A stretch of DNA of 64,000 nucleotides from Acidobacteriota bacterium. GTDB taxonomy: Bacteria > Acidobacteriota > UBA6911 > JACQSX01. A program made the translations under genes and the position numbers. The stretch spans positions 1 through 64,000 of the forward strand of contig DASXQR010000192.1 of the NCBI GenBank assembly GCA_036507075.1, in the 5' to 3' direction. Within the stretch, counting starts at the first letter, position 1, and every line of letters begins with the position of its first letter. Shown piece by piece: positions 1-64,000 of the stretch. The notes below the pieces were generated by a model. That model did not search any database and was not told the origin of the DNA. It saw only the letters and a program-made list of their open reading frames with translations.

Positions 1-57
1 CTCTGCGGCGCTCGTTTCGTCCCGACGTTTCCAAAAGTGAGTCAGGGACTTGCTTTA

Positions 58-110
58 GTGAAGAATCGTACTCACCACCGGGGCAAGCCCGGTGGCGTCG
101 ATTTCTTCAC
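58..110. repeat. REP-like hairpin with outer inverted repeat
   Basis: CCACCGGG-gcaag-CCCGGTGG (75-95) nested in GTGAAGAATCG (58-68) / CGATTTCTTCAC (99-110). Confidence 0.7.
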
Positions 111-192
111 ACCTTCTGGAATTGAAATCATGGTCCCGAAAGGATTATTCTTAGCGTTCACGTTTGGGGCCTGCCGGAAGGTGTTCGACCAC

Positions 193-1773
193 ATGATTGG
201 CCAGACCGTCTCGCATTATCTTGTCCAGGAAAAGCTGGGGGGCGGCGGCATGGGCGTGGTCTATAAGGCGGAAGACACACGCCTGGGCCGTCACGTCACA
301 CTGAAATTCCTGCCTGAAAGCTACAGCACCGACAATCTGGCCCTGGAACGGTTCCAACGTGAGGCGCGCACCGCTTCCGCTCTGAACCATCCGTACATCT
401 GCACGGTATACGACGTTGGCACTTACAACGGACAGCCGTTTATCGTAATGGAACTGCTCGACGGCCGCACTCTGAAGCAATACTCGGGCCGGCCCTTTGC
501 ACTGAGCCAGTTGCTCGATATCGGCATTCAAATTGCGGACGCCCTCGATACGGCCCATACAAAGGGGGTGATCCACCGCGATATCAAACCGGCCAACATA
601 TTCCTCACTGCCCGCGGCGTGGTAAAAATTCTCGACTTCGGCCTGGCCAAGTTGATCGAGGAGAGGACTTACGCGCAGGAAACTCTGGGCCCGTCCCGAC
701 TGGAGGAGCATCTTACCAGCCCGGGAACAACCCTCGGGACCGTCATGTACATGTCCCCCGAACAGGCACGGGGAGAAGAGCTGGACGCGCGTACCGATCT
801 TTTCTCCTTTGGAGCCGTACTCTACGAGATGATCACCGGCGCGCTCCCGTTCAACGGCAAGACGCAGGCACTGGTTTTTGACGCGATTCTGAACAAGCCG
901 CCGGTGCCGCCGTCGCAATTGAACCCGGATATCGCTCCCGATCTGGAACAAATCATCACCAAGGCGCTGGAGAAGGATCGAGACGTCCGCTATCAGTCCG
1001 CCAAGGAGATGCTGGTCGACATGCGGAGGATGCGGCGCAAACTGGATTTGCAGCGCGCCGGCTTGGAAGTTCCTTCGGCAGCGCAAAACTCTCCGGTGAA
1101 AAGCTCGGACAGCGGGTTTAAATGGATCAGCGCCGCCTTTCTTGCGGGTGCGGCACTGACGGCCGCCTTTTATTTTCATTCCAAACTATTCACAGCGCGG
1201 ACTGTGAGCGCTCCACCGCCGGCACAACTCATCACTGAAGCAAAAATGAGCCAGCCGGAAGCAAAATCCGGTTCTCCTCTTGTGACGGTTCCCGACAAAA
1301 CGGCAGAGAAACCCGCTCAGGCCCATGAAAAGACAGCGCACGCTTCCAAATCCATCCGCGGAACATCACCGGGTGTGAATCCGGCTCAACCCCCTTCTCA
1401 GTCCGCAATCGTGAAGAAGGACGATGCGGGAAAGCCCGCCGAAACACCACCAACAACGCAGCCGGCGGATTCAGATAACTCGGTGGCAACCCTGTCTCGG
1501 CCCGTCGAGCGCAAGACGCCCAAGCGCGGATCATTCTCCTGGCATGGCGAGGCAAAAACCACTCCGACGATTGTGGTCATCGACAGCAATGTAGCCAATA
1601 CGGGCCAGTTAGTGGGAGGCTTGCCGGGTGTGCCTTGTCGCATAAATATAGACGACCCGGATGTGAAGGTGACTCAGGGGCCGAATGCCGCCAGTGGGTA
1701 TCGGCGAATCATCCTGCGCCTGCAGAGAAAAGGCAGGTTCTTCCTGCGTATCACGTGGACGGCGCTTAGCTGA
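193..1773 (+). CDS. Hanks-type Ser/Thr protein kinase with TM helix, Pro/Ser-rich linker and small C-terminal domain
   Basis: [31 protein letters not shown] motifs; start moved to ATG 193 (MIGQTVSHY, typical N-terminus). Confidence 0.95.
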
Positions 1774-1777
1774 ACTG

Positions 1778-1937
1778 GGGGATTGAGGGATTGAGGGATT
1801 GATTGAGGTACTCAGGGATTGAGAGACTGAGAATCTTCCCGTTCCCATTCCTCAACTGTTTATCCCATTCCCTCACTCTTCCACTCCCACAGTCCCTCAG
1901 TCCCTCAGTCTCTCAGTCCCTCAGTCCCCAAATCCCT
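1778..1937. repeat. Inverted 8-mer microsatellite pair between convergent genes
   Basis: (GGGATTGA)n at 1778-1832 facing (TCAGTCCC)n at about 1890-1937. Confidence 0.85.
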
Positions 1938-1945
1938 CCGTCCCA

Positions 1946-3490
1946 CTAATCCGTTCCCGTTTTCAATGTTGTTTCCTTGCGCACGTTGCGTGCGTTGAAT
2001 GAAATCGAAACAACCGATTTTGGACGGATCGCGCCTTTCTTGAACTCTGCCTCTTTGAAAATATCGATGAAGAGCGACACCAGCTCGGGATCGAGTCTGG
2101 ATTCCGCCTCGGTTTCGAGGTGTTTGATTACGCCGCGAGCAGACAACGCGCGCCGATAGGATCGCCTGGCTGTGAGCGCCTCAAAAACATCGGCGATGGC
2201 AACAATGCGCGCTCCCAGTTTGATCTCGTCTCCCTTCAGCCCATCGGGATAACCGTTGCCATCCAGGCGTTCGTGGTGATGCAGCACCGTGTCGCGAACG
2301 TCGATCATGTAAGGAATCGGTTGCAGTATCTGGGCTCCAAAGCGCGGATGTTGCCGGATCAGCTCCGCCTCCTCGGCGGTCAGTTTTCCGCATTTGTTAA
2401 GGATCGACTCATCGATTCCGATTTTGCCCACGTCGTGCAGCAGAGCTCCCCGCGCGACATCCTCAATTTCCCTGCCAGTCAGTGACAACCGCTCGGCAAT
2501 GGCCACTGCATACCGCGAAACCAGTTCCGAGTGGCCTCGGGTATATCGATCTTTCAGCTCCACGGCCTGCGCCAGAGAAGTCACCAGCGCCACATAATTT
2601 TCCCGCAGGTCGTGGTGGATCTGCGCATTCTCGATGCAGATTGCCGCCTGGTAAGACAGCGCCAGGAGCAAACTGAGGTCTTCTTCGTTGAAGCGCCGGC
2701 GCTTGGCTTTGCTGTCGACGTACAGCACGCCCATCAGCGCGTCACTGGTTCTGTTTTCATCCACGTACTTTTGCGAGTACATCAACGGAATTCCCACCAT
2801 GCTGTGCAATTCCAAAGCCCCGATGCTGGCCTGCTTCTGGAGCTGGACGTCAACGGCGGTGTCGTCGATCAGAAAAGGCTGGCGCGATTTAACTACGCGG
2901 CTGATCAGGCTTCGGCTGAAGCCGTCATTTTCGCTCCAATTTGAATTCTCGGTGTCTTTGCGATAGACGACTTCCATTTCCCCCGCCTTATTCTTCAGCA
3001 GAATCATGGCGCGCATCCCGGAGGAGATTTCTAAAACACCTTTCAGCACCCGTTCAAAAACCTCTTCACGCTCCAGGGAAGTCGTCATCGTCTCGCTCAC
3101 GCCGATGAGCATCTGCAGGTTTCTGAGATTGTTGAAGGCCGCCTTGGAGAAATCCAGCGCGCTGCGCGAGAGTTCAGGCGCTTCATCAACGCGATTAAGG
3201 GAAAACCGCATGGAATGATCCCGATCAAGCCCCAGCACGATCACATCGCCGTCTTTCAGGAGATGCTTCTTTACCGCTTTTCCGTTAACGAAGACCTTAT
3301 TCCTGCTGCGCTTATCCTCAATAAAGAAGTCGCTTCCGAGGCAGAAGAGCACGGCATGTTGCCGCGAAATACTGGCGTGCTTGAAGACAATATCGTTGGT
3401 TGGATTCCTGCCGAGACTGAGAGGACGGTTCTCGTCGAGAATTTGCATCATCGACCGGCCGTCAGAGCCGCGATAGATAAGAGTGCTCAT
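1946..3490 (-). CDS. FHA-GAF-HD-GYP phosphodiesterase
   Basis: FHA: LGRNPTNDIV..ISRQHA..VFVNG; GAF: GVLYVDS..FNEEDL; HD-GYP: HDVGKIG, HHERLDGNGYP. Confidence 0.92.
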   Translation of the reverse strand: MSTLIYRGSDGRSMMQILDENRPLSLGRNPTNDIVFKHASISRQHAVLFCLGSDFFIEDKRSRNKVFVNGKAVKKHLLKDGDVIVLGLDRDHSMRFSLNRVDEAPELSRSALDFSKAAFNNLRNLQMLIGVSETMTTSLEREEVFERVLKGVLEISSGMRAMILLKNKAGEMEVVYRKDTENSNWSENDGFSRSLISRVVKSRQPFLIDDTAVDVQLQKQASIGALELHSMVGIPLMYSQKYVDENRTSDALMGVLYVDSKAKRRRFNEEDLSLLLALSYQAAICIENAQIHHDLRENYVALVTSLAQAVELKDRYTRGHSELVSRYAVAIAERLSLTGREIEDVARGALLHDVGKIGIDESILNKCGKLTAEEAELIRQHPRFGAQILQPIPYMIDVRDTVLHHHERLDGNGYPDGLKGDEIKLGARIVAIADVFEALTARRSYRRALSARGVIKHLETEAESRLDPELVSLFIDIFKEAEFKKGAIRPKSVVSISFNARNVRKETTLKTGTD

Positions 3491-3701
3491 GAGCTATGGC
3501 TGAAATTCTGGTCCTACCTGATCGACTCAGATGTGATACCTCTTACAGTTGTGAACAGTCAGTGTACAGGCATGGTACGACATCATGCTCGGTGGTACAA
3601 GAGTGTGAATCTCTGCGGGACATTACTGGCAAGCTCATGCGTGACTTCACCTGATGGATATAGATTCTGAATCCCGGACTATGAAGACGGGCACCTTGTA
3701 T

Positions 3702-3792
3702 CCACCGCCGAGGTACTGGCCACGCTGAGATTTCACAGAGGCCGGATTGCAACTCGCGAAATCTCGGCGAACTCTGCGGCTCTGCGGTGAAA
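3702..3792. repeat. Degenerate 9-mer-ended palindromic element
   Basis: CCACCGCCGAG... facing ...CTCTGCGGCTCTGCGGTGAAA. Confidence 0.6.
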
Positions 3793-3862
3793 GCAGTGTG
3801 GCGAATCGGCAGTAAACATCATTGCCTGCCCTGCATTTTTTGCACAACCTGAAAAATTTTTA

Positions 3863-3889
3863 GAACTTTTTTTCATCTCGGTCATCTCA
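3863..3889 (+). promoter_or_regulatory. Putative ECF (RpoE/AlgU-type) promoter
   Basis: GAACTT (3863-3868) - 16 nt - TCTCA (3885-3889) upstream of the lytic transglycosylase gene. Confidence 0.5.
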
Positions 3890-4064
3890 CTAAAAGGATA
3901 CGACACTCCTCGTATTCACCCAAAGAAAACACGGTGCTCCGGGAGCCGGTGGCAACGGCCCCCAAAGCACACTGAACACTCACCCTGGAGGTTTCAGTGT
4001 GGCTGCGTGGAGGATTGTGGTCGGTAATTAGCAGAAAAAATTTCAGATCAGAGGTTCATTCCAG

Positions 4065-4622
4065 ATGGACTATTTATTCTCGCTGGTATTATCGCTTTGT
4101 TTCGCACAAGGCCCTTTGCTTCACGTCGCCTTTGCCGCATCGGGCACGACAGAAGAATTTGCAGTCGAAGAATCAACGAACGCAAATCCCAACTCTCCCT
4201 ATGACCCTTTCATCAATAAACATTGTGCCGAACATGGCGTAGATCCCGACCTGGTCCGGGCCGTTATGCTGACCGAATCCACGTTCCGGGCGGATGCCAT
4301 CTCCCACAAAGGCGCCTGCGGCCTGATGCAGTTAATCCCGTCCACAGCCAGGCGTTTTGGGGTGGAAAATGTGATGGATCCGGATCAAAACATTGAAGGG
4401 GGCGTAAGGTATCTTAGGTTCCTTCTCGATAGGTTCGACAATGATCTGAAATTGACGCTGGCTGCTTACAACGCGGGAGAAAATGCGGTCAAGCGCGCCG
4501 GAGGAATTCCTCAATACAGAGAGACCCGGAATTATGTGGAAAAAATCACCGCGCGCTACGGTGACACTTATCGGCCTGTCGACGCCTCCACTCCGGACCC
4601 TGAAGTTTTCAGCGCAGATTAA
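4065..4622 (+). CDS. SLT-domain lytic transglycosylase
   Basis: AVMLTESTF, GACGLMQL, LAAYNAGE, ETRNYV motifs; signal-like N-terminus. Confidence 0.93.
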   Translation: MDYLFSLVLSLCFAQGPLLHVAFAASGTTEEFAVEESTNANPNSPYDPFINKHCAEHGVDPDLVRAVMLTESTFRADAISHKGACGLMQLIPSTARRFGVENVMDPDQNIEGGVRYLRFLLDRFDNDLKLTLAAYNAGENAVKRAGGIPQYRETRNYVEKITARYGDTYRPVDASTPDPEVFSAD

Positions 4623-4633
4623 TCAAAGTACTC

Positions 4634-4760
4634 TGCCACGAAGACACAAAGACGCGAAGCCTGTGATTTAGCCTGTGGCGACAACTTTCAGAAATCTTGT
4701 TCTGCCCGAGTGTCACTTGTTGAATCATTGAAACTTCGTGCCTTCATGGCTTCGCGGCAG
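4634..4760. repeat. 9-mer-ended palindromic element
   Basis: CTGCCACGAAGACACAAAGACGCGAAG facing CTTCGTGCCTTCATGGCTTCGCGGCAG. Confidence 0.75.
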
Positions 4761-4867
4761 TTTCGCTTTCAAGCAGTCCCCGCGCCAGCCCCTGAGAATT
4801 GCTTTTCCTGACACGCAAATACACGTAAGATAGCCGCTGTTGGCGAATGAAAGCCAGGGAGGGTTCC

Positions 4868-5146
4868 ATGATCGATGAGGACATTAAGAATCGCGTCCTC
4901 GCAGTATTCAAACGGAATAGGCGCGTAGGCGAGCTACCTTTGAACATGGACACAAGCTTTGACCAGTTGGAATTCGATTCGCTGGAAGTCTTCTGTATCG
5001 TGTTCGATCTCGAAGATGAGTTCAACATCACTATCCCGGACGACTCGGCAAAAACCATGCGAACTGTCGGCGATGTGGTCCGAGGCGTAACCAGCGCTTT
5101 GCCGGCCGGCGCCGCTGGCGCCACCCCGACGGAGAGTCAGGTTTGA
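4868..5146 (+). CDS. Acyl carrier protein
   Basis: FDSLE phosphopantetheine motif, LEDEFNITIPD; TGATG overlap with the ketosynthase. Confidence 0.9.
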   Translation: MIDEDIKNRVLAVFKRNRRVGELPLNMDTSFDQLEFDSLEVFCIVFDLEDEFNITIPDDSAKTMRTVGDVVRGVTSALPAGAAGATPTESQV

Positions 5147-6372
5147 TGAGGCGTGTCGTAATCACAGGCATGGGAATTGTTTCTCCCTTCGGCTCCAGCC
5201 TTGACCGGCTCTGGAACAATGTAGTTTCGGCCAAGTCCGCGATCGGCCCGCTGACTCGCTTCAACACAGACGCCCTCCGAATCCGCGTCGCTGGACAAAT
5301 CCCGGACTATCAGCCCGGGCAGCATTTTCAAACTAAAGAATTGGATTTGCTGGATCGGTTTTCCCAGCTTGCCATTGTTGCCGCACGCAGCGCGGCGGCG
5401 GATTCAGGAATCAAGACGGAAGGAGCGGAAGCCTTTTCCACAGGCGCATCGGTAGGTTCGGGTTGCGGCGGCGCCGAAACCTACGATGCCAGCTACTATC
5501 AGCTTTACGCAGCGCGATCGCCGCGTGTGCATCCGCTCACGATTCCCCGCCTGATGAATAACGCCGCCACCAGTCAGGTATGCATGTACCTGGGCGTCAA
5601 AGGTCCCTCGCTGTCGATTTCGACCGCCTGCGCCTCGGCCACACACGCCATTGGTGAAGCTTTTCGCACGATCCGGGCTGGAGCGGCCGAGGTGATGTTT
5701 ACCGGCGGCTCCGATGCCCCTTTGACGCTGGGCTTTTTCAAGTCCTGGGAAGCAATGCGTGTGCTTGCCTCGGGCAACGGAGATGCCGCCTCTGCCTGCC
5801 GTCCTTTCAGTGTCGATCGTGAAGGTCTGGTGATCAGCGAGGGGGCTGCCATGCTGGTGTTGGAAGAATACGAGCATGCGCGCCGGCGCGGGGCACGCAT
5901 TTACGCGGAAGTATTGGGTTACGGCGCCAGTGCCGATTCCAGCCATATCACACAGCCGAGCGTGGAAGGTCCGAGCCGTGCCATCGAACTGGCGCTTCGG
6001 GAAGCGGGAATTTCCGCCGGCCAGGTCGATTACATCAATGCCCACGGCACAGGCACGAAAATGAACGACGCGACTGAAACCCGGGCAATTCGCCAGGCAT
6101 TTGGGAGTTCCGCCGGTGACGTTTCCATCAGTTCCACTAAATCAATGCACGGACATCTGATGGGCGCTTCCGGAGCTCTCGAACTGGTTATTACCATTCT
6201 GGCCCTGCGAGAAGCCGTGGTCCCTCCCACCGCGCACTACCGGGGGCGTGACCCGGAATGCGATCTGGACTATACGCCGAACGAAGCTCGATCGAAGAAT
6301 CTCCATTATGCGTTATCAAACTCCTTCGCGTTTGGCGGTTTGAATGCGGTCATCGCCGTCGCGCGTGTCTAA
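5146..6372 (+). CDS. Beta-ketoacyl-ACP synthase, FabF/NodE family
   Basis: STACAS catalytic Cys, NAHGTGT, STKSMHGHLMGA, SNSFAFGG. Confidence 0.95.
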   Translation: MRRVVITGMGIVSPFGSSLDRLWNNVVSAKSAIGPLTRFNTDALRIRVAGQIPDYQPGQHFQTKELDLLDRFSQLAIVAARSAAADSGIKTEGAEAFSTGASVGSGCGGAETYDASYYQLYAARSPRVHPLTIPRLMNNAATSQVCMYLGVKGPSLSISTACASATHAIGEAFRTIRAGAAEVMFTGGSDAPLTLGFFKSWEAMRVLASGNGDAASACRPFSVDREGLVISEGAAMLVLEEYEHARRRGARIYAEVLGYGASADSSHITQPSVEGPSRAIELALREAGISAGQVDYINAHGTGTKMNDATETRAIRQAFGSSAGDVSISSTKSMHGHLMGASGALELVITILALREAVVPPTAHYRGRDPECDLDYTPNEARSKNLHYALSNSFAFGGLNAVIAVARV

Positions 6373-6441
6373 TCAAGGGCCGTGTAATCACTCCCCGCTC
6401 CCGGCCAGACGGGCTTGTTGCCCGAATAGCTGCGCGAAAAA

Positions 6442-7512
6442 TCAATTCGAAGGGTTTACCAATGAAGGATAAAGTGCGTCAGACCACTGGATTCGAATGC
6501 GTTGGAATTGAGGCACTACTCGCAGAAAATGGTCGAAAATAAGAGGATCAAACTGCCTGCCGGATTCTTCCCGCATCACCTCAAGCGCGTCGTCTTCTGA
6601 GAATGCCGGCTTGTAAATCCGCTTGTGCAGCAGCGCGTCGTAGACATCGGCAATGGCTACGATGCGTGCCGATTCCGGAATCGCTTCTCCGGACAGACCG
6701 CGAGGATAACCGCCCCCGTCCCATCGTTCGTGATGACAGAGCGCGATTTCACCGGCCATTGCCAGCAGTGGGATGTCCGATCCGCCCAGAATTCTGGCCC
6801 CTGTCTCGGTGTGCTTCTTTAGAATCTCAAATTCTTCACTGCTCAGGGCGTCCGGTTTAAGAAGAATGGAATCTGGCACCGCGATTTTGCCGATGTCGTG
6901 CATGGGTGCGGCAACCTTGATCTCATCAATCAAGTGACCGCTCCAGCCCAGTGCCTTCGCGAGAACCTCTGAGTACAGGCCGATTCTGCGTACATGAGCT
7001 CCCGTTTCTCCATCACGATACCCCGTCGCTGTCACCAGGCGCATGGCAATCTCCAGTTCCCGCCGGCGCACCTCCTCGGTGCGCTTTTGGACCTCCTCTT
7101 CGAGCTTTTCCTGATAGTGACGGCGGGCAAGAAGTAATCGGCGGCGCTCGAGGGCGTTGCTCACGCTAATCACGACCTCGTTCAATTCGAAGGGCTTTAC
7201 CAGGTACCCGTAAGCACCTATTTGCAGTGCCCGGACAGCAGAGCGACGATCATCAATCTGAGCCGCCGTGACCACGGCAACATCAGGAAAGCGACCCACA
7301 GTGACGGCAAGTAACTCCATCCCGGATTGGCCGGGCATAACCAGATCCCAGATCACAAGACAGAAATTGCCCCCTTCGAGCAGACTCCATGCTTCTTCCG
7401 CGCTGGTCGCGGTCGAGCAGTCGTAACCTTCCGCCGTCAACCAGTGGGACAGCAGGCTGCGGTTCAGCAAGTCAGCGTCCAGCACAAGGATTTTGGTATC
7501 GGTTTTACCCAT
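6442..7512 (-). CDS. Response regulator with HD-GYP domain (RpfG-like)
   Basis: N-terminal receiver (DLVMPG, KPF); HDIGKI, HHERWDGGGYP; start set at ATG 7512. Confidence 0.92.
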   Translation of the reverse strand: MGKTDTKILVLDADLLNRSLLSHWLTAEGYDCSTATSAEEAWSLLEGGNFCLVIWDLVMPGQSGMELLAVTVGRFPDVAVVTAAQIDDRRSAVRALQIGAYGYLVKPFELNEVVISVSNALERRRLLLARRHYQEKLEEEVQKRTEEVRRRELEIAMRLVTATGYRDGETGAHVRRIGLYSEVLAKALGWSGHLIDEIKVAAPMHDIGKIAVPDSILLKPDALSSEEFEILKKHTETGARILGGSDIPLLAMAGEIALCHHERWDGGGYPRGLSGEAIPESARIVAIADVYDALLHKRIYKPAFSEDDALEVMREESGRQFDPLIFDHFLRVVPQFQRIRIQWSDALYPSLVNPSN

Positions 7513-7818
7513 CGATTGAGGGGACTTTATATATGAATTGCCTATGCTTGACAAATGCACGCGTCACAAAAGATCTGCCGCGGAGGGATCTCCGGCCATG
7601 TCAGAGCCGAGCGGAGCGAGGTACCCGCTCGAGCCGGCACCTCCAGATTCTTTCAGTTTCCCCGCCTTGACAACATCCAAATCGGTGCTAATCGTTAGGA
7701 CAGCAGATTTACCCCAAATATAAGGCAATCTCCGGCGCCAGGAATTTGCGCCTCGCCTCGAGTGGTTGGTGTGTTTCAGGCCGAGCGCGTCCTGCGCTTA
7801 ACTTTAGGGAGGAAGTCT

Positions 7819-9246
7819 ATGAGAACCAAGCGTGCATCTCTTTTGCCTTTAGCCGCCCTGGTTGCCGGTCTATTCACTGCTTCTGCCTTTGCCGCCGACT
7901 TTTATGTCGCCACCAACGGCAGCAATACCACCGGAAACGGATCGATCGGCAATCCCTGGGCTACCATCGAATATGCATTGGGCCAGGTGCCCGACGGCAG
8001 CAACATCATCGTGCGTCCGGGAACCTACACCGGCCGCACCCGCTTTGCCAGGCACTTTACCAGCGGCGTCACCGTGCGTTCGGAAATCCCTTACAAGGCG
8101 GTGCTGACGAATACAAATGATCACGTCATCACCATGTATGGATCAAACGTGGGCGCTTCGCATGTCACTGTGCAGGGTTTTGAAATCAAATCTCAGCCTG
8201 GGAATACCACAGCCTTGGTGGTTCATCTGGATGGCGGGGGCAAGCAGCAACTGGTGCACGACATTGTGCTGCGCGACAACATTTTTCACGACAGCTTCTC
8301 CAACGATATTCTAAAGATCAATAACAACGCCACTGCCGTCACGGTGGAAGGAAACATGTTTTACAATCAGCAGGGAGCCGATGAACACATCGACATCAAC
8401 AGCGTTCAGAATGTCACCGTACAGGACAATGTTTTCCTGAATGATTTTGCGGGAAGCGGTCGCGTCAATGACAGCAGCACCAGCAGCTTTATTGTGATCA
8501 AGGACAGCAATGGATCCAAAGACGGCATTCTGGGGGCCAACAACATCACCGTAAGACGGAATGTATTTTTGAACTGGGAAGGCACCACGGGCCACAACTT
8601 CGTGCTTTGTGGCGAAGACGGCACCCGCAATTACGAATCATTCAATGTGTTGATCGAGAATAATCTGATGCTCGGAAATTCCGCCAATGTGATGCGCGCT
8701 CCGTTTGGCGTCAAGGGATCAAAGGACATCACATTTCGCAACAATACCATCAGCGGTAATCTTCCGTCGCAGGCATTCGCGATGCGGCTCAACCGCGAGA
8801 AGCAAAACCCGCAGGTGGACAACGTCAGGATGTACAACAATATCTGGACCGATCCAACCGGCACGATGGAGGACTTCTCCGATACCATTCCCGCCGACAT
8901 TCTCACATTCGTCTTGTCCAATAATCTTTACTGGAACAACGGGGCAGCCATTCCCTTTGATGCCGCCGAAAGGATCAACTACACGGACGATCCGGCCCGG
9001 GTGGTGGCAAATCCTTTGATCGCAAATCCGGCGGGGCTGACAATTCCGCGCTGGGTTCCCGCCAGCTCCACGTTCGCGGATGGTTCAACGACAATCCGGG
9101 CGGCCTTCCTCAGGCTGGTCGACCTGTACGGAAAAACGGGCGCGGGCAGCGCTGCCAGGGACGCAGCCGATGCCGCCAACGCGCCTGCAGATGATATTCG
9201 AGGAAATCCGCGCACCAGCCCGGACATCGGCTGCTATGAACAGTGA
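7819..9246 (+). CDS. Secreted right-handed beta-helix protein
   Basis: GGAGG RBS, signal peptide, FYVATNG..NPWATI, Asn-rich coils, C-terminal DIGCYE. Confidence 0.85.
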   Translation: MRTKRASLLPLAALVAGLFTASAFAADFYVATNGSNTTGNGSIGNPWATIEYALGQVPDGSNIIVRPGTYTGRTRFARHFTSGVTVRSEIPYKAVLTNTNDHVITMYGSNVGASHVTVQGFEIKSQPGNTTALVVHLDGGGKQQLVHDIVLRDNIFHDSFSNDILKINNNATAVTVEGNMFYNQQGADEHIDINSVQNVTVQDNVFLNDFAGSGRVNDSSTSSFIVIKDSNGSKDGILGANNITVRRNVFLNWEGTTGHNFVLCGEDGTRNYESFNVLIENNLMLGNSANVMRAPFGVKGSKDITFRNNTISGNLPSQAFAMRLNREKQNPQVDNVRMYNNIWTDPTGTMEDFSDTIPADILTFVLSNNLYWNNGAAIPFDAAERINYTDDPARVVANPLIANPAGLTIPRWVPASSTFADGSTTIRAAFLRLVDLYGKTGAGSAARDAADAANAPADDIRGNPRTSPDIGCYEQ

Positions 9247-9253
9247 TCGGCGG

Positions 9254-10300
9254 ATGGACACGCGGCAACGCCAGGGCGGCAGGAGACTCCCGCTGCTTGT
9301 ATGTTTCTGTGTCCTTGCAGCCTGGTGGTTGCCCCTTTCGAAAATATCTCGTGGAAATCGCTTCCCGGGAAGCGGGAGCGTCGAAACCGCTTCGTCCGCA
9401 GTTGGCAGAATCAAGACTGCTGAAAACGAGTCTTTTGATCGCTCCCGTTTCGAGAGTACTGCTCCCGAAACCGCAGATCGAATTCTGGTGGACGTTTTCG
9501 TGCGCGATGAACGATCCGGAGAACCGCTCCCGATGGCGAGCATCGACATTCGTGATCGAAACGGCAATCCGGTATGCCAGGAATGGAGCGATGCGCTGGG
9601 ACAGACGTGCTGCCGGCTAAATCCAGGAGACTACCGTGTTTCAGTTGCCTGTGAAGGCCATGGTCCGTATTCCCGGACCGTTTCGCTTCCCGCCGCCACC
9701 GGAGACATGCCGCGGCAGCGACTCGACATAGCGCTTTCCTCGCTGTCGATGCTGGGAGGCATTGTCACCGATGCGTCGGGACGCCGCATATCAGGAGCCA
9801 AAGTTCTGGCATGGCGTTCGGGCGCCAGGGATTCCCTCGATCGCAGCGATTCCACGGATTCGCAGGGGCGGTTCCTGTTTCGGGACCTGCCGGAAGGAAA
9901 ATATCGCATCTTTGTGCGGCACAGCGAATACGGCGAGGCGGAAAGCGAGCTCACCGAGCTTGAATTCTCCAGCGACCGCGCCTTGCTTCGCCTGCAGGTC
10001 AGCAAGCCACGGGTTCAGGTGCGCGGAACCGTGCGAGATCAGGACGGCAAGCCTGTGGCAGGAGCTGAAATATCTGTTGTGTATTGCGAGCAGAGTGGGC
10101 AGCAAAAACCTTTCCTGGGAAAATCAGTCAAAGCAGGATCGCGCGGTGAATTTTTGATCGGAGAATTGACGCCCGGGAGCGCCGATGTCATGGTCCAGCG
10201 CCCGGATTTTGAAACAGCGTGGAAGTCTGTGGAACTTGCCTCTGCGGTGCACTTCTTCGACTTTCAGCTGCAGCAGTCCAGGCGCCAGGGACAGCCGTAA
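9254..10300 (+). CDS. Membrane-anchored protein with tandem carboxypeptidase-regulatory-like (prealbumin-fold) domains
   Basis: GIVTDASGRRISGAKV, GTVRDQDGKPVAGAEI, TDSQGRF..LPEGKY repeats; start uncertain. Confidence 0.8.
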   Translation: MDTRQRQGGRRLPLLVCFCVLAAWWLPLSKISRGNRFPGSGSVETASSAVGRIKTAENESFDRSRFESTAPETADRILVDVFVRDERSGEPLPMASIDIRDRNGNPVCQEWSDALGQTCCRLNPGDYRVSVACEGHGPYSRTVSLPAATGDMPRQRLDIALSSLSMLGGIVTDASGRRISGAKVLAWRSGARDSLDRSDSTDSQGRFLFRDLPEGKYRIFVRHSEYGEAESELTELEFSSDRALLRLQVSKPRVQVRGTVRDQDGKPVAGAEISVVYCEQSGQQKPFLGKSVKAGSRGEFLIGELTPGSADVMVQRPDFETAWKSVELASAVHFFDFQLQQSRRQGQP

Positions 10301-10321
10301 ACTGCTGGCTCAGCACACACT

Positions 10322-10343
10322 ATTCACCGCCGAGGCGGTGAAT
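10322..10343. repeat. Short hairpin resembling a collapsed 9-mer-ended element
   Basis: ATTCACCGCC-ga-GGCGGTGAAT. Confidence 0.55.
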
Positions 10344-10416
10344 GCAATGTAGCCATCTTCACAGGCCTGCATTTGGACAATGCGACCACAAAGCGTATAA
10401 GAAAAAGGGAGGAAAC

Positions 10417-11703
10417 ATGAGACCAACCATCCGTTTGTTGATTGCTGTCAGCTCTATCATTGCCCTCACAGCGTCAGCACAGGCTGCGACGTTTTACGTG
10501 GCAACCAACGGCAACGATGCCAACCCCGGAACACAGGCACAACCGTGGGCCACGCTGCAGCATGGCGTCAGCACCATCGCCCCAGGCGACACCATCCTCG
10601 TCGAATCCGGCACGTATGCCGGCTGCAGGATCGCAAGCTCCGGCCAGGCAGGGTCAGTCAAGACCCTTAAAGCCGACACCGGAGCCACGGTAATCATCAA
10701 CGTGCCCGGCGCCTCCAACTCCCACTCCAGCAACCTGGAAATAGAACTCTTCAACAACACGGTCAGCTACTGGGTAATCGACGGATTCGAAGTGGCCGGA
10801 TCGCCGCACCACGGAATCGATATCCGCGGCACGGATTTCATCACAGTGCAGAATTGCAACGTCCACAACAGCGTAAACACGGGAATCTTTCTGGCCTTCA
10901 GCTACCACCCGCTGATTCAGAATAATCAATGTTCCAGTAACGGTGAGCATGGCATCTACCAGAGCAACAGTGGTGATTACCCCACCATTCGCGGCAACAC
11001 ACTGCACCACAACTTCGGAGCGGGGATTCACATGAACGGAGATGTCAAGCAAAAGCCGGGCGATGGAATCATTTCATTTGCGGTGGTGGAGAAGAACATC
11101 ATCTACGAAAATGGAACCGGCGGAGGTTCCGCCATCAATTGCGACGGGGTGAGCGACGGCATCATTCGAAACAACCTGATCTACAACAATCATGCCAGCG
11201 GTATTTCACTTTTCGCAACGGATGGCGCGGAGGGTTCCAGCCGCAACAAGGTCTACAACAACACTATCGTGATGGCCGCAGACGGGCGATGGTGTGTCAA
11301 TATTCCAAAATCGAAAGGCAGCAAGCCCAATCCCACGGGTAATAAAGTAAAGAACAATATCCTTTACACGCCGCGCGTGGACAAAGGATCCATCCTTACT
11401 TACTCAAGCAGCGTGTCGGGCTTTGAAAGCGATTACAACATTGTGGTCGATCGCTTCAGCGCAAACGGCGGCAACACCATTATCGCGCTTTCCCAATGGC
11501 GCACGTTCGGATACGACACTCACTCGATCCTTTCCACTCCCGACCAGTTGTTTGTCAACCCGGCCGCCAATGACTATCACCTGAAGGCGGGCTCTCCAGC
11601 CGGAAACAGCGGAATCACGCTGTCAGAAGTGCCGGATGACATCGAAGGCGTGATTCGTCCCCGAGGCACGGCGTATGATATCGGATGTTACGAGTCTCTG
11701 TAG
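10417..11703 (+). CDS. Secreted right-handed beta-helix protein
   Basis: GGAGG RBS, signal peptide, FYVATNGND..QPWATLQ, DYHLKAGSPA, DIGCYE. Confidence 0.88.
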   Translation: MRPTIRLLIAVSSIIALTASAQAATFYVATNGNDANPGTQAQPWATLQHGVSTIAPGDTILVESGTYAGCRIASSGQAGSVKTLKADTGATVIINVPGASNSHSSNLEIELFNNTVSYWVIDGFEVAGSPHHGIDIRGTDFITVQNCNVHNSVNTGIFLAFSYHPLIQNNQCSSNGEHGIYQSNSGDYPTIRGNTLHHNFGAGIHMNGDVKQKPGDGIISFAVVEKNIIYENGTGGGSAINCDGVSDGIIRNNLIYNNHASGISLFATDGAEGSSRNKVYNNTIVMAADGRWCVNIPKSKGSKPNPTGNKVKNNILYTPRVDKGSILTYSSSVSGFESDYNIVVDRFSANGGNTIIALSQWRTFGYDTHSILSTPDQLFVNPAANDYHLKAGSPAGNSGITLSEVPDDIEGVIRPRGTAYDIGCYESL

Positions 11704-11709
11704 CAAGAG

Positions 11710-11872
11710 TTTTTGCACCACAAAGGCACGAAGTGCACAAAGTCAGACGAGGGGCAGGCAGAGTCCGGTCAAGTCTCAAAGCCAAAATGTGGCAGCGTGT
11801 CATGGAACCTGACCGGACTCTGCCTGCCCCTCGTCTCCGCTTTGTGCCCTCCGTGCCTTTGTGGTGAAAAAA
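11710..11872. repeat. Palindromic element, 27-bp-arm family, copy 1
   Basis: Perfect 27-bp inverted repeat 11745-11771 / 11810-11836 inside 9-mer ends. Confidence 0.9.
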
Positions 11873-11898
11873 TTCTATACTTAAACCCCTGGAAAACA

Positions 11899-13797
11899 AT
11901 GCGGCGGACCCCCTTATTGCTCATTCTGACAGCCGGCATCTCGCGATGCTTTGCCCAGACTACGCCTGCCAACGAGCCAAAACCGCAAATTGAACCAACC
12001 GTCATCACAGTCTCCGCGCAATCACTCCCTTTGTCGCAGGTAAGCGCTTCGGTAACGGTATTGACGCGCGAGCAGATCGAACAGAGTCGCGCCGAGAATC
12101 TAACGGAAGTGTTGCGACAGCTTCCCTTTCTCCATATCTCGCAAACAGGCGGAAGAGGAGGACTCACTACTGTGACACTGCGGGGCGGCGATCCGAATTT
12201 TACGCTGGTGATGATCGATGGAGTTCCGGTTAACGACATCACCAACCTGCTGGGGGGTTCTTATGACTTTTCCTCGTTGAGCACGGACAATATTGAACAG
12301 ATAGAAATAGTCCGCGGCCCCTTGTCGGCCCGGTTCGGATCTCAAGCCATCAGCGGGGTCATCAACATCATCTCGCGGCGTGGAAAGGGGAAGCCGACAT
12401 TTGAAGCGGATGGCTCTGCCGGCAATTTTTCAGACGGCAGCGTACGAGCAGGATCTCATGGCGAGCTTAAGGGCTGGGACTTTGCATTCGGTTCTTCCTA
12501 CCAGCGAAACGGCGAACAGACCCTGCTGGATCGGTTTTCCCTCGGTACCGTCAGTTTCAATTCAGGCCTGAAACTGGGCAAAGGAAAATCGTTGCATTTT
12601 TCCACCCGCTTCGATGAAAATCATGTCAGCGGCTTTCCGGAAGCAAGCGGCGGACCGGAATTTTCGATTCTGAAAGAGGCGAAGAGCAGCCATGCGGCAG
12701 AAGTGGCTCTGGCTCTTGAGTATCTGCAGCAGATCCGTCCATGGTGGCTGTATACCCTGGAGTTTGGTTTCTTTGACCGCTCGCAGGATTCCTTTACGCC
12801 TGCAATTCTGGATGCGGTTAAACCGACGCGCCGCTCTCAACCGTCATTTCAAAACGAAACAGATTTTGATCGGGCGCTGTTCCGATTCACCAATACCTGG
12901 ACGCTGCCACGGCGCTGGTCCGGCGTATTCGCCGTAGAAGCCTCCAACGAATCGGGTAAAAGTCGAACTTTGATCGCCGCTCGGTTTCCATCCAATTTCA
13001 CGCTCGACCGCACCACAAGCGCCCTGCTGGCAGAGCTGCTCTACCGTTCCAATCGCCTTCAGATGAGCTTTGGCATGCGAAGAGACGCGGCAGAGCGTTT
13101 CGCCGCCGAATACACGCCGCGCCTCGGTGTCAGTTATCGACTGAATGATCACGGGACTCGATTCCGGGCAAGCTGGGGGGAAGGATTCAAAATTCCCTCC
13201 TTCTTCGCCCTGGGGGAGCCCACTGTTGGAAACCCCAAACTGCGTCCCGAGCGCAGCCGCAGTTTCGACGTCGGCGTGGAGCAGTCCGTTCTCTCCCGCC
13301 TGCAGGCTTCCTTCACCTATTTTCACAGCTCGTTCCGCGATCTGATTGATTTCAGTCCGCAGGAATTCCGACTGCTCAACCGGTCACTGGCGATCACACA
13401 GGGTGTGGAATTCGAAACCAGCGCCCGCGTTTCCGAGCAGTGGAAAGTAGCAGGCCACGTAAGCTTCCTGAATGCAGAGTTGGTCGACTCGGATGAACCT
13501 CTGCGGGACCGGCCCCGCTGGCGCGGCGGCGTAAATGTGGACTGGGATGCGCGCCGGGCACACCTGCGCGCAGAGACACTGTGGGTAGGACCTCGATTCG
13601 ACTTTCAAATTCCTGTGCCGAATCTTCAGATTGCCGGTGGTTACTCCACCACCAACGTTTCGCTTTCCTGCAGATTGTCAGATGAGCTGACGCCCTACAT
13701 TCGAGTGGAGAACTTATGGAACCGCAAGTTTCACGAGTTTATCGGCTTTCCAAATCCGGGTCGCTTCTTCAGGGCCGGGGTGCAGTATCGGTTTTAG
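11899..13797 (+). CDS. TonB-dependent receptor, BtuB-like
   Basis: TVITVSA TonB box, plug LRGG..VMIDGVP, IEIVRGP, NPKLRPE, C-terminal YRF; start at ATG 11899 because the upstream ORF extension is repeat DNA. Confidence 0.9.
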   Translation: MRRTPLLLILTAGISRCFAQTTPANEPKPQIEPTVITVSAQSLPLSQVSASVTVLTREQIEQSRAENLTEVLRQLPFLHISQTGGRGGLTTVTLRGGDPNFTLVMIDGVPVNDITNLLGGSYDFSSLSTDNIEQIEIVRGPLSARFGSQAISGVINIISRRGKGKPTFEADGSAGNFSDGSVRAGSHGELKGWDFAFGSSYQRNGEQTLLDRFSLGTVSFNSGLKLGKGKSLHFSTRFDENHVSGFPEASGGPEFSILKEAKSSHAAEVALALEYLQQIRPWWLYTLEFGFFDRSQDSFTPAILDAVKPTRRSQPSFQNETDFDRALFRFTNTWTLPRRWSGVFAVEASNESGKSRTLIAARFPSNFTLDRTTSALLAELLYRSNRLQMSFGMRRDAAERFAAEYTPRLGVSYRLNDHGTRFRASWGEGFKIPSFFALGEPTVGNPKLRPERSRSFDVGVEQSVLSRLQASFTYFHSSFRDLIDFSPQEFRLLNRSLAITQGVEFETSARVSEQWKVAGHVSFLNAELVDSDEPLRDRPRWRGGVNVDWDARRAHLRAETLWVGPRFDFQIPVPNLQIAGGYSTTNVSLSCRLSDELTPYIRVENLWNRKFHEFIGFPNPGRFFRAGVQYRF

Positions 13798-13848
13798 GGG
13801 CTTCGCATAAGAGCCTTCGCGAATTTGCACAATTAAACAGCCCACAAG

Positions 13849-14745
13849 ATGCAAACCGTCGTCATCATAAACCCCGTATCGGGAGGGCAGGCCCACGGAA
13901 GCTCGCCGGCATTACAGATAGCGCTGGCATCCAGTATCCTCCAGCGCCATGGCCTGGAATTCGATGTGCGGGTCACCGAAGGCCCGGGGCATGCTTACGA
14001 GATTGCCGGACAATCCGTCGCCGGTGGTGCTTCTCTTGTATTTGCCTGGGGTGGTGACGGCACTGTCAACGAAGTGGGCAGCGCTCTTACATTTCAGAAG
14101 GCGGCATTGGGGATAATTCCCGCCGGCTCGGGTAACGGCCTGGCTCGTGAGCTTGGAATCAGCCGAAAACCCGACGTGGCCATCGAAAGCGCGCTCAACG
14201 GCACGGTAAAGACGATAGATGTTGGCGAGATCAACGGTCTTCTGTTCATCAACGTGGCAGGGGTCGGCTTTGATGCTCACATTGCTTCATTGTTCGGCTC
14301 GGGAGGGGCAAAACGGAGAGGTTTTCGCAATTACCTGAGACTGGGCATTGGCGAGATCTGTGTTTACAAATCCCGCCCATACAGAATTTCATTCGACTCG
14401 GAAACCATTGAATCAAGAGCGCTGCTGGTGGCAGTCGCAAATTCACGGCAATGGGGGAATGGGGCTCAAATTGCGCCCCTTGCAAGAATCGACGACGGAT
14501 TGTTGGATCTGGTGGTAGTAGAAGACCGGTCTGTTGCGAGGCGTTTCCTTACTGCTCCTCGACTGTTCACAGGGACATTGCTGGGCGCGGCGGGCGTCCA
14601 TCACAGGAAAACCGCTTCGCTGACAATCTTCAGTGACGAGCCCGTGATTTTTCACGTCGATGGCGAACCAAAGGCGCCAGCAAACAAACTGACCGCCGGG
14701 ATACATCTCAAGGCTTTGAAGGTGCGAGTCCCGAAGAGCACTTAA
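13849..14745 (+). CDS. Diacylglycerol/lipid kinase family protein (YegS/BmrU)
   Basis: INPVSG, GGDGTVNEV, PAGSGNGLA, GVGFDA, VDGE. Confidence 0.92.
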   Translation: MQTVVIINPVSGGQAHGSSPALQIALASSILQRHGLEFDVRVTEGPGHAYEIAGQSVAGGASLVFAWGGDGTVNEVGSALTFQKAALGIIPAGSGNGLARELGISRKPDVAIESALNGTVKTIDVGEINGLLFINVAGVGFDAHIASLFGSGGAKRRGFRNYLRLGIGEICVYKSRPYRISFDSETIESRALLVAVANSRQWGNGAQIAPLARIDDGLLDLVVVEDRSVARRFLTAPRLFTGTLLGAAGVHHRKTASLTIFSDEPVIFHVDGEPKAPANKLTAGIHLKALKVRVPKST

Positions 14746-14751
14746 TTCCAA

Positions 14752-15032
14752 TTGTTTTTTTGACGAGATTTCAGAAAAGACAAAAGCCGATCACGTCAAC
14801 GTCCACGTTTAAGGTCTACGTCCACGTGCACGTCAATGTCCACCAGACAAGTCCAAATGCTGCTTGAAGGAATTCAGTGCTTGAACATCTTTGTCGACAA
14901 GAGCGAGATTTGCGACTTTTTTCGTGAGCGTGGAGGTGGTCGTTGACGTCTATCGTTGACGTGCACGTGCACGTGGCCGTCCCCGGCTTTTGTTTGGTTG
15001 CAGCCTACGGCTGCGCCGTGACTTTGTGGTGC
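14752..15032. repeat. Hexamer (ACGT-core) inverted repeat element, copy 1
   Basis: CACGTC/AACGTC runs facing GACGTG/CACGTG runs, ending in TTTGGTTGCAGCCTACGGCTGC and a 9-mer end. Confidence 0.85.
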
Positions 15033-15062
15033 AAACTCATACGCGAATTTATGGGCTAATTA

Positions 15063-15620
15063 TTATTCTTCCGGTTCCTGTTTATTGGGCGGCGCAGAGG
15101 TGGCGATATTGTCGAATTCGACGTCCCCCTCTTCGTCCTCATCGTCGATGAAGAGCAACCGCCCGCTGCGTCGCTCGGGGATCGGCTTGCGCGGCGTTCG
15201 GGGCGCCTTCTCCTTGCTCTTGCGTGGGCCCTTCCCGTCGGCGCGACGCCGTGGCCGGTCCATCCCGAAATCGTCGGTTCCGGCTTCCCTGGCGCCTGCC
15301 GGACGGAAATCGCCTCCTGGCGGCCGAGAGGGCGAAAATCCAGGCCTGCGCGGCCCGGACTTTGCCCCTTCTTCGCGAGGCCGCGCTTCGTTAACGGCGA
15401 TTCTTTGACCGCGGAGCATCTGGCTGTTGAACTTACGAATTGCCTCATCAGCCGTCGCTTTGTCTGCGTAGTCAATGAAGGCGAAACCGCGCTTCTTTCC
15501 AGTCTCCCGATCTACGGGCAGAATGACACCTGTAACCGGCCCTATTTGCGAAAAATGCTCGCGCAATTCTTTGTCTGTTATGTCAAAAGGAAGGTTGGCA
15601 ACGAAAATTCTTGCTGGCAC
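15063..15620 (-). CDS. RRM RNA-binding protein with R/G-rich and acidic tail
   Basis: RNP2 IFVANL, RNP1 RGFAFIDY, AVNEARPR. Confidence 0.93.
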   Translation of the reverse strand: MPARIFVANLPFDITDKELREHFSQIGPVTGVILPVDRETGKKRGFAFIDYADKATADEAIRKFNSQMLRGQRIAVNEARPREEGAKSGPRRPGFSPSRPPGGDFRPAGAREAGTDDFGMDRPRRRADGKGPRKSKEKAPRTPRKPIPERRSGRLLFIDDEDEEGDVEFDNIATSAPPNKQEPEE

Positions 15621-15703
15621 TGAGATGCTTTCCGCTTAGGCCCTCTGAAAGGTTCATTTTCATAGTAAATGGCAACAGCGTCAAACTGCAAATTTTTGCT
15701 GCC

Positions 15704-15731
15704 ATTCTAAGCCCTCCGCCGGGAAAGTCAA
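15704..15731 (-). promoter_or_regulatory. Putative sigma70 promoter of the RRM gene
   Basis: Minus strand TTGACT - 16 nt - TAGAAT. Confidence 0.5.
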
Positions 15732-15784
15732 ATACCCAGGCTGCCTGGTAATGATCTAGTTTGTGCTGTCGGTCCAGCAAAGAC

Positions 15785-16000
15785 TTCACCACAGAGGCTT
15801 AGCGCGGCGAAGCCGCAACCAAAAGTCAAGGAGAGACGGCCTGAGGGCCGTCTCAGCTTGGTACGCCGCAGAGAGACGGCCCTCATGAGACGGCCCTCAG
15901 GCCGTCTCTCCACTCCCCAACATGTAGAAACTCCAGGAGACGGCCCTCAGGCCGTCTCCCTACCCGAATAATTTGCGCAGGCCGCGAAAATTCTTATGGT
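15785..16000. repeat. MITE/REPIN-like element with GAGACGGCC..GGCCGTCTC cores
   Basis: Shares identical 36-bp and 54-bp blocks with 33039-33194 in opposite orientation. Confidence 0.85.
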
Positions 16001-16098
16001 GAAGTCTTTTTTCTCGATGGCAGCCAAATGCGGTTATCTCAGGCCATCCCTGCACCCTACTGCTGAGCCCGCTTCTTATCCTTGGTATATTTTGATAT

Positions 16099-16818
16099 AT
16101 GCACGACTTAACTTCTTTTACGCTCCGGGACATAACCGAAGCGAGCGCCATGGTGCGCAAGATGGGGCGTGGCGCGAGGAGCATGGAAGAAGTTGCCAAC
16201 CGGATTGTCGCTTACTTCCATGGGAACCTGGCGGATGCCGGCGGGAAGAAGTCGTGCGCTCTGGTCAGATTCTTCAAAACGCATCCCTACGCGCAACTGC
16301 CTGAAGAACTGCGGCTCTTTGCGCGCAAGCTGCTCGGCCGCGCTCCCCCGAGTGATGATACGAGATGTCTGACCTTGATGGCCACCGCCGGAATACACCC
16401 GGACTGGAATTGCCGGCGGAAATCCTGCGCGCACCAGTCGATTCCGCTGTCAAGTCATGAGATGGTGTCAACGGCTCCCATGATTTCCAGCCTGGTTCGC
16501 CAATTCGGGCTCCAACTGCACCTGTTGGTGGAACCATCCCCGGCCGTGGTGGCGAACCTGGCTCAAAGGACGTTCCAAGTCTTTCACGTCCCCGAAGCGC
16601 AGGGCAGCCCCAGCGTCCCGGAACAGGATAATTTTGTCGCGTCCTTTGGTATCCGCTCGGTGATCGGCTTTGGAGGGATGCTGCCTACCGGAAATTTGTT
16701 CGCTGTGATTCTTTTTTCAACTACACCCACTTCCCGCGATACCGCGGAGATGTTTGGCAGCCTCGCTCTGAGCGCGAAAGTTGCAATTCTGCCTTTTGAG
16801 CAGTCGGTGTTTGAATGA
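16099..16818 (+). CDS. Hypothetical protein, possibly GAF-like, first gene of a two-component operon
   Basis: 239 aa ORF, ATGA overlap with the kinase; C-terminal FGIRSVIGFGGMLPTGNLFAVILFS resembles a GAF sheet. Confidence 0.8.
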   Translation: MHDLTSFTLRDITEASAMVRKMGRGARSMEEVANRIVAYFHGNLADAGGKKSCALVRFFKTHPYAQLPEELRLFARKLLGRAPPSDDTRCLTLMATAGIHPDWNCRRKSCAHQSIPLSSHEMVSTAPMISSLVRQFGLQLHLLVEPSPAVVANLAQRTFQVFHVPEAQGSPSVPEQDNFVASFGIRSVIGFGGMLPTGNLFAVILFSTTPTSRDTAEMFGSLALSAKVAILPFEQSVFE

Positions 16819-18041
16819 AAACAGTCAGGTCGGCATCCGAAAAACAGGCGATTGACGAGATCGAACTGCTGACCGCTCAAATCAGCGCCCTCGAACAGTT
16901 GCTTGATGAACAGGAACGGATCGTGATGGAGCAGTCGGACAAGCTGTTGCACGAACAGCAGCAACTTCGATTGCAGAAAAGCCTGCTCGAAAGCCAGTCG
17001 GAAGCTTCCATAGACGGGATTTTGAGCATTTCCGAAGACGACAGAATCCTGAGCTTCAACAGGCGGTTTTTGGAGCTGTGGGGAATTCCCGACGAAGCCG
17101 TGCACGCGGGACTGGGACAACTCGTGATGAGGGTGATGGCGTACAAGATGATGGCGAAAGAATCTTTCCAGGCGACCATCGATTACTTAGGCGAGCACCG
17201 CGACGAGCAGATCCGTCAGGAATTGCTGCTGAAAGACGGCCGGATTTTTGAGGCGCACAGCGCCCCTGTCAGGACTCATAACACCTACTACGGCCGGGTT
17301 TGGCATTTCCGTGACGTAACCGAGCGTAAGCGGATTGAACTGAACCGCAATCAGTTGCTCCAGGAGCTCCAGAATTCTAACCAGGAATTGAGTGATTTTG
17401 CCTATGTGGTATCGCACGACCTGAAGGCCCCGTTGCGCGCCATTGGTTCACTGGCTAATTGGATTACGCAGGACTACGGCGAAAAGTTTGACGCGGAGGG
17501 AAGAGCGCAACTGGAACTGCTCGTCCAGCGCGTAAAAAGAATGCACGATTTTATCGACGGCATCCTGCGTTATTCGAGGGCGGGCCGCGTGCGTGAGGAC
17601 AAGGTCAAAGTGGATCTCAACGTTCTGGTGAACGAGGTGATCGAGTCTGTCGATCCGCCGCCGAACATCGACATAGAGGTAATAACGCCGCTGCCGGTTA
17701 TTGAATGTCAAAAAACACGCATCGAGCAGGTATTTCTGAATCTGATCAGCAACGCCATCAAGTTCATGGACAAGCCGGAGGGCCGAATCAGAATTTCCTG
17801 CGAAAAAACCAAGGACCACTGGAAATTCAGCGTTGCCGACAACGGCCCTGGCATCGAAGAGAAGCATTTCGGCAAGATTTTCCAGATCTTTCAGACATTG
17901 AGACCCCGCGATGAGTTTGAAAGCACGGGCGTGGGTTTGTCAGTGGTCAAGAAAATCATCGAAATGTACGGCGGTTCTGTCTGGGTGGAATCGACACCCG
18001 GCGTGGGAAGCAGGTTTTCCTTCACACTCCCGCGGCCTTGA
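16815..18041 (+). CDS. PAS sensor histidine kinase, Cph1-like transmitter
   Basis: FAYVVSHDLKAPLR, NLISNAIKF, DNGPGI, STGVGLS; N-terminal coiled coil and PAS. Confidence 0.95.
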   Translation: MKTVRSASEKQAIDEIELLTAQISALEQLLDEQERIVMEQSDKLLHEQQQLRLQKSLLESQSEASIDGILSISEDDRILSFNRRFLELWGIPDEAVHAGLGQLVMRVMAYKMMAKESFQATIDYLGEHRDEQIRQELLLKDGRIFEAHSAPVRTHNTYYGRVWHFRDVTERKRIELNRNQLLQELQNSNQELSDFAYVVSHDLKAPLRAIGSLANWITQDYGEKFDAEGRAQLELLVQRVKRMHDFIDGILRYSRAGRVREDKVKVDLNVLVNEVIESVDPPPNIDIEVITPLPVIECQKTRIEQVFLNLISNAIKFMDKPEGRIRISCEKTKDHWKFSVADNGPGIEEKHFGKIFQIFQTLRPRDEFESTGVGLSVVKKIIEMYGGSVWVESTPGVGSRFSFTLPRP

Positions 18042-18051
18042 AGGAGGTTAC

Positions 18052-18465
18052 ATGCATAACAAAAGACTGATACTTATGGTTGAAGACGATCAGGTGGATG
18101 CCCGAACCGTGCAGCGTGCGCTGAAGGATATAAACGTGACCAATCCTTTGGAAACGGTCGGCAACGGCGAAGAAGCTTTGGCATTTTTGCAGAACCCGGG
18201 AAAGATTCGACCCGGAATCATTCTTCTGGATCTGAACATGCCTCGCATGAACGGCATTGAATTTTTAAAAGCCATCAAACAGCAGGAAATCCTTCGCACC
18301 ATTCCCGTCGTGGTGCTTACGACATCGCGAGAAGAACAGGACAAAATTGAAAGCTTTAAGCTTGGTGTTGCCGGATACATGCTCAAGCCCGTCGATTACA
18401 TGCAGTTTGTGGAAGTGATGCGAGCCATCAACATGTACTGGACTTTGAGCGAGGTACCGGATTGA
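18052..18465 (+). CDS. Single-domain response regulator, Rcp1-like
   Basis: AAGGAGG RBS; VEDD, LLDLNMPRMNG, LTTS, KPV, YW motifs. Confidence 0.93.
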   Translation: MHNKRLILMVEDDQVDARTVQRALKDINVTNPLETVGNGEEALAFLQNPGKIRPGIILLDLNMPRMNGIEFLKAIKQQEILRTIPVVVLTTSREEQDKIESFKLGVAGYMLKPVDYMQFVEVMRAINMYWTLSEVPD

Positions 18466-18534
18466 TTGAGCCGGGCTGACACGCGTCAACAGGAAACAGA
18501 CCACATCAGCCGCGTTTGCGAGCCTGAAGGAAAA

Positions 18535-20457
18535 ATGCAGAACAGTGACTCCGGATCCAGGATCCGAATGCTCCTGGTGGAAGACGATCAGGTCGACCAG
18601 ATGGCCTTCCAGAGGGCCGTACGACTGGACGATCTTCCCTACAATTTTGTTGTTGCCGGCTCGGTCGCGCAGGCGACTGAAATCCTTGAACAGAGCGACT
18701 TTGATGTCATCGTGTGCGACTACTCTCTGGGGGACGGAACGGCATTTGATGTTCTGGAGGCGAGAAAGGAAGTTCCGGTCATCTTCATAACCGGGATCGG
18801 CGACGAGGAAGTTGCGGTCAAAGCGATGAAGAGCGGTGCATCCGACTATCTGGTCAAAGATCCGCAGGGCCACTATCTGAAGATTCTGCCGGTGACGGTG
18901 GAAGCAGTGATATGGCAGAAGACGGCCGAGGATCAGTTGCGCGCCACCAAGGAGCGGTACCGGCTGGTTGCAGACACCTCTTCCGATGTCATTATCACGA
19001 TCAACGAGCAAAGCCGGATTTTGTTTGCAAATGCGGCGGTTGAAAGAATCTTCGGGTTCCGAGTGACCGAAGTGATCGACCAGCCTGTCACCATGCTGAT
19101 TCCGGAAAGGCTACGCGCGGATTATTTGAATGCGCTTGCCGCCTTTCTGAGCACCGGCGGCGACCAGAAATCATGGGAGGCAGTAGAATTCCCGGGCTTG
19201 CATAAGGACGGGCATGAGATTCCCCTGGAAATATCCGTTGGCGAACTGGTGGAAGACGGCAAACATCTCTTCACCGGAATCATTCGCGACATTACCGAAC
19301 GAAAGCGCGTGGAGAAGGAGTTGAAGGAGGCACACCGTCGCAAGGACGAATTTCTCGCCATGTTGGCGCACGAACTTCGCAACCCGCTGGCGCCGCTGAG
19401 AAACGCGGCTGAAGTAATGCGGCTGCTTCCAAATGTTGATCCGAAACTGCAGTGGGCCGAAGAGGTCGTGGTGCGCCAGGTGCAGCACTTGACCCGGTTG
19501 GTAGACGATCTGTTGGATGTTTCTCGCATCACATCGGGTAAAATCGGGCTGCAGAAGGAAGAGCTGGAGCTGGAATCGGTCATGCTCCGGGCTGTGGAGA
19601 CCAGCCGGCCGCTGATAGACGCGCGCGGCCACGAATTAATCGTCTCTCTGCCGGCTGAACGGCTCCGCCTTTACGCCGATCCCACCAGGCTGTCGCAGTT
19701 GCTGGCAAATCTGCTGAATAATGCCGCCAAGTACACGGAAAGCGGAGGCCGGATCTGGTTCAGCGCGGAGAGGGCGGGTGGGGAGGCGGTAATCCGGGTG
19801 AAGGACACCGGAATTGGCATTCCAGGCGAAATGCTTCCGCGCGTCTTTGACCTGTTTGCGCAGGCTGACCGCTCGCTGGAGCGCTCCCAGGGGGGGCTTG
19901 GCATCGGTTTGACTCTGGTGCGAAGCCTGGTTGAAATGCACGGCGGCACGGTTCAGGCCAGCAGCGAAGGCCCGGGCAAAGGAAGCGAGTTCACTATCCG
20001 ACTGCCGGCGATGAAGCCGGTCAGAGAGGTCGAAGAGGCAAGCAACCAGCCGGCTCTATTTGCATCCATGTCAGGTATCACGCGACGCTTATTGGTAGTG
20101 GACGACAACGTTGATTCAGCCGAGAGCCTCGGAATGCTCCTCAGCCTGATTGGACATGACGTCAGGATTGCGCATAACGGGCTGGCAGCTCTAGAACTGT
20201 TTCGAACCTTCCAACCCGAGATCGCATTTCTCGACATCGGCCTGCCTGGAATGGACGGCTACGAACTGGCTCGCCGAATCCGGCAGGATGCAGCCACCGG
20301 TTCAATACAGCTTGTCGCTCTTACCGGATACGGCCAGGAAGAAGACCGTCGCCGCGCTCTGGAGGCCGGATTCAACCACCATCTTGTAAAGCCGGTCGAT
20401 CCGGCCGCACTCCAGAAATTTCTCACCGATGAACTGGCACGCGACGGCTGCGGCTAG
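18535..20457 (+). CDS. Hybrid histidine kinase (REC-PAS-HisKA-HATPase-REC)
   Basis: FLAMLAHELRNPL, NNAAKYT, GGLGIGL, two receiver domains. Confidence 0.95.
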   Translation: MQNSDSGSRIRMLLVEDDQVDQMAFQRAVRLDDLPYNFVVAGSVAQATEILEQSDFDVIVCDYSLGDGTAFDVLEARKEVPVIFITGIGDEEVAVKAMKSGASDYLVKDPQGHYLKILPVTVEAVIWQKTAEDQLRATKERYRLVADTSSDVIITINEQSRILFANAAVERIFGFRVTEVIDQPVTMLIPERLRADYLNALAAFLSTGGDQKSWEAVEFPGLHKDGHEIPLEISVGELVEDGKHLFTGIIRDITERKRVEKELKEAHRRKDEFLAMLAHELRNPLAPLRNAAEVMRLLPNVDPKLQWAEEVVVRQVQHLTRLVDDLLDVSRITSGKIGLQKEELELESVMLRAVETSRPLIDARGHELIVSLPAERLRLYADPTRLSQLLANLLNNAAKYTESGGRIWFSAERAGGEAVIRVKDTGIGIPGEMLPRVFDLFAQADRSLERSQGGLGIGLTLVRSLVEMHGGTVQASSEGPGKGSEFTIRLPAMKPVREVEEASNQPALFASMSGITRRLLVVDDNVDSAESLGMLLSLIGHDVRIAHNGLAALELFRTFQPEIAFLDIGLPGMDGYELARRIRQDAATGSIQLVALTGYGQEEDRRRALEAGFNHHLVKPVDPAALQKFLTDELARDGCG

Positions 20458-20479
20458 TCCGAAACATTCAAGAAAACTT

Positions 20480-20830
20480 AACCGCGAAGGCCGCCAAGAA
20501 CGCCAGGATAGCGCTCTTTGCGTAGCACCTTGGCGACTTCTTGTTTTTTCGACAAGATTTCAGAAGACAAGACCGATCACGTCAACGTCGACGTTTATCG
20601 TCTACGGCCACGTACGGCCACGTGCACGTCGATGTCCACGCGCACGTCCAAATGCTGCGTGACAGATTGGAGCCTAATCATTTTGGTCAACATTGACACG
20701 ATGCGTCCCAAACTGCGATTTTTCCTTCGTGAGCATGGACGTGGTCGTAGACGTCTGTCGTTGACGTGCACGTGGCCGCGCTCGGCTTTTGGTTGCGGCC
20801 TACGGCCGGGCTGTGGCCTCTGCGGTGAAA
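20480..20830. repeat. Hexamer (ACGT-core) inverted repeat element, copy 2, with 9-mer ends
   Basis: Colinear with 14752-15032 (GATTTCAGAA..CCGATCACGTCAACGTC, GTCCAAATGCTGC, TTCGTGAGC, TTTGGTTGC). Confidence 0.85.
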
Positions 20831-20849
20831 TTCTTTTAATGATCCGAGT

Positions 20850-22193
20850 CTACGCCAGCTTGTAAGGGGCCCGGTACTCGTAACGCAGGTACCGATTGGC
20901 CGCCTGGTTGTTCGTGAATTTCTCGGTTCTGGCGTCCCACTCCAGATAGGATCTGGTCTTGTGAGCGATATTCCCGATCAGAGTGGTTGACGTGCTGCGG
21001 TGCCCCGTTTCAATGTCGCAGTTACACGGTTTTCGGCTCTTGACACAATCCAGAAAATTTCGAGCATGGTATGCCGTATCTGCCGAACCCTGGGCCTTTC
21101 TCGGCTCGATCACCGGTTTCGAACCGCTGCGGTACGCCCGCTCCATCGCTCGATTCACCGGTGTGCGAGCGGTCAACTCATTCGGGCTCAGGCTGTCGGG
21201 AACAATTTCGTAGCCGTTTCCTCTGACGTAGAGAGTTCCTTTCGTTCCCCGAAATTCGATTTCAGGATCATTCAGCCCGCCGGGACCTGCATTGGTGTTG
21301 ATTTGAGTGAAGTTGACCAGAATGTTGCCCGGAAACATCCACAATACTTCCAACGTGTCGGGGATCTCGCGATTATCCTCGATTGCCGATTTGGCCCCCA
21401 TGGCAGTCACAGCCAGAGGCGCGTTTTGGCCCAGTGCCCACTGAATCATGTCCAGGTAATGCACGCCGAAGTTTGTGAGCTGGCCGCCCGAGTAGTCGTA
21501 AAACCAGCGAAAGCGATAAAACGTCCGGTTCCGGTTGTACCTGACCCTGGGAGCGGGACCCAACCAGGCATCCCAGTCAAAGCCGGTCGGGGGATCTTCG
21601 TCGGGAGGATTGCCGATTCCCCGCGGCCACTCGTTTTGGATATGAAACGCGCGCACTGCCGTGATTTTTCCCAAATCTCCCCGGCGCACAATTTCGGCAG
21701 CTTCCCTGCAGAAGGGCGACGAGCGGCGATGGATCCCGACCTGCGTGACGCGCTGGTTCCGGCTGGCCGCCTCGACCATCCTTCGCCCCTCGTAGACACA
21801 CAGCGAAAGCGGCTTTTCCACATAAACGTCCTTTCCCGCCTGGCAGGACTGAATCATCTGGAGCGCATGCCAGTGGTCCGGAGTGCAGATCACTACTGCA
21901 TCCACATCTTTCAACTCTAGAAGCTTTCGATAATCTTTGAACTGCCTGGGTGAGGTTCCGGCCTTCTTAGAAGCAAAATCCACGTAGGGCTGGTGGATAT
22001 CACACACCGCCACGACTTCAGCGTCCTGATGGGATAGAAAGGCGTCCAGAACCTGATCTCCCCGGTTACCCACACCGATAAAACCGAGACGAACGCGATC
22101 GTTGGCGTTCAGGATCCGCATGTTGCTGAATGCCGTGCTCAAGCCGGCAGCCGCAACCGCCTGGGTAAATCTTCGACGAGAATATCCGTTCAT
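20850..22193 (-). CDS. Gfo/Idh/MocA oxidoreductase with Tat-like signal
   Basis: SRRRF, GVGNRG, TPDHWH, VEKP, GVHYLD. Confidence 0.93.
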
Positions 22194-22216
22194 CTTCGTC
22201 CTCCTTAGCAGCGAAT

Positions 22217-22363
22217 TTTTTACCACCAAGGCACAAAGTCAGACGAGTGGCCGGGAGTGACCGGTCAGCTCGAGTAACACGCTCCCAAGGCCCCAGTCGT
22301 ATGGCTGACCGGACTCTCCCTGCCACTCGTCTCGCTTCATGCCTTTGTGCCTTGGTGGTAAAA
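22217..22363. repeat. Palindromic element, 27-bp-arm family, copy 2
   Basis: Arms 22241-22267 / 22306-22332 (3 mismatches) inside 9-mer ends. Confidence 0.9.
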
Positions 22364-22439
22364 GACTCTCACCCGAATAGTCACATCTTAACATGAGCCA
22401 ATGGATGAGAAATCTTTGGATATCTGATTTAATTACTGC

Positions 22440-24254
22440 ATGAAGACAAATCTCACCCCGGGCTTCCGATCCTTCCTGTGCTCACTGCTGGTGGCCTCGC
22501 TGATGCTGCTTTCCGTTCCCATCAGCCCCGCCACACCCAGAGATGAATATCGACTGATCCGCTCTGAGGATCTAAAGGAGTGGCTCACCTACATTGCCTC
22601 CGATGAATTGGAAGGCCGCAACACGTTCAGTGAAGGCTTGGCTCTGGCAGCCAATTACATCTCCGACGAGCTGAGGAGTTGGGGTGTCAGACCTGCCGGA
22701 GACAATGGGTCTTATTTTCAGCGCGTTCGCGTGCTGGGAGTCAAGAGCGCGAACCGGTCTTCGGTGACCGTGGAAGTGAATGGAAAATCCCGCACTTTCA
22801 AGGATGGCGCCGGAGTGACTTTCCCCGGGAATGTCGGCGGCAAACGCAGTTTCACGGCCGAGGAGGTGGAATTTGCAGGCTATGGCTTGAACGTTCCGCA
22901 GGTGAATCATAACGATTACGCCGGGCGGAATGTCAAAAACAAAGTGGTCATATGGCTTGGAGCGCGGGGTCCGAAAGCGGTTGATTCGGCACAGTACAGG
23001 CGGATTCTTTTCGCCCGATCGCGCTATGCGATCCAGCAGGAAGGCGCCGTTGCGACGATCGGACCGGTCGCCCAGCAGGGACCCCGAAACGCGGCAGGGC
23101 CGGAGCCGGCAGAGAATGATCCGCGCCGGGGAGATGCCCCCCCTGCGCCAACTCCCGCTCCCAGCTCGCCCGAACGTCCCGCGGCTGCTAATACGCCAGG
23201 AGGCCGTTCTTTCGGACGAGTGCCTCTGGAGACACCGGATTTCACCACGGTGCAGAGGCTTGACACACCCATGCCGCCCTCAGTTACAGCCGGAGATGAT
23301 TTCTTCAGCTTTCTGTTCAGCGGCTCGGACATCTCCTACGACACTCTCAAGGACAAAGCCGCAAAGCAGGAATCATTGCTCGCTTTTAGCCTCAAGAACG
23401 TGCGGTTGAAATTCGATCTGGATGCCGACTACCGCGTCGTTCGGACCCAGTTCACAAAAAACGTTGTGGGATTCGTGGAAGGATCGGACCCGCAGCTCAA
23501 GCAGACGTTCGTCGCGTTCGGCGCGCATTACGACCATGTCGGCTATGCGGAAGGCGAAATCCAGGAAACGCCACAGGGGCCGCGGCGCCAGGGCGCAGTG
23601 GGCAGGGTGACGGAAGGTCATCTGGAAGATCGAATCTGGAATGGCGCCGACGACGATGGCTCCGGAACAGTAGTGACGCTGGCCATGGCCAAGGCATTTG
23701 CGACCGGACCCAAACCGCGCAGGTCTTTGCTCTTTGTATGGCACACGGGTGAAGAGAAAGGCCTCTACGGCTCGCGCTACTTTGTCGATTATCCCACCGT
23801 CAACTTGAACCAGATTGTGGCCCAGATCAATATCGACATGGTGGGTCGAAACAGGGACAACCAGGCGTCGGAAGGCAATACCGTTTACCTGGTGGGAAGC
23901 GATCGCATCAGCACCGAGCTCCACAATATTGTTGTGGACGCAAACGCTTCGCTGCCTCAACCTTTGACATTAAATTACGAGATGAATGACCCGACCGAGC
24001 TGGAACAGGTCTATTACCGCAGCGACCATTACAGTTATGCGGCTAAAGGAATTCCGATTGTGTTTTTGACAACCGGGTTGCATCCCGACTATCACGCAAA
24101 CACCGACAGTGTGGAAAAAATCAATTTTGAAAAAATGACTCGCATCTCCCAGCTTGTTTATGAGACCGGCCGGCGCCTGGCAAATCTCAACCACGCGCCG
24201 GCCAGGGACAATCGTGGAGCGCGGGCAGGCCGCAACTTCAGCGGAAAACTCTAA
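22440..24254 (+). CDS. M28 family metallopeptidase, secreted
   Basis: GAHYDH, NGADDDGSG, GEEKGLYGS, NIDMVGR, RSDH, DYH. Confidence 0.93.
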   Translation: MKTNLTPGFRSFLCSLLVASLMLLSVPISPATPRDEYRLIRSEDLKEWLTYIASDELEGRNTFSEGLALAANYISDELRSWGVRPAGDNGSYFQRVRVLGVKSANRSSVTVEVNGKSRTFKDGAGVTFPGNVGGKRSFTAEEVEFAGYGLNVPQVNHNDYAGRNVKNKVVIWLGARGPKAVDSAQYRRILFARSRYAIQQEGAVATIGPVAQQGPRNAAGPEPAENDPRRGDAPPAPTPAPSSPERPAAANTPGGRSFGRVPLETPDFTTVQRLDTPMPPSVTAGDDFFSFLFSGSDISYDTLKDKAAKQESLLAFSLKNVRLKFDLDADYRVVRTQFTKNVVGFVEGSDPQLKQTFVAFGAHYDHVGYAEGEIQETPQGPRRQGAVGRVTEGHLEDRIWNGADDDGSGTVVTLAMAKAFATGPKPRRSLLFVWHTGEEKGLYGSRYFVDYPTVNLNQIVAQINIDMVGRNRDNQASEGNTVYLVGSDRISTELHNIVVDANASLPQPLTLNYEMNDPTELEQVYYRSDHYSYAAKGIPIVFLTTGLHPDYHANTDSVEKINFEKMTRISQLVYETGRRLANLNHAPARDNRGARAGRNFSGKL

Positions 24255-24285
24255 CCTAAATTGTCACAAACGCGCGGCCCTTTCA

Positions 24286-24434
24286 AATGCGGAATGATGA
24301 ATGCGGGATGCGGAATGCGGAATGATGAATGCGGAATGATGAATGCGGAATATGTATCCATTAATTACTTTTGAGCCTGACACTAAATCACTTTTTATTC
24401 CGCATTCCGCATTCCGCATTCATCATTCCCCATT
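24286..24434. repeat. Inverted 7-mer microsatellite pair between convergent genes
   Basis: (GCGGAAT / GATGAAT)n at 24286-24351 facing (ATTCCGC)n at 24397-24434. Confidence 0.9.
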
Positions 24435-24454
24435 CGATAGAATCTTGCCGAAAG

Positions 24455-25102
24455 CTAATATCTCTGTCGTTGCTGGCGCAGCAGATCGAACTTGGCGGTA
24501 TCGGCCACGGCCATGACCGCCATTACGCCCGCCTGGACGGGATCGGTGACGACCAGATCGGCGGCTTCTGGAACGCTTCCGGCCATGTTCAGCGAAATTA
24601 CGAATAGTCCCTTTTGCCGGACCTCCTCCACTGCCTTTGTGATTTCTCCTCCCATCAGCGACCCGGCCAGCACCAGCAATCGAACCCTTGGCAACCGAAG
24701 CACGGCGCGCACGGCGCTGGCCAGCTCTTTTTCTCCCACCAGTGGTATCGTGTCTACCGAGATTCTCTCTCCGCGGATATTATGCCGGTCTGCTTCCGAA
24801 ATCGCCCCCAGCGCCACCTGCCCCACCTGAGCTCCTCCCCCCATGATGATGATCCGCTTGCCGTAAATCTTGGAAAAAGGAGGCGCAACTTCCACTTCCC
24901 TTACGCCGGGGATCTGCTGCAGTTGAGCCGTGATTTCTTCGAGCGGCTTATTCAGTTCAAATTCAAAATAAACCTGCACGCTGTACGGGTGGTGGATCAG
25001 ATCAACATAGGTGATGTTTGCCTGATGATCTGCAAAGACTTTTGCCAGTTGATAAAGCGTCCCCGGCTGGTCCGCGACTGTGATGACAATGGCGTGTTGC
25101 AT
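24455..25102 (-). CDS. ACT-domain protein of the COG2150/DUF5612 type
   Basis: N-terminal ACT (DQPGTLY..ANI); GKRIIIMGGGAQV..EADRHNIRGERISVDTIPLVGE..LAGSLMGG signature. Confidence 0.85.
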   Translation of the reverse strand: MQHAIVITVADQPGTLYQLAKVFADHQANITYVDLIHHPYSVQVYFEFELNKPLEEITAQLQQIPGVREVEVAPPFSKIYGKRIIIMGGGAQVGQVALGAISEADRHNIRGERISVDTIPLVGEKELASAVRAVLRLPRVRLLVLAGSLMGGEITKAVEEVRQKGLFVISLNMAGSVPEAADLVVTDPVQAGVMAVMAVADTAKFDLLRQQRQRY

Positions 25103-25104
25103 GT

Positions 25105-25300
25105 GGAGTTTCTACGTTTGCGCGGAGAGACGGCCCGAGGGCCGTCTGAGGGAATGTCCCGGGATTGCCCTGCCGGCGACCTCGCCCGAGACGGCCCGAG
25201 GGCCGTCTCAGGAATGTCCCGGGATCGCCCTGCCGGCGACTTCGCCAGAGACGGCCGTCCGGGCGTCTCTCCACTCTCCTTCGCCGTCTGGCCGTCTCTC
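25105..25300. repeat. REP array with 60-61 bp period
   Basis: GAGACGGCCCGAGGGCCGTCT at 25127 and 25188, degenerate at 25248, with near-identical linkers. Confidence 0.85.
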
Positions 25301-25303
25301 CAT

Positions 25304-25852
25304 CTACTGGATCACCCCGCACGCGACACGCGCCCCGGAGTTCCCGGACGGCTGTGTCTTGAGATCGTCGACACCCTTGTGGACCACAACGCTGCGTCCC
25401 TTGACTGACCTCGGCCCCTCACTGACGGTGACAAAATCAACTGTGGTTTCGAAGTGAGCCTTCCCGCTGGAATCCGCCTGGATATTTCCGAAGTCACCGG
25501 CATGGTGTTCTGCGCTGGCGGGCCCACCATGCGGTTTGTTGTCGGGATTGAAATGTGCTCCGGCGCTGGCGGCATCCGGCGCGCTGCAGTCCGCTTTCTC
25601 ATGAATGTGAAAACCGTGCTGCCCCGGAGTCAATCCCGTCAGGTCTCCCACCACATGTACCCGACCGCCGGCTATTTCGTGGAAGGCGATGGTTCCGTTG
25701 ACGTTGTTTCCCTGCGTCGGCTTCAAATCAGCGCTGGCGCTCGGACGGCGGGCCGCCGCGCTGCTTGCGGTGGTTGATTGGGTACTGCGGCTGGCACATC
25801 CCAAAATAAAAAGTATCAACAGTACTCCTACCCCCAGAATTGCTCTCTTCAT
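25304..25852 (-). CDS. sodC: Cu/Zn superoxide dismutase, lipoprotein
   Basis: Lipobox ILGC; HGFHIHE, GAHFNP, HAGDFGNI, VVVH, GARVACG. Confidence 0.95.
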   Translation of the reverse strand: MKRAILGVGVLLILFILGCASRSTQSTTASSAAARRPSASADLKPTQGNNVNGTIAFHEIAGGRVHVVGDLTGLTPGQHGFHIHEKADCSAPDAASAGAHFNPDNKPHGGPASAEHHAGDFGNIQADSSGKAHFETTVDFVTVSEGPRSVKGRSVVVHKGVDDLKTQPSGNSGARVACGVIQ

Positions 25853-25874
25853 GGATTCCTCCTCAACTTAGGAT

Positions 25875-26276
25875 TCAGATCTTGACCGTTGTGCCCGGCT
25901 GTCCGGGGCTGAAGAGCCGCTCGGTGTCGCGCGAAAGCATCACCCACAAACTGTAAGCTCCTACCACCGTGCCGAAGGGAATATTCAGCAGATTCAGGAC
26001 GGATATCACGATGGTCAGCACGCGCGCCCATTGCCGGTGTTTCAGCAGGCCGACCCCGGCAATTATGCTTGGAACAGAAAGAGCAAGGATCAGAATAAAG
26101 AGGCCCACCCCAAATGCTCCCAGAATCGGAACGGCCATCGCCGCATCCTTTTCTCCCTGGAACCCCATAACGCCGGCGGCGCCGCCAAAGATCACCAGCA
26201 CGAAGATCGCGCCAATCACTCCAAAGATGCCCAATGCAATGTTGAACGCCGCAGCAAGTTTTACATGTGTTTCCAT
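25875..26276 (-). CDS. Small integral membrane protein
   Basis: 133 aa, 3-4 hydrophobic helices, AGGAG RBS. Confidence 0.8.
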   Translation of the reverse strand: METHVKLAAAFNIALGIFGVIGAIFVLVIFGGAAGVMGFQGEKDAAMAVPILGAFGVGLFILILALSVPSIIAGVGLLKHRQWARVLTIVISVLNLLNIPFGTVVGAYSLWVMLSRDTERLFSPGQPGTTVKI

Positions 26277-26336
26277 CTCTGCTCCTTGTCAGGCCCGGTG
26301 GCTGTCTTGTCCTGTGGAAATATACGCCAGGCTTAA

Positions 26337-26408
26337 GTCGATTGTCGAATGTCGATTGACGATTGACGATTGAAGATTGAGAAATTGAAGATTGGCGATT
26401 GACGAAAT
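26337..26408. repeat. 7-mer microsatellite, single arm
   Basis: GATTGAC/GATTGAA/GATTGTC tandem units. Confidence 0.8.
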
Positions 26409-26440
26409 GGAGAGCCGGAGGCGGCCACGTTTTGCTCAGA

Positions 26441-26609
26441 ACGCATAGAAACGCGATACATCGACGCATAGAGACGCGATAAATCGACGCATAGAGACGC
26501 GATAAATCGCGTCTGAGTTGGGCGCGATAAATCGCGCCCAGCGCCGCTTTGCGGCGCTCTGGACGCGACATGTCGCGTCCAACTCAGACGCGGCATGCCG
26601 CGTCTCTAC
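26441..26609. repeat. REP cluster: 23-bp unit x3 followed by stacked palindromes
   Basis: ACGCATAGAGACGCGATAAATCG at 26441, 26464, 26487; GGACGCGACATGTCGCGTCC; AGACGCGGCATGCCGCGTCTCTAC. Confidence 0.85.
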
Positions 26610-26694
26610 ATTCGAAAGCGATTTATCGAATCATCAGTCCGCAGTGTTATTATTGCTTGGGCATTGTCCGCCCCACTAGCCAACGGAGGCCAGC

Positions 26695-29600
26695 ATGAAA
26701 TACAGTCGCCCCTGCCTTTTGATTTTGTTCTCCGCTCTGTTGCTTGTGAATCCATCTGTTTACGCCCAGAGTGTCGGCGCCACACTGCAGGGGACAATCA
26801 CCGATCCCAGCGGCGCTGCGGTCCCGGGAGCGGTCGTAACGGTACGTAACATCAACACCGGCGCCATAAACGACGTTGAAAGCGATGCAAATGGACGCTA
26901 TCGATTGCCGTTGCTGCCACCTGGCAGTTACGAATTGCGCGCCTCCTCAATCGGATTTCAGCCCATAGTGCAGCGTGGTATTACGCTGGCCGTCGGCCAG
27001 GACGCGATCGTCAACATCTCCCTCAAACTGGGTGAAATGGCAAATGAAATCACCGTTGAAGCGAGAGTGTCGCAGATAAATCTGACATCGGCGGCGCTCA
27101 GCGGGCTGGTTGATGACAAGCAGATTCGGGACCTGCCGCTCAACGGACGCTCGTTTCAACAGCTCGCTCTGCTTCAGCCCGGCGTATCGGCCGCGCTGGC
27201 GGCAGGCAATGATGTCGTGGGAGGCCGCGCTCCGAAAATCTCGATCAATGGAGCGCGCCCGGAGCAGAACAATTTTCTGTTGGACGGAACGGACATTAAC
27301 AATGTCTACAACAAGACTCCGGGATCGGTCGCAGGCGTGCTTCTGGGAGTTGATTCGGTGTTGGAGTTTCAGGTCCTGACCAACGCCTATTCGGCTGAAT
27401 TCGGGCGCGCCGCCGGAGGTGTAATCAATGCCGTGACCCGGTCCGGTTCCAACCACTTTCACGGTTCCCTGTTTGAGTTCCATCGCAATTCGGCGCTGGA
27501 CGCGAAGAATTATTTTGATCCGGTTAATCAAACGATCCCCGCCTTCAAACGAAATCAGTTCGGGGGAACGCTGGGCGGCGCGATTCAAGCGGACAAAACT
27601 TTTTTCTTCGCGGCCTATGAAGGGTTGATCGAGCGTCTGGGAATCACAGGGGTAACGGCGGTTCCCGATGCCAATGCCCGCAAGGGAATTCTTCCCAACA
27701 GGACCGTCAAGCTTCATCCGGCCATACCCCGGTATCTGGAAACGCTTTTTCCGCTGCCGAACGGACAACCTCTGGGCGGAGGCGCGGCAGAGTATCTCTT
27801 CTCTCGATCACAGCCGACCAATGAACACTACCTGCAGGGACGAATCGATCATCGTTTTTCCGAAGTAGATTCGCTGTGGGGACGCTACACGTTTGACAAC
27901 GGCAACGTGGACCGGCAGCCTTTCAACAAACCTCCAATGGCTTTTACCAAGGAACGATCGCGCAATCAGTACTTCACTCTGGAACACCACCACACCGTTT
28001 CCGCCCAACTTCTGAACACGGCACGATTTGGATTCAGCCGCTCCACGCAGGAAGCGGACAACCAGCGCACTATCAGCATTCCACCGGAGCTTTCCTGGGT
28101 TCCGGGAGAAGCCTTCGGATATCTCACCATTGCAGGACTGGTAACGGAAATGGGCGGCGACTTCCGGCTCCCGCGGCTGGATCGTCTCAACAATTTCCAG
28201 TACGACGACACGATTTTTCTCACTCGTGGCCGGCACGGGATGAAGCTTGGATTTCAAGCGCAGCGGCTCCAATTCAACCAAGACACCGTGAGCCAGCGTG
28301 GAGGCATTGTAAACTTTGCCAATCTTGAAAGTTTTCTCCAAGGGATCGCCATCAGCGTGGATGTGGCCCTTCCCGGCCTGGTCGACCCGGTGCGCGGATA
28401 CCGCCAATCATTGTTTGCCTTCTACGCGCAGGACGATTTCAAATTCAGGCCCAACCTCACCTTCAATCTGGGGTTGCGTTATGAATTCGTCACCGTACCG
28501 ACGGAGGTCAACGGCAAGATCTCAAATCTCAGGAATGTGAGCGACTTGCGGGTGACAGTGGGTGATCCGTGGCATTCGAATCCATCATTGAAGAACTTTG
28601 CGCCGCGCGTTGGTATTGCGTGGGATCCTTTTGGCAGCGGGAAGACGTCGGTGCGGGCCGGTTTTGGAATTTTTTATGACGAAATCCTGCCCAAGTATTA
28701 CTTCTTCTCAGGGAGCTTGAACCCGCCGTTTACCACACGCACGTCAATTCCCAATCCCCCGTTCCCGAACATAACGGCGGATTTTGATCCCACCAAGCCG
28801 ATAAAGGCGCAGTTGCAGACGGTCAACTTTGATCTGCAAACGCCCTACATCATGCAGTACAACTTCAGCTTGCAGCGCGCGTTTCCGGGAGACGTGGATT
28901 TGACGGTGGCTTACGCCGGTTCGCGCGGCAATCACCTGCTCCGGCTGGGGGATGCGAATCTGGCTCCGGAGATCGTAATCAACGGGGTGAAAACTTATCA
29001 GCCGCTGCAGGGCCGGCGGAATCCCAATTTTACCGGCGTCTGGCAGCGCGTTACAGACGCCCAATCGTTTTATAACTCGCTGCAACTGGCCGCCGTCAAG
29101 CGCTCTTCTCATGGGCTTCGCGCGCAGGCTTCCTATACGTTCTCGCGGTCGGTGGATGACTCCAGCGGGATCAACTCACAGGATTTCGACAATTCCGTGC
29201 AGTATGCGATGGACTGGTACGATCGAACGCTCGATCGCGGGCTGTCCTCATTCCATGCAAAACACAATCTGACATTCAACTGGACCTACGATTGTCCTTT
29301 CGGCCGCTCGCTGACCGGAATTGGCGGCGCTTTGCTCAAGGGATGGCAGTTGAATAACATCACCGCGCTTCGGTCGGGAGTGCCTTTTACAGTGCGAATG
29401 GGATTTAACCGTTCGGGAAATCTCAACACCACCGGCTTTTCCATACACGAACGGCCTAATCTGAAATCGGGATTCTCAAACAGTCCGGTGCTGGGAGACC
29501 CGAACCGCTATTTTGATGTGAGCGCCTTTGAGCTTCCTCCGGTGAATCAGCGCGGCAATCTGGGTCGAAACACGCTGATCGGGCCGGGCCTGGTGAGCAT

Positions 29601-29820
29601 CGACGCCTCGCTTGCAAAGTCATTCTCTTTAGGCGAGGAGCGTTCCCTGCAGTTCCGGACCGAAGTGTTCAATCTGCCGAACCATCCTGACTTTGCCGTT
29701 CCGTCGGGGAGGATCGTGTTTACGAATGCGGCCGCAGCAATTGCTCCCACGGCCGGAAGAATCACTTCAACGGTGACAACGTCAAGGCAAATTCAATTCG
29801 GGCTGAAGCTGACTTTCTGA
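26695..29820 (+). CDS. Oar-like TonB-dependent receptor with N-terminal carboxypeptidase-regulatory-like domain
   Basis: GTITDPSGA, DLPLNGR, YSAEFGR, RNQFGG, C-terminal RQIQFGLKLTF. Confidence 0.93.
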   Translation: MKYSRPCLLILFSALLLVNPSVYAQSVGATLQGTITDPSGAAVPGAVVTVRNINTGAINDVESDANGRYRLPLLPPGSYELRASSIGFQPIVQRGITLAVGQDAIVNISLKLGEMANEITVEARVSQINLTSAALSGLVDDKQIRDLPLNGRSFQQLALLQPGVSAALAAGNDVVGGRAPKISINGARPEQNNFLLDGTDINNVYNKTPGSVAGVLLGVDSVLEFQVLTNAYSAEFGRAAGGVINAVTRSGSNHFHGSLFEFHRNSALDAKNYFDPVNQTIPAFKRNQFGGTLGGAIQADKTFFFAAYEGLIERLGITGVTAVPDANARKGILPNRTVKLHPAIPRYLETLFPLPNGQPLGGGAAEYLFSRSQPTNEHYLQGRIDHRFSEVDSLWGRYTFDNGNVDRQPFNKPPMAFTKERSRNQYFTLEHHHTVSAQLLNTARFGFSRSTQEADNQRTISIPPELSWVPGEAFGYLTIAGLVTEMGGDFRLPRLDRLNNFQYDDTIFLTRGRHGMKLGFQAQRLQFNQDTVSQRGGIVNFANLESFLQGIAISVDVALPGLVDPVRGYRQSLFAFYAQDDFKFRPNLTFNLGLRYEFVTVPTEVNGKISNLRNVSDLRVTVGDPWHSNPSLKNFAPRVGIAWDPFGSGKTSVRAGFGIFYDEILPKYYFFSGSLNPPFTTRTSIPNPPFPNITADFDPTKPIKAQLQTVNFDLQTPYIMQYNFSLQRAFPGDVDLTVAYAGSRGNHLLRLGDANLAPEIVINGVKTYQPLQGRRNPNFTGVWQRVTDAQSFYNSLQLAAVKRSSHGLRAQASYTFSRSVDDSSGINSQDFDNSVQYAMDWYDRTLDRGLSSFHAKHNLTFNWTYDCPFGRSLTGIGGALLKGWQLNNITALRSGVPFTVRMGFNRSGNLNTTGFSIHERPNLKSGFSNSPVLGDPNRYFDVSAFELPPVNQRGNLGRNTLIGPGLVSIDASLAKSFSLGEERSLQFRTEVFNLPNHPDFAVPSGRIVFTNAAAAIAPTAGRITSTVTTSRQIQFGLKLTF

Positions 29821-29870
29821 AAAAACAAACGAACCGCCAAGAGCGCCAAGCACGCCAAGATCTTCACCCC

Positions 29871-30446
29871 CTGCCAATCTACGTCTTGGCCGGAGGACGC
29901 AGCTCGCGCTTTGGTTCCGACAAAGCGCGCATAACGATCCAGGGTGAGCCACTGCTGCTTCGTCTCGCCCGGACGCTGCAGCCCTTTGCTACTTCGCTGA
30001 CGATCGTGGCAGACGTCCAGGATAAGTACCGGGATCTGGGCCTGCGAACGATCGTCGATCGGGTGGGAGGTTTGGGCCCGATTGGCGGCCTGATTACAAC
30101 ACTGCATGACCGGGCAGAAGAAGGCTGGTTGCTTGTGACAGCATGCGATTGGATCGACGTCCGCCCGGTTTGGATCAAGCTGCTGCTGTCCGGTGCCGGC
30201 AGCGACGTTGAGGCTGTTGCCTTCAAGGGCGCGCTCTGGGAATCGCTGCTGACCTTGTTCCGCCCTTCGATCCGTCCCAGAGTTGAAAAAAACATCGCGC
30301 TCGGGCAGCTTTCCATCCGTCAACTGCTTGAAGAATCATCCACTCGGGCCCTCCCTCTCCCCCACGATTGGGAAAGTCGTTGGCACATCAACACGCCGCA
30401 GGATCTGGCCCGGTATTTGAGGATGGAGAGACGGAGGGACTGTTAA
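29871..30446 (+). CDS. mobA: Molybdenum cofactor guanylyltransferase; start codon uncertain
   Basis: LAGGRSSRFGSDKA, GPIGG, ACD, INTPQD; first beta strand LPIYV lies upstream of the TTG at 29886. Confidence 0.82.
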   Translation: MPIYVLAGGRSSRFGSDKARITIQGEPLLLRLARTLQPFATSLTIVADVQDKYRDLGLRTIVDRVGGLGPIGGLITTLHDRAEEGWLLVTACDWIDVRPVWIKLLLSGAGSDVEAVAFKGALWESLLTLFRPSIRPRVEKNIALGQLSIRQLLEESSTRALPLPHDWESRWHINTPQDLARYLRMERRRDC

Positions 30447-31330
30447 GGCCGCCCCGCGTATATCCGCACGTAGTCCACCTCGAATCTCGCCGGGAAAGCT
30501 GTTTGCGACGGATCGCCGCCGCTCGTTCCGCCGATGGCAAGATCAAGCAGGATGTAGTGCGGCTGGCGCAACGGGTTTTTGGCTTCTTGATCTTTATTGA
30601 AGGTTTTCCCAAGGTCAACGGTGTTCAGCAGGACATCGTCAACGTAAAGCTGGATACTATGCTCATCCCAATCCATTCGCCACACATGGAATTTCCTGGA
30701 CCAGTCAGGGTCGCCAAATTCGATCAGGGGCTTCCTGATGTCGTCCCATTCGGCCACCCATCGTTTGTCGGTTCCCCAGGCCGCATTTGCCAGCAGCATT
30801 CCCCGGTAATATTCCATAATGTCGATTTCGCCGTTGCGTGGCCATTGGCCATTGACCCCAAGGGTCCAGAAAGCAGGCCATAGTCCCGGACGAGTGTCGA
30901 TCCGCCCTCTCATTTCAAAGCGGCCATATTGCCAGGAGTGCATTCCTCTGGTCGTCATGCAGGCAGACGTGTAGTCGGCATATTCGCGGGTTGTTCTCCA
31001 ATCCCTGCCGTTTGGATCATAGTTCGGGTTCCGCTTGCGCTCTCGCCGGCCTTCGATGATCAGCAGGCCGTTTTCGCACCGGGCGTTGTCGGGCTGGTAC
31101 CACTGAAGCTCCTGGTTCCTGACAAAACCGGCTTCGTAGTTCCAGTTTCGGGAGTCCGGCCGTCCCTCCTGATTAAACTCATCGGCCCAAACCAGTTTCC
31201 AACCTTCCGCCGCGGGGTCGGACCTGCTGGCGGCCTGCACAAAGAGTCGCTCCTGGGCGCTGATCGCCACTCGAGCCCCTCCCATCAACAACACGATACT
31301 GAATGCCGGCAATGTACAGATGAGTTTCAT
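30443..31330 (-). CDS. Glycoside hydrolase family 16
   Basis: WKLVWADEF, GLWPAFW, EIDIME catalytic motif, FEVDYVRIY. Confidence 0.95.
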   Translation of the reverse strand: MKLICTLPAFSIVLLMGGARVAISAQERLFVQAASRSDPAAEGWKLVWADEFNQEGRPDSRNWNYEAGFVRNQELQWYQPDNARCENGLLIIEGRRERKRNPNYDPNGRDWRTTREYADYTSACMTTRGMHSWQYGRFEMRGRIDTRPGLWPAFWTLGVNGQWPRNGEIDIMEYYRGMLLANAAWGTDKRWVAEWDDIRKPLIEFGDPDWSRKFHVWRMDWDEHSIQLYVDDVLLNTVDLGKTFNKDQEAKNPLRQPHYILLDLAIGGTSGGDPSQTAFPARFEVDYVRIYAGRP

Positions 31331-31605
31331 GTCTTCACCCTGCTCACTCTACTTTGATTGGCCTGAGACCGTTGCTCCGCCACAGTCTGAGTCAGAACGC
31401 CTTTGGAAGCAAACGGCGGGAATCTTCAGTAGTGATTAGTTTGGCTGCCATCGGGAAAAAGATTCCCTCGACGGGCAGCGCAAACCAGACCACTGCGGAA
31501 TCTTCGCAGCACAGTGCAAAACCGGACTTGCGCTCCGGGTTCTTTGTGTCTTCGTGGTGAAAAACAATCACCATAAAGGCACAAAGAGCACAAAACCTCC
31601 GGCCA

Positions 31606-32931
31606 CTATTGCTTCTGGATGCAGTAGAGGAAGTCTGCGGTGCGGATAAAGATCTGGTTGCCGTCGGCGACGGGACTGGCCAGTGTATGGCTGTCGAGTT
31701 TGCTCACGCCGAGAATTTCAAACTCCGGGCCGACCTTCACCGCGGTGGTCGTGCCCTCTTCGTTGACGCAGTAGATCTTGCCGTCCGCAAGCAGAGGCGA
31801 GGAGCTGTAAGTTCCGCGCTCGATCCGCTGTCCCTGGTACACTACGGTCCCCGTGACGGCCTCCAGGCAGTTCATGATCCCGTTGTCAACAAGCACGTAA
31901 ATATACTTGCCGTCGGTGGTCGGGGTCGGGACATCGGCTCCCAGGTTGTTCGTCCACAATTCGTTCCGGCCGGTGATGACGCCCGAACCGCCTGCCCGAA
32001 AACCGATGAACGGGCGGCCGCGCGTGCTGGTGGTGAAAACATTGCCGCCAATCACAAGCGATGAGGCGATGGTGCGGTTTGCGGGATTGTTTGTCGGGTT
32101 AAAGCCTCCGATGCGCCAAATCTCTTTGCCGCTGTCCAGATCATGGCCGGTGGCGTAATCGGCTCCTGAAATCACCAGTTGTAGCTTTCCGGAAACCATG
32201 ACGATCTGCGGTGTCGCATAATTGTCGGGCGACTCCTGCACGGCATCGGTCGGCCGCTCCACCTTCCAGACGGTTTTCCCGGTGTTTTTGTCTACCGCAA
32301 ACACGTAGGACGGATCGTCGGTGTGCATCCCGTGAAGCACCTGGACATAGAGACGAGCGCCGTACATCAGAGGAGTAGAGGCGTAGCCGTGGTTGAATCC
32401 AAATCGTCCGTAGTCGGCCTGAATATCACGCTTCCAGACTTCCTTGCCATCCATCGTCAGGCAGGCCAGCTTGCCGTTGCCTGTTGCGATCCAGACACTC
32501 TTGCCGTCGGTGATCGGCGAAGGTGAAGCGGAATTCTGCTTGCGGAAGAGTTGATTCCCGCTGTCGATCTGACTTTGCCAGCGGATGGAACCGTCTTTGC
32601 GGTTGACGGCGAGCAGAAAGATTTTGTCCGGACTCGGCTCACCCGCGGAGCGGCGGCGCCCCTCGCCCAGTCGCACAAATCCCTCTTCGGCTGAGGTGAT
32701 GAAGATGCTGTCTCCCCAGACGATCGGAGTCGCCGCACTCCAACTCGGCAGCTTCGTCCGCCACCGGATGTTTTGCGTCTCCGTCCAGGTCACCGGGAGA
32801 TCGCGGGCGGATTGCGTGCTGCCGTTCGAATTCGGACCGCGCCACTGGGCCCAGTTCGCCAACAGCGTCCCTGCCGCAGGGAGACAAACAAAAAAACCAA
32901 AAATCCAGAGAGCCTTTCGACGATTATTCAA
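31606..32931 (-). CDS. PQQ-binding-like beta-propeller protein
   Basis: WAQWRGP, repeated ATP/SSP..G..W blades, signal peptide. Confidence 0.9.
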   Translation of the reverse strand: MNNRRKALWIFGFFVCLPAAGTLLANWAQWRGPNSNGSTQSARDLPVTWTETQNIRWRTKLPSWSAATPIVWGDSIFITSAEEGFVRLGEGRRRSAGEPSPDKIFLLAVNRKDGSIRWQSQIDSGNQLFRKQNSASPSPITDGKSVWIATGNGKLACLTMDGKEVWKRDIQADYGRFGFNHGYASTPLMYGARLYVQVLHGMHTDDPSYVFAVDKNTGKTVWKVERPTDAVQESPDNYATPQIVMVSGKLQLVISGADYATGHDLDSGKEIWRIGGFNPTNNPANRTIASSLVIGGNVFTTSTRGRPFIGFRAGGSGVITGRNELWTNNLGADVPTPTTDGKYIYVLVDNGIMNCLEAVTGTVVYQGQRIERGTYSSSPLLADGKIYCVNEEGTTTAVKVGPEFEILGVSKLDSHTLASPVADGNQIFIRTADFLYCIQKQ

Positions 32932-33038
32932 TCAATCACCTCGTGATGAGCCGTAACTTCGAAGACTTGATATTACAATTTAAACCCGCCGCGATCAAAG
33001 CCGGTTTTGCGGATCCCTCTGTGTCCTTTGCACTACTA

Positions 33039-33194
33039 ACCATAAGAATTTTCGCGGCCTGCGCAAATTATTCGCGAGCGGAGAGACGGCCTGAGGGCCG
33101 TCTCAGCTTGGCAGGGCACCGCAGAGAGACGGCCCTCAGGCCGTCTCTCCTTGACTTTTGGTTGCGGCTTCGCCGCGCTCTGTCTCTGTGGTGA
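33039..33194. repeat. MITE/REPIN-like element, inverted relative of 15785-16000
   Basis: ACCATAAGAATTTTCGCGGCCTGCGCAAATTATTCG, paired GAGACGGCC cores, CTTTTGGTTGCGGCTTCGCCGCGC. Confidence 0.85.
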
Positions 33195-33285
33195 CTCTAA
33201 CATTTGACCACAGAGACACAGAGGACACAGGGGGGCAAGTAAGCACCGTTCGCTGTATACTGCGATACGCAGAGGTCGAATAGCG

Positions 33286-34011
33286 ATGAAAAGAATTGTG
33301 ATTGCAATACTGTGTGGATGCATCCTTCTGGCTGCCGCCGGCAGCCGGGCGAGCGGCATTCCCGTACCCGAATTTCGGGACTTGTTTAACGGCAGGGACC
33401 TGACCGGTTGGGTTAACGTCAATACCGCCGAGTATACATGGCAGGTTCGGGACGGCGCGCTGGTGTGTTCCGGGCATCCCATCGGCGTGATGCGAAGCGA
33501 TAAGCAATACGAAAACTTTATCCTTCACATTGAGTGGATGCACATGGAACCGGGAGGAAACTCTGGAGTGTTCGTGTGGAGCGGAGCGCGTCCCAATCCC
33601 AGCAGCCGGCTTCCGGACGGGGTTGAGGTCCAGATGCTGGAACTGGACTGGCCCAACCTGCACAAGCAGGATGGAAAGACTCCTCCCGTCGCCTATGTCC
33701 ACGGGGAACTCTTCGGTGTCGGCGGAGTAAAAACGATGCCCGACAATCCGCGGGGCGAAAGGAGCATGTCGATCGAAAATCGCTGCAAGGGACGGGGCGA
33801 GTGGAATACTTACGACGTAGTAGCCGTCGATGGCGTCATCAAGCTCTCCGTGAATGGAAAGTTTGTCAACGGCATCAGCGGCGCGACCCAGAAGAAGGGC
33901 TACCTCTGCCTGGAATCCGAAGGAGCAGAAATCCACTTTCGTAACATCAAGATCCTGGAATTACCGCCGGGCGTGACCGCCCCCAACCAGGCTGCCCCCG
34001 AGCTTGATTAA
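33286..34011 (+). CDS. DUF1080 (3-keto-disaccharide hydrolase-like) protein
   Basis: [31 protein letters not shown]. Confidence 0.9.
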
Positions 34012-34039
34012 ACGGAGAGGTCCCTTACCTCGTGTCACC

Positions 34040-34069
34040 CGTAGAGACGCGGCATGCCGCGTCTCTACG
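34040..34069. repeat. Perfect 30-bp REP palindrome between convergent genes
   Basis: CGTAGAGACGCGGCATGCCGCGTCTCTACG. Confidence 0.9.
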
Positions 34070-34120
34070 ACTGCGAGCTTGTAAAGGGGGCGACTTAATG
34101 CAGTTTTGGATCCCTTGCCG

Positions 34121-35686
34121 CTAATTCGGCTTTCTCCATTCCATTACGGCTCCCGCCTTGCGCAGCCGTGCTGTCAATTCGACTGTGTCAACGTCCTGTA
34201 CCGGTTTTCTGGCGCTGATAGCCATTTTTGCCGCGACTCCCGCTGCCTGCCCGATGATCATGTATTGCGGTTCCATCCGCAGCGTCGAATAGGCCACGTG
34301 CGAGGCTGAAAACGCCACCGGCACCAGAAGATTTCCGGCCTCTTCTTTCTTCGGCAGCAGTATCCGGTATGGAACCTGATAAGGCGTGACGGGGACCTGC
34401 ATGTCGCCTTCGTTTTCAACCGCTCCGTCCGAAGTGGCGACGCGTTGAATGTTATGCGAGTCGCTGTTGTAGGATCCCATCCCGATGACGTCCGGTTTTG
34501 TGAGATCCGTCTGGATATCTTTTTGCGACATCACGAAGGCTCCGACCATGCGCCGGGACTCCCGCACGTACAACTGGTAAGGCCAATTCTGATTGTCGGC
34601 GAATTCATCTTTGGCCAAGCCGATTTCGCGCACTTTCTGCTGCAGGTCGGCGGGAACATGAGAATCATTGGCGAGAAAATAAAAGAACCCGGCGACGTAA
34701 TCGCGATGGGCCTTCCAGATCTGCTGGCGCTGCTGGTAGCCGGCGTCCGGGTAATTCCAGTTTCCGCCGATGTAATCGGTGGAAAACGCGCCATTGTTGT
34801 TTACGTCGAACTTCCCGTTCTTCAGCGGGTCGGGCTTCATCACGTCGGACAACTTCCATTGCCTCGGCGACATTGCCTGAAGCAGCCGCGCCAGTAACTC
34901 GTACCGATGCGGATCGTAATTGTCGGGCCGGGGAAACGGGACCCGGTTTTCTTTCACGTTGGTAACGCACATCCGAAAGTTGTAAGCCTGCACTTTTCGA
35001 TCGGCCGCGCAAGGTTCGCCCTTGGGACCGGCGAAAACCTCCGGGAGCAACCGGCCGTTTGCGTTGTAAGGAGAGACCTTGACCAGGAACTGATGTTTTG
35101 GCGTGTGATCGCGCACGCCCGCGAGTGACTCCCCGTACTGGCTGCACCCTTCGCGTCCCCAGGTGTAGGAAACGCCGCTCTGCGCCATCAGGTCACCTTC
35201 ATAGCTGGCGTCGGCATAGATTAAGGCTTCAAAGGCATCGCCGTTTTCAGTGACGATCCTGCGAATCTGACGCCCTTCTTTAAGCACGCCCTTCATCTCT
35301 TTGAGACGATGCTGCAGAAACACCTCGACACCGGCCTCGCGGGCCATCTCACTAAACACCTGCTCGGCGACATGCGGCTCGAAGTACCAGGTAATCGGCT
35401 CGCTGTAGTGCTTCCCCACTCGTTGGAAGAACTGAAGCGAGTATCCTCCGATCACCTCCTTCTTTCCATGATCTGTCCAGCTCAGCCCGCCGCTGACCAT
35501 GCCGCCAAGGTGCCGGCCGGGTTCAAGCAGCGCTACGCGCAAACCTTCCCTGGCCGCCGAGTACGCAGTGATTACGCCGCCGGCCGTTCCCCCATAAACC
35601 ACCACATCGAACTTTCGTGTGGCCGCCGAGGCGGATGTGAAAAGGAAGTAAAAGAACAAGAGTGTCGTCGGGAACCTCTTAAGCAT
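34121..35686 (-). CDS. FAD-dependent oxidoreductase, secreted
   Basis: DVVVYGGTAGG, DASYEGDL, YVRESRRM, SASHVAYSTLRMEP; start ATG 35686 with GAGGAG RBS. Confidence 0.9.
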   Translation of the reverse strand: MLKRFPTTLLFFYFLFTSASAATRKFDVVVYGGTAGGVITAYSAAREGLRVALLEPGRHLGGMVSGGLSWTDHGKKEVIGGYSLQFFQRVGKHYSEPITWYFEPHVAEQVFSEMAREAGVEVFLQHRLKEMKGVLKEGRQIRRIVTENGDAFEALIYADASYEGDLMAQSGVSYTWGREGCSQYGESLAGVRDHTPKHQFLVKVSPYNANGRLLPEVFAGPKGEPCAADRKVQAYNFRMCVTNVKENRVPFPRPDNYDPHRYELLARLLQAMSPRQWKLSDVMKPDPLKNGKFDVNNNGAFSTDYIGGNWNYPDAGYQQRQQIWKAHRDYVAGFFYFLANDSHVPADLQQKVREIGLAKDEFADNQNWPYQLYVRESRRMVGAFVMSQKDIQTDLTKPDVIGMGSYNSDSHNIQRVATSDGAVENEGDMQVPVTPYQVPYRILLPKKEEAGNLLVPVAFSASHVAYSTLRMEPQYMIIGQAAGVAAKMAISARKPVQDVDTVELTARLRKAGAVMEWRKPN

Positions 35687-35726
35687 GATTTCTCCTCGAT
35701 CTAATTTGGTAACGAGCTGCAACAAG

Positions 35727-36102
35727 TTTTCGCCACAAAGACGCAGCCGGCCACAGGCCGCAACCAAAAGCGTCATTGGTCATTGGTCGTCGGTCATTAG
35801 TCATTTTCACTACCAGCCGAACCGCGCCCGTCAGCAAGCGGACTCTCCAGTTTGCCACGAAGACACGAAGACACGAAGAAGCGCTATTCATTTGAAGTGA
35901 CACTTCTCATAACTCGAACCGCTTGTCTGAGAAGCGGCACTTCCAGCTCAATCGTTGTTTTGCGTGTCTTCGTGCCTTCGTGGCAAATCCCAGCGGAGGG
36001 TCCGCTTGCTGATGCGCGCGGTTCGGCTGGTAGTGAAATGACTAATGACCAATGACGCCTTTGGTTGCGCCCTGCGGCCGGGTTGTGTCTTTGTGGTCAA
36101 AA
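35727..36102. repeat. Five-layer nested palindromic element
   Basis: 9-mer end / GGTTGC hairpin / 7-mer / 43-bp arm / 9-mer, mirrored on both sides of an about 85 nt core. Confidence 0.92.
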
Positions 36103-36116
36103 TGTTCGCCGAGTCG

Positions 36117-39100
36117 CTAAAACATTAGCCGCATTCCCAGTTGGATCCGCCGGGCGGGCAGAGAGCTCAGAACTTTTCCAAAATTTGCGTTCGTATTCAC
36201 TCCCGCGGCATTCGGTTGAAACGTCACGCTCGGATCGTTCAGATTTACCCGGTTAAACGCGTTGAATGCTTCGCCCCGAATCTCGAGTTTGACTTCTTCC
36301 CGCACGGGAACAGTCTTGAACAGAGACAACGACAAGTCTTTGTATCCGGGTCCGCGCGTGTGAGGAAGCGTACGCGGCACGTTCCCGATTACAAAGTCCG
36401 GGGGATTGCGGAACGCGTCGGTGTTAAACCAGCGCGCCGCATTGCGCTGATCAGACGGCAGGCTTGGTTCGCCCACCAGGTCGGGCCAGCCGATCCCAGT
36501 GAAGTTGTTGGCGCCGCGAATTGCGAGCGGGCTGCCGTTCTGCAGAGTCAGGATGCCGTTCAATTGCCACTCCCCGACAATGGCGGCAATCCAGCCACCC
36601 TGGCCCATCCAGCGCCTTCCTTTTCCCACCGGCAAATCATAAACCGTGCTCAATACCATGCGCCTGGATACATCGCTGACGTCAATGGCGCGGTCCAGCC
36701 GCCGGTTCAAACGCCCGATGCGGAATTCCCCTCCTGTTCCGCTGCCGTCGTTGCTCGAGAAAGAGTCGTCGATCAGTTTGGATCCGGTAAAGGAGAGCAG
36801 CGCCGACAAACCGCCTGAGAAGCGGCGTTCCACCGTCATTTGGAAAGAATGATACGTGCTGCAAGCTCCGTGCTCGCCCAGCGTATTGATGGTGAGATAG
36901 TCAGGAAAGGGGCGAAGCAACTGGTCCTGGCGCACGTTGACGGTGGATAGGGTTCCGGAAGTAATTTGCCCAAAGAAGGGATTCGGCACCTGTTTTTGCA
37001 AATCCAGACCGAGAGCATAGTACTTGGGATCAAGTTGGTTGAGATTATAGTTGGCGCCAAACAGGTGCACTCCGCGGTTTCCCGCATAGGTCGTTGCGAC
37101 CACCCAGTTTCCGGCAAGCTCCCGCTGGATAGTGAGGTTCCACTGCTGCACGTAAGGAGTGCCTGATCGCATCGCTTGGAACCGCACATCCTGCCCGCGA
37201 AAGGCCGAAGGCCCCCCGGTTGCCCCTTTCGGCTGCAACAACACGCTCGGACCCTGACTGAATTGAAACGCCTTGACGGGCGCGCCGCCGGGTGCAGCGA
37301 AAGTATTATTGATGCTGAAGCCAAGAGAGTTTGAATTGTCACCTGCCGTGTCGCCGCTCTCCAGCAGGCTGTAGATCAACCCATAACCACCGCGAATCGC
37401 CGTCTTGCCGTCTCCGGTCAAGTCATAAGCAAAGCCAAAACGGGGTCCAAAGTTGTTTCGCGCAGGGCGTGTAAAATGCCGGTCCTTGGTGACGCCCGCG
37501 TACTGCAGAACGCCCGGCCGGCCGGTTTCGGAATTGACAATGAAAGGATCGAAGTTGGAGCTGCGGTTCCAGCGTTCCACCGGGCCCGATTCCAGATCGT
37601 AGCGCAGCCCGAGATTCAGCGTGAGACGCCGCGTCAGCTTGAAATCGTCCTGGACATAAGTCCCGTTGGACCAGTTATCGAAAGAAAAAAACGGCCTCAC
37701 CGACTGGCTGCCACTTGACACCTCGCCCAGTAGAAACGTGGCCATCCCGAAACCGGTCCCGGCCGGCCTCTGCGGATTACTGGTCAGTCCTCCATCGAAA
37801 GTGAAGTTGCCGGAAGGATTGAGCCGGTTGACGAAGTTCAGTCTTTGCCATCGTTGGTCCGTTCCCATTTTGATGACATGCCTGCCGGTGATGACCGTCA
37901 GGCTGTCGGCAACTTGTATAACGTGCTGCCGCCTGTGCCCGCCGGCAAATCCACCGCGTGCTGAGCCAATGGAGAGCATTCCCGAAATGCCCACCGGGGG
38001 AAACGCGTCCTGGGGAAATATGGAAGGGAATCCTAGTTTCTTCGGCCACTCTTTATCGAAGCTGGGATGCGTGAAGATCAGATACTGGCGCGTTCCGTTC
38101 AGCCGCAGCTCGTTGATCACTCGAGGAGAAAATGTATGCGTCTCCGCTACGATCAGATTGTGATTGTTACGTTGGTCGTCTCGTGCGTCCGTGTCGGCAT
38201 CCTCCGTCGGCAGTCCCCAGGCGCGAAACAAGCGTGTATTTTTGGTCCCCGTATAGCGACCAAACAGCGCGTCCTTTTCAGTAACCTTATGGTCGATGCG
38301 TGTGGTGAGTTGGAATTGATCGATGGGAAATCCCTGCAGCGAGAGGTAATTATTGGAGTTGCTGAACGGATTGTTGGGCGCCACGTTCGGCAGCGGCATG
38401 TATTTGAGAACGCTGAGCGATAATTTATCAAAGCGCCCGGAGGGAACAATATTTCCGGGAAATGGATCGCGCACGAAACCGCTGCCATTGGGGTTGGGCT
38501 TGGTAGTGGCCGGGTCGTAAATGACTATCAGGGCGCCCTGACCGTCGCGGGTCTTGGAAAAATCGCCCGCGCGCTCCGCCTCGGTCGGCACGGTAGCGCG
38601 ATTGATGTTGGCGGTGCGGAAATTCCACTGTTCGGCTCCAACAAAGAAGAACGTGCGGTCTTTGCCATGATACAGCCCCGGGATCCAGACCGGTCCGCCG
38701 GCAGTGCCGCCATATTGGTTGTATCGAAGAACCGGTTTTGTGCGGCCCGTGACAGGGTCCCGCGTCGTCACAAACGCATTGCGGGCGTCCAGCGAGTCGT
38801 TGCGCAGAAATTCATAGAGTGAACCGTGAAATTGATTCGTGCCGCCGCGCGTCACGACGTTGATAACACCGCCACTGGTTTGTCCGAATTCGGCGGGCAG
38901 GGCGTTGGTGTGAACCTTGAATTCTTCGACCGAGTCGACCATCGGCACCACGCTGATCTCATTGTGCACCGGAATCGTGTTGGTCCCCCCGTCCAGGTAA
39001 ACCTGATTGCTGTAGACCGGGCCCCCGTTGAAGCTGATCTGCGAAAACCCCTGGTTATCCACCTCGGCGAAACCATCACGGTCTTTGAGCCGGGGCTGGA

Positions 39101-39590
39101 CGCCCGGAACCAGCTTTACCAGGTTGAAGACGTGACGTCCATTCAAAGGCAGACTCTCGATTCGCTGCCGCTCCACTGTGGTTCCCAGACTGGAATCTTC
39201 CGTCTGCACCCGCGACACGCCACCTGTTACGATGGTGGTTGTGCTGACCTCGCCGATCTGCATTTCGATATTGACGCGGAGCCGCTGGCCTACTTCAAGC
39301 ACGATTCCACTCTGACGGAAAGTTTTAAAGCCAGGCAGGCTGGCGCTCACTTCGTACTTTCCGATGGGCAAAGTCGGGATTGCATAAACTCCGTCTTCGG
39401 AAGTCACGGCAGTGAATTTCTGGTTTGTCTCCAGATGCAGCCCGGTTACTTCCACTCCTGGAATGCGGGCTTTCTGGGCATCGGTGACTGTGCCCGTAAT
39501 GGTCCCTTTGGGTGATTGACCCGCCAGATGCGCGGCGCCCGCGAAGATGATGAACATGACAAAGCAGATTTTTCGCATCTGCAGAAACAT
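36117..39590 (-). CDS. Oar-like TonB-dependent receptor
   Basis: GTVTD, LPLNGR, PAEFG, NNFGPRFGFAY, C-terminal RIQLGMRLMF; GGAGG RBS before ATG 39590. Confidence 0.93.
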   Translation of the reverse strand: MFLQMRKICFVMFIIFAGAAHLAGQSPKGTITGTVTDAQKARIPGVEVTGLHLETNQKFTAVTSEDGVYAIPTLPIGKYEVSASLPGFKTFRQSGIVLEVGQRLRVNIEMQIGEVSTTTIVTGGVSRVQTEDSSLGTTVERQRIESLPLNGRHVFNLVKLVPGVQPRLKDRDGFAEVDNQGFSQISFNGGPVYSNQVYLDGGTNTIPVHNEISVVPMVDSVEEFKVHTNALPAEFGQTSGGVINVVTRGGTNQFHGSLYEFLRNDSLDARNAFVTTRDPVTGRTKPVLRYNQYGGTAGGPVWIPGLYHGKDRTFFFVGAEQWNFRTANINRATVPTEAERAGDFSKTRDGQGALIVIYDPATTKPNPNGSGFVRDPFPGNIVPSGRFDKLSLSVLKYMPLPNVAPNNPFSNSNNYLSLQGFPIDQFQLTTRIDHKVTEKDALFGRYTGTKNTRLFRAWGLPTEDADTDARDDQRNNHNLIVAETHTFSPRVINELRLNGTRQYLIFTHPSFDKEWPKKLGFPSIFPQDAFPPVGISGMLSIGSARGGFAGGHRRQHVIQVADSLTVITGRHVIKMGTDQRWQRLNFVNRLNPSGNFTFDGGLTSNPQRPAGTGFGMATFLLGEVSSGSQSVRPFFSFDNWSNGTYVQDDFKLTRRLTLNLGLRYDLESGPVERWNRSSNFDPFIVNSETGRPGVLQYAGVTKDRHFTRPARNNFGPRFGFAYDLTGDGKTAIRGGYGLIYSLLESGDTAGDNSNSLGFSINNTFAAPGGAPVKAFQFSQGPSVLLQPKGATGGPSAFRGQDVRFQAMRSGTPYVQQWNLTIQRELAGNWVVATTYAGNRGVHLFGANYNLNQLDPKYYALGLDLQKQVPNPFFGQITSGTLSTVNVRQDQLLRPFPDYLTINTLGEHGACSTYHSFQMTVERRFSGGLSALLSFTGSKLIDDSFSSNDGSGTGGEFRIGRLNRRLDRAIDVSDVSRRMVLSTVYDLPVGKGRRWMGQGGWIAAIVGEWQLNGILTLQNGSPLAIRGANNFTGIGWPDLVGEPSLPSDQRNAARWFNTDAFRNPPDFVIGNVPRTLPHTRGPGYKDLSLSLFKTVPVREEVKLEIRGEAFNAFNRVNLNDPSVTFQPNAAGVNTNANFGKVLSSLPARRIQLGMRLMF

Positions 39591-39647
39591 AAGGTTCACC
39601 TCCCGTCTAAAGTGCGAAAGCGAAGAAAAGGATGGGATGACATTTTA

Positions 39648-39941
39648 CAACACGAACGCGTCAACGGCCACGTCTAATGCCAACGAGCACGATCACGACA
39701 ACCTCCACGCCCTACTTGAAAGAATCGGACACCGATAGCGGCTTTGCCGCATGGTTTTGTCCCATCACCTGGTTGTGGCCTTACGGCCACTGTAAGCTCG
39801 TGAACGTGAGACGTCGTCGTTGACTTGAACGGCCTTGAAGAACTTTGCCAAAAAAGCAAGATTCTTTAACTGATGACCAATGACTAATGACCGATGACGC
39901 GTTTGGTTGCGGCCCTGCCGGGCTGTGCCTCTGTGGTGAAG
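39648..39941. repeat. Composite element: hexamer arms, 7-mer arm, GGTTGC hairpin and 9-mer end
   Basis: Hexamer runs 39648-39710 and 39797-39830; TGACCAATGACTAATGACCGATGAC; TTTGGTTGCGGCC..CTCTGTGGTGAA. Confidence 0.8.
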
Positions 39942-41851
39942 TTGGATTTCTCCACCGAGGCGCCTGCATAACCGAGCGCTCGCAGATCGTGCCTGATTTC
40001 GTCCAGAATCGCCGGATCGTCCAGTGTCGGCGGGATCGGATACTCGACCCCATCGGCGATCTTTTTGATCGTGCCTCGCACGATCTTGCCGGAACGGGTC
40101 TTGGGCAGGCGCTTGACGACGGTTGCAAGTTTGAAAAACGCCACCGGTCCGATCCGATCGCGCACCAGTTGAATCAACTCCTTGATGATTTCCTGGTTCT
40201 CCCGCGCCACTCCTGATTTCAACACGACCAGGCCCAGTGGCACCTCCCCCTTCATTGCATGCGCGACTCCAACGACGGCGCACTCGGCGACGTCGGGGTG
40301 CGACGCCAGAACTTCTTCCATCGCGCCGGTCGACAAACGATGGCCGGCCACATTGATGATGTCGTCCGTGCGACTCATGATCCAGAGATAGCCGTCCTCG
40401 TCTTTGTAACCTGCGTCGGCGGTCAGATAGTAGCCGGGATAGGTGCTGAGGTAGGACTTCACGTATCCGGCGTCGTTGTTCCACAGCGTTGGCAGGCAGC
40501 CGGGCGGAAGAGGCAGCTTGATCACAATGTTGCCAATCTGGCCCGGAGGCATTTCGTTGCCTTCTGCATCCAGCACGCGCACGTCATAGCCGGGAACCGG
40601 CGCGGCGCAGGAGCCCGGCTTGACGGGTAGCATTTCCAGGCCGAGACAGTTGGAGCCCACGGGCCAACCTGTTTCCGTCTGCCACCAGTGATCGATGACC
40701 GGCACCTGCAGCAGCTTCTGCGCCCATTGCAGTGTGTCCGGGTCGCAGCGCTCGCCGGCAAGGAAAAGAGCGCGGAAGCAGGATAAGTCGTATCTGGCGA
40801 CAAAGTCGCCGCTGTAGTCTTCCCGTTTGATGGCTCGAAAAGCGGTAGGCGCCGTGAACAATGTGCGTACTTTGTGCTGTGATATGACGCGCCAGAATGC
40901 GCCCGGATCGGGAGTGCCTACCGGTTTGCCTTCGTAAAGAACCGTCGTGTTTCCATGGAACAGCGGGCCGTAGGCGATGTAGGAGTGCCCTACGGCCCAT
41001 CCCAGATCTGACGCAGCCCAGAAAACTTCGCCCGGATCGACGCCATAAATATTTTTCATGCTCCACTTGAGGGCGACGGCGTGCCCTCCGTTGTCGCGCA
41101 CGATCCCTTTGGGAATCCCGGTTGTGCCCGACGTGTACAAAATGTAAAGCGGATCCGTCGCGCTCAGCGGTACGCAGTCAACGGGTCTGGCATCGGCCAT
41201 CAGATCGCACCAATCTGCATCACGACCGGGAATGAGCCCAGCCCTTTCCTGTGGACGCTGCAGGATGATGCAGCGCTCCGGCTTGGCAGCGGCAATTTCA
41301 ATCGCCTTGTCGAGCAGAGGTTTATAGGGAACGACGCGATTGACTTCAATCGCGCAGGACGCCGACAGGACCACTTTCGGTTTGGCGTCATTGAGCCGGC
41401 TGGCCAGTTCGTGGGCGGCAAAACCACCGAAGACCACGGAGTGAATCGCACCGATTCGAGCGCACGCGAGCATCCCAACGACGGCTTGCGGAACCATCGG
41501 CATATATATGACGACGCGATCGCCCTTGACCACCCCGCAATTTGCCAATGCGCCGGCAAAGCGGGCGACTTGATCGAGCAGGTTGCCATAAGTAAAGACT
41601 TGTGTCGTTTCCGTGACAGGGCTGTCATAAATGATCGCCGGTTGTTCAGCGCGGCCGCCGTTTACATGCACGTCAAGCGCGTTGTAACAGCTATTGATGA
41701 CGCCTCCGGTGAACCAGCGGTAGAAGGGCGGCCGGGAATCGTCAAGGACACGATCCCATTTTCGATACCATTGGACCTGCTCCGCTGCCTCCGCCCAGAA
41801 GTCTTCTGGCGCTTGCAGCCAGCGCTTGTAGACTTGATCGTAAGTCGTCAT
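39884..41851 (-). CDS. prpE: Propionyl-CoA synthetase (acetate/propionate-CoA ligase family)
   Basis: YTSGTTGIPKG, DHWWQTETG, PKTRSGKI, PPTLDDP. Confidence 0.88.
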   Translation of the reverse strand: MTTYDQVYKRWLQAPEDFWAEAAEQVQWYRKWDRVLDDSRPPFYRWFTGGVINSCYNALDVHVNGGRAEQPAIIYDSPVTETTQVFTYGNLLDQVARFAGALANCGVVKGDRVVIYMPMVPQAVVGMLACARIGAIHSVVFGGFAAHELASRLNDAKPKVVLSASCAIEVNRVVPYKPLLDKAIEIAAAKPERCIILQRPQERAGLIPGRDADWCDLMADARPVDCVPLSATDPLYILYTSGTTGIPKGIVRDNGGHAVALKWSMKNIYGVDPGEVFWAASDLGWAVGHSYIAYGPLFHGNTTVLYEGKPVGTPDPGAFWRVISQHKVRTLFTAPTAFRAIKREDYSGDFVARYDLSCFRALFLAGERCDPDTLQWAQKLLQVPVIDHWWQTETGWPVGSNCLGLEMLPVKPGSCAAPVPGYDVRVLDAEGNEMPPGQIGNIVIKLPLPPGCLPTLWNNDAGYVKSYLSTYPGYYLTADAGYKDEDGYLWIMSRTDDIINVAGHRLSTGAMEEVLASHPDVAECAVVGVAHAMKGEVPLGLVVLKSGVARENQEIIKELIQLVRDRIGPVAFFKLATVVKRLPKTRSGKIVRGTIKKIADGVEYPIPPTLDDPAILDEIRHDLRALGYAGASVEKSNFTTEAQPGRAATKRVIGH

Positions 41852-41974
41852 TTGGGGTCCGCTTGCTTATCCGGATTATTCGCAAACTGAAAGAATTGGC
41901 CGCTGATCTACACGAAAAACACGGATTAGTATCGGCATTGTCCGCGTAAATCGGCGGCTAGTTCCTTTTATGGT

Positions 41975-44146
41975 TCATCGTATCGGGGAAACCGGAAGCG
42001 TCGTGAACTGCCCAGGATTGGGTCCCAGTTCGAGGGCCACTCCGGCGATGTTTCCGATTAAACCGGTCTCTTCGACAGTCAGTGTGCCTTCGAAGTCATC
42101 CGCAATGGCCAAGGGAAACAGTTCGTTGATAAAACGAGCAATGTGACCACCATTCACGATGCTTTCACTTCGAGTCCCGTTCAGCACGACTTGGCCGGAT
42201 TTGTTTCTAAGCGTAAACAAAAGTCGTCCCGAGTAGCCTGCGCTATGCACAGCCACTCCTGTATTTACACCGCCGGACTTAAATCGAACCGGCGTCACGA
42301 AGCCTGTCAGCAGTTGACTGTCACCGACCCCGGCAATACCGATGCCGGGAATGGCGAACCTGACCACACCGCTCAATGGATTGTCGCTCGCCACTCGGGC
42401 CGCGCCCACCAGAAGCGGACCCTTGCCGTCGCTGGAAAACGTGGAAGCGCCAAGAGGCGGTATCACGAACTGGACAGTGCTCTGCGCCGGCAACCCATTC
42501 AGACCTATCGCAAGCCCGAGGCCATTATCGGAGAGTAGATCTATCCTGCCCGAAACAACCTTCGTGCTTGATGGGTTGGTAAGCACCAGATCGAAGCTCA
42601 CGCCGCCATTTGCCACGTGCGCGAAGTAAAGATTGCTCGTTAACTGCAAGCCCGCTTGAGTGACGCTGAAGACTTTTCCGGCAATCGTGATTGAGCCGGT
42701 TCTGAAGACAGAAGCCGAATTCGCAAGCAGTGAATAAGAGACGACGCCATTGCCCGAGCCTGCGGCGCCTCCCGTGATTGTGATCCAGTCGTCGTTGCTC
42801 ACCGCGGTCCAACCGCACCCGGGCGGCGCCGTCACCGCCACGCTTCCCGCTTCGGCTCCGGCCTGATGACTGCGGCTTTCAGGTGAGATCGAGTAAGTAC
42901 AGGCTATCCCCTGCTGGCTCACGGTAAAAATCTGACCGGCGACTGTCAACGTTCCTGTGCGTGGAGCAGTACCCGGATTCAGATCGACTGTGTAGTTCAC
43001 CTGACCACTGCCGTTTCCGGTCGATCCCGACGTAATTGTTATCCAGGGTGCATTGCTGTTTGCATTCCAAGTGCAGCCGGCCGGTGCCGTAACCGTGACG
43101 ACTCCCGTTCCGCCTGTTAAAGTAAAGGAAGCGCTGGCAGGTGAAATGCCGTAGGTACATACAGGCAACACTGTCAACAAAGGAGAGTTAATGCTAAGGC
43201 GATTCTCCTCGTCCGATTCTGTCACTTCATTGGCTGCGTCAGCGACGAATGTCACAAAGTAGGTGCCCGGAGGCACTGTGGACGGTCCTGGAAACGAAAT
43301 TGTGAGGGTCCTGGAAACTGAACTGGTGGGAGCCAGGGAATCGATGCGCAGTTCTCCGATTTTATATCCTGTGAGCGTCGCAGGAATTGTGACGGCGTAG
43401 AAATCCAACCGGCTCGGCGGCGCTGTGGCAGAGCCGTTATTCTGAACGACGGCAGTGAGGGCCAGCGAATCTCCGGCCCGCACGGAGGTGGGACTGAAAC
43501 TGCCCGATGTAACAACAAGGTTGGGTTGAGATTCGGCTGTAATCTCCAACCGTGGCCCGAAGCCTTGTGCGTTCTCTCCCGCTTCGAAAACGGCATAGGA
43601 ATTGGCGGAAGCGGGTGCGCGAAATGAGAGTCGAAACTGAGCCGTTGAGGTATTCTGCGATGCCAGAAAAGAGATCGCTGCTGTCACATCAAGACTTTTG
43701 TATTCAACCGTGTCGTTGCTCGACAAGGTGCCAATATCCGCAGATATCGCATTGACACACGCATCTCCCAAATCCAGCGACGTGCCGTAATCTATGAGAT
43801 CAACGGTGATTGAATTCCCGCTTGCATAGGGCTGGCCGTTTTGGCCCACCTGGTACAAAACCAGGGTCGCCGACGTGATCCGGTTTCCGCGGAATGAACT
43901 GATGTCGAAGGAAACAAAACTTTTGTACAAACTCGGGACTCCGGCATCGCTGAGATTTGCCGAGCCGATTCGCAACTGGCCCGTAGGGGAAACCAGATCT
44001 TCCGGCGTCGATGATGGGCATTCCGGTCTACGGGTCCATCCATCCAGGGCGGCGTTGGAGAACATCGTGCCGGTGCTCTGCGCTGAGACTGTGAGGCTGA
44101 GAATTGAAATGAAAGCTGCAATGAAAAAGGCACTCAATTTGGACAT
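41975..44146 (-). CDS. Secreted multidomain protein (DNRLRE-like, CARDB, two BACON-like domains)
   Basis: SFDISS..ITSATLVLY; PNLVV..ADAANEVTESDEEN; two CTY.ISP..CxWxA.SN..WITIT repeats. Confidence 0.8.
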   Translation of the reverse strand: MSKLSAFFIAAFISILSLTVSAQSTGTMFSNAALDGWTRRPECPSSTPEDLVSPTGQLRIGSANLSDAGVPSLYKSFVSFDISSFRGNRITSATLVLYQVGQNGQPYASGNSITVDLIDYGTSLDLGDACVNAISADIGTLSSNDTVEYKSLDVTAAISFLASQNTSTAQFRLSFRAPASANSYAVFEAGENAQGFGPRLEITAESQPNLVVTSGSFSPTSVRAGDSLALTAVVQNNGSATAPPSRLDFYAVTIPATLTGYKIGELRIDSLAPTSSVSRTLTISFPGPSTVPPGTYFVTFVADAANEVTESDEENRLSINSPLLTVLPVCTYGISPASASFTLTGGTGVVTVTAPAGCTWNANSNAPWITITSGSTGNGSGQVNYTVDLNPGTAPRTGTLTVAGQIFTVSQQGIACTYSISPESRSHQAGAEAGSVAVTAPPGCGWTAVSNDDWITITGGAAGSGNGVVSYSLLANSASVFRTGSITIAGKVFSVTQAGLQLTSNLYFAHVANGGVSFDLVLTNPSSTKVVSGRIDLLSDNGLGLAIGLNGLPAQSTVQFVIPPLGASTFSSDGKGPLLVGAARVASDNPLSGVVRFAIPGIGIAGVGDSQLLTGFVTPVRFKSGGVNTGVAVHSAGYSGRLLFTLRNKSGQVVLNGTRSESIVNGGHIARFINELFPLAIADDFEGTLTVEETGLIGNIAGVALELGPNPGQFTTLPVSPIR

Positions 44147-44230
44147 GGCTCCCCCTGAACCCAGCAAGATACAATGTAAATAATAACTTATCCCGCATTA
44201 TTCGCGACTTTTTGCAATAACAGGTGGTCT

Positions 44231-44313
44231 GTTGTCCGTCGGCCGTTGTCAGTTGTCACTCCTGACGACCAGCATGCAAGAACCGCTGACAACTCCCACG
44301 GACAACGGACAAC
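44231..44313. repeat. Short inverted 7-mer microsatellite pair
   Basis: GTTGTCC/GTTGTCA units facing GACAAC/GGACAAC units. Confidence 0.75.
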
Positions 44314-44409
44314 CCTGTGTCCTCTGTGGCTTTTTTAGCAAAGCTTTGTCTGACACCTACACCTCAGCCTATGACGATCCAGTCTGCCAAGCTCGATACT
44401 CGATTTCCG

Positions 44410-44447
44410 TTGACATGTGATATCACATAGATATCATATTGATGTCA
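44410..44447 (+). promoter_or_regulatory. Sigma70 promoter overlapped by three TGATATCA-like operator boxes
   Basis: TTGACA 44410-44415, TATCAT 44432-44437; boxes at 44418, 44429, 44440 (11-bp period); AAGGAGG RBS follows. Confidence 0.75.
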
Positions 44448-44463
44448 CATAAGGAGGTTCGTC

Positions 44464-45333
44464 ATGTTGCAGGAAAAGGAAATCAAGGGGATCTCGGGCT
44501 GGCTGATGTTGGCGGCATTGTTGGTACTGCTGATTTATTCAATCCTTACGCTGACTTTCGCGATTAGAGCCGGTGAGGGCTTCTGGGTTATTTTTTGGCT
44601 TACCGTTCTAATTGTCGACGTCGTTTCCGTGTTCGGGTTGACGGTGGTCAACCCGAACGAAGCCAAGGTGATCCAGTTGTTCGGGGCTTACAAGGGCTCC
44701 CTCAAACAGCAGGGCTTCCGGTGGGTTAATCCGCTGACCCTGCGCCGCAAGGTTTCTCTGCGAATACGCAACTTTGAGAGCGGCAAGCTGAAGGTGAACG
44801 ATCAGGACGGCAACCCGATCGAGATCGCCGCGGTGGTCGTCTGGCGAGTCGTCGAGACGGCGGAAGCGGTGTTTCAGGTGGACGACTATGAGCACTTTGT
44901 CCATGTGCAGAGCGAGGCCGCGCTTCGCGTTCTCGCCACCAGCTACCCGTACGATGCACATGTGGAAGGCCAGGTATCCCTGCGAATTTCCGCTATGGAG
45001 ATTTCCCACAAGCTGCGCGATGAGATCCAGGAGAGATTGGCCAAGGCCGGGGTCGAAGTGATCGAGGCCCGGATCAGTCACCTGGCCTATGCGCCCGAGA
45101 TTGCCAGCGCGATGCTGCGCCGGCAACAGGCTAGCGCCATCATCGCAGCGCGGCAAAAAATAGTCGAAGGGGCCGTGGGCATGGTTGAGATGGCGCTCGA
45201 TTTGCTGAGCGCAAAACAAGTGGTGCAGCTTGACGAAGAGCGTAAGGCTTCCATGGTGAGCAACCTGCTGGTGGTGCTGTGCAGCGATCGGGATGCGCAG
45301 CCGGTCGTCAACACGGGCACGCTTTATCAATAG
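44464..45333 (+). CDS. SPFH/band-7 domain membrane protein
   Basis: Two N-terminal TM helices, [32 protein letters not shown]. Confidence 0.93.
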
Positions 45334-45363
45334 CCCGGTTCGACGCTGCGTATTGGAAGAAAT

Positions 45364-45570
45364 ATGGCGCAACGGAAAACATTTCTCCTTCGTCTCGACC
45401 CGGCAACGCACGAAGCCCTGCAGCGCTGGGCCGACACGGATCTGCGCAGCCTGAACGGACAGATAGAGTTCCTGCTGCGCAATGCGCTTCGCGAAGCGGG
45501 ACGCTTGCCTGCAGACCAATCCCCAGCCGCGCGCAAGGATCCGCTCCCGCCTGCGGGCTCTAAGGAGTGA
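45364..45570 (+). CDS. Arc-family ribbon-helix-helix DNA-binding protein
   Basis: RKTFLLRLDP..LQRWA..RSLNGQIEFLL. Confidence 0.88.
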   Translation: MAQRKTFLLRLDPATHEALQRWADTDLRSLNGQIEFLLRNALREAGRLPADQSPAARKDPLPPAGSKE

Positions 45571-45573
45571 GTA

Positions 45574-46368
45574 ATGAAACCCTGGATCCAACCGATGGAC
45601 TTGAAGCGTAGCTGGGTTCCCCCGGACGGGCTGGATCGCTCACGGCCGCGGGAAGTGCGACTGACCGCCGCAGGACGGGCGTTGGTGTTAGTCGGCATTC
45701 TCTTAATGGCAGGCGCTGTCGGCGCAGGTATCGGTCTCGGGATGAAGGCCGGCCGTCAAGCGGAGGAGGCGCGCCTGCTTCGAGAAGAGGGCTTGATTGC
45801 GCAGGGGGTTGTCACCCGGATATGGCAGAAGCGGGGCGAGAAAAAACAGTCCTGGGTGGCTTACCAGTTCACGACTGACGGACGCACCTACGGACGGGAT
45901 GCGAAGGTCTCGCGCTCCGTCGGGCAACGTCTTCTTGTCGAAGGGCAGATCGCGGTTCGCTATGTTCCTTCCAATCCCGACCTCAATTATCCTCTCGACT
46001 TCGCCAACAAACGCATGCCTGTGTGGCTGCCGTTCTGGATTGCCGGCGCCCTGGCACTGTTTGGATTTTTCGTAACGTTACCGATTCGAAAAGCGCGCAG
46101 GCTGCTTGCGGAAGGACGGCCGGCGCCGGGCATCGTGACGAAACACGGGCACATCATGCACAGTTCGCATGGAAGAGTACTTGGAAAGAAGTCTTACTAC
46201 GAGTTTCCTCTCCTCAACGGAGCCATCAGGAAGGGGGAAACTGGTCCCAGCAAGAATCCTCCCGCCGTCGGCAGCGTGTTCTGTGTGCTCTACGACCCGG
46301 ATACTCCGCGCAAAAATGCACCCTACCCATTGTCGCTGGTCAGACTGGCGAATGTGCGCCGGCCTTGA
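45574..46368 (+). CDS. DUF3592-like membrane protein
   Basis: TM-OB-like-TM layout, VAYQF..G, IAVRYVPSNP, VLYDPDTP. Confidence 0.75.
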   Translation: MKPWIQPMDLKRSWVPPDGLDRSRPREVRLTAAGRALVLVGILLMAGAVGAGIGLGMKAGRQAEEARLLREEGLIAQGVVTRIWQKRGEKKQSWVAYQFTTDGRTYGRDAKVSRSVGQRLLVEGQIAVRYVPSNPDLNYPLDFANKRMPVWLPFWIAGALALFGFFVTLPIRKARRLLAEGRPAPGIVTKHGHIMHSSHGRVLGKKSYYEFPLLNGAIRKGETGPSKNPPAVGSVFCVLYDPDTPRKNAPYPLSLVRLANVRRP

Positions 46369-46527
46369 AATTAAGTAGTTGAAAACAAGTCATTTCTAGC
46401 GGAGGATAATCACTAATGTAAGAGTAGGGGCAGCAAAGCGGGCGCATGTGGTTCGGCGCAGGGCTTGTTACGATATCAATCAGCGTAATTCGCGTAAATC
46501 AGCGGCTGGTTCTTCGATGAGGTGACA

Positions 46528-47979
46528 ATGACACGACCGTCCTCTTTCAGGCACAACCCGACTTTTTCGTGTGCGCTCGTCTTGATCATCGGCGTCGTCA
46601 TGCTGTCCATTGGGCGCGGCGCCTCACAACCCCGCACCTTCAATGTGCTCTTTATTGCGTCCGACGATTTGAACAATGCGCTCGGCTGTTACCAGCATCC
46701 TCTGGTTCGCTCGCCCAACATCGATCGACTCGCGCGCAGCGGCATGCGCTTCGATCGCGCCTATTGCCAGTACCCGCTGTGCAATCCGAGCCGCGCCTCC
46801 CTGATGACGGGGTTGCGGCCCGACACGACCGGGGTACTGGACAATCAATTCAATTTCCGAACGAAGCTGCCAAATGTCGTGACCTTGCCTCAGTTGTTTC
46901 GCAACAACCGATACTTTGTCGCGCGCCTGGGCAAGCTCTATCACTACGGCGTGCCCGGGCAAATAGGAACCAACGGGCTGGATGATCCGCAGTCCTGGGA
47001 CCAGGTCGTCAATCCTCGCGGGCGCGACAAGGACGAGGAAAACAAGATCATAAACCACACGGTGGGACGCCCTCTGGGCAGCGCACTTGCCTTTTTGGCC
47101 GCCGATGGATCAGACGAAGAGCAGACCGACGGCAAAATCGCCACCGAAGCGATTCGCCTGCTCGAGAACAACCGGGAGCGGCCATTCTTCCTGGCAGTCG
47201 GATTCTTCCGGCCGCATTCGCCTTACGTCGCTCCCAAGAAGTATTTCGACCTCTATCCGACCGAGAAGATAAAGCTTCCTAAGGATCCGCCGAACGACCG
47301 CGACGATATTCCTGCGACTGCCTTGTTCACAACGCCGCCGAACTGGGGTCTGTCCGAGACGCAGCAGCGCGAGGCGACACGCGCCTACTTCGCGTCGATT
47401 TCCTTCATGGACGCGCAAGTGGGACGCCTGCTCGATGCACTCGATCGACTCGGCCTTCGCGATCAAACGCTGGTAGTGTTTTGGGGAGACCACGGCTATC
47501 ACCTCGGGGAGCACGGCACCTGGATGAAGTCGAGCCTTTTTGAAGAGTCGGCGCGCGTGCCGCTGATCATCTCTGCACCGGGAATGAAAGCCGGCAAATC
47601 GTGCGAGCGCCTGGTCGAGTTTGTCGATCTTTATCCCACCGTCGCCGAATTCTGCGGTTTGAAGACGCCTGAAGGTCTGGAGGGCGAAAGCCTGGTGCCA
47701 CTGCTGCGCGATCCCAATCGTCGGTGGAAAAAAGCCGCGTTTACCCAGGTTCGAAGAGCAGAGCAGGGACAAAGTTTTGCCGGCCGCTCAGTCCGCACCG
47801 ACCGCTGGCGCTACACGGAATGGGACGAGGGACGAAAAGGCGCCGAGCTCTACGACCATCGCAAAGATCCACATGAATGGACTAATCTGGCGAACGATCC
47901 CAGGCATCAATCAACCGTCTCAGAGCTCAAAAGCCTCCTGCACGCCGGCTGGAAGGCTGCGCGCGTCGAGAAGCCTTGA
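46528..47979 (+). CDS. Sulfatase, iduronate-2-sulfatase-like
   Basis: [11 protein letters not shown] formylglycine motif, GKLYH, RPH, GDHG. Confidence 0.95.
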
Positions 47980-48684
47980 TTTCTTTTTTCGCGCAATGAC
48001 TACCCACCCGAGAGTGTCATCTTTGCGTCGATCACAGCGGTCGAGATAAAAACAGCCGAGGGGCACGACAAATCCCAAGATCGGCGCTGATACCAAAAAC
48101 ACAAGAATCTTCAGTCCACGGGTCCAGTTAAATAGTTTCTCCAGCCATGTGCGAGCGAAAACCCAGTAACCTCCGCCAATGGGGTCGCAGCGGTCCACCG
48201 TCCATCGCGTTGTCCTCAGCAGGTAGACAATGCCTGTCCGGTCGAACCTGTGAAGATCATCTGCAGCTTCTAATCGTGGAAAGCGCCAGGGTATCGTCAG
48301 GAACAACTCGCCGCCGGGCTTGACGGACCGATGCATCTCTTCCAGGCTCTTCCGCGGATTCTTGAAATGATGCAGCGCGGCGCTGCAACAGATCGCATCC
48401 AGGCACCCGGCGCGCAGCGGGAGCTTGTGCGCATCTGCCAGGATTCGAGCCCCGCTGCGAAAGCGCAGCGCACCTGCACTGCGGTCCAGTGCTATGGCCC
48501 AGGGCGCGTATACGGCGGCGCCGCCGGCAAGGTCCAACAGACGCGCAGATTCATGTCGAAGGCAGAACGCGGCTGCCAGGCGCTCCAGTTCGAACTCAAA
48601 GGGGATGAGCCTGCGACGAAGAAACTCGGGAACCGCCAGCCGGATCCTATCGCGCAGCCGTTTTGATTGTTCACCTCTGGCCAT
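47920..48684 (-). CDS. Class I SAM-dependent methyltransferase
   Basis: [32 protein letters not shown]. Confidence 0.8.
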
Positions 48685-49696
48685 AGCTGTTTTGGAATAC
48701 GGGAATCTTTTTGAAAAGCTGAAGGCGTTCTACATAAGGCAGCAAACGGCTGATCAGCAAAGGTCCGGCCAAAAAGCTGATGATGGTAAACAGCAGGTTG
48801 GGCCTGGGAATGGTGCAATGCTGGCAGGGTGGGTATTGACTAAGGTCGCCCGAGACGTGCGCTTTACGTATATTCTGCATCTCGGTGGAGTTCCAGAACT
48901 GATCAAAGGAAGATTTCCTCAGGTCACCGAGCGGGGGCTTGCCGGCAAAACGGCAACAGGGCGCAACTGTCCCGTCGTGACGTATAAAAATGGATCCGCG
49001 CCAAAGCAAAAAGCAGGGGAGCCTTTTTCTTTCCTTTCTGGGCCGATAAATGTCGGCGCGTATCGATGAGTACTTCAGTTGGTCTTCCTTGAAGCGAATT
49101 ATGTCCACTCCCCGGCGATTCCACATCTTTTTAAAAAGACTCGTTTCATGTTCGTTATCACGCAACAGGACCATTTGCAGGATCACCTTCATCCGGGCAC
49201 GGCTCTTCAATTTGAACGCCAGAAAAGCTTCAATATTACGTTTGACCCAGTCGAATTTTGCTCCCGCCCGATATTTCTCGTAGGAAGCCGCGGTGGCTCC
49301 ATCGAAAGCCAGGATGAGATTGTCCACTCCACAGTCAAGCAATTTGCGGCTCCGGCTCTCATCCAGCATCGTGGCATTTGTCGAAAGTTCAACTCTCACG
49401 CCTGAATCCCTGGCATATCGCACCATTTCGTAAATATTTTCATTCAGCAGAGGCTCGCCTTCGCCAAAAGGCCAAATGAATTCCAATGTGCGACGGTTCT
49501 GGTCGATGATGGACTTGAAGCGGGAAAGCGGCATATGTCCGAGCGGGAGCGGGTCTTTGTCCCGATTGCACATGGGGCAGGCAAGATTGCACTTGTTGGT
49601 TGACTCAATCGTGAGATGAAGCGGCTTGCTGCGCAAAACGTGTTTTCCCGCCAGATACTCCCACAGCAGCGTCGCTCGGTTTGCCAGGTGATACAT
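48671..49696 (-). CDS. Radical SAM protein with SPASM/twitch domain
   Basis: CNLACPMC, GEPLL, STNA; C-terminal C..DGTVAPCC..CQHC. Confidence 0.92.
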   Translation of the reverse strand: MYHLANRATLLWEYLAGKHVLRSKPLHLTIESTNKCNLACPMCNRDKDPLPLGHMPLSRFKSIIDQNRRTLEFIWPFGEGEPLLNENIYEMVRYARDSGVRVELSTNATMLDESRSRKLLDCGVDNLILAFDGATAASYEKYRAGAKFDWVKRNIEAFLAFKLKSRARMKVILQMVLLRDNEHETSLFKKMWNRRGVDIIRFKEDQLKYSSIRADIYRPRKERKRLPCFLLWRGSIFIRHDGTVAPCCRFAGKPPLGDLRKSSFDQFWNSTEMQNIRKAHVSGDLSQYPPCQHCTIPRPNLLFTIISFLAGPLLISRLLPYVERLQLFKKIPVFQNSYGQR

Positions 49697-50663
49697 CACG
49701 GCCTCCTTGTATGGCTAAGCGCAGTACCTGGAAATACATCTGTTTGTAGCTCTGAATGGCGCGGTCGGAATTGTAAATGCCATAGCGGCGCAAGAGCCGC
49801 GGCCGGAGCCAACCAGGAAAAACGTAGCTGAACAGAATTCGCAGAAGCATTCCAACCGCCATCGAAATCCGTACCATCTGGCAGGCATCGGGCAGATGGA
49901 TTCGGCAGTAACGCAGAACACTGCGGTAGAAATCATGGTAACGGTGTTCAATGATGAAATGGCGGCTGGTCTCTCTGCCTGTATGGATGGCAGCGGCGTC
50001 GGCGCAAAAGATTGTTCTCCACCCGCGCGACGCCAGTCTTCGGTGGAGGTCGACATCTTCCATCCATGCGGGAGCGTAACACTCGTCGTATCCGCCGATC
50101 TCGACAAGCGCATCTCGCCTCGTCAGGACAAAGGCCCCACAGGCGTGTTCCACCACGCAATCCCGGTCATGGGGAAAATCCATCATCCGATAATGCGGTG
50201 TCGCCGGGTTGTTTGGCAAAAGCTTGTGAAGAAGAAGAAGTTCTGTACACAGCGCCCTGTTGGAAGGAAACCTTCTGACGTTGTGGCCGATCTGAAACGT
50301 TCCATCTTCGTTCTGAAACCGAGGAACGGCCACTGCGAACCGGTCGCAGGACAGGAGCTTATTCTCCAGTTCGCAGATACAGTCCGCGCCGGCGATCCAG
50401 TCTCCGTCGACAAATAAGACAAGCGGTTCCCTTGTTTTTGCCAGGCCGAGATTGCGTGCTTGCGCGAAGTTGATTTTTTGATCGCGCGACAGAATCGGGA
50501 CGCCCGGATACTCGCGGGCAACAATCTCAACGGTATCATCTTCAGATCCGCAGTCGCACAAAACGACCTCGCGAATGCCCGCAGTTCGCAGGCTGTCCAG
50601 GCATCGACAAACCGACAAGGAATTGTTCCAAGCCGTCACGACGGCTGAAATTCCGACTTGCAT
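49605..50663 (-). CDS. Glycosyltransferase family 2
   Basis: DCGSEDDT, NFAQARN, DGD, GGYDE, EDVD. Confidence 0.9.
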   Translation of the reverse strand: MQVGISAVVTAWNNSLSVCRCLDSLRTAGIREVVLCDCGSEDDTVEIVAREYPGVPILSRDQKINFAQARNLGLAKTREPLVLFVDGDWIAGADCICELENKLLSCDRFAVAVPRFQNEDGTFQIGHNVRRFPSNRALCTELLLLHKLLPNNPATPHYRMMDFPHDRDCVVEHACGAFVLTRRDALVEIGGYDECYAPAWMEDVDLHRRLASRGWRTIFCADAAAIHTGRETSRHFIIEHRYHDFYRSVLRYCRIHLPDACQMVRISMAVGMLLRILFSYVFPGWLRPRLLRRYGIYNSDRAIQSYKQMYFQVLRLAIQGGRDVSPGKPSDAAVGVSGGKTRFAQQAASSHD

Positions 50664-50696
50664 GGCAGTTAGGATGCCTTCATTCTAAGAACCACT

Positions 50697-52412
50697 ATGG
50701 AAAAACGCAACCGGTGGTCCTGCGTTGTTTCCCTGCTTATCTTCAGCGTCGTCGTTCAAATACCGTTTCTGCAAAAGGCATTTCACATAGATGACAACAT
50801 ATATCTGATGGTCGCGGAAAATCTTTACACCCATTCCTGGTTTCCTCAGGATCTTCATACCTATTTTGAAGGGCTGCGGGTCGAAAGTTTCATTTCTCAC
50901 GAGCACCCCTTGCTTTTGTCCAGTGTTCTGCTGGCTCCAGCGACGGCAGTGAGTGTTCGGCCCGAGTTGACGGCGCACGTTACGTATTTGATCTTCTTTT
51001 TGCTGTTGGTTCTGTCCATCTTTCTGTTGTGTGAAAGTTCAGAGATTGGTTGGATGGCTGCCGCGCTTACTGCCGTTTCTCCGGTCGTTTTCGTGTCGAG
51101 CCATTCGTTAATGTCCGACCTGCCCTATGTGGCGTTGGTTTACGTTGCTCTGGTTCTGGTTGTGGTCTCGAACCGCGGTTTCCCGGGCAGTACCCGCTCA
51201 TGGATGCTTCTTTGTGCCGGTTTAAGCTGCGCGGCGGCAGCGATGTTCGCTTACCAGGCTGTCTTCTTTGTGCCAGTCGTCTACTGGGCTGCCTGTGGAG
51301 GACTGGCGCATAACGTACGTATCCGGCTGCGTTTTGCGGCGTTTTGGACGCGATATGTCGCGTCCAAATCCGATGCGGCGCGCCGCGTCTCTACGCCGGA
51401 AAATGTACAAACTCGAAAGGCGCGTGTCGCGTCTGAGCCCCGACCCGACATGACGCGTCGAGATCATCGGGCGGGCCAAATTTGGATTTGGGCTCTGCCA
51501 CTCACCATTCTGTTTGCCTACGCGGCTATCAATTCAGTCTACTTTGGACGGTTTATTTGGTGGGACCTGTTTGTCTTCTGGCATCAGCAACCGGTCTCTG
51601 CCGGCGGGCTATGGGCAAAATTGACATACTCGTTGCTGACCTTGCTGGGAGCAATCACCTTTCCTCTAGCCTGGGTCGTTCTACTGTCCAGGAAAACAGT
51701 CGAAAGTGGACCGCCAGCGCCGCCTGATCGCACTAACGCACTTTTAATAGCCTTGGTAGTGGTGACTTTTTTCATGATCCTCTTTGTGTATCACATAGGT
51801 ACGGCGCGTTATTTGCTTCCAGCCGCTCCCGCCATTTGTATCTTTATGGTTTCTCGTATGCGAGCCGTCGTCCGACATCTTGCGCGGCGAATTGCCTGGT
51901 TTGCTGCACTATTTGGGTTGACGGCGGGTGTGTCATTTTCTTTGGCGAGCGCGGATTCTGAATGGGCCGCCTTTTACCGGGATGCAGCATCAGTGGTCTC
52001 AGAATACCAGCATCAGGGAACCAAGGTCTGGATCGCGGGCGAATGGGGTTTTCGATGGTACTTTCGCCGTGAAGGCGGCATAGTTCTTGGTCGCGCAGAC
52101 AATCGCCCCCTTCGCGGTGACATCCTGATCCGGCCGAAGCTGGCCAGTCCGTACCTGACCGCCTACGATCGTTTCCCGAACGCTTTGGAATTGGAAAAAG
52201 TCATCCAATACCGTCCATCCCTACCGGTTAGATTGCTCGATTTTGATTCCCATGCCGGCTTTTACAGCTCTGGTTGGGGGCTGCTTCCCTATTCTGTCAA
52301 TCTTTCGGATAAGGCGCTGGAAGAAATACTGATCTACCGTGTCAAAAAACCCGTGCCGGCTCCGGCGCGAGAGCCGACGTATTGGGATTGGAACAAGCCC
52401 AACAGCGAATGA
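50697..52412 (+). CDS. GT-C fold membrane glycosyltransferase (ArnT/PMT-like) with an in-frame repeat insertion
   Basis: FHIDD, HP, LMSD, ARYLLP motifs, many TM helices. Confidence 0.8.
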   Translation: MEKRNRWSCVVSLLIFSVVVQIPFLQKAFHIDDNIYLMVAENLYTHSWFPQDLHTYFEGLRVESFISHEHPLLLSSVLLAPATAVSVRPELTAHVTYLIFFLLLVLSIFLLCESSEIGWMAAALTAVSPVVFVSSHSLMSDLPYVALVYVALVLVVVSNRGFPGSTRSWMLLCAGLSCAAAAMFAYQAVFFVPVVYWAACGGLAHNVRIRLRFAAFWTRYVASKSDAARRVSTPENVQTRKARVASEPRPDMTRRDHRAGQIWIWALPLTILFAYAAINSVYFGRFIWWDLFVFWHQQPVSAGGLWAKLTYSLLTLLGAITFPLAWVVLLSRKTVESGPPAPPDRTNALLIALVVVTFFMILFVYHIGTARYLLPAAPAICIFMVSRMRAVVRHLARRIAWFAALFGLTAGVSFSLASADSEWAAFYRDAASVVSEYQHQGTKVWIAGEWGFRWYFRREGGIVLGRADNRPLRGDILIRPKLASPYLTAYDRFPNALELEKVIQYRPSLPVRLLDFDSHAGFYSSGWGLLPYSVNLSDKALEEILIYRVKKPVPAPAREPTYWDWNKPNSE

Positions 52413-52429
52413 AGCACGAATGTAGAAAC

Positions 52430-52942
52430 CTACAGGTACCGCTCTTCAAGGATAGCGGTGTGGTGTACGACGTGGCCGGCAAGGATGTAGGCCAGCGCTC
52501 GAATGGTGAAGGAGTTCCCGCTGGCGATACCGCTTCGCATCCAGGCCTCGGACGGGAGGTTCCGGAAAAAGGACAGAGTAGCCAACCGGACTCTCCGGAA
52601 CTCCTCGACATGGCTGGCCCATGAAAACTCGTCGGCTGCCGCGGCGCGGACGGAAACCTCTTGATCGTAGCTTGGCAAGGGGCTGTCAAAACCGCGCGCA
52701 AACCAGAGTGCGCGGAAAAGGAAAACGCGCTCGCAGTCGTTGAGGTGATTCAGCACCTGACGGATGGACCACTTTTCCGGCGCGTAGCGGTGCAGAGACT
52801 TCTCCTCGGAGATGCCGGCCAGGAATGAAAGCGTTTCTTCCAACTGAGTCTCCAACCGGCCGACGATGTCGTCGCTGGAGATCCTCTCGATATAGCGGAA
52901 GTAGTAGGGCGCGGCTTCGTTGCTTTCAGGACGTCCGATCAT
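52430..52942 (-). CDS. DinB family protein
   Basis: YAPEKWSIRQVLNHL.DCER, GHVVHH. Confidence 0.92.
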   Translation of the reverse strand: MIGRPESNEAAPYYFRYIERISSDDIVGRLETQLEETLSFLAGISEEKSLHRYAPEKWSIRQVLNHLNDCERVFLFRALWFARGFDSPLPSYDQEVSVRAAAADEFSWASHVEEFRRVRLATLSFFRNLPSEAWMRSGIASGNSFTIRALAYILAGHVVHHTAILEERYL

Positions 52943-53087
52943 GGGATTATGCTAGTACTTAATTCCAAAATCCGACTAATGATTTTTTCACCACAAAGGC
53001 ACAAAGGACACAAAGTCAGAAGGCGGAGATCAAAATCACCAAACGTCTGCTGTCACCCTGCTAATCTGTCGAACAAAGGAGCAACAA

Positions 53088-53462
53088 ATGAGAGGTATCG
53101 GAGGAATTGTCGGATTGCTGATTGTCCTGGGGATTGGATACTTTGTTTACAGAACCCAGTTGACACAAGGAACAGGGACCCAAGCCACACCGAAAACACA
53201 GATTGACCTGATCAGGGTCAGAAGCGAGTTATTGAGCCTGGCTCAATCAGAGAGGCTTTACCTGGCTCGCAACGGCAATTACGCAACTCTGGACCAGCTA
53301 CAGCAGGCAAGCTCTGCAATCTCCGGCAGCAGGGGTTACACCTACAACATCGAAGTGGACGACGGCCAGCATTTCAAAATTACAGCCACTCCTTCCGATC
53401 CGATGAACCGAAACTTGCCCACGTTCTCAATCGACGAAACAATGCAGATTTTGGAGAAGTGA
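53088..53462 (+). CDS. Small membrane-anchored pilin-like protein
   Basis: AAGGAG RBS, N-terminal TM helix, ERLYLARNGNYA..GYTY..FKITATP..FSIDE. Confidence 0.7.
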   Translation: MRGIGGIVGLLIVLGIGYFVYRTQLTQGTGTQATPKTQIDLIRVRSELLSLAQSERLYLARNGNYATLDQLQQASSAISGSRGYTYNIEVDDGQHFKITATPSDPMNRNLPTFSIDETMQILEK

Positions 53463-53475
53463 ATCTGCAGTGTGG

Positions 53476-53691
53476 CTATGGTGCCCCGGCGTTTGCGGCC
53501 GGCAAGCCGTGTTTGGCCAGAAAGTCTCGAATGGCGGCATAAATTTTCAGTGTCTGTTCGCGCGTGAAGCCGCCGTGTTTTCCTCCGGGAATTGTGAAAA
53601 GCTGGTTGGGGACTGCGGCCTTGTCGAGCGCTTCGTGCAGGCGAACTGCATGCGTGTACGGCACGGTGGGATCGGCATCACCATGGATGGT
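53476..53691 (-). pseudogene. 3' remnant of an alpha/beta hydrolase (esterase)
   Basis: TIHGDADPTVPY..IPGGKHGGF; in-frame TGA two codons upstream, inside a 9-mer repeat end; no GxSxG half. Confidence 0.85.
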
Positions 53692-53881
53692 GTTTCACCA
53701 CGAAGGCACAAAGGGCACAAAGTATTTACCTTTTCGAACCGCAGAATTCTATAATAGACCTCAAATCGCTTTCTATTTCCTAAAGCCACGAATTCTGTTC
53801 AGTGCTGCACGCAAGAAAGAGTGGAAGGCCACCCGCCAGGAAGGCTTTGTCTAAACGAAATTTGAAGTACAGGAGGTAACT

Positions 53882-55162
53882 ATGAGTTCAAAATCCGCAC
53901 AAGATCGCGATGACCGCGACTTGGCACGGCCGGGCGGCATCCGCTCGCGATCGGAACTGACGGCCTTAAAGATGCTGATTTTGGTTTTCGTGGCAATTTC
54001 GGTATTGCTACCCGTCACCGTTCATACACAGTCATTCAAGGAAGCGCCGGCCGGTTTCGACGGCCGGTCCAACGGCTTTGTCAGTCTTCCTCAGTTCAAA
54101 AGAGACCAGGGGATCTTTGAACAGCGTGAAGAGGTGGAGGATGGGCTTGGCCCGGTTTACAACGCACAGTCCTGCGCAGAGTGTCATCAGAGCCCGCAAA
54201 CCGGAGGCAGTAGTCAAGTCACGGAATTGCGCGCCGGCCATTACAACCGCGAGACTTTCATCGAGCATCCCGGCGGATCGCTGATCCATGATCGCGCCAT
54301 TAACCCGTCGGTTCAGGAAAGACTGATGGCAGGCTATGAAGTGCTGGCTGTTCGCGCATCAGTCAGTACGCTGGGCGATGGATTTGTCGAGTGCATCGAC
54401 GACAGTTTGTTGATCGCTATCTCCAAAATTCAACCGCCGAATATGCGGGGTCAGGTTATTCAAGTCCCGGTGCTGGAAGCGGACGGTGCCCTGCGCGTGG
54501 GTCGGTTCGGCTGGAAAAACCAGCACGCCAGCCTGCTTTCCTTTTCAGCCGATGCCTACTTAAATGAAATGGGCATCACCAGCGAGCTCAAGCCAGAGGA
54601 AAACGGACCACTCGGCCAGCTCGTAGGGCTATTTGATCGGGTGCCTGATCCTGAGGATGATGACGGGGACACGGAAACCTTTGCTCGCTTCATGCGTGCG
54701 ACAAAGGTCCCTCCCCGGGGACCGGGAGCGGAATCGAGTCTGATCCCCATCCCCGAGGTGGTGCTGGGATCCGCCTTGTTTGACGGACTTCAGTGTGGCA
54801 CCTGCCATGTCCGGACACTGTTTACCGCTCCGGCAGGAACTGTGATCAATGGCGGGACCTTCACGGTTCCCGAGGCATTGGGAAGCAAGATTATTCATCC
54901 TTACAGCGATTTCCTGCTGCATGACGTCGGAACCGGCGACGGAATTGTGCAAAACGGCGGCTATTCCACGCGAAACAAAACGCGCACCGCGCCTTTGTGG
55001 GGTTTGCGGGCTCGCAACCGCTTCATGCATGACGCCGCGTCCTACTCGTTGATCGCCGCCATCCGCCGCCACAAAGGAGAAGCCACCGATGTGACGCGCA
55101 ACTTCGAACGGCTGCGCGACGCCCAGAAAAACCAACTCGTGGCATTCTTGCTGTCGTTGTAG
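53882..55162 (+). CDS. Di-heme oxidoreductase (DHOR) family protein
   Basis: DGLGPVYNA.SCAECH, GRFGWK, CGTCH, YSDFLLHD, RTAPLWG; AGGAGG RBS. Confidence 0.88.
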   Translation: MSSKSAQDRDDRDLARPGGIRSRSELTALKMLILVFVAISVLLPVTVHTQSFKEAPAGFDGRSNGFVSLPQFKRDQGIFEQREEVEDGLGPVYNAQSCAECHQSPQTGGSSQVTELRAGHYNRETFIEHPGGSLIHDRAINPSVQERLMAGYEVLAVRASVSTLGDGFVECIDDSLLIAISKIQPPNMRGQVIQVPVLEADGALRVGRFGWKNQHASLLSFSADAYLNEMGITSELKPEENGPLGQLVGLFDRVPDPEDDDGDTETFARFMRATKVPPRGPGAESSLIPIPEVVLGSALFDGLQCGTCHVRTLFTAPAGTVINGGTFTVPEALGSKIIHPYSDFLLHDVGTGDGIVQNGGYSTRNKTRTAPLWGLRARNRFMHDAASYSLIAAIRRHKGEATDVTRNFERLRDAQKNQLVAFLLSL

Positions 55163-55192
55163 GTGCAGCCTGTAGATCACTACCTCCCGCAC

Positions 55193-56227
55193 TTACTGTT
55201 TGGGAGTCGGTTGTTTCTGTTCTTCTCCGGCGGCGGCGACCGGGGTTAGCCAGGCGGGATACCAGCGGAAGACATTGCCCGTCAGGCTGGCAACGAAGAT
55301 TTCGCCGCTGGGGGTGACGGTGATTTTGTGACCGGGGCACTCCATGGCGCCCAGGATCCGGCCGCTCTCCAGATCAATCTTCATCAGCCGGCCTGCCAGC
55401 GTGTCGTAGGTGATGTTTTCGACATTGTTGCGGTGCGTGACCACCCACATTTCATCGCCGGGGGTAATGAACAGGTCCTGCGTGGCGCCCAAGTGCGTCC
55501 ACTGCTTCAGAAATTCCCCTTTCGGGCTGAAGATTTGAATTCGATTGTTTTCCCGGTCGCTGACGTAAACGCGCCCCTTGGAATCAAGTCCCACCGAATG
55601 CACGGTATGGAATTCGCCGGGGCCGGTTCCGCGCTTTCCCCAGGAAAGCAGGTACTTCCCTTCCCTGTTGAATTTCACCACGCGTGAATTGCCGTAACCG
55701 TCCGAGATGTAGAAGTCGCCATTGGCCGCAAATGCGATGTCAGTCGGTTTGTCGAATGTCTTGTCGTCGGTTCCAGTCTGGCCCTTGATGCCCCAGGTCT
55801 GCAGCAGCTTCCCTTCCCGCGTGAATCTGTAAACCTGATGGTTTCCGTTATCGATGGCCCAGATGTTGTCGTATTTGTCTGCCCGCAGACCGTGAGGATT
55901 GCCGAAGAAACCGCGACCCCAGGAGCGAAGGTAGTTGCCCTTGGGATCAAAAACGACCACCGAATCAGCCTTCTTGCCGCGATGAAAGACATAGACGTCG
56001 CCCTTGGAATCGGTTGTCACTGCCGAAACGCGGCCGAACTTCCAGCCATCGGGCATCGTGTCCGGTTCTTCGCCAAAGCGTATGGCGACGCGATACTTCA
56101 ACAGGCCGCCCTCATGCGGGTACCAGCCATCGGGTACATAGCCTTGCTCGGGGGCTTTTGATTTTTGGGGCTGGGCGAAGCCAAAAATGGAGAAAAGGAT
56201 GATTGTGAAGATGGCTAGTCTTTTCAT
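55193..56227 (-). CDS. NHL-repeat beta-propeller, PAL (peptidyl-alpha-hydroxyglycine lyase)-like
   Basis: VFHRG, PHG, KPTDIA, DGYGNSRV, DRENNRIQ. Confidence 0.88.
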   Translation of the reverse strand: MKRLAIFTIILFSIFGFAQPQKSKAPEQGYVPDGWYPHEGGLLKYRVAIRFGEEPDTMPDGWKFGRVSAVTTDSKGDVYVFHRGKKADSVVVFDPKGNYLRSWGRGFFGNPHGLRADKYDNIWAIDNGNHQVYRFTREGKLLQTWGIKGQTGTDDKTFDKPTDIAFAANGDFYISDGYGNSRVVKFNREGKYLLSWGKRGTGPGEFHTVHSVGLDSKGRVYVSDRENNRIQIFSPKGEFLKQWTHLGATQDLFITPGDEMWVVTHRNNVENITYDTLAGRLMKIDLESGRILGAMECPGHKITVTPSGEIFVASLTGNVFRWYPAWLTPVAAAGEEQKQPTPKQ

Positions 56228-56247
56228 GTGAGATCTCCTGGCAAAAG

Positions 56248-56412
56248 CTTTTCACCACAAAGGCACAAAGGCACAAAGGCACAAAGTAAGACGTGAGGCG
56301 GGCGGAGACTGGTCAGCTGTTCGGCCGTGAAGTAACAGGCGATTAAAGCTGACCGGTCTCCGCCCGCCTCACGTCTTCCCTTTGTGTCCTTCGTATCTTT
56401 GTGGTGAAAAGC
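56248..56412. repeat. Palindromic element, 27-bp-arm family, copy 3
   Basis: Arms 56289-56315 / 56350-56376 (1 mismatch) inside 9-mer ends. Confidence 0.9.
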
Positions 56413-56431
56413 TTTTACTCGAACACACGAG

Positions 56432-57931
56432 TCAAGAATTGCTCGCGCCCGCAATTTGTGGAATCAGCTCGCCGTGGACATCGGTGAGTCTCATGTGCCG
56501 GCCGTTGAAGTAATAGGTCACCCGCTTGTGATCCAGCCCCAGTAAATGCAGCAGCGTGGCATGAAGGTCGTGGCAGGTGACGATCTGCTGCTCGGCCTTG
56601 TAACCAAATTCGTCGGTGGCGCCGATCCTCTGGCCGCCCTTAATTCCCGCGCCCGTCATGAACACGGTCATCGCGCCCGGGTTGTGATCGCGGCCGATTC
56701 CGCGCTGGGAAATCGGCATGCGGCCGAATTCGGAATGCCACATCACCAGCGTCTCGTCCAGCAGACCGCGGCGCTTCAGGTCCTTGATCAGACCCGCAAT
56801 CGGCTTGTCCACTTCGGCGGCGTGCATCCCATGGTTGTCGGTAATGCTGGCGTGCGCATCCCATGTGTCCACGTTCTGATTTACGATCGAACCGCTGTAA
56901 AGCTGAATGAATCGCACGCCCCGTTCGACCATGCGACGCGCCAGCAGGCATTGCTTTCCGAACGCCTCGGTAACCGGATGATCCAGGCCATAGAGCCGCC
57001 TTGTCTCTTCACTCTCTCCGGAAATGTCCACCGCTTCGGGCGCGCACATTTGCATCCGATAGGCCAGCTCGTAAGAAGAAATCCGGGCCGCAAGCTCGCT
57101 GCTTCCGGGATGCTTGTCCGCGTGCTTCTGGTTGATCCAGTTCAGTTGGTCAAGCCGCGCCCGTTCCTGCTCGGGCGTGACATATTGGGAGGGTGGGGTC
57201 AGGTCCAGGATCGGGTCGCCGGCGGAGCGGAAAACCGTTCCCTGAAAGGATGCCGGCAGAAAACCGGAGCTCCAATTCGCCGGTCCCGAAAACGGTCCGC
57301 CGCGCGCGTCGTACAGGACGACGAACCCGGGCAGGTTCTGATTCTCGCTGCCCAAGCCGTAGGTCACCCACGAGCCGACGCTGGGATATCCCATCAATAT
57401 AGAACCGGTGTTCCATTCATAATGCGACAAGACGTGGTCGTTCGACTTGCCCTGGCAGGAATGGATAAAGGCCAGCTCATCCACGATCGATCCGACATGC
57501 GGAAAAAGATCCGACACCCAGAGGCCGGACTGCCCGTACTGCTTGAAGGTGTAAGGACTCTTCATCAGCGGTCCTGGAAACCCCTGCCGAACGCGGATTT
57601 CGCCCTGACCCTCCAGGGGCATGCCGTGGTACTTCACCAACGCCGGTTTGTAGTCGAACGTGTCGATGTGGCTCACGCCGCCGCTCATAAACAGAGAGAT
57701 GACCGATTTGGCGCGCGGCTTGAAATGAGGCGGTTTGGGCAAATAGGGGGAACCGGGGAATCCTTCGGAGCTTGCGCAGGTCGGAGCCGAAGGCGGGGCA
57801 GCCAGAAGCCCGTCCTGGTTTAGCAGGTAAAGAAAGGCCAGCCCGCTGATTCCCGATCCGGCCTCGAACAGAAAGTCCCGCCGGGTGACAAAACGGCGTT
57901 TGCTCATTCTGCAATCACATAAGCCGGACAT
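56432..57931 (-). CDS. DUF1501 protein with Tat-like signal
   Basis: TRRDFL, GGVSHIDTFD.KP, ARRMVERGVRF, WDAH, EFGR, GRDH. Confidence 0.92.
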   Translation of the reverse strand: MSGLCDCRMSKRRFVTRRDFLFEAGSGISGLAFLYLLNQDGLLAAPPSAPTCASSEGFPGSPYLPKPPHFKPRAKSVISLFMSGGVSHIDTFDYKPALVKYHGMPLEGQGEIRVRQGFPGPLMKSPYTFKQYGQSGLWVSDLFPHVGSIVDELAFIHSCQGKSNDHVLSHYEWNTGSILMGYPSVGSWVTYGLGSENQNLPGFVVLYDARGGPFSGPANWSSGFLPASFQGTVFRSAGDPILDLTPPSQYVTPEQERARLDQLNWINQKHADKHPGSSELAARISSYELAYRMQMCAPEAVDISGESEETRRLYGLDHPVTEAFGKQCLLARRMVERGVRFIQLYSGSIVNQNVDTWDAHASITDNHGMHAAEVDKPIAGLIKDLKRRGLLDETLVMWHSEFGRMPISQRGIGRDHNPGAMTVFMTGAGIKGGQRIGATDEFGYKAEQQIVTCHDLHATLLHLLGLDHKRVTYYFNGRHMRLTDVHGELIPQIAGASNS

Positions 57932-57988
57932 GCGTGGTTTCTCCTTAGAAATCCTTTATTGAAAATTTCTGCCAGACGGTCGATCGCA

Positions 57989-58078
57989 TTCACCGCAGGG
58001 CCGCAAAGCACACAGAGGACTCACAGAGACGGAACATTCTGCGAAAACTCGGCGCACTCTGCGCCTCTGCGGTGAATA
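57989..58078. repeat. 9-mer-ended palindromic element
   Basis: ATTCACCGCAG.. facing ..CTCTGCGCCTCTGCGGTGAAT. Confidence 0.75.
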
Positions 58079-58130
58079 CGATTGAAGTCCAGCAGGGATC
58101 CCGGTTTCGCCGCCACCGGCAACCATCCCC

Positions 58131-60926
58131 TCAGTTAACATACACAAACTCATTCGTATTCAGCATCACGTGCGCCAGGTCGGTGAGCGCGGCAAGCCGG
58201 CCTTCCTCCGCAGTGCGCCGCTCAGAGGCATGGGCATTGTGGTAGCTTTGCTGCCGCTGCAGAAATGTCTTCAAGTGGTCCAGTTCCCTGGCATCCGGAT
58301 CACGACTGAGGGCAATTCGATAGAGCAACCGAATCTGCTTGCCCGAATCAGCGCCGGTTTCCTGCAGCACTCGCTCCGCGAAGTGACGGGCTTGAATAAG
58401 CACGAACTCGCTGTTCAGCAACGTGAGAGCCTGCGTCGGCACGGTAGTTACATTTCGCCTCTCACATGTGACATTCAAGTCAGGCTGATCGTGTACTTCA
58501 AACATCGGATACTTCAAACCTCTCTTCCAGTACGCATAGACGCTGCGCCGCCAAGTGGATGGCTCCTCCCGGGTCATGGTCCATTTCCCCTGCCGGTAAC
58601 TTTCTCTTAAAGCCTTGGGGATGGTCGGGAAGAACGGTTCTCCGCCGGCCTGCAAATTGATCTGGCCGCTGGCCGACAGAATGATGTCGCGAATGGCCTC
58701 TCCTTCCAGCCGGCGCAATGGAAATCTCCAGAGTTGAACGTTGCTCGGATCCTTCTCCATGTTCGCCTTGCTGGAAAAGGTGGAAGCCATCTTGTAAGTC
58801 GCAGAATTCATAATCAGGCGGTGTATCTGCTTGATGCTCCAACCCTGGCGCATGAACTCGATCGCGAGCCAATCCAGAAGCTCCGGATGGGACGGTCTCA
58901 TCCCCATCTTCCCGAAGTTGCCGGGCGTGGCGACAATGCCGCGGCCGAAATGCCAGTGCCAGATCCGGTTTACCATCACGCGCGCGGTGAGCGGGTTCTC
59001 CAGCGATGTAATCCACTCGGCCAGGGCGCGGCGGCGCCCGCTGCTGATAAACTCACTTTTCGGCGGGCGCGCGATCGGCGGCGGCGTTCCATGAACGAGC
59101 ACCCTCAAATAGCCCGGTTCCACGATCACTGATTTCTGATCCTCAGCCACTTCCAGGCCATTAGCTGCAAAGTAAACCGGCGGCACGCGGTAGGGCCGCC
59201 CCGGCTCCGGCAGGAAGCAGCAGTCGACTCGATAATCGAAGCGGTTCCCTTTGCCCGGCAGCGGCTCATCTCCCGGCCCGTCCGGAGTGAGTCGATAATC
59301 TCCGTCCCGAATTCCTTCAGCGACAGGCAGTGGAGTCGGCAGCTTCTTTACAAGCTCGTCGATCTGCTCGAGAAGCTTCTGCCGCGCCTTGTCGTCAGCT
59401 TCGCTTACCTTTATCAACTGGCGGTACTGCGGGGAAACGACCTGATTGGCTGCCGCGTCCGGGTCCACATCCAGCGACACGATTTGGGCTGCAAGCAACT
59501 TTTGACCGGCCGTCCTTTTCTCTTCCGGTGTCCTGACAGCGACCTGAACCTCGGTAGGAAACCGGGAAAGCTTGCGCTCGAACTCGGCCTTCCGGTACGG
59601 CGCTTCGATTTCGGCGATCCGACGCCGCAGCGGGCGGACCTGCTGATCTATTTCATTTTTCACTCTCTGGAATTCCGCTACTTTAGCGGCCGGCGCCAGC
59701 GGGTGGTCATAGTCCACGTGGCCGAAAAACATTCCCATTGTTCTGTAATAATCCACGCGAGTAATGGGATCGAATTTGTGGTCATGGCAGCGGGCGCAGT
59801 TAACCGAGAGTCCCATGAATCCCTGGAATGTGGTTCGAATAATGTCATCCAGGTATTCGTATCGGTAGTACGGGTTGTCCTTCTCGCGGTAACGCACTTT
59901 TGGACCGATGCGATAGTAGGTCGTTGCGATCAGGCTGTCGTAGTCCCGGTTTTCAAGTTCGTCGCCGGCCAGCTGTTCAAGGATGAATTGGTTGTACGGC
60001 TTGTCCTGATTTAATGACTTGATGACATAGTCGCGGTATTTCCAGGCGTTCGTGTTGTCCCTGTCATGCTCGAAACCCGAGCTGTCGGCGTAACGCACCA
60101 CATCGAGCCAGAACCGGCCCCAGCGTTCTCCATAATGAGGAGACGCAAGCAGGCGATCGATCAAATTCTCCCAGGCCCGCGGTGAGGAATCTTTGACGAA
60201 GGCATCCACCTCTTCCGGGCTCGGCAGAAGCCCGATCAAATCCAGGTAAGCCCGGCGGACCAAAGTATTTCGGTCCGCCTGTGGCGCTGCAACCAGTGCC
60301 TTCTCGTCGAGAGCTTTCTTGATGAAGGCATCAATCGGATTTGCTCTCCAGCGCGCATCTGCAATCTTGGGAATCGGCTGCGGAACGGGTTTCTGGAAAG
60401 CCCACCAATTTCGGTCCTCGTCGTTGATCGTTTTTTCCTGGTAGCCCTTTGCGTAAGTAGCGGTCGCCGTGTCTTTCCCATCTTTGGCGCTGTGCGCCGC
60501 CGCCATGTTTCCAGTGGAGAGATCAGTTGCATCCCAACGTGCGCCCTGTTCAATCCAGGACTTCAGAAGCGCGACTTCCTGGGTGGTGAGCGGAGAGAGC
60601 GGGGCCAGAGGCATGGCGGGCTTCTCGAGGCCGGCGACGCGACGGAACATCCGGCTCGCCTCCGGATCGCCAGGAACGATCACAGGTCCTCTGTCGCCGC
60701 CCTCGAGCATCGAATCGCGCGTGCGCAAATCCAGACCCGACTTGAGTGTTTCGCCGTGGCACTGGAAGCACCTCTGCTGCAGAATGGAAACAGCCTCCTT
60801 ATTTAACGGCTGGATCGAGGCTGGATCCTGACGGGCCGCCAGAAAAACGCAGCCGGATGCGAGCACTGCGAGCGCCGCTACCCAGGGAGTTGCTGATCTT
60901 TCGCCAATACCGGGAGCCATATTCAC
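58131..60926 (-). CDS. Planctomycete cytochrome c + DUF1549 + DUF1553 protein
   Basis: CFQCH, WAF, YGERWGRFWLD, CARCHDHKFDP, PSHPELLDWLA, QALTLLN. Confidence 0.93.
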   Translation of the reverse strand: MNMAPGIGERSATPWVAALAVLASGCVFLAARQDPASIQPLNKEAVSILQQRCFQCHGETLKSGLDLRTRDSMLEGGDRGPVIVPGDPEASRMFRRVAGLEKPAMPLAPLSPLTTQEVALLKSWIEQGARWDATDLSTGNMAAAHSAKDGKDTATATYAKGYQEKTINDEDRNWWAFQKPVPQPIPKIADARWRANPIDAFIKKALDEKALVAAPQADRNTLVRRAYLDLIGLLPSPEEVDAFVKDSSPRAWENLIDRLLASPHYGERWGRFWLDVVRYADSSGFEHDRDNTNAWKYRDYVIKSLNQDKPYNQFILEQLAGDELENRDYDSLIATTYYRIGPKVRYREKDNPYYRYEYLDDIIRTTFQGFMGLSVNCARCHDHKFDPITRVDYYRTMGMFFGHVDYDHPLAPAAKVAEFQRVKNEIDQQVRPLRRRIAEIEAPYRKAEFERKLSRFPTEVQVAVRTPEEKRTAGQKLLAAQIVSLDVDPDAAANQVVSPQYRQLIKVSEADDKARQKLLEQIDELVKKLPTPLPVAEGIRDGDYRLTPDGPGDEPLPGKGNRFDYRVDCCFLPEPGRPYRVPPVYFAANGLEVAEDQKSVIVEPGYLRVLVHGTPPPIARPPKSEFISSGRRRALAEWITSLENPLTARVMVNRIWHWHFGRGIVATPGNFGKMGMRPSHPELLDWLAIEFMRQGWSIKQIHRLIMNSATYKMASTFSSKANMEKDPSNVQLWRFPLRRLEGEAIRDIILSASGQINLQAGGEPFFPTIPKALRESYRQGKWTMTREEPSTWRRSVYAYWKRGLKYPMFEVHDQPDLNVTCERRNVTTVPTQALTLLNSEFVLIQARHFAERVLQETGADSGKQIRLLYRIALSRDPDARELDHLKTFLQRQQSYHNAHASERRTAEEGRLAALTDLAHVMLNTNEFVYVN

Positions 60927-61031
60927 CGCGTCCGCTTACGGTTCTTAGCACCGTGATATATCAGTCTTTAGGCATTTTAAGCTCGCCGGCAAAGCATCTC
61001 AATCATTTTCGGGCTGCCAGTCAAGAAAGGG

Positions 61032-61137
61032 AATTCACCACAAAGGCACGTAGTCGTGCCCGTTGACGTGCTCGTGCTCGTGGACGTAGATGGCTTTTTG
61101 GTTGCGGCAATGCTGCACTGCGCCTCTGTGGTGAATT
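61032..61137. repeat. 9-mer-ended element with one hexamer arm and GGTTGC motif
   Basis: AATTCACCACAAAGGC..GTGCTCGTGCTCGTG..TTTGGTTGCGGC..GCCTCTGTGGTGAATT. Confidence 0.8.
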
Positions 61138-61145
61138 CCGTGGAA

Positions 61146-62747
61146 CTAGGGAACGACCCGGAACGGCGCCAATGCAGAGGCGGACTGGCCGGAGATTTTG
61201 TCGCGAATGCGCACTCGCATTTCATATTCTCCGGGTTGCAGCCGGCTGAGGCTGACCATGCGGGCGATGCGGCAGTGCGGACCGGCAAACTTTACCAGCG
61301 AAGTTACGTCGCGCCAATTCTCGGGTTCGGCGCCCCTGCGCGCCAGTCCATACTCCGCTTTCAATTGCGGACGCTGGTCCTTGGGGTCGACGCCGAAGTT
61401 ATACACCTGCAGATAAAATCCGAGGCTGTCGGCGCTGCGCAGCATTTCCTCGGTTCTCGGAACAACCTTTAAATCCCCCAGCTTGAAGCTGGAAGAGCTC
61501 CCGCCGGGCGCATCTGATTCAATCCTCTCGGCCAGAATCAGAGAGCTGAGTTTCAGCGCGCCTTCTTCAGACCGGGGAACTTCCAGCCGCTGTTCCAGTG
61601 TGCCGATGCGCCTGCTCTCGACGTCCTGCACCACTACTTCCAGCTTGTACAGGCCCGGCTTCAGGATGAGCTGCTTCTGGTAGATGGAAGATGACGTTTT
61701 CGCCTTCTCCCATTGCTCGGCGGCATATTCGCGCTCAATGTCGTCTTCAAAGATTGTTTCCACGCGATTATCAATTCTGGAGACACGCCCGAATACGTGC
61801 ACCCGCGCGCGCAGCACTCCGTGGTCCGGCTTGAAAGTCATCTTGTCATTGGCCACCACCAGCGTCACCGGCACGAGCGCCTGCTGCTCGGTCAAGCGGA
61901 TATAGTCCTGGCGGACGTGGAAAGGAAGCTGGCTGTAGGTGACACGCGTCGCGACGATCGCTTCCAGATCTTTGTAGCGGATTGCCGGCGCCCGGCTCAA
62001 GCCCGCGGAAAGAGACAACTGCTCGAAGGGCTTGTCTTTTATATTCTCAAAGCCCGCCATGCCGGCGTAAGCCCCGCGCCATTCGCCCGAGATGCGGCGG
62101 CGGGTGACGCGATCCTGTTTGTTTGTCGAGCCGGTCATCATTTCCTGTTCCTGCTCATCCTGGGTCAGACCCTGAAGGCCGGAGAGCAGCAGCGCGTCCT
62201 TGCGCTGCTTGTCAAAGGTCAGCTCAAACAGGCCACCGCCTTTGTCATCCACAAATTCCAGCTCAACATCTTCACCCAGGCCTTCCAGACGCCGGTATTC
62301 CCAGCGTTCCATGGGAAAGATGCTGGTCACGCCGCCGCCTTCCTTCCGCTGGCGCGTGTATTGTCCTCCGGCCGGATAAGTTTCGCGGCGGTCCGGCGGC
62401 CCGAATTTTATGTAAATCATCCCCCGATCGCTTTTCCATCCGGCAATCCCGGCGGAAAAATTCTCGTTGGCGTAAACAATGCGGCGGTAGTGTTCTTCTT
62501 TGAAATCGTTCTCGCGCGTGGAAGGATCCGGATCGCGGCGAAGCCAGAACTGCTCAATGAAGGCATCGCGCTCCTCGTCGGTGGTCAGCTTGGAGAAGAC
62601 AGAAGCTTCTTCCTCGGTGATGATCCAGACGACATCTTCATTGAGCCATTTCTTGTAGTACTTGCCGGTGGCCTGCTCCTGTCCGAAAAGCAAAACGGAA
62701 CCGCAGAGAACGCCAAGAACGCCAAGAGTTAAAATGGATCGAGTCAA
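61146..62747 (-). CDS. GWxTD domain protein
   Basis: KWLNEDVVWII, FWLRRDP, EHYRRI.YAN, GWKSDRGMIYI..GPP; start proposed at TTG 62747 after GAGG. Confidence 0.88.
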   Translation of the reverse strand: MTRSILTLGVLGVLCGSVLLFGQEQATGKYYKKWLNEDVVWIITEEEASVFSKLTTDEERDAFIEQFWLRRDPDPSTRENDFKEEHYRRIVYANENFSAGIAGWKSDRGMIYIKFGPPDRRETYPAGGQYTRQRKEGGGVTSIFPMERWEYRRLEGLGEDVELEFVDDKGGGLFELTFDKQRKDALLLSGLQGLTQDEQEQEMMTGSTNKQDRVTRRRISGEWRGAYAGMAGFENIKDKPFEQLSLSAGLSRAPAIRYKDLEAIVATRVTYSQLPFHVRQDYIRLTEQQALVPVTLVVANDKMTFKPDHGVLRARVHVFGRVSRIDNRVETIFEDDIEREYAAEQWEKAKTSSSIYQKQLILKPGLYKLEVVVQDVESRRIGTLEQRLEVPRSEEGALKLSSLILAERIESDAPGGSSSSFKLGDLKVVPRTEEMLRSADSLGFYLQVYNFGVDPKDQRPQLKAEYGLARRGAEPENWRDVTSLVKFAGPHCRIARMVSLSRLQPGEYEMRVRIRDKISGQSASALAPFRVVP

Positions 62748-62824
62748 CTTAGCCTCTAGCTTGGTGCCTTTGTGTCTTTGTGGTTGATAGAAACGAACCA
62801 CCAAGACACCAAGGCACCACGAGC

Positions 62825-64000
62825 TCAAAAATACAATTTCAACGCAAACTGAATCAGGCGCGGATCGCCGTTCTGACCGGTGATCTGGCCGAAGTTCCCC
62901 GATTCCAGGTTGGTGTTGGGATTGGAAAAGTTCACCGTGTTGAAAACGTTGAAGAACTCCGCCCGGAACTGCAGCTCCCTGGACTCGGATATTTTGAAGT
63001 CCTTGAGCACGCTGAAATCCACCAGCCAGAAGCCGGGACCGCGCAGCCACCTGTTTGGTGTGTTGCCTACCGTCCCCAGCTTGGCCGGCTGGAACAGGCC
63101 GGCAAAGTCATCCTGCGTGAAATAAATCACCCGGCCCTGGGCGTCGCGCTTTGTCTTGCCGATATCGTTTGTGTGTCCGTCCACCTTGGCGCCGGGCACG
63201 AAATCAGGTCTATCGCCACCCTGCCAACTGCTCGACTGCGAGCCATACCCGATCCCAAAGGGAAAGGCAGACGCCACTTCGATGATCGAGCTGACCTGCC
63301 ACCCGCCGATGAACTGATTCATAAAACCGCCGGTGGATCCACCAAAGCGCTTTCCGCGGCCGAAGGGAAGCTCGTAAATGAAATTGCTTTTGAAGTCATG
63401 CGTGACGTCATTTCCCGAAACCGACTTGTCCAGATTGCGCTGGAAGAAATCGGTCACGCTCTGGCCGGTCGGCTGCGTGGTGGATGTAATGTCCAGGTTC
63501 TTACTCAAGGTATAGTTGGCCTGCGCCTGCAGTCCATTCAGGAAACGCCGGCTGAACTGTAACTGCATGCCGTGGTAACTCGAGTAGGCCGCGTTGGAGA
63601 CCAGACGCGGTCCGTTCAGGAACTGGATATTCGGGCGAAAAGCATTGTCCCTCAGGCCAACGGCAAGCGGCAGCCAACCGCGCGGGTCTACACCCGCCGG
63701 CAGCGGCGCCAGTCCCGCGGAAGTCAAAAAAGCGTTGGAGTGAAACAGTGTGCTGGTGTCAAACGCCGCGATGGTGCTGGAAAGGTTGTTGTTTCGTATG
63801 TTTGTTTCCACCTGCTGGTCGAAGGTATTGTTGCCGGCCAGGAAGAGCTTGAATAGAGATTGAGGCGCCAGGCCGGCCAGAGATCCCGGCGCGTACTGGT
63901 TCAGGCTGGAAGCATTGGCCGGCGTGGACCCGTACAACGCGGCGATATTCACCAGGGCATTCGGGTTCACGCTGCCGGGAAGCGGCACGCCCGCCTTCGC
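62825..64000 (-). CDS. Oar-like TonB-dependent receptor, 3' part; gene starts beyond the window
   Basis: SSYHGMQ, YELPFGRGK, LRGPG, FRAEFFNVFN, RLIQFALKLYF. Confidence 0.9.
   Translation of the reverse strand, partial: AKAGVPLPGSVNPNALVNIAALYGSTPANASSLNQYAPGSLAGLAPQSLFKLFLAGNNTFDQQVETNIRNNNLSSTIAAFDTSTLFHSNAFLTSAGLAPLPAGVDPRGWLPLAVGLRDNAFRPNIQFLNGPRLVSNAAYSSYHGMQLQFSRRFLNGLQAQANYTLSKNLDITSTTQPTGQSVTDFFQRNLDKSVSGNDVTHDFKSNFIYELPFGRGKRFGGSTGGFMNQFIGGWQVSSIIEVASAFPFGIGYGSQSSSWQGGDRPDFVPGAKVDGHTNDIGKTKRDAQGRVIYFTQDDFAGLFQPAKLGTVGNTPNRWLRGPGFWLVDFSVLKDFKISESRELQFRAEFFNVFNTVNFSNPNTNLESGNFGQITGQNGDPRLIQFALKLYF

Follow-up and report, generated by a model that had tools for sequence, protein, structure and literature searches.

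A six-layer palindrome and a motif common to repeat-cassette and predicted competence genes in an Acidobacteriota genome

Three types of small cassette gene in this acidobacterial family (RAYT, GxxExxY and four-helix-bundle genes) mostly stand behind the same promoter-like motif as genes for DNA uptake, a link that seems to be confined to this family and is what is new here. The repeats that go with such cassettes come together in a 376-base palindrome at positions 35727-36102 of the window (the whole 64,000-nucleotide stretch that was analysed), a patchwork of six inverted repeat pairs that, judged from its sequence, is a REP/REPIN-type mosaic. Our preferred account, held with some reserve but thought somewhat more probable than its negation, is that gene-less hairpin elements were put together in about three steps to form a mosaic, with its symmetry due to copying between arms and the cutting done by cassette enzymes made during competence. 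The palindrome is less important in itself than as an extreme case of a genome-wide process. The source genome, called G000 below, comprises 6.1 Mb in 233 contigs.

Architecture and setting of the palindrome

Sequence reading and arm alignment placed all five nested pairs of the first-pass annotation where it had put them, with two amendments: layer 5, described there as a pair of 9-mers, has a period of 8, and the core of about 85 nt contains a sixth inverted pair (35894-35908 / 35929-35943, 13/15 complementary, z = -2.9). The layers carry the letters A (layer 1), B (2), C (3), D (4), E (5) and F (6). The palindrome, its neighbouring genes and two related features of the window are as follows.

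20522..20830, minus strand: complete B...H mini-element (see below) within a layer-1 arm, with 6-mer arrays as its cargo
34121..35686, minus strand: FAD-dependent-oxidoreductase-like ORF, weak N-terminal matches only, start at 35686 set by alignment with the ortholog L016
35727..35741, plus strand: layer 1 (A), left arm, outer half of an 8/9-mer arm of GxxExxY-cassette type, truncated where layer 2 starts
35742..35768, plus strand: layer 2 (B), left arm, left terminus of the directional mini-element B...H, a small hairpin with a 3-nt loop
35770..35805, plus strand: layer 3 (C), left arm, 7-mer array of 4.9 units, four-helix-bundle-cassette arm type, carried here as cargo by the B element
35805..35848, plus strand: layer 4 (D), left arm, REP-like hairpin near the class-3 TnpA-REP consensus
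35851..35879, plus strand: layer 5 (E), left arm, 8-mer array, GxxExxY-cassette arm type
35880..35962, plus strand: multi-copy core with 28 copies in the genome, containing layer 6 (F)
35963..35987, minus strand: layer 5, right arm
35995..36038, minus strand: layer 4, right arm
36038..36059, minus strand: layer 3, right arm, 2.9 units
36060..36087, minus strand: layer 2, right copy, a further left terminus of the B element in mirror image
36088..36102, minus strand: layer 1, right arm
36117..39578, minus strand: large receptor-like ORF on the same strand as the oxidoreductase-like ORF, weak TonB-receptor matches
39845..39941, minus strand: the "half copy" of the first-pass annotation, layers 1-3 with part of H, the right end of the mini-element, behind them, a regular member of its family

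A longer form of the oxidoreductase-like ORF, with its start at 35776, would begin within the 7-mer array. The predicted fold of the palindrome has an energy of -153 kcal/mol, compared with -67 +/- 4 for 100 dinucleotide shuffles (z = -21, 0/100 as good), and the two layer-3 arrays do have unequal numbers of units, as first described. The inner layers are less diverged than the outer ones, the differences between left and right arm falling inward from about 7 in 46 columns for layers 1 and 2 together to 3 in 44 for layer 4 and 1 in 25 for layer 5, with none in layer 3 except a 14-nt (two-unit) indel and end gaps. At the ends of the palindrome no target-site duplication, which a MITE would have in addition to terminal inverted repeats of a known transposase, was evident by eye, and the motif scan found no competence-type motif inside the element.

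The palindrome is flanked by genes on the same strand, with a start codon 41 nt away, a position that would suit a selected RNA element acting in processing, stability or termination between co-oriented genes, with the repeats as its raw material; roles of REP and BIME sequences in mRNA fate are described in PMC3184786. Against such an element stand the different inside found in the ortholog, the Rfam scan of the window (0 matches) and the distant syntenic locus L003, which has only a short hairpin at that place, and we regard selection for an RNA function as very improbable.

In runs X1 and X2, of which one may derive from the source sample, contigs agree with 34040/34451-35881/35879 and 35963-39814/38191 at 0-1 differences, which ties each arm of the palindrome to its flanking gene. 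The region is covered in short pieces in runs X3 and X4, where no strain with fewer layers was seen; the joints observed in this comparison have short sides and probably come from other copies, and they were left out. The stretch 35882-35962 at the centre is bridged by none of the contigs listed, and this, together with the division of the genome into 233 contigs, is what might be expected if the assembler had stitched repeat families together. However, two runs connect layers 1-5 of both arms to their unique flanks, the left and right arms are not identical and the D-E-F unit recurs elsewhere, so an assembly artefact is hardly credible.

Other intergenic hairpins of the window with 6- to 9-mer or REP-like arms are found at 1768-1944, 11706-11877, 14781-15036, 15783-16000, 22224-22357, 24280-24440, 25124-25279, 26339-26609, 33036-33230 and 56247-56417. 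The half copy of layers 1-3 that the first-pass annotation had singled out at 39870-39941 is real but not special, being itself one of 29 further arms of this kind (in 31 rows).

Repeat families and the order of the layers

Each layer belongs to a high-copy family, with 854 (A), 294 (B), 204 (E), 171 (D), 146 (C) and 92 (F) motif matches in G000, counts made without a chance control that include some chance matches for the short motifs A and B. Among 994 clusters the symmetric depth was 0 in 667, 1 in 300, 2 in 21, 3 in 5 and 6 in 1, the palindrome being the deepest nest as far as these six families, the only ones counted, are concerned. The 376 bp do not recur as a fixed unit, with a single six-layer nest in 994 clusters, and versions with fewer layers are common across the genome.

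Layer 4 makes up 53 inverted pairs, whose cores are mostly unrelated and which lie within several different outer arrays; like REPINs, it and layer 6 consist of inverted short palindromes that form a hairpin, are extragenic and are present in high copy. The layer 6 core is found in 28 copies, among which a scripted score placed D on both sides of E-F in 13, on one side in 4 and on neither in 11. By eye, one of the 4 one-sided calls is false and one of the 11 has D on its intact side, the other side being cut by a contig end, which leaves 3 truly one-sided. Layers 4-6 therefore recur as one D-E-F unit in 13/28 core copies. A sibling D-E-F at the end of contig C232 has the same outer extension on its D arm as the left arm of the palindrome and no A-B-C outside. 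D encloses C at 2 other loci, and C encloses D only in the palindrome at 35727-36102. A phylogenetic tree of the 28 cores gave no resolution.

B lies at a fixed distance from A, at an offset of 25-27 in 95/104 neighbouring A-B pairs, and a second conserved stretch, H, follows downstream on the same strand (B is within 650 nt for 42/58 H ends). Counted by eye, the outer half of an A arm precedes B in 35 of the 42 B...H combinations, and in about 28 the A array resumes past H. What lies between B and H is variable: C arrays, 6-mer arrays, an E-F unit or RAYT-type hairpins. On contig C130, B-C-H occurs in both arms of an A hairpin, with an identical rare base in both B ends. In this arrangement, layer 2 is one end of a directional element at a fixed site within the layer-1 arm, with layer 3 as its cargo; given the fixed A-B offset, the H end and the resumed A array, layers 2-3 would be an arm insertion seen twice. 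In the palindrome, the H ends and the inner A halves are absent and D-E-F is found in their place. The B...H junction has a 4-nt ambiguity by eye, which might reflect either a duplication or a core common to both sequences. No transposase turned up in the B...H copies of G000, and neither did a gene-bearing B...H element or a driver gene for B...H or layer 6.

The ortholog L016, on a metagenome contig, has a neighbouring gene with 92% amino-acid and 89% nucleotide identity and carries A and B at the same place, followed by a 6-mer array and another hairpin where the palindrome has C-D-E-F. It was the only one of 80 metagenome loci close enough for this comparison, and the only one examined; its contig stops 191 nt upstream of the gene, so that outer layers shared and an inside that differs, which favor older outer layers, are seen for one arm only. 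In 40 relatives there was no ortholog with the same flanks and repeat.

These data bear on the proposal of the first-pass annotation that five elements had been inserted successively into the centre of a hairpin, the layers forming a time series. Outer layers in common with an ortholog and more diverged than the inner ones are what this proposal would lead one to expect, and each family is also found alone. However, B is one end of a directional element in an arm and not an arm pair, which already contradicts the proposal for layers 2-3; D-E-F was available as a ready-made unit, with a sibling that has none of layers 1-3 around it; and the order of the layers is not fixed, given the loci where D encloses C. 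Five successive insertions into the centre are accordingly improbable, and a smaller number of composite events would explain the arrangement better.

The flanks of the arms provide a further indication of how nests may become symmetrical. Just outside the D arm, the flank is 0.52 identical to that of its own partner and 0.31 to those of others (52 pairs; 0/5000 permutations), with a smaller effect for E (0.35 vs 0.27, 71 pairs) and A (0.33 vs 0.29, 153 pairs), in a comparison in which related copies are not independent. This similarity between partners is compatible with copying from arm to arm, and it can also be inherited from a common ancestor copy. Template switching or copying between imperfect inverted repeats is described for bacteria in PMC5941160.

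Cassette genes behind a competence-type motif

G000 has 12 Y1 (RAYT-type), 6 GxxExxY and 7 four-helix-bundle loci, the last from 8 matches, two of which are halves of one gene. In relatives, arms of A/E type surround intact GxxExxY (TIGR04256) genes at 5/8 loci tested, and in G000 a truncated GxxExxY gene lies between perfect 21-nt arms of this type. The GxxExxY protein matches Pfam PDDEXK_3 and would have a PD-(D/E)XK fold. C-type 7-mer arms stand in inverted orientation around a four-helix-bundle (TIGR02436) gene (L363; genome G003), and 7-mer arrays flank such a gene in direct orientation on G000 contig C225. Another four-helix-bundle gene, in G001, is found inside 6-mer arms inside mirrored B ends, and G003 has a cassette 90% identical to it at another site, with B on one side only. 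By this likeness, layers 1 and 5 can be assigned to the arm type of GxxExxY cassettes, layer 1 being of the kind that also encloses GxxExxY genes and, like layer 2, present in L016, and layer 3 to that of four-helix-bundle cassettes.

Layer 4 has a CnGA foot and, compared by eye in its family form, 5 differences in 26 from a class-3 TnpA-REP consensus (PMC6006769 supplement 2, rows 432-433). None of the 12 Y1 matches in G000 has a D, C, B, E or F match within 700 nt. Neither a cassette gene nor a class-3 RAYT was found beside layer-4 hairpins in G000, and tblastn gave 0 matches in 121 D-bearing loci of other genomes. Since no cognate gene could be assigned to the layers of the palindrome in these searches, it is not a REPIN/RAYT system in the strict sense. 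Genes located between paired layer arms in G000 were also considered as drivers, and most of them turned out to be ordinary genes between chance pairs.

The layer-4 hairpin was also seen in genomes labelled Acidobacteriota, Planctomycetota, Anaerolineae, Deltaproteobacteria and Legionella (loci L116-L236), without a close partner copy at 102/121 loci. In G001, a complete GxxExxY cassette (L002:2340-2900) with motif and 31-nt inverted arms immediately precedes a homolog of the oxidoreductase gene; its left arm is within the first codons of this homolog, and its other neighbors are not those of the window. Some cassettes with no gene, or almost none, retain the motif between their arms (G000:C192:81690-82020, C13:40054, C82:44485 and C17:50768). 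In two other genomes, at G001:C383 and G003:C73, dprA is closely followed by a truncated GxxExxY match.

A two-box motif, TCGCA-N17-GTT, often located 0-7 nt before the start codon, is common to the RAYT, GxxExxY and four-helix-bundle genes. Scanning G000 with the matrix gave 61 sites, compared with 0, 0 and 1 for column-shuffled matrices, and the motif was also found upstream of comEA, comEC, comF, comM, dprA, radC, ssb, recA and a pilin gene, the names comF, comEA (TIGR01259) and pilin resting partly on matches below the curated cut-offs. The 20 downstream ORFs scanned included SSB, a ComEA-type HhH protein, RecA, RecQ, a pilin, RadC, a ComF-like protein, ComEC, UvrD/PcrA, RecG, DprA, an ERCC4 protein, a ComM-like ATPase and a further RAYT-like ORF; the other 6 had weak or no matches.

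With a matrix built from 12 host genes alone, the motif was found before 10/12 Y1 (one of the misses being at a contig end), 5/6 GxxExxY and 6/7 four-helix-bundle genes, 21/25 in total, and with a cassette-only matrix all 12 host genes scored 19-43 bits; random windows had it in 0/400. Relatives carried the motif before GxxExxY in 7/18 (7/7 within the family), RAYT in 5/20 (all 5 within the family), dprA in 2/18 and secY in 0/18, and 13/18 four-helix-bundle genes of the family had it. By the two boxes alone, dprA scored in 7/18 genomes. Outside the family this matrix did not reveal the link between cassettes and motif (GxxExxY 1/11, RAYT 1/11, like the controls). Among SOS genes, recN, uvrB and uvrA2 had no site, and lexA and uvrA1 scored 9.7 and 11.0 (cut-off 12; random 4 and 2 of 300). 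In view of these weak lexA and uvrA sites and of the motif before recQ, recG, uvrD and other genes, it may mark a wider DNA-processing regulon. We infer that TCGCA-N17-GTT is a putative competence promoter.

At G000:C17:70860-72100 (L339 1363-2594, minus strand), a gene for an ECF-type sigma factor and a zf-HC2/TPR anti-sigma gene lie beside an HTH gene with two weak motif matches nearby, a candidate regulator only. Among repeats at G000:C28:575-2368, the motif precedes an ERCC4-domain gene and each of two coiled-coil ORFs that resemble one another, and more small genes of G000 follow the motif on C48, C97, C83, C57 (DUF7674) and C146 (IrrE-like).

Proposed assembly and comparison with known systems

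According to our preferred account, the mosaic assembled from gene-less elements, a gene-less copy of a GxxExxY-type cassette would first have lain upstream of the oxidoreductase gene as layer 1; its arms are of that family, and the ortholog suggests that this came first. A B...H element would then have entered the layer-1 arm at its fixed site, if such elements do move, bringing the 7-mer array of layer 3 as cargo, and both arms may have been filled either through copying or because another such element entered at the mirror position. In the third step, the recurrent D-E-F unit would have replaced the middle, with loss of the H ends and the inner layer-1 halves. RAYT, GxxExxY and four-helix-bundle proteins would nick hairpins in single-stranded DNA during transformation, recombination led by RecA and DprA between shared arms would swap the insides, and copying from arm to arm would restore the symmetry of nests. 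With the cassette genes and the DNA-uptake genes under the same promoter-like motif, the elements are likely to have spread during DNA uptake.

Host recombination alone, by RecA-dependent exchange, gene conversion among hundreds of similar arms and template switching, could in principle produce such nests with the cassette genes as bystanders that happen to share a promoter. The genome does have hundreds of shared arms, L016 shares the outer arm and differs inside as expected from conversion, the searches revealed no driver gene for any of D, B...H and F, and switching between imperfect inverted repeats is a known process. However, the fixed offset of B in A and the A array that resumes past H look like site-specific insertion, and intact nuclease-fold and HUH genes are kept between the same kinds of arms, with a motif that is retained across the family. 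We therefore consider recombination by the host alone rather unlikely, if still a serious competitor of the mosaic account, in which the cassette enzymes do the cutting.

A broader version of the mosaic account is put forward tentatively, as a possibility that we would not call probable. Cassettes of three unrelated protein types (HUH RAYT, PD-(D/E)XK GxxExxY and four-helix bundle), wired to the competence promoter, would be parasites of natural transformation whose enzymes, produced as single-stranded DNA comes in, cut hairpins and either insert gene-less copies into one another or swap them; the palindrome would be a fossil record of this activity, and competence the long-sought setting in which RAYTs act. 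The shared motif would bear on two questions, the reason for which RAYTs are maintained in bacteria and the occasions on which REP-type repeats move, by naming competence as a condition and incoming single-stranded DNA as a substrate. It would also be the first functional handle on the uncharacterized GxxExxY and four-helix-bundle families, and from it a competence regulon is predicted for a soil lineage that has received little study.

In the IS200/IS605 and IS91-type HUH elements the two ends are dissimilar, one of them has a hairpin, and the target site is fixed. B...H is like them in all three respects and differs in that no transposase was found in its G000 copies. Heptamer arrays like layer 3 are reportedly present in cyanobacteria as STRR sequences (Mazel, 1990), and very small elements inserted into repeats are said to have been described as SDR elements (Elhai, 2008).

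Nesting as such is in print: REPINs are inserted into or beside REPINs (PMC3116915) and REP dimers into palindromes (PMC3733652, section 7). BIMEs and NIMEs are, in the portion of PMC3184786 covered, mosaic intergenic repeats. These BIMEs, NIMEs and REP dimers resemble the palindrome as intergenic mosaics with one family inside the palindrome of another (PMC3733652, PMC3184786); as presented in those portions, they are two-level nests or interleaved clusters, with no mirrored six-level nest and no regulatory link. The literature covered, mostly titles and beginnings of abstracts and exclusive of subscription journals, contained nothing that connects a competence promoter with RAYT, GxxExxY or four-helix-bundle genes and nothing on GxxExxY or four-helix-bundle cassettes as sources of repeats; no such link appeared in the parts covered of PMC3686654, PMC6006769, PMC12378983 and 10.1101/2021.01.26.428298.

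Quentin et al. (2018, PMC6006769) report a class-3 TnpA-REP family from Acidobacteria and Planctomycetes. Layer 4 shares its CnGA foot, but no class-3 gene turned up beside the layer-4 hairpins examined here, which pair around varied cores of about 50-400 nt. Compared with REPINs and RAYTs as described by Bertels and Rainey (2011, PMC3116915), the palindrome has six inverted pairs and a directional element in its arm, three of the pairs have tandem-oligomer arms tied to non-HUH genes (PD-(D/E)XK fold and four-helix bundle), and the cassette genes have in common a putative competence-type motif.
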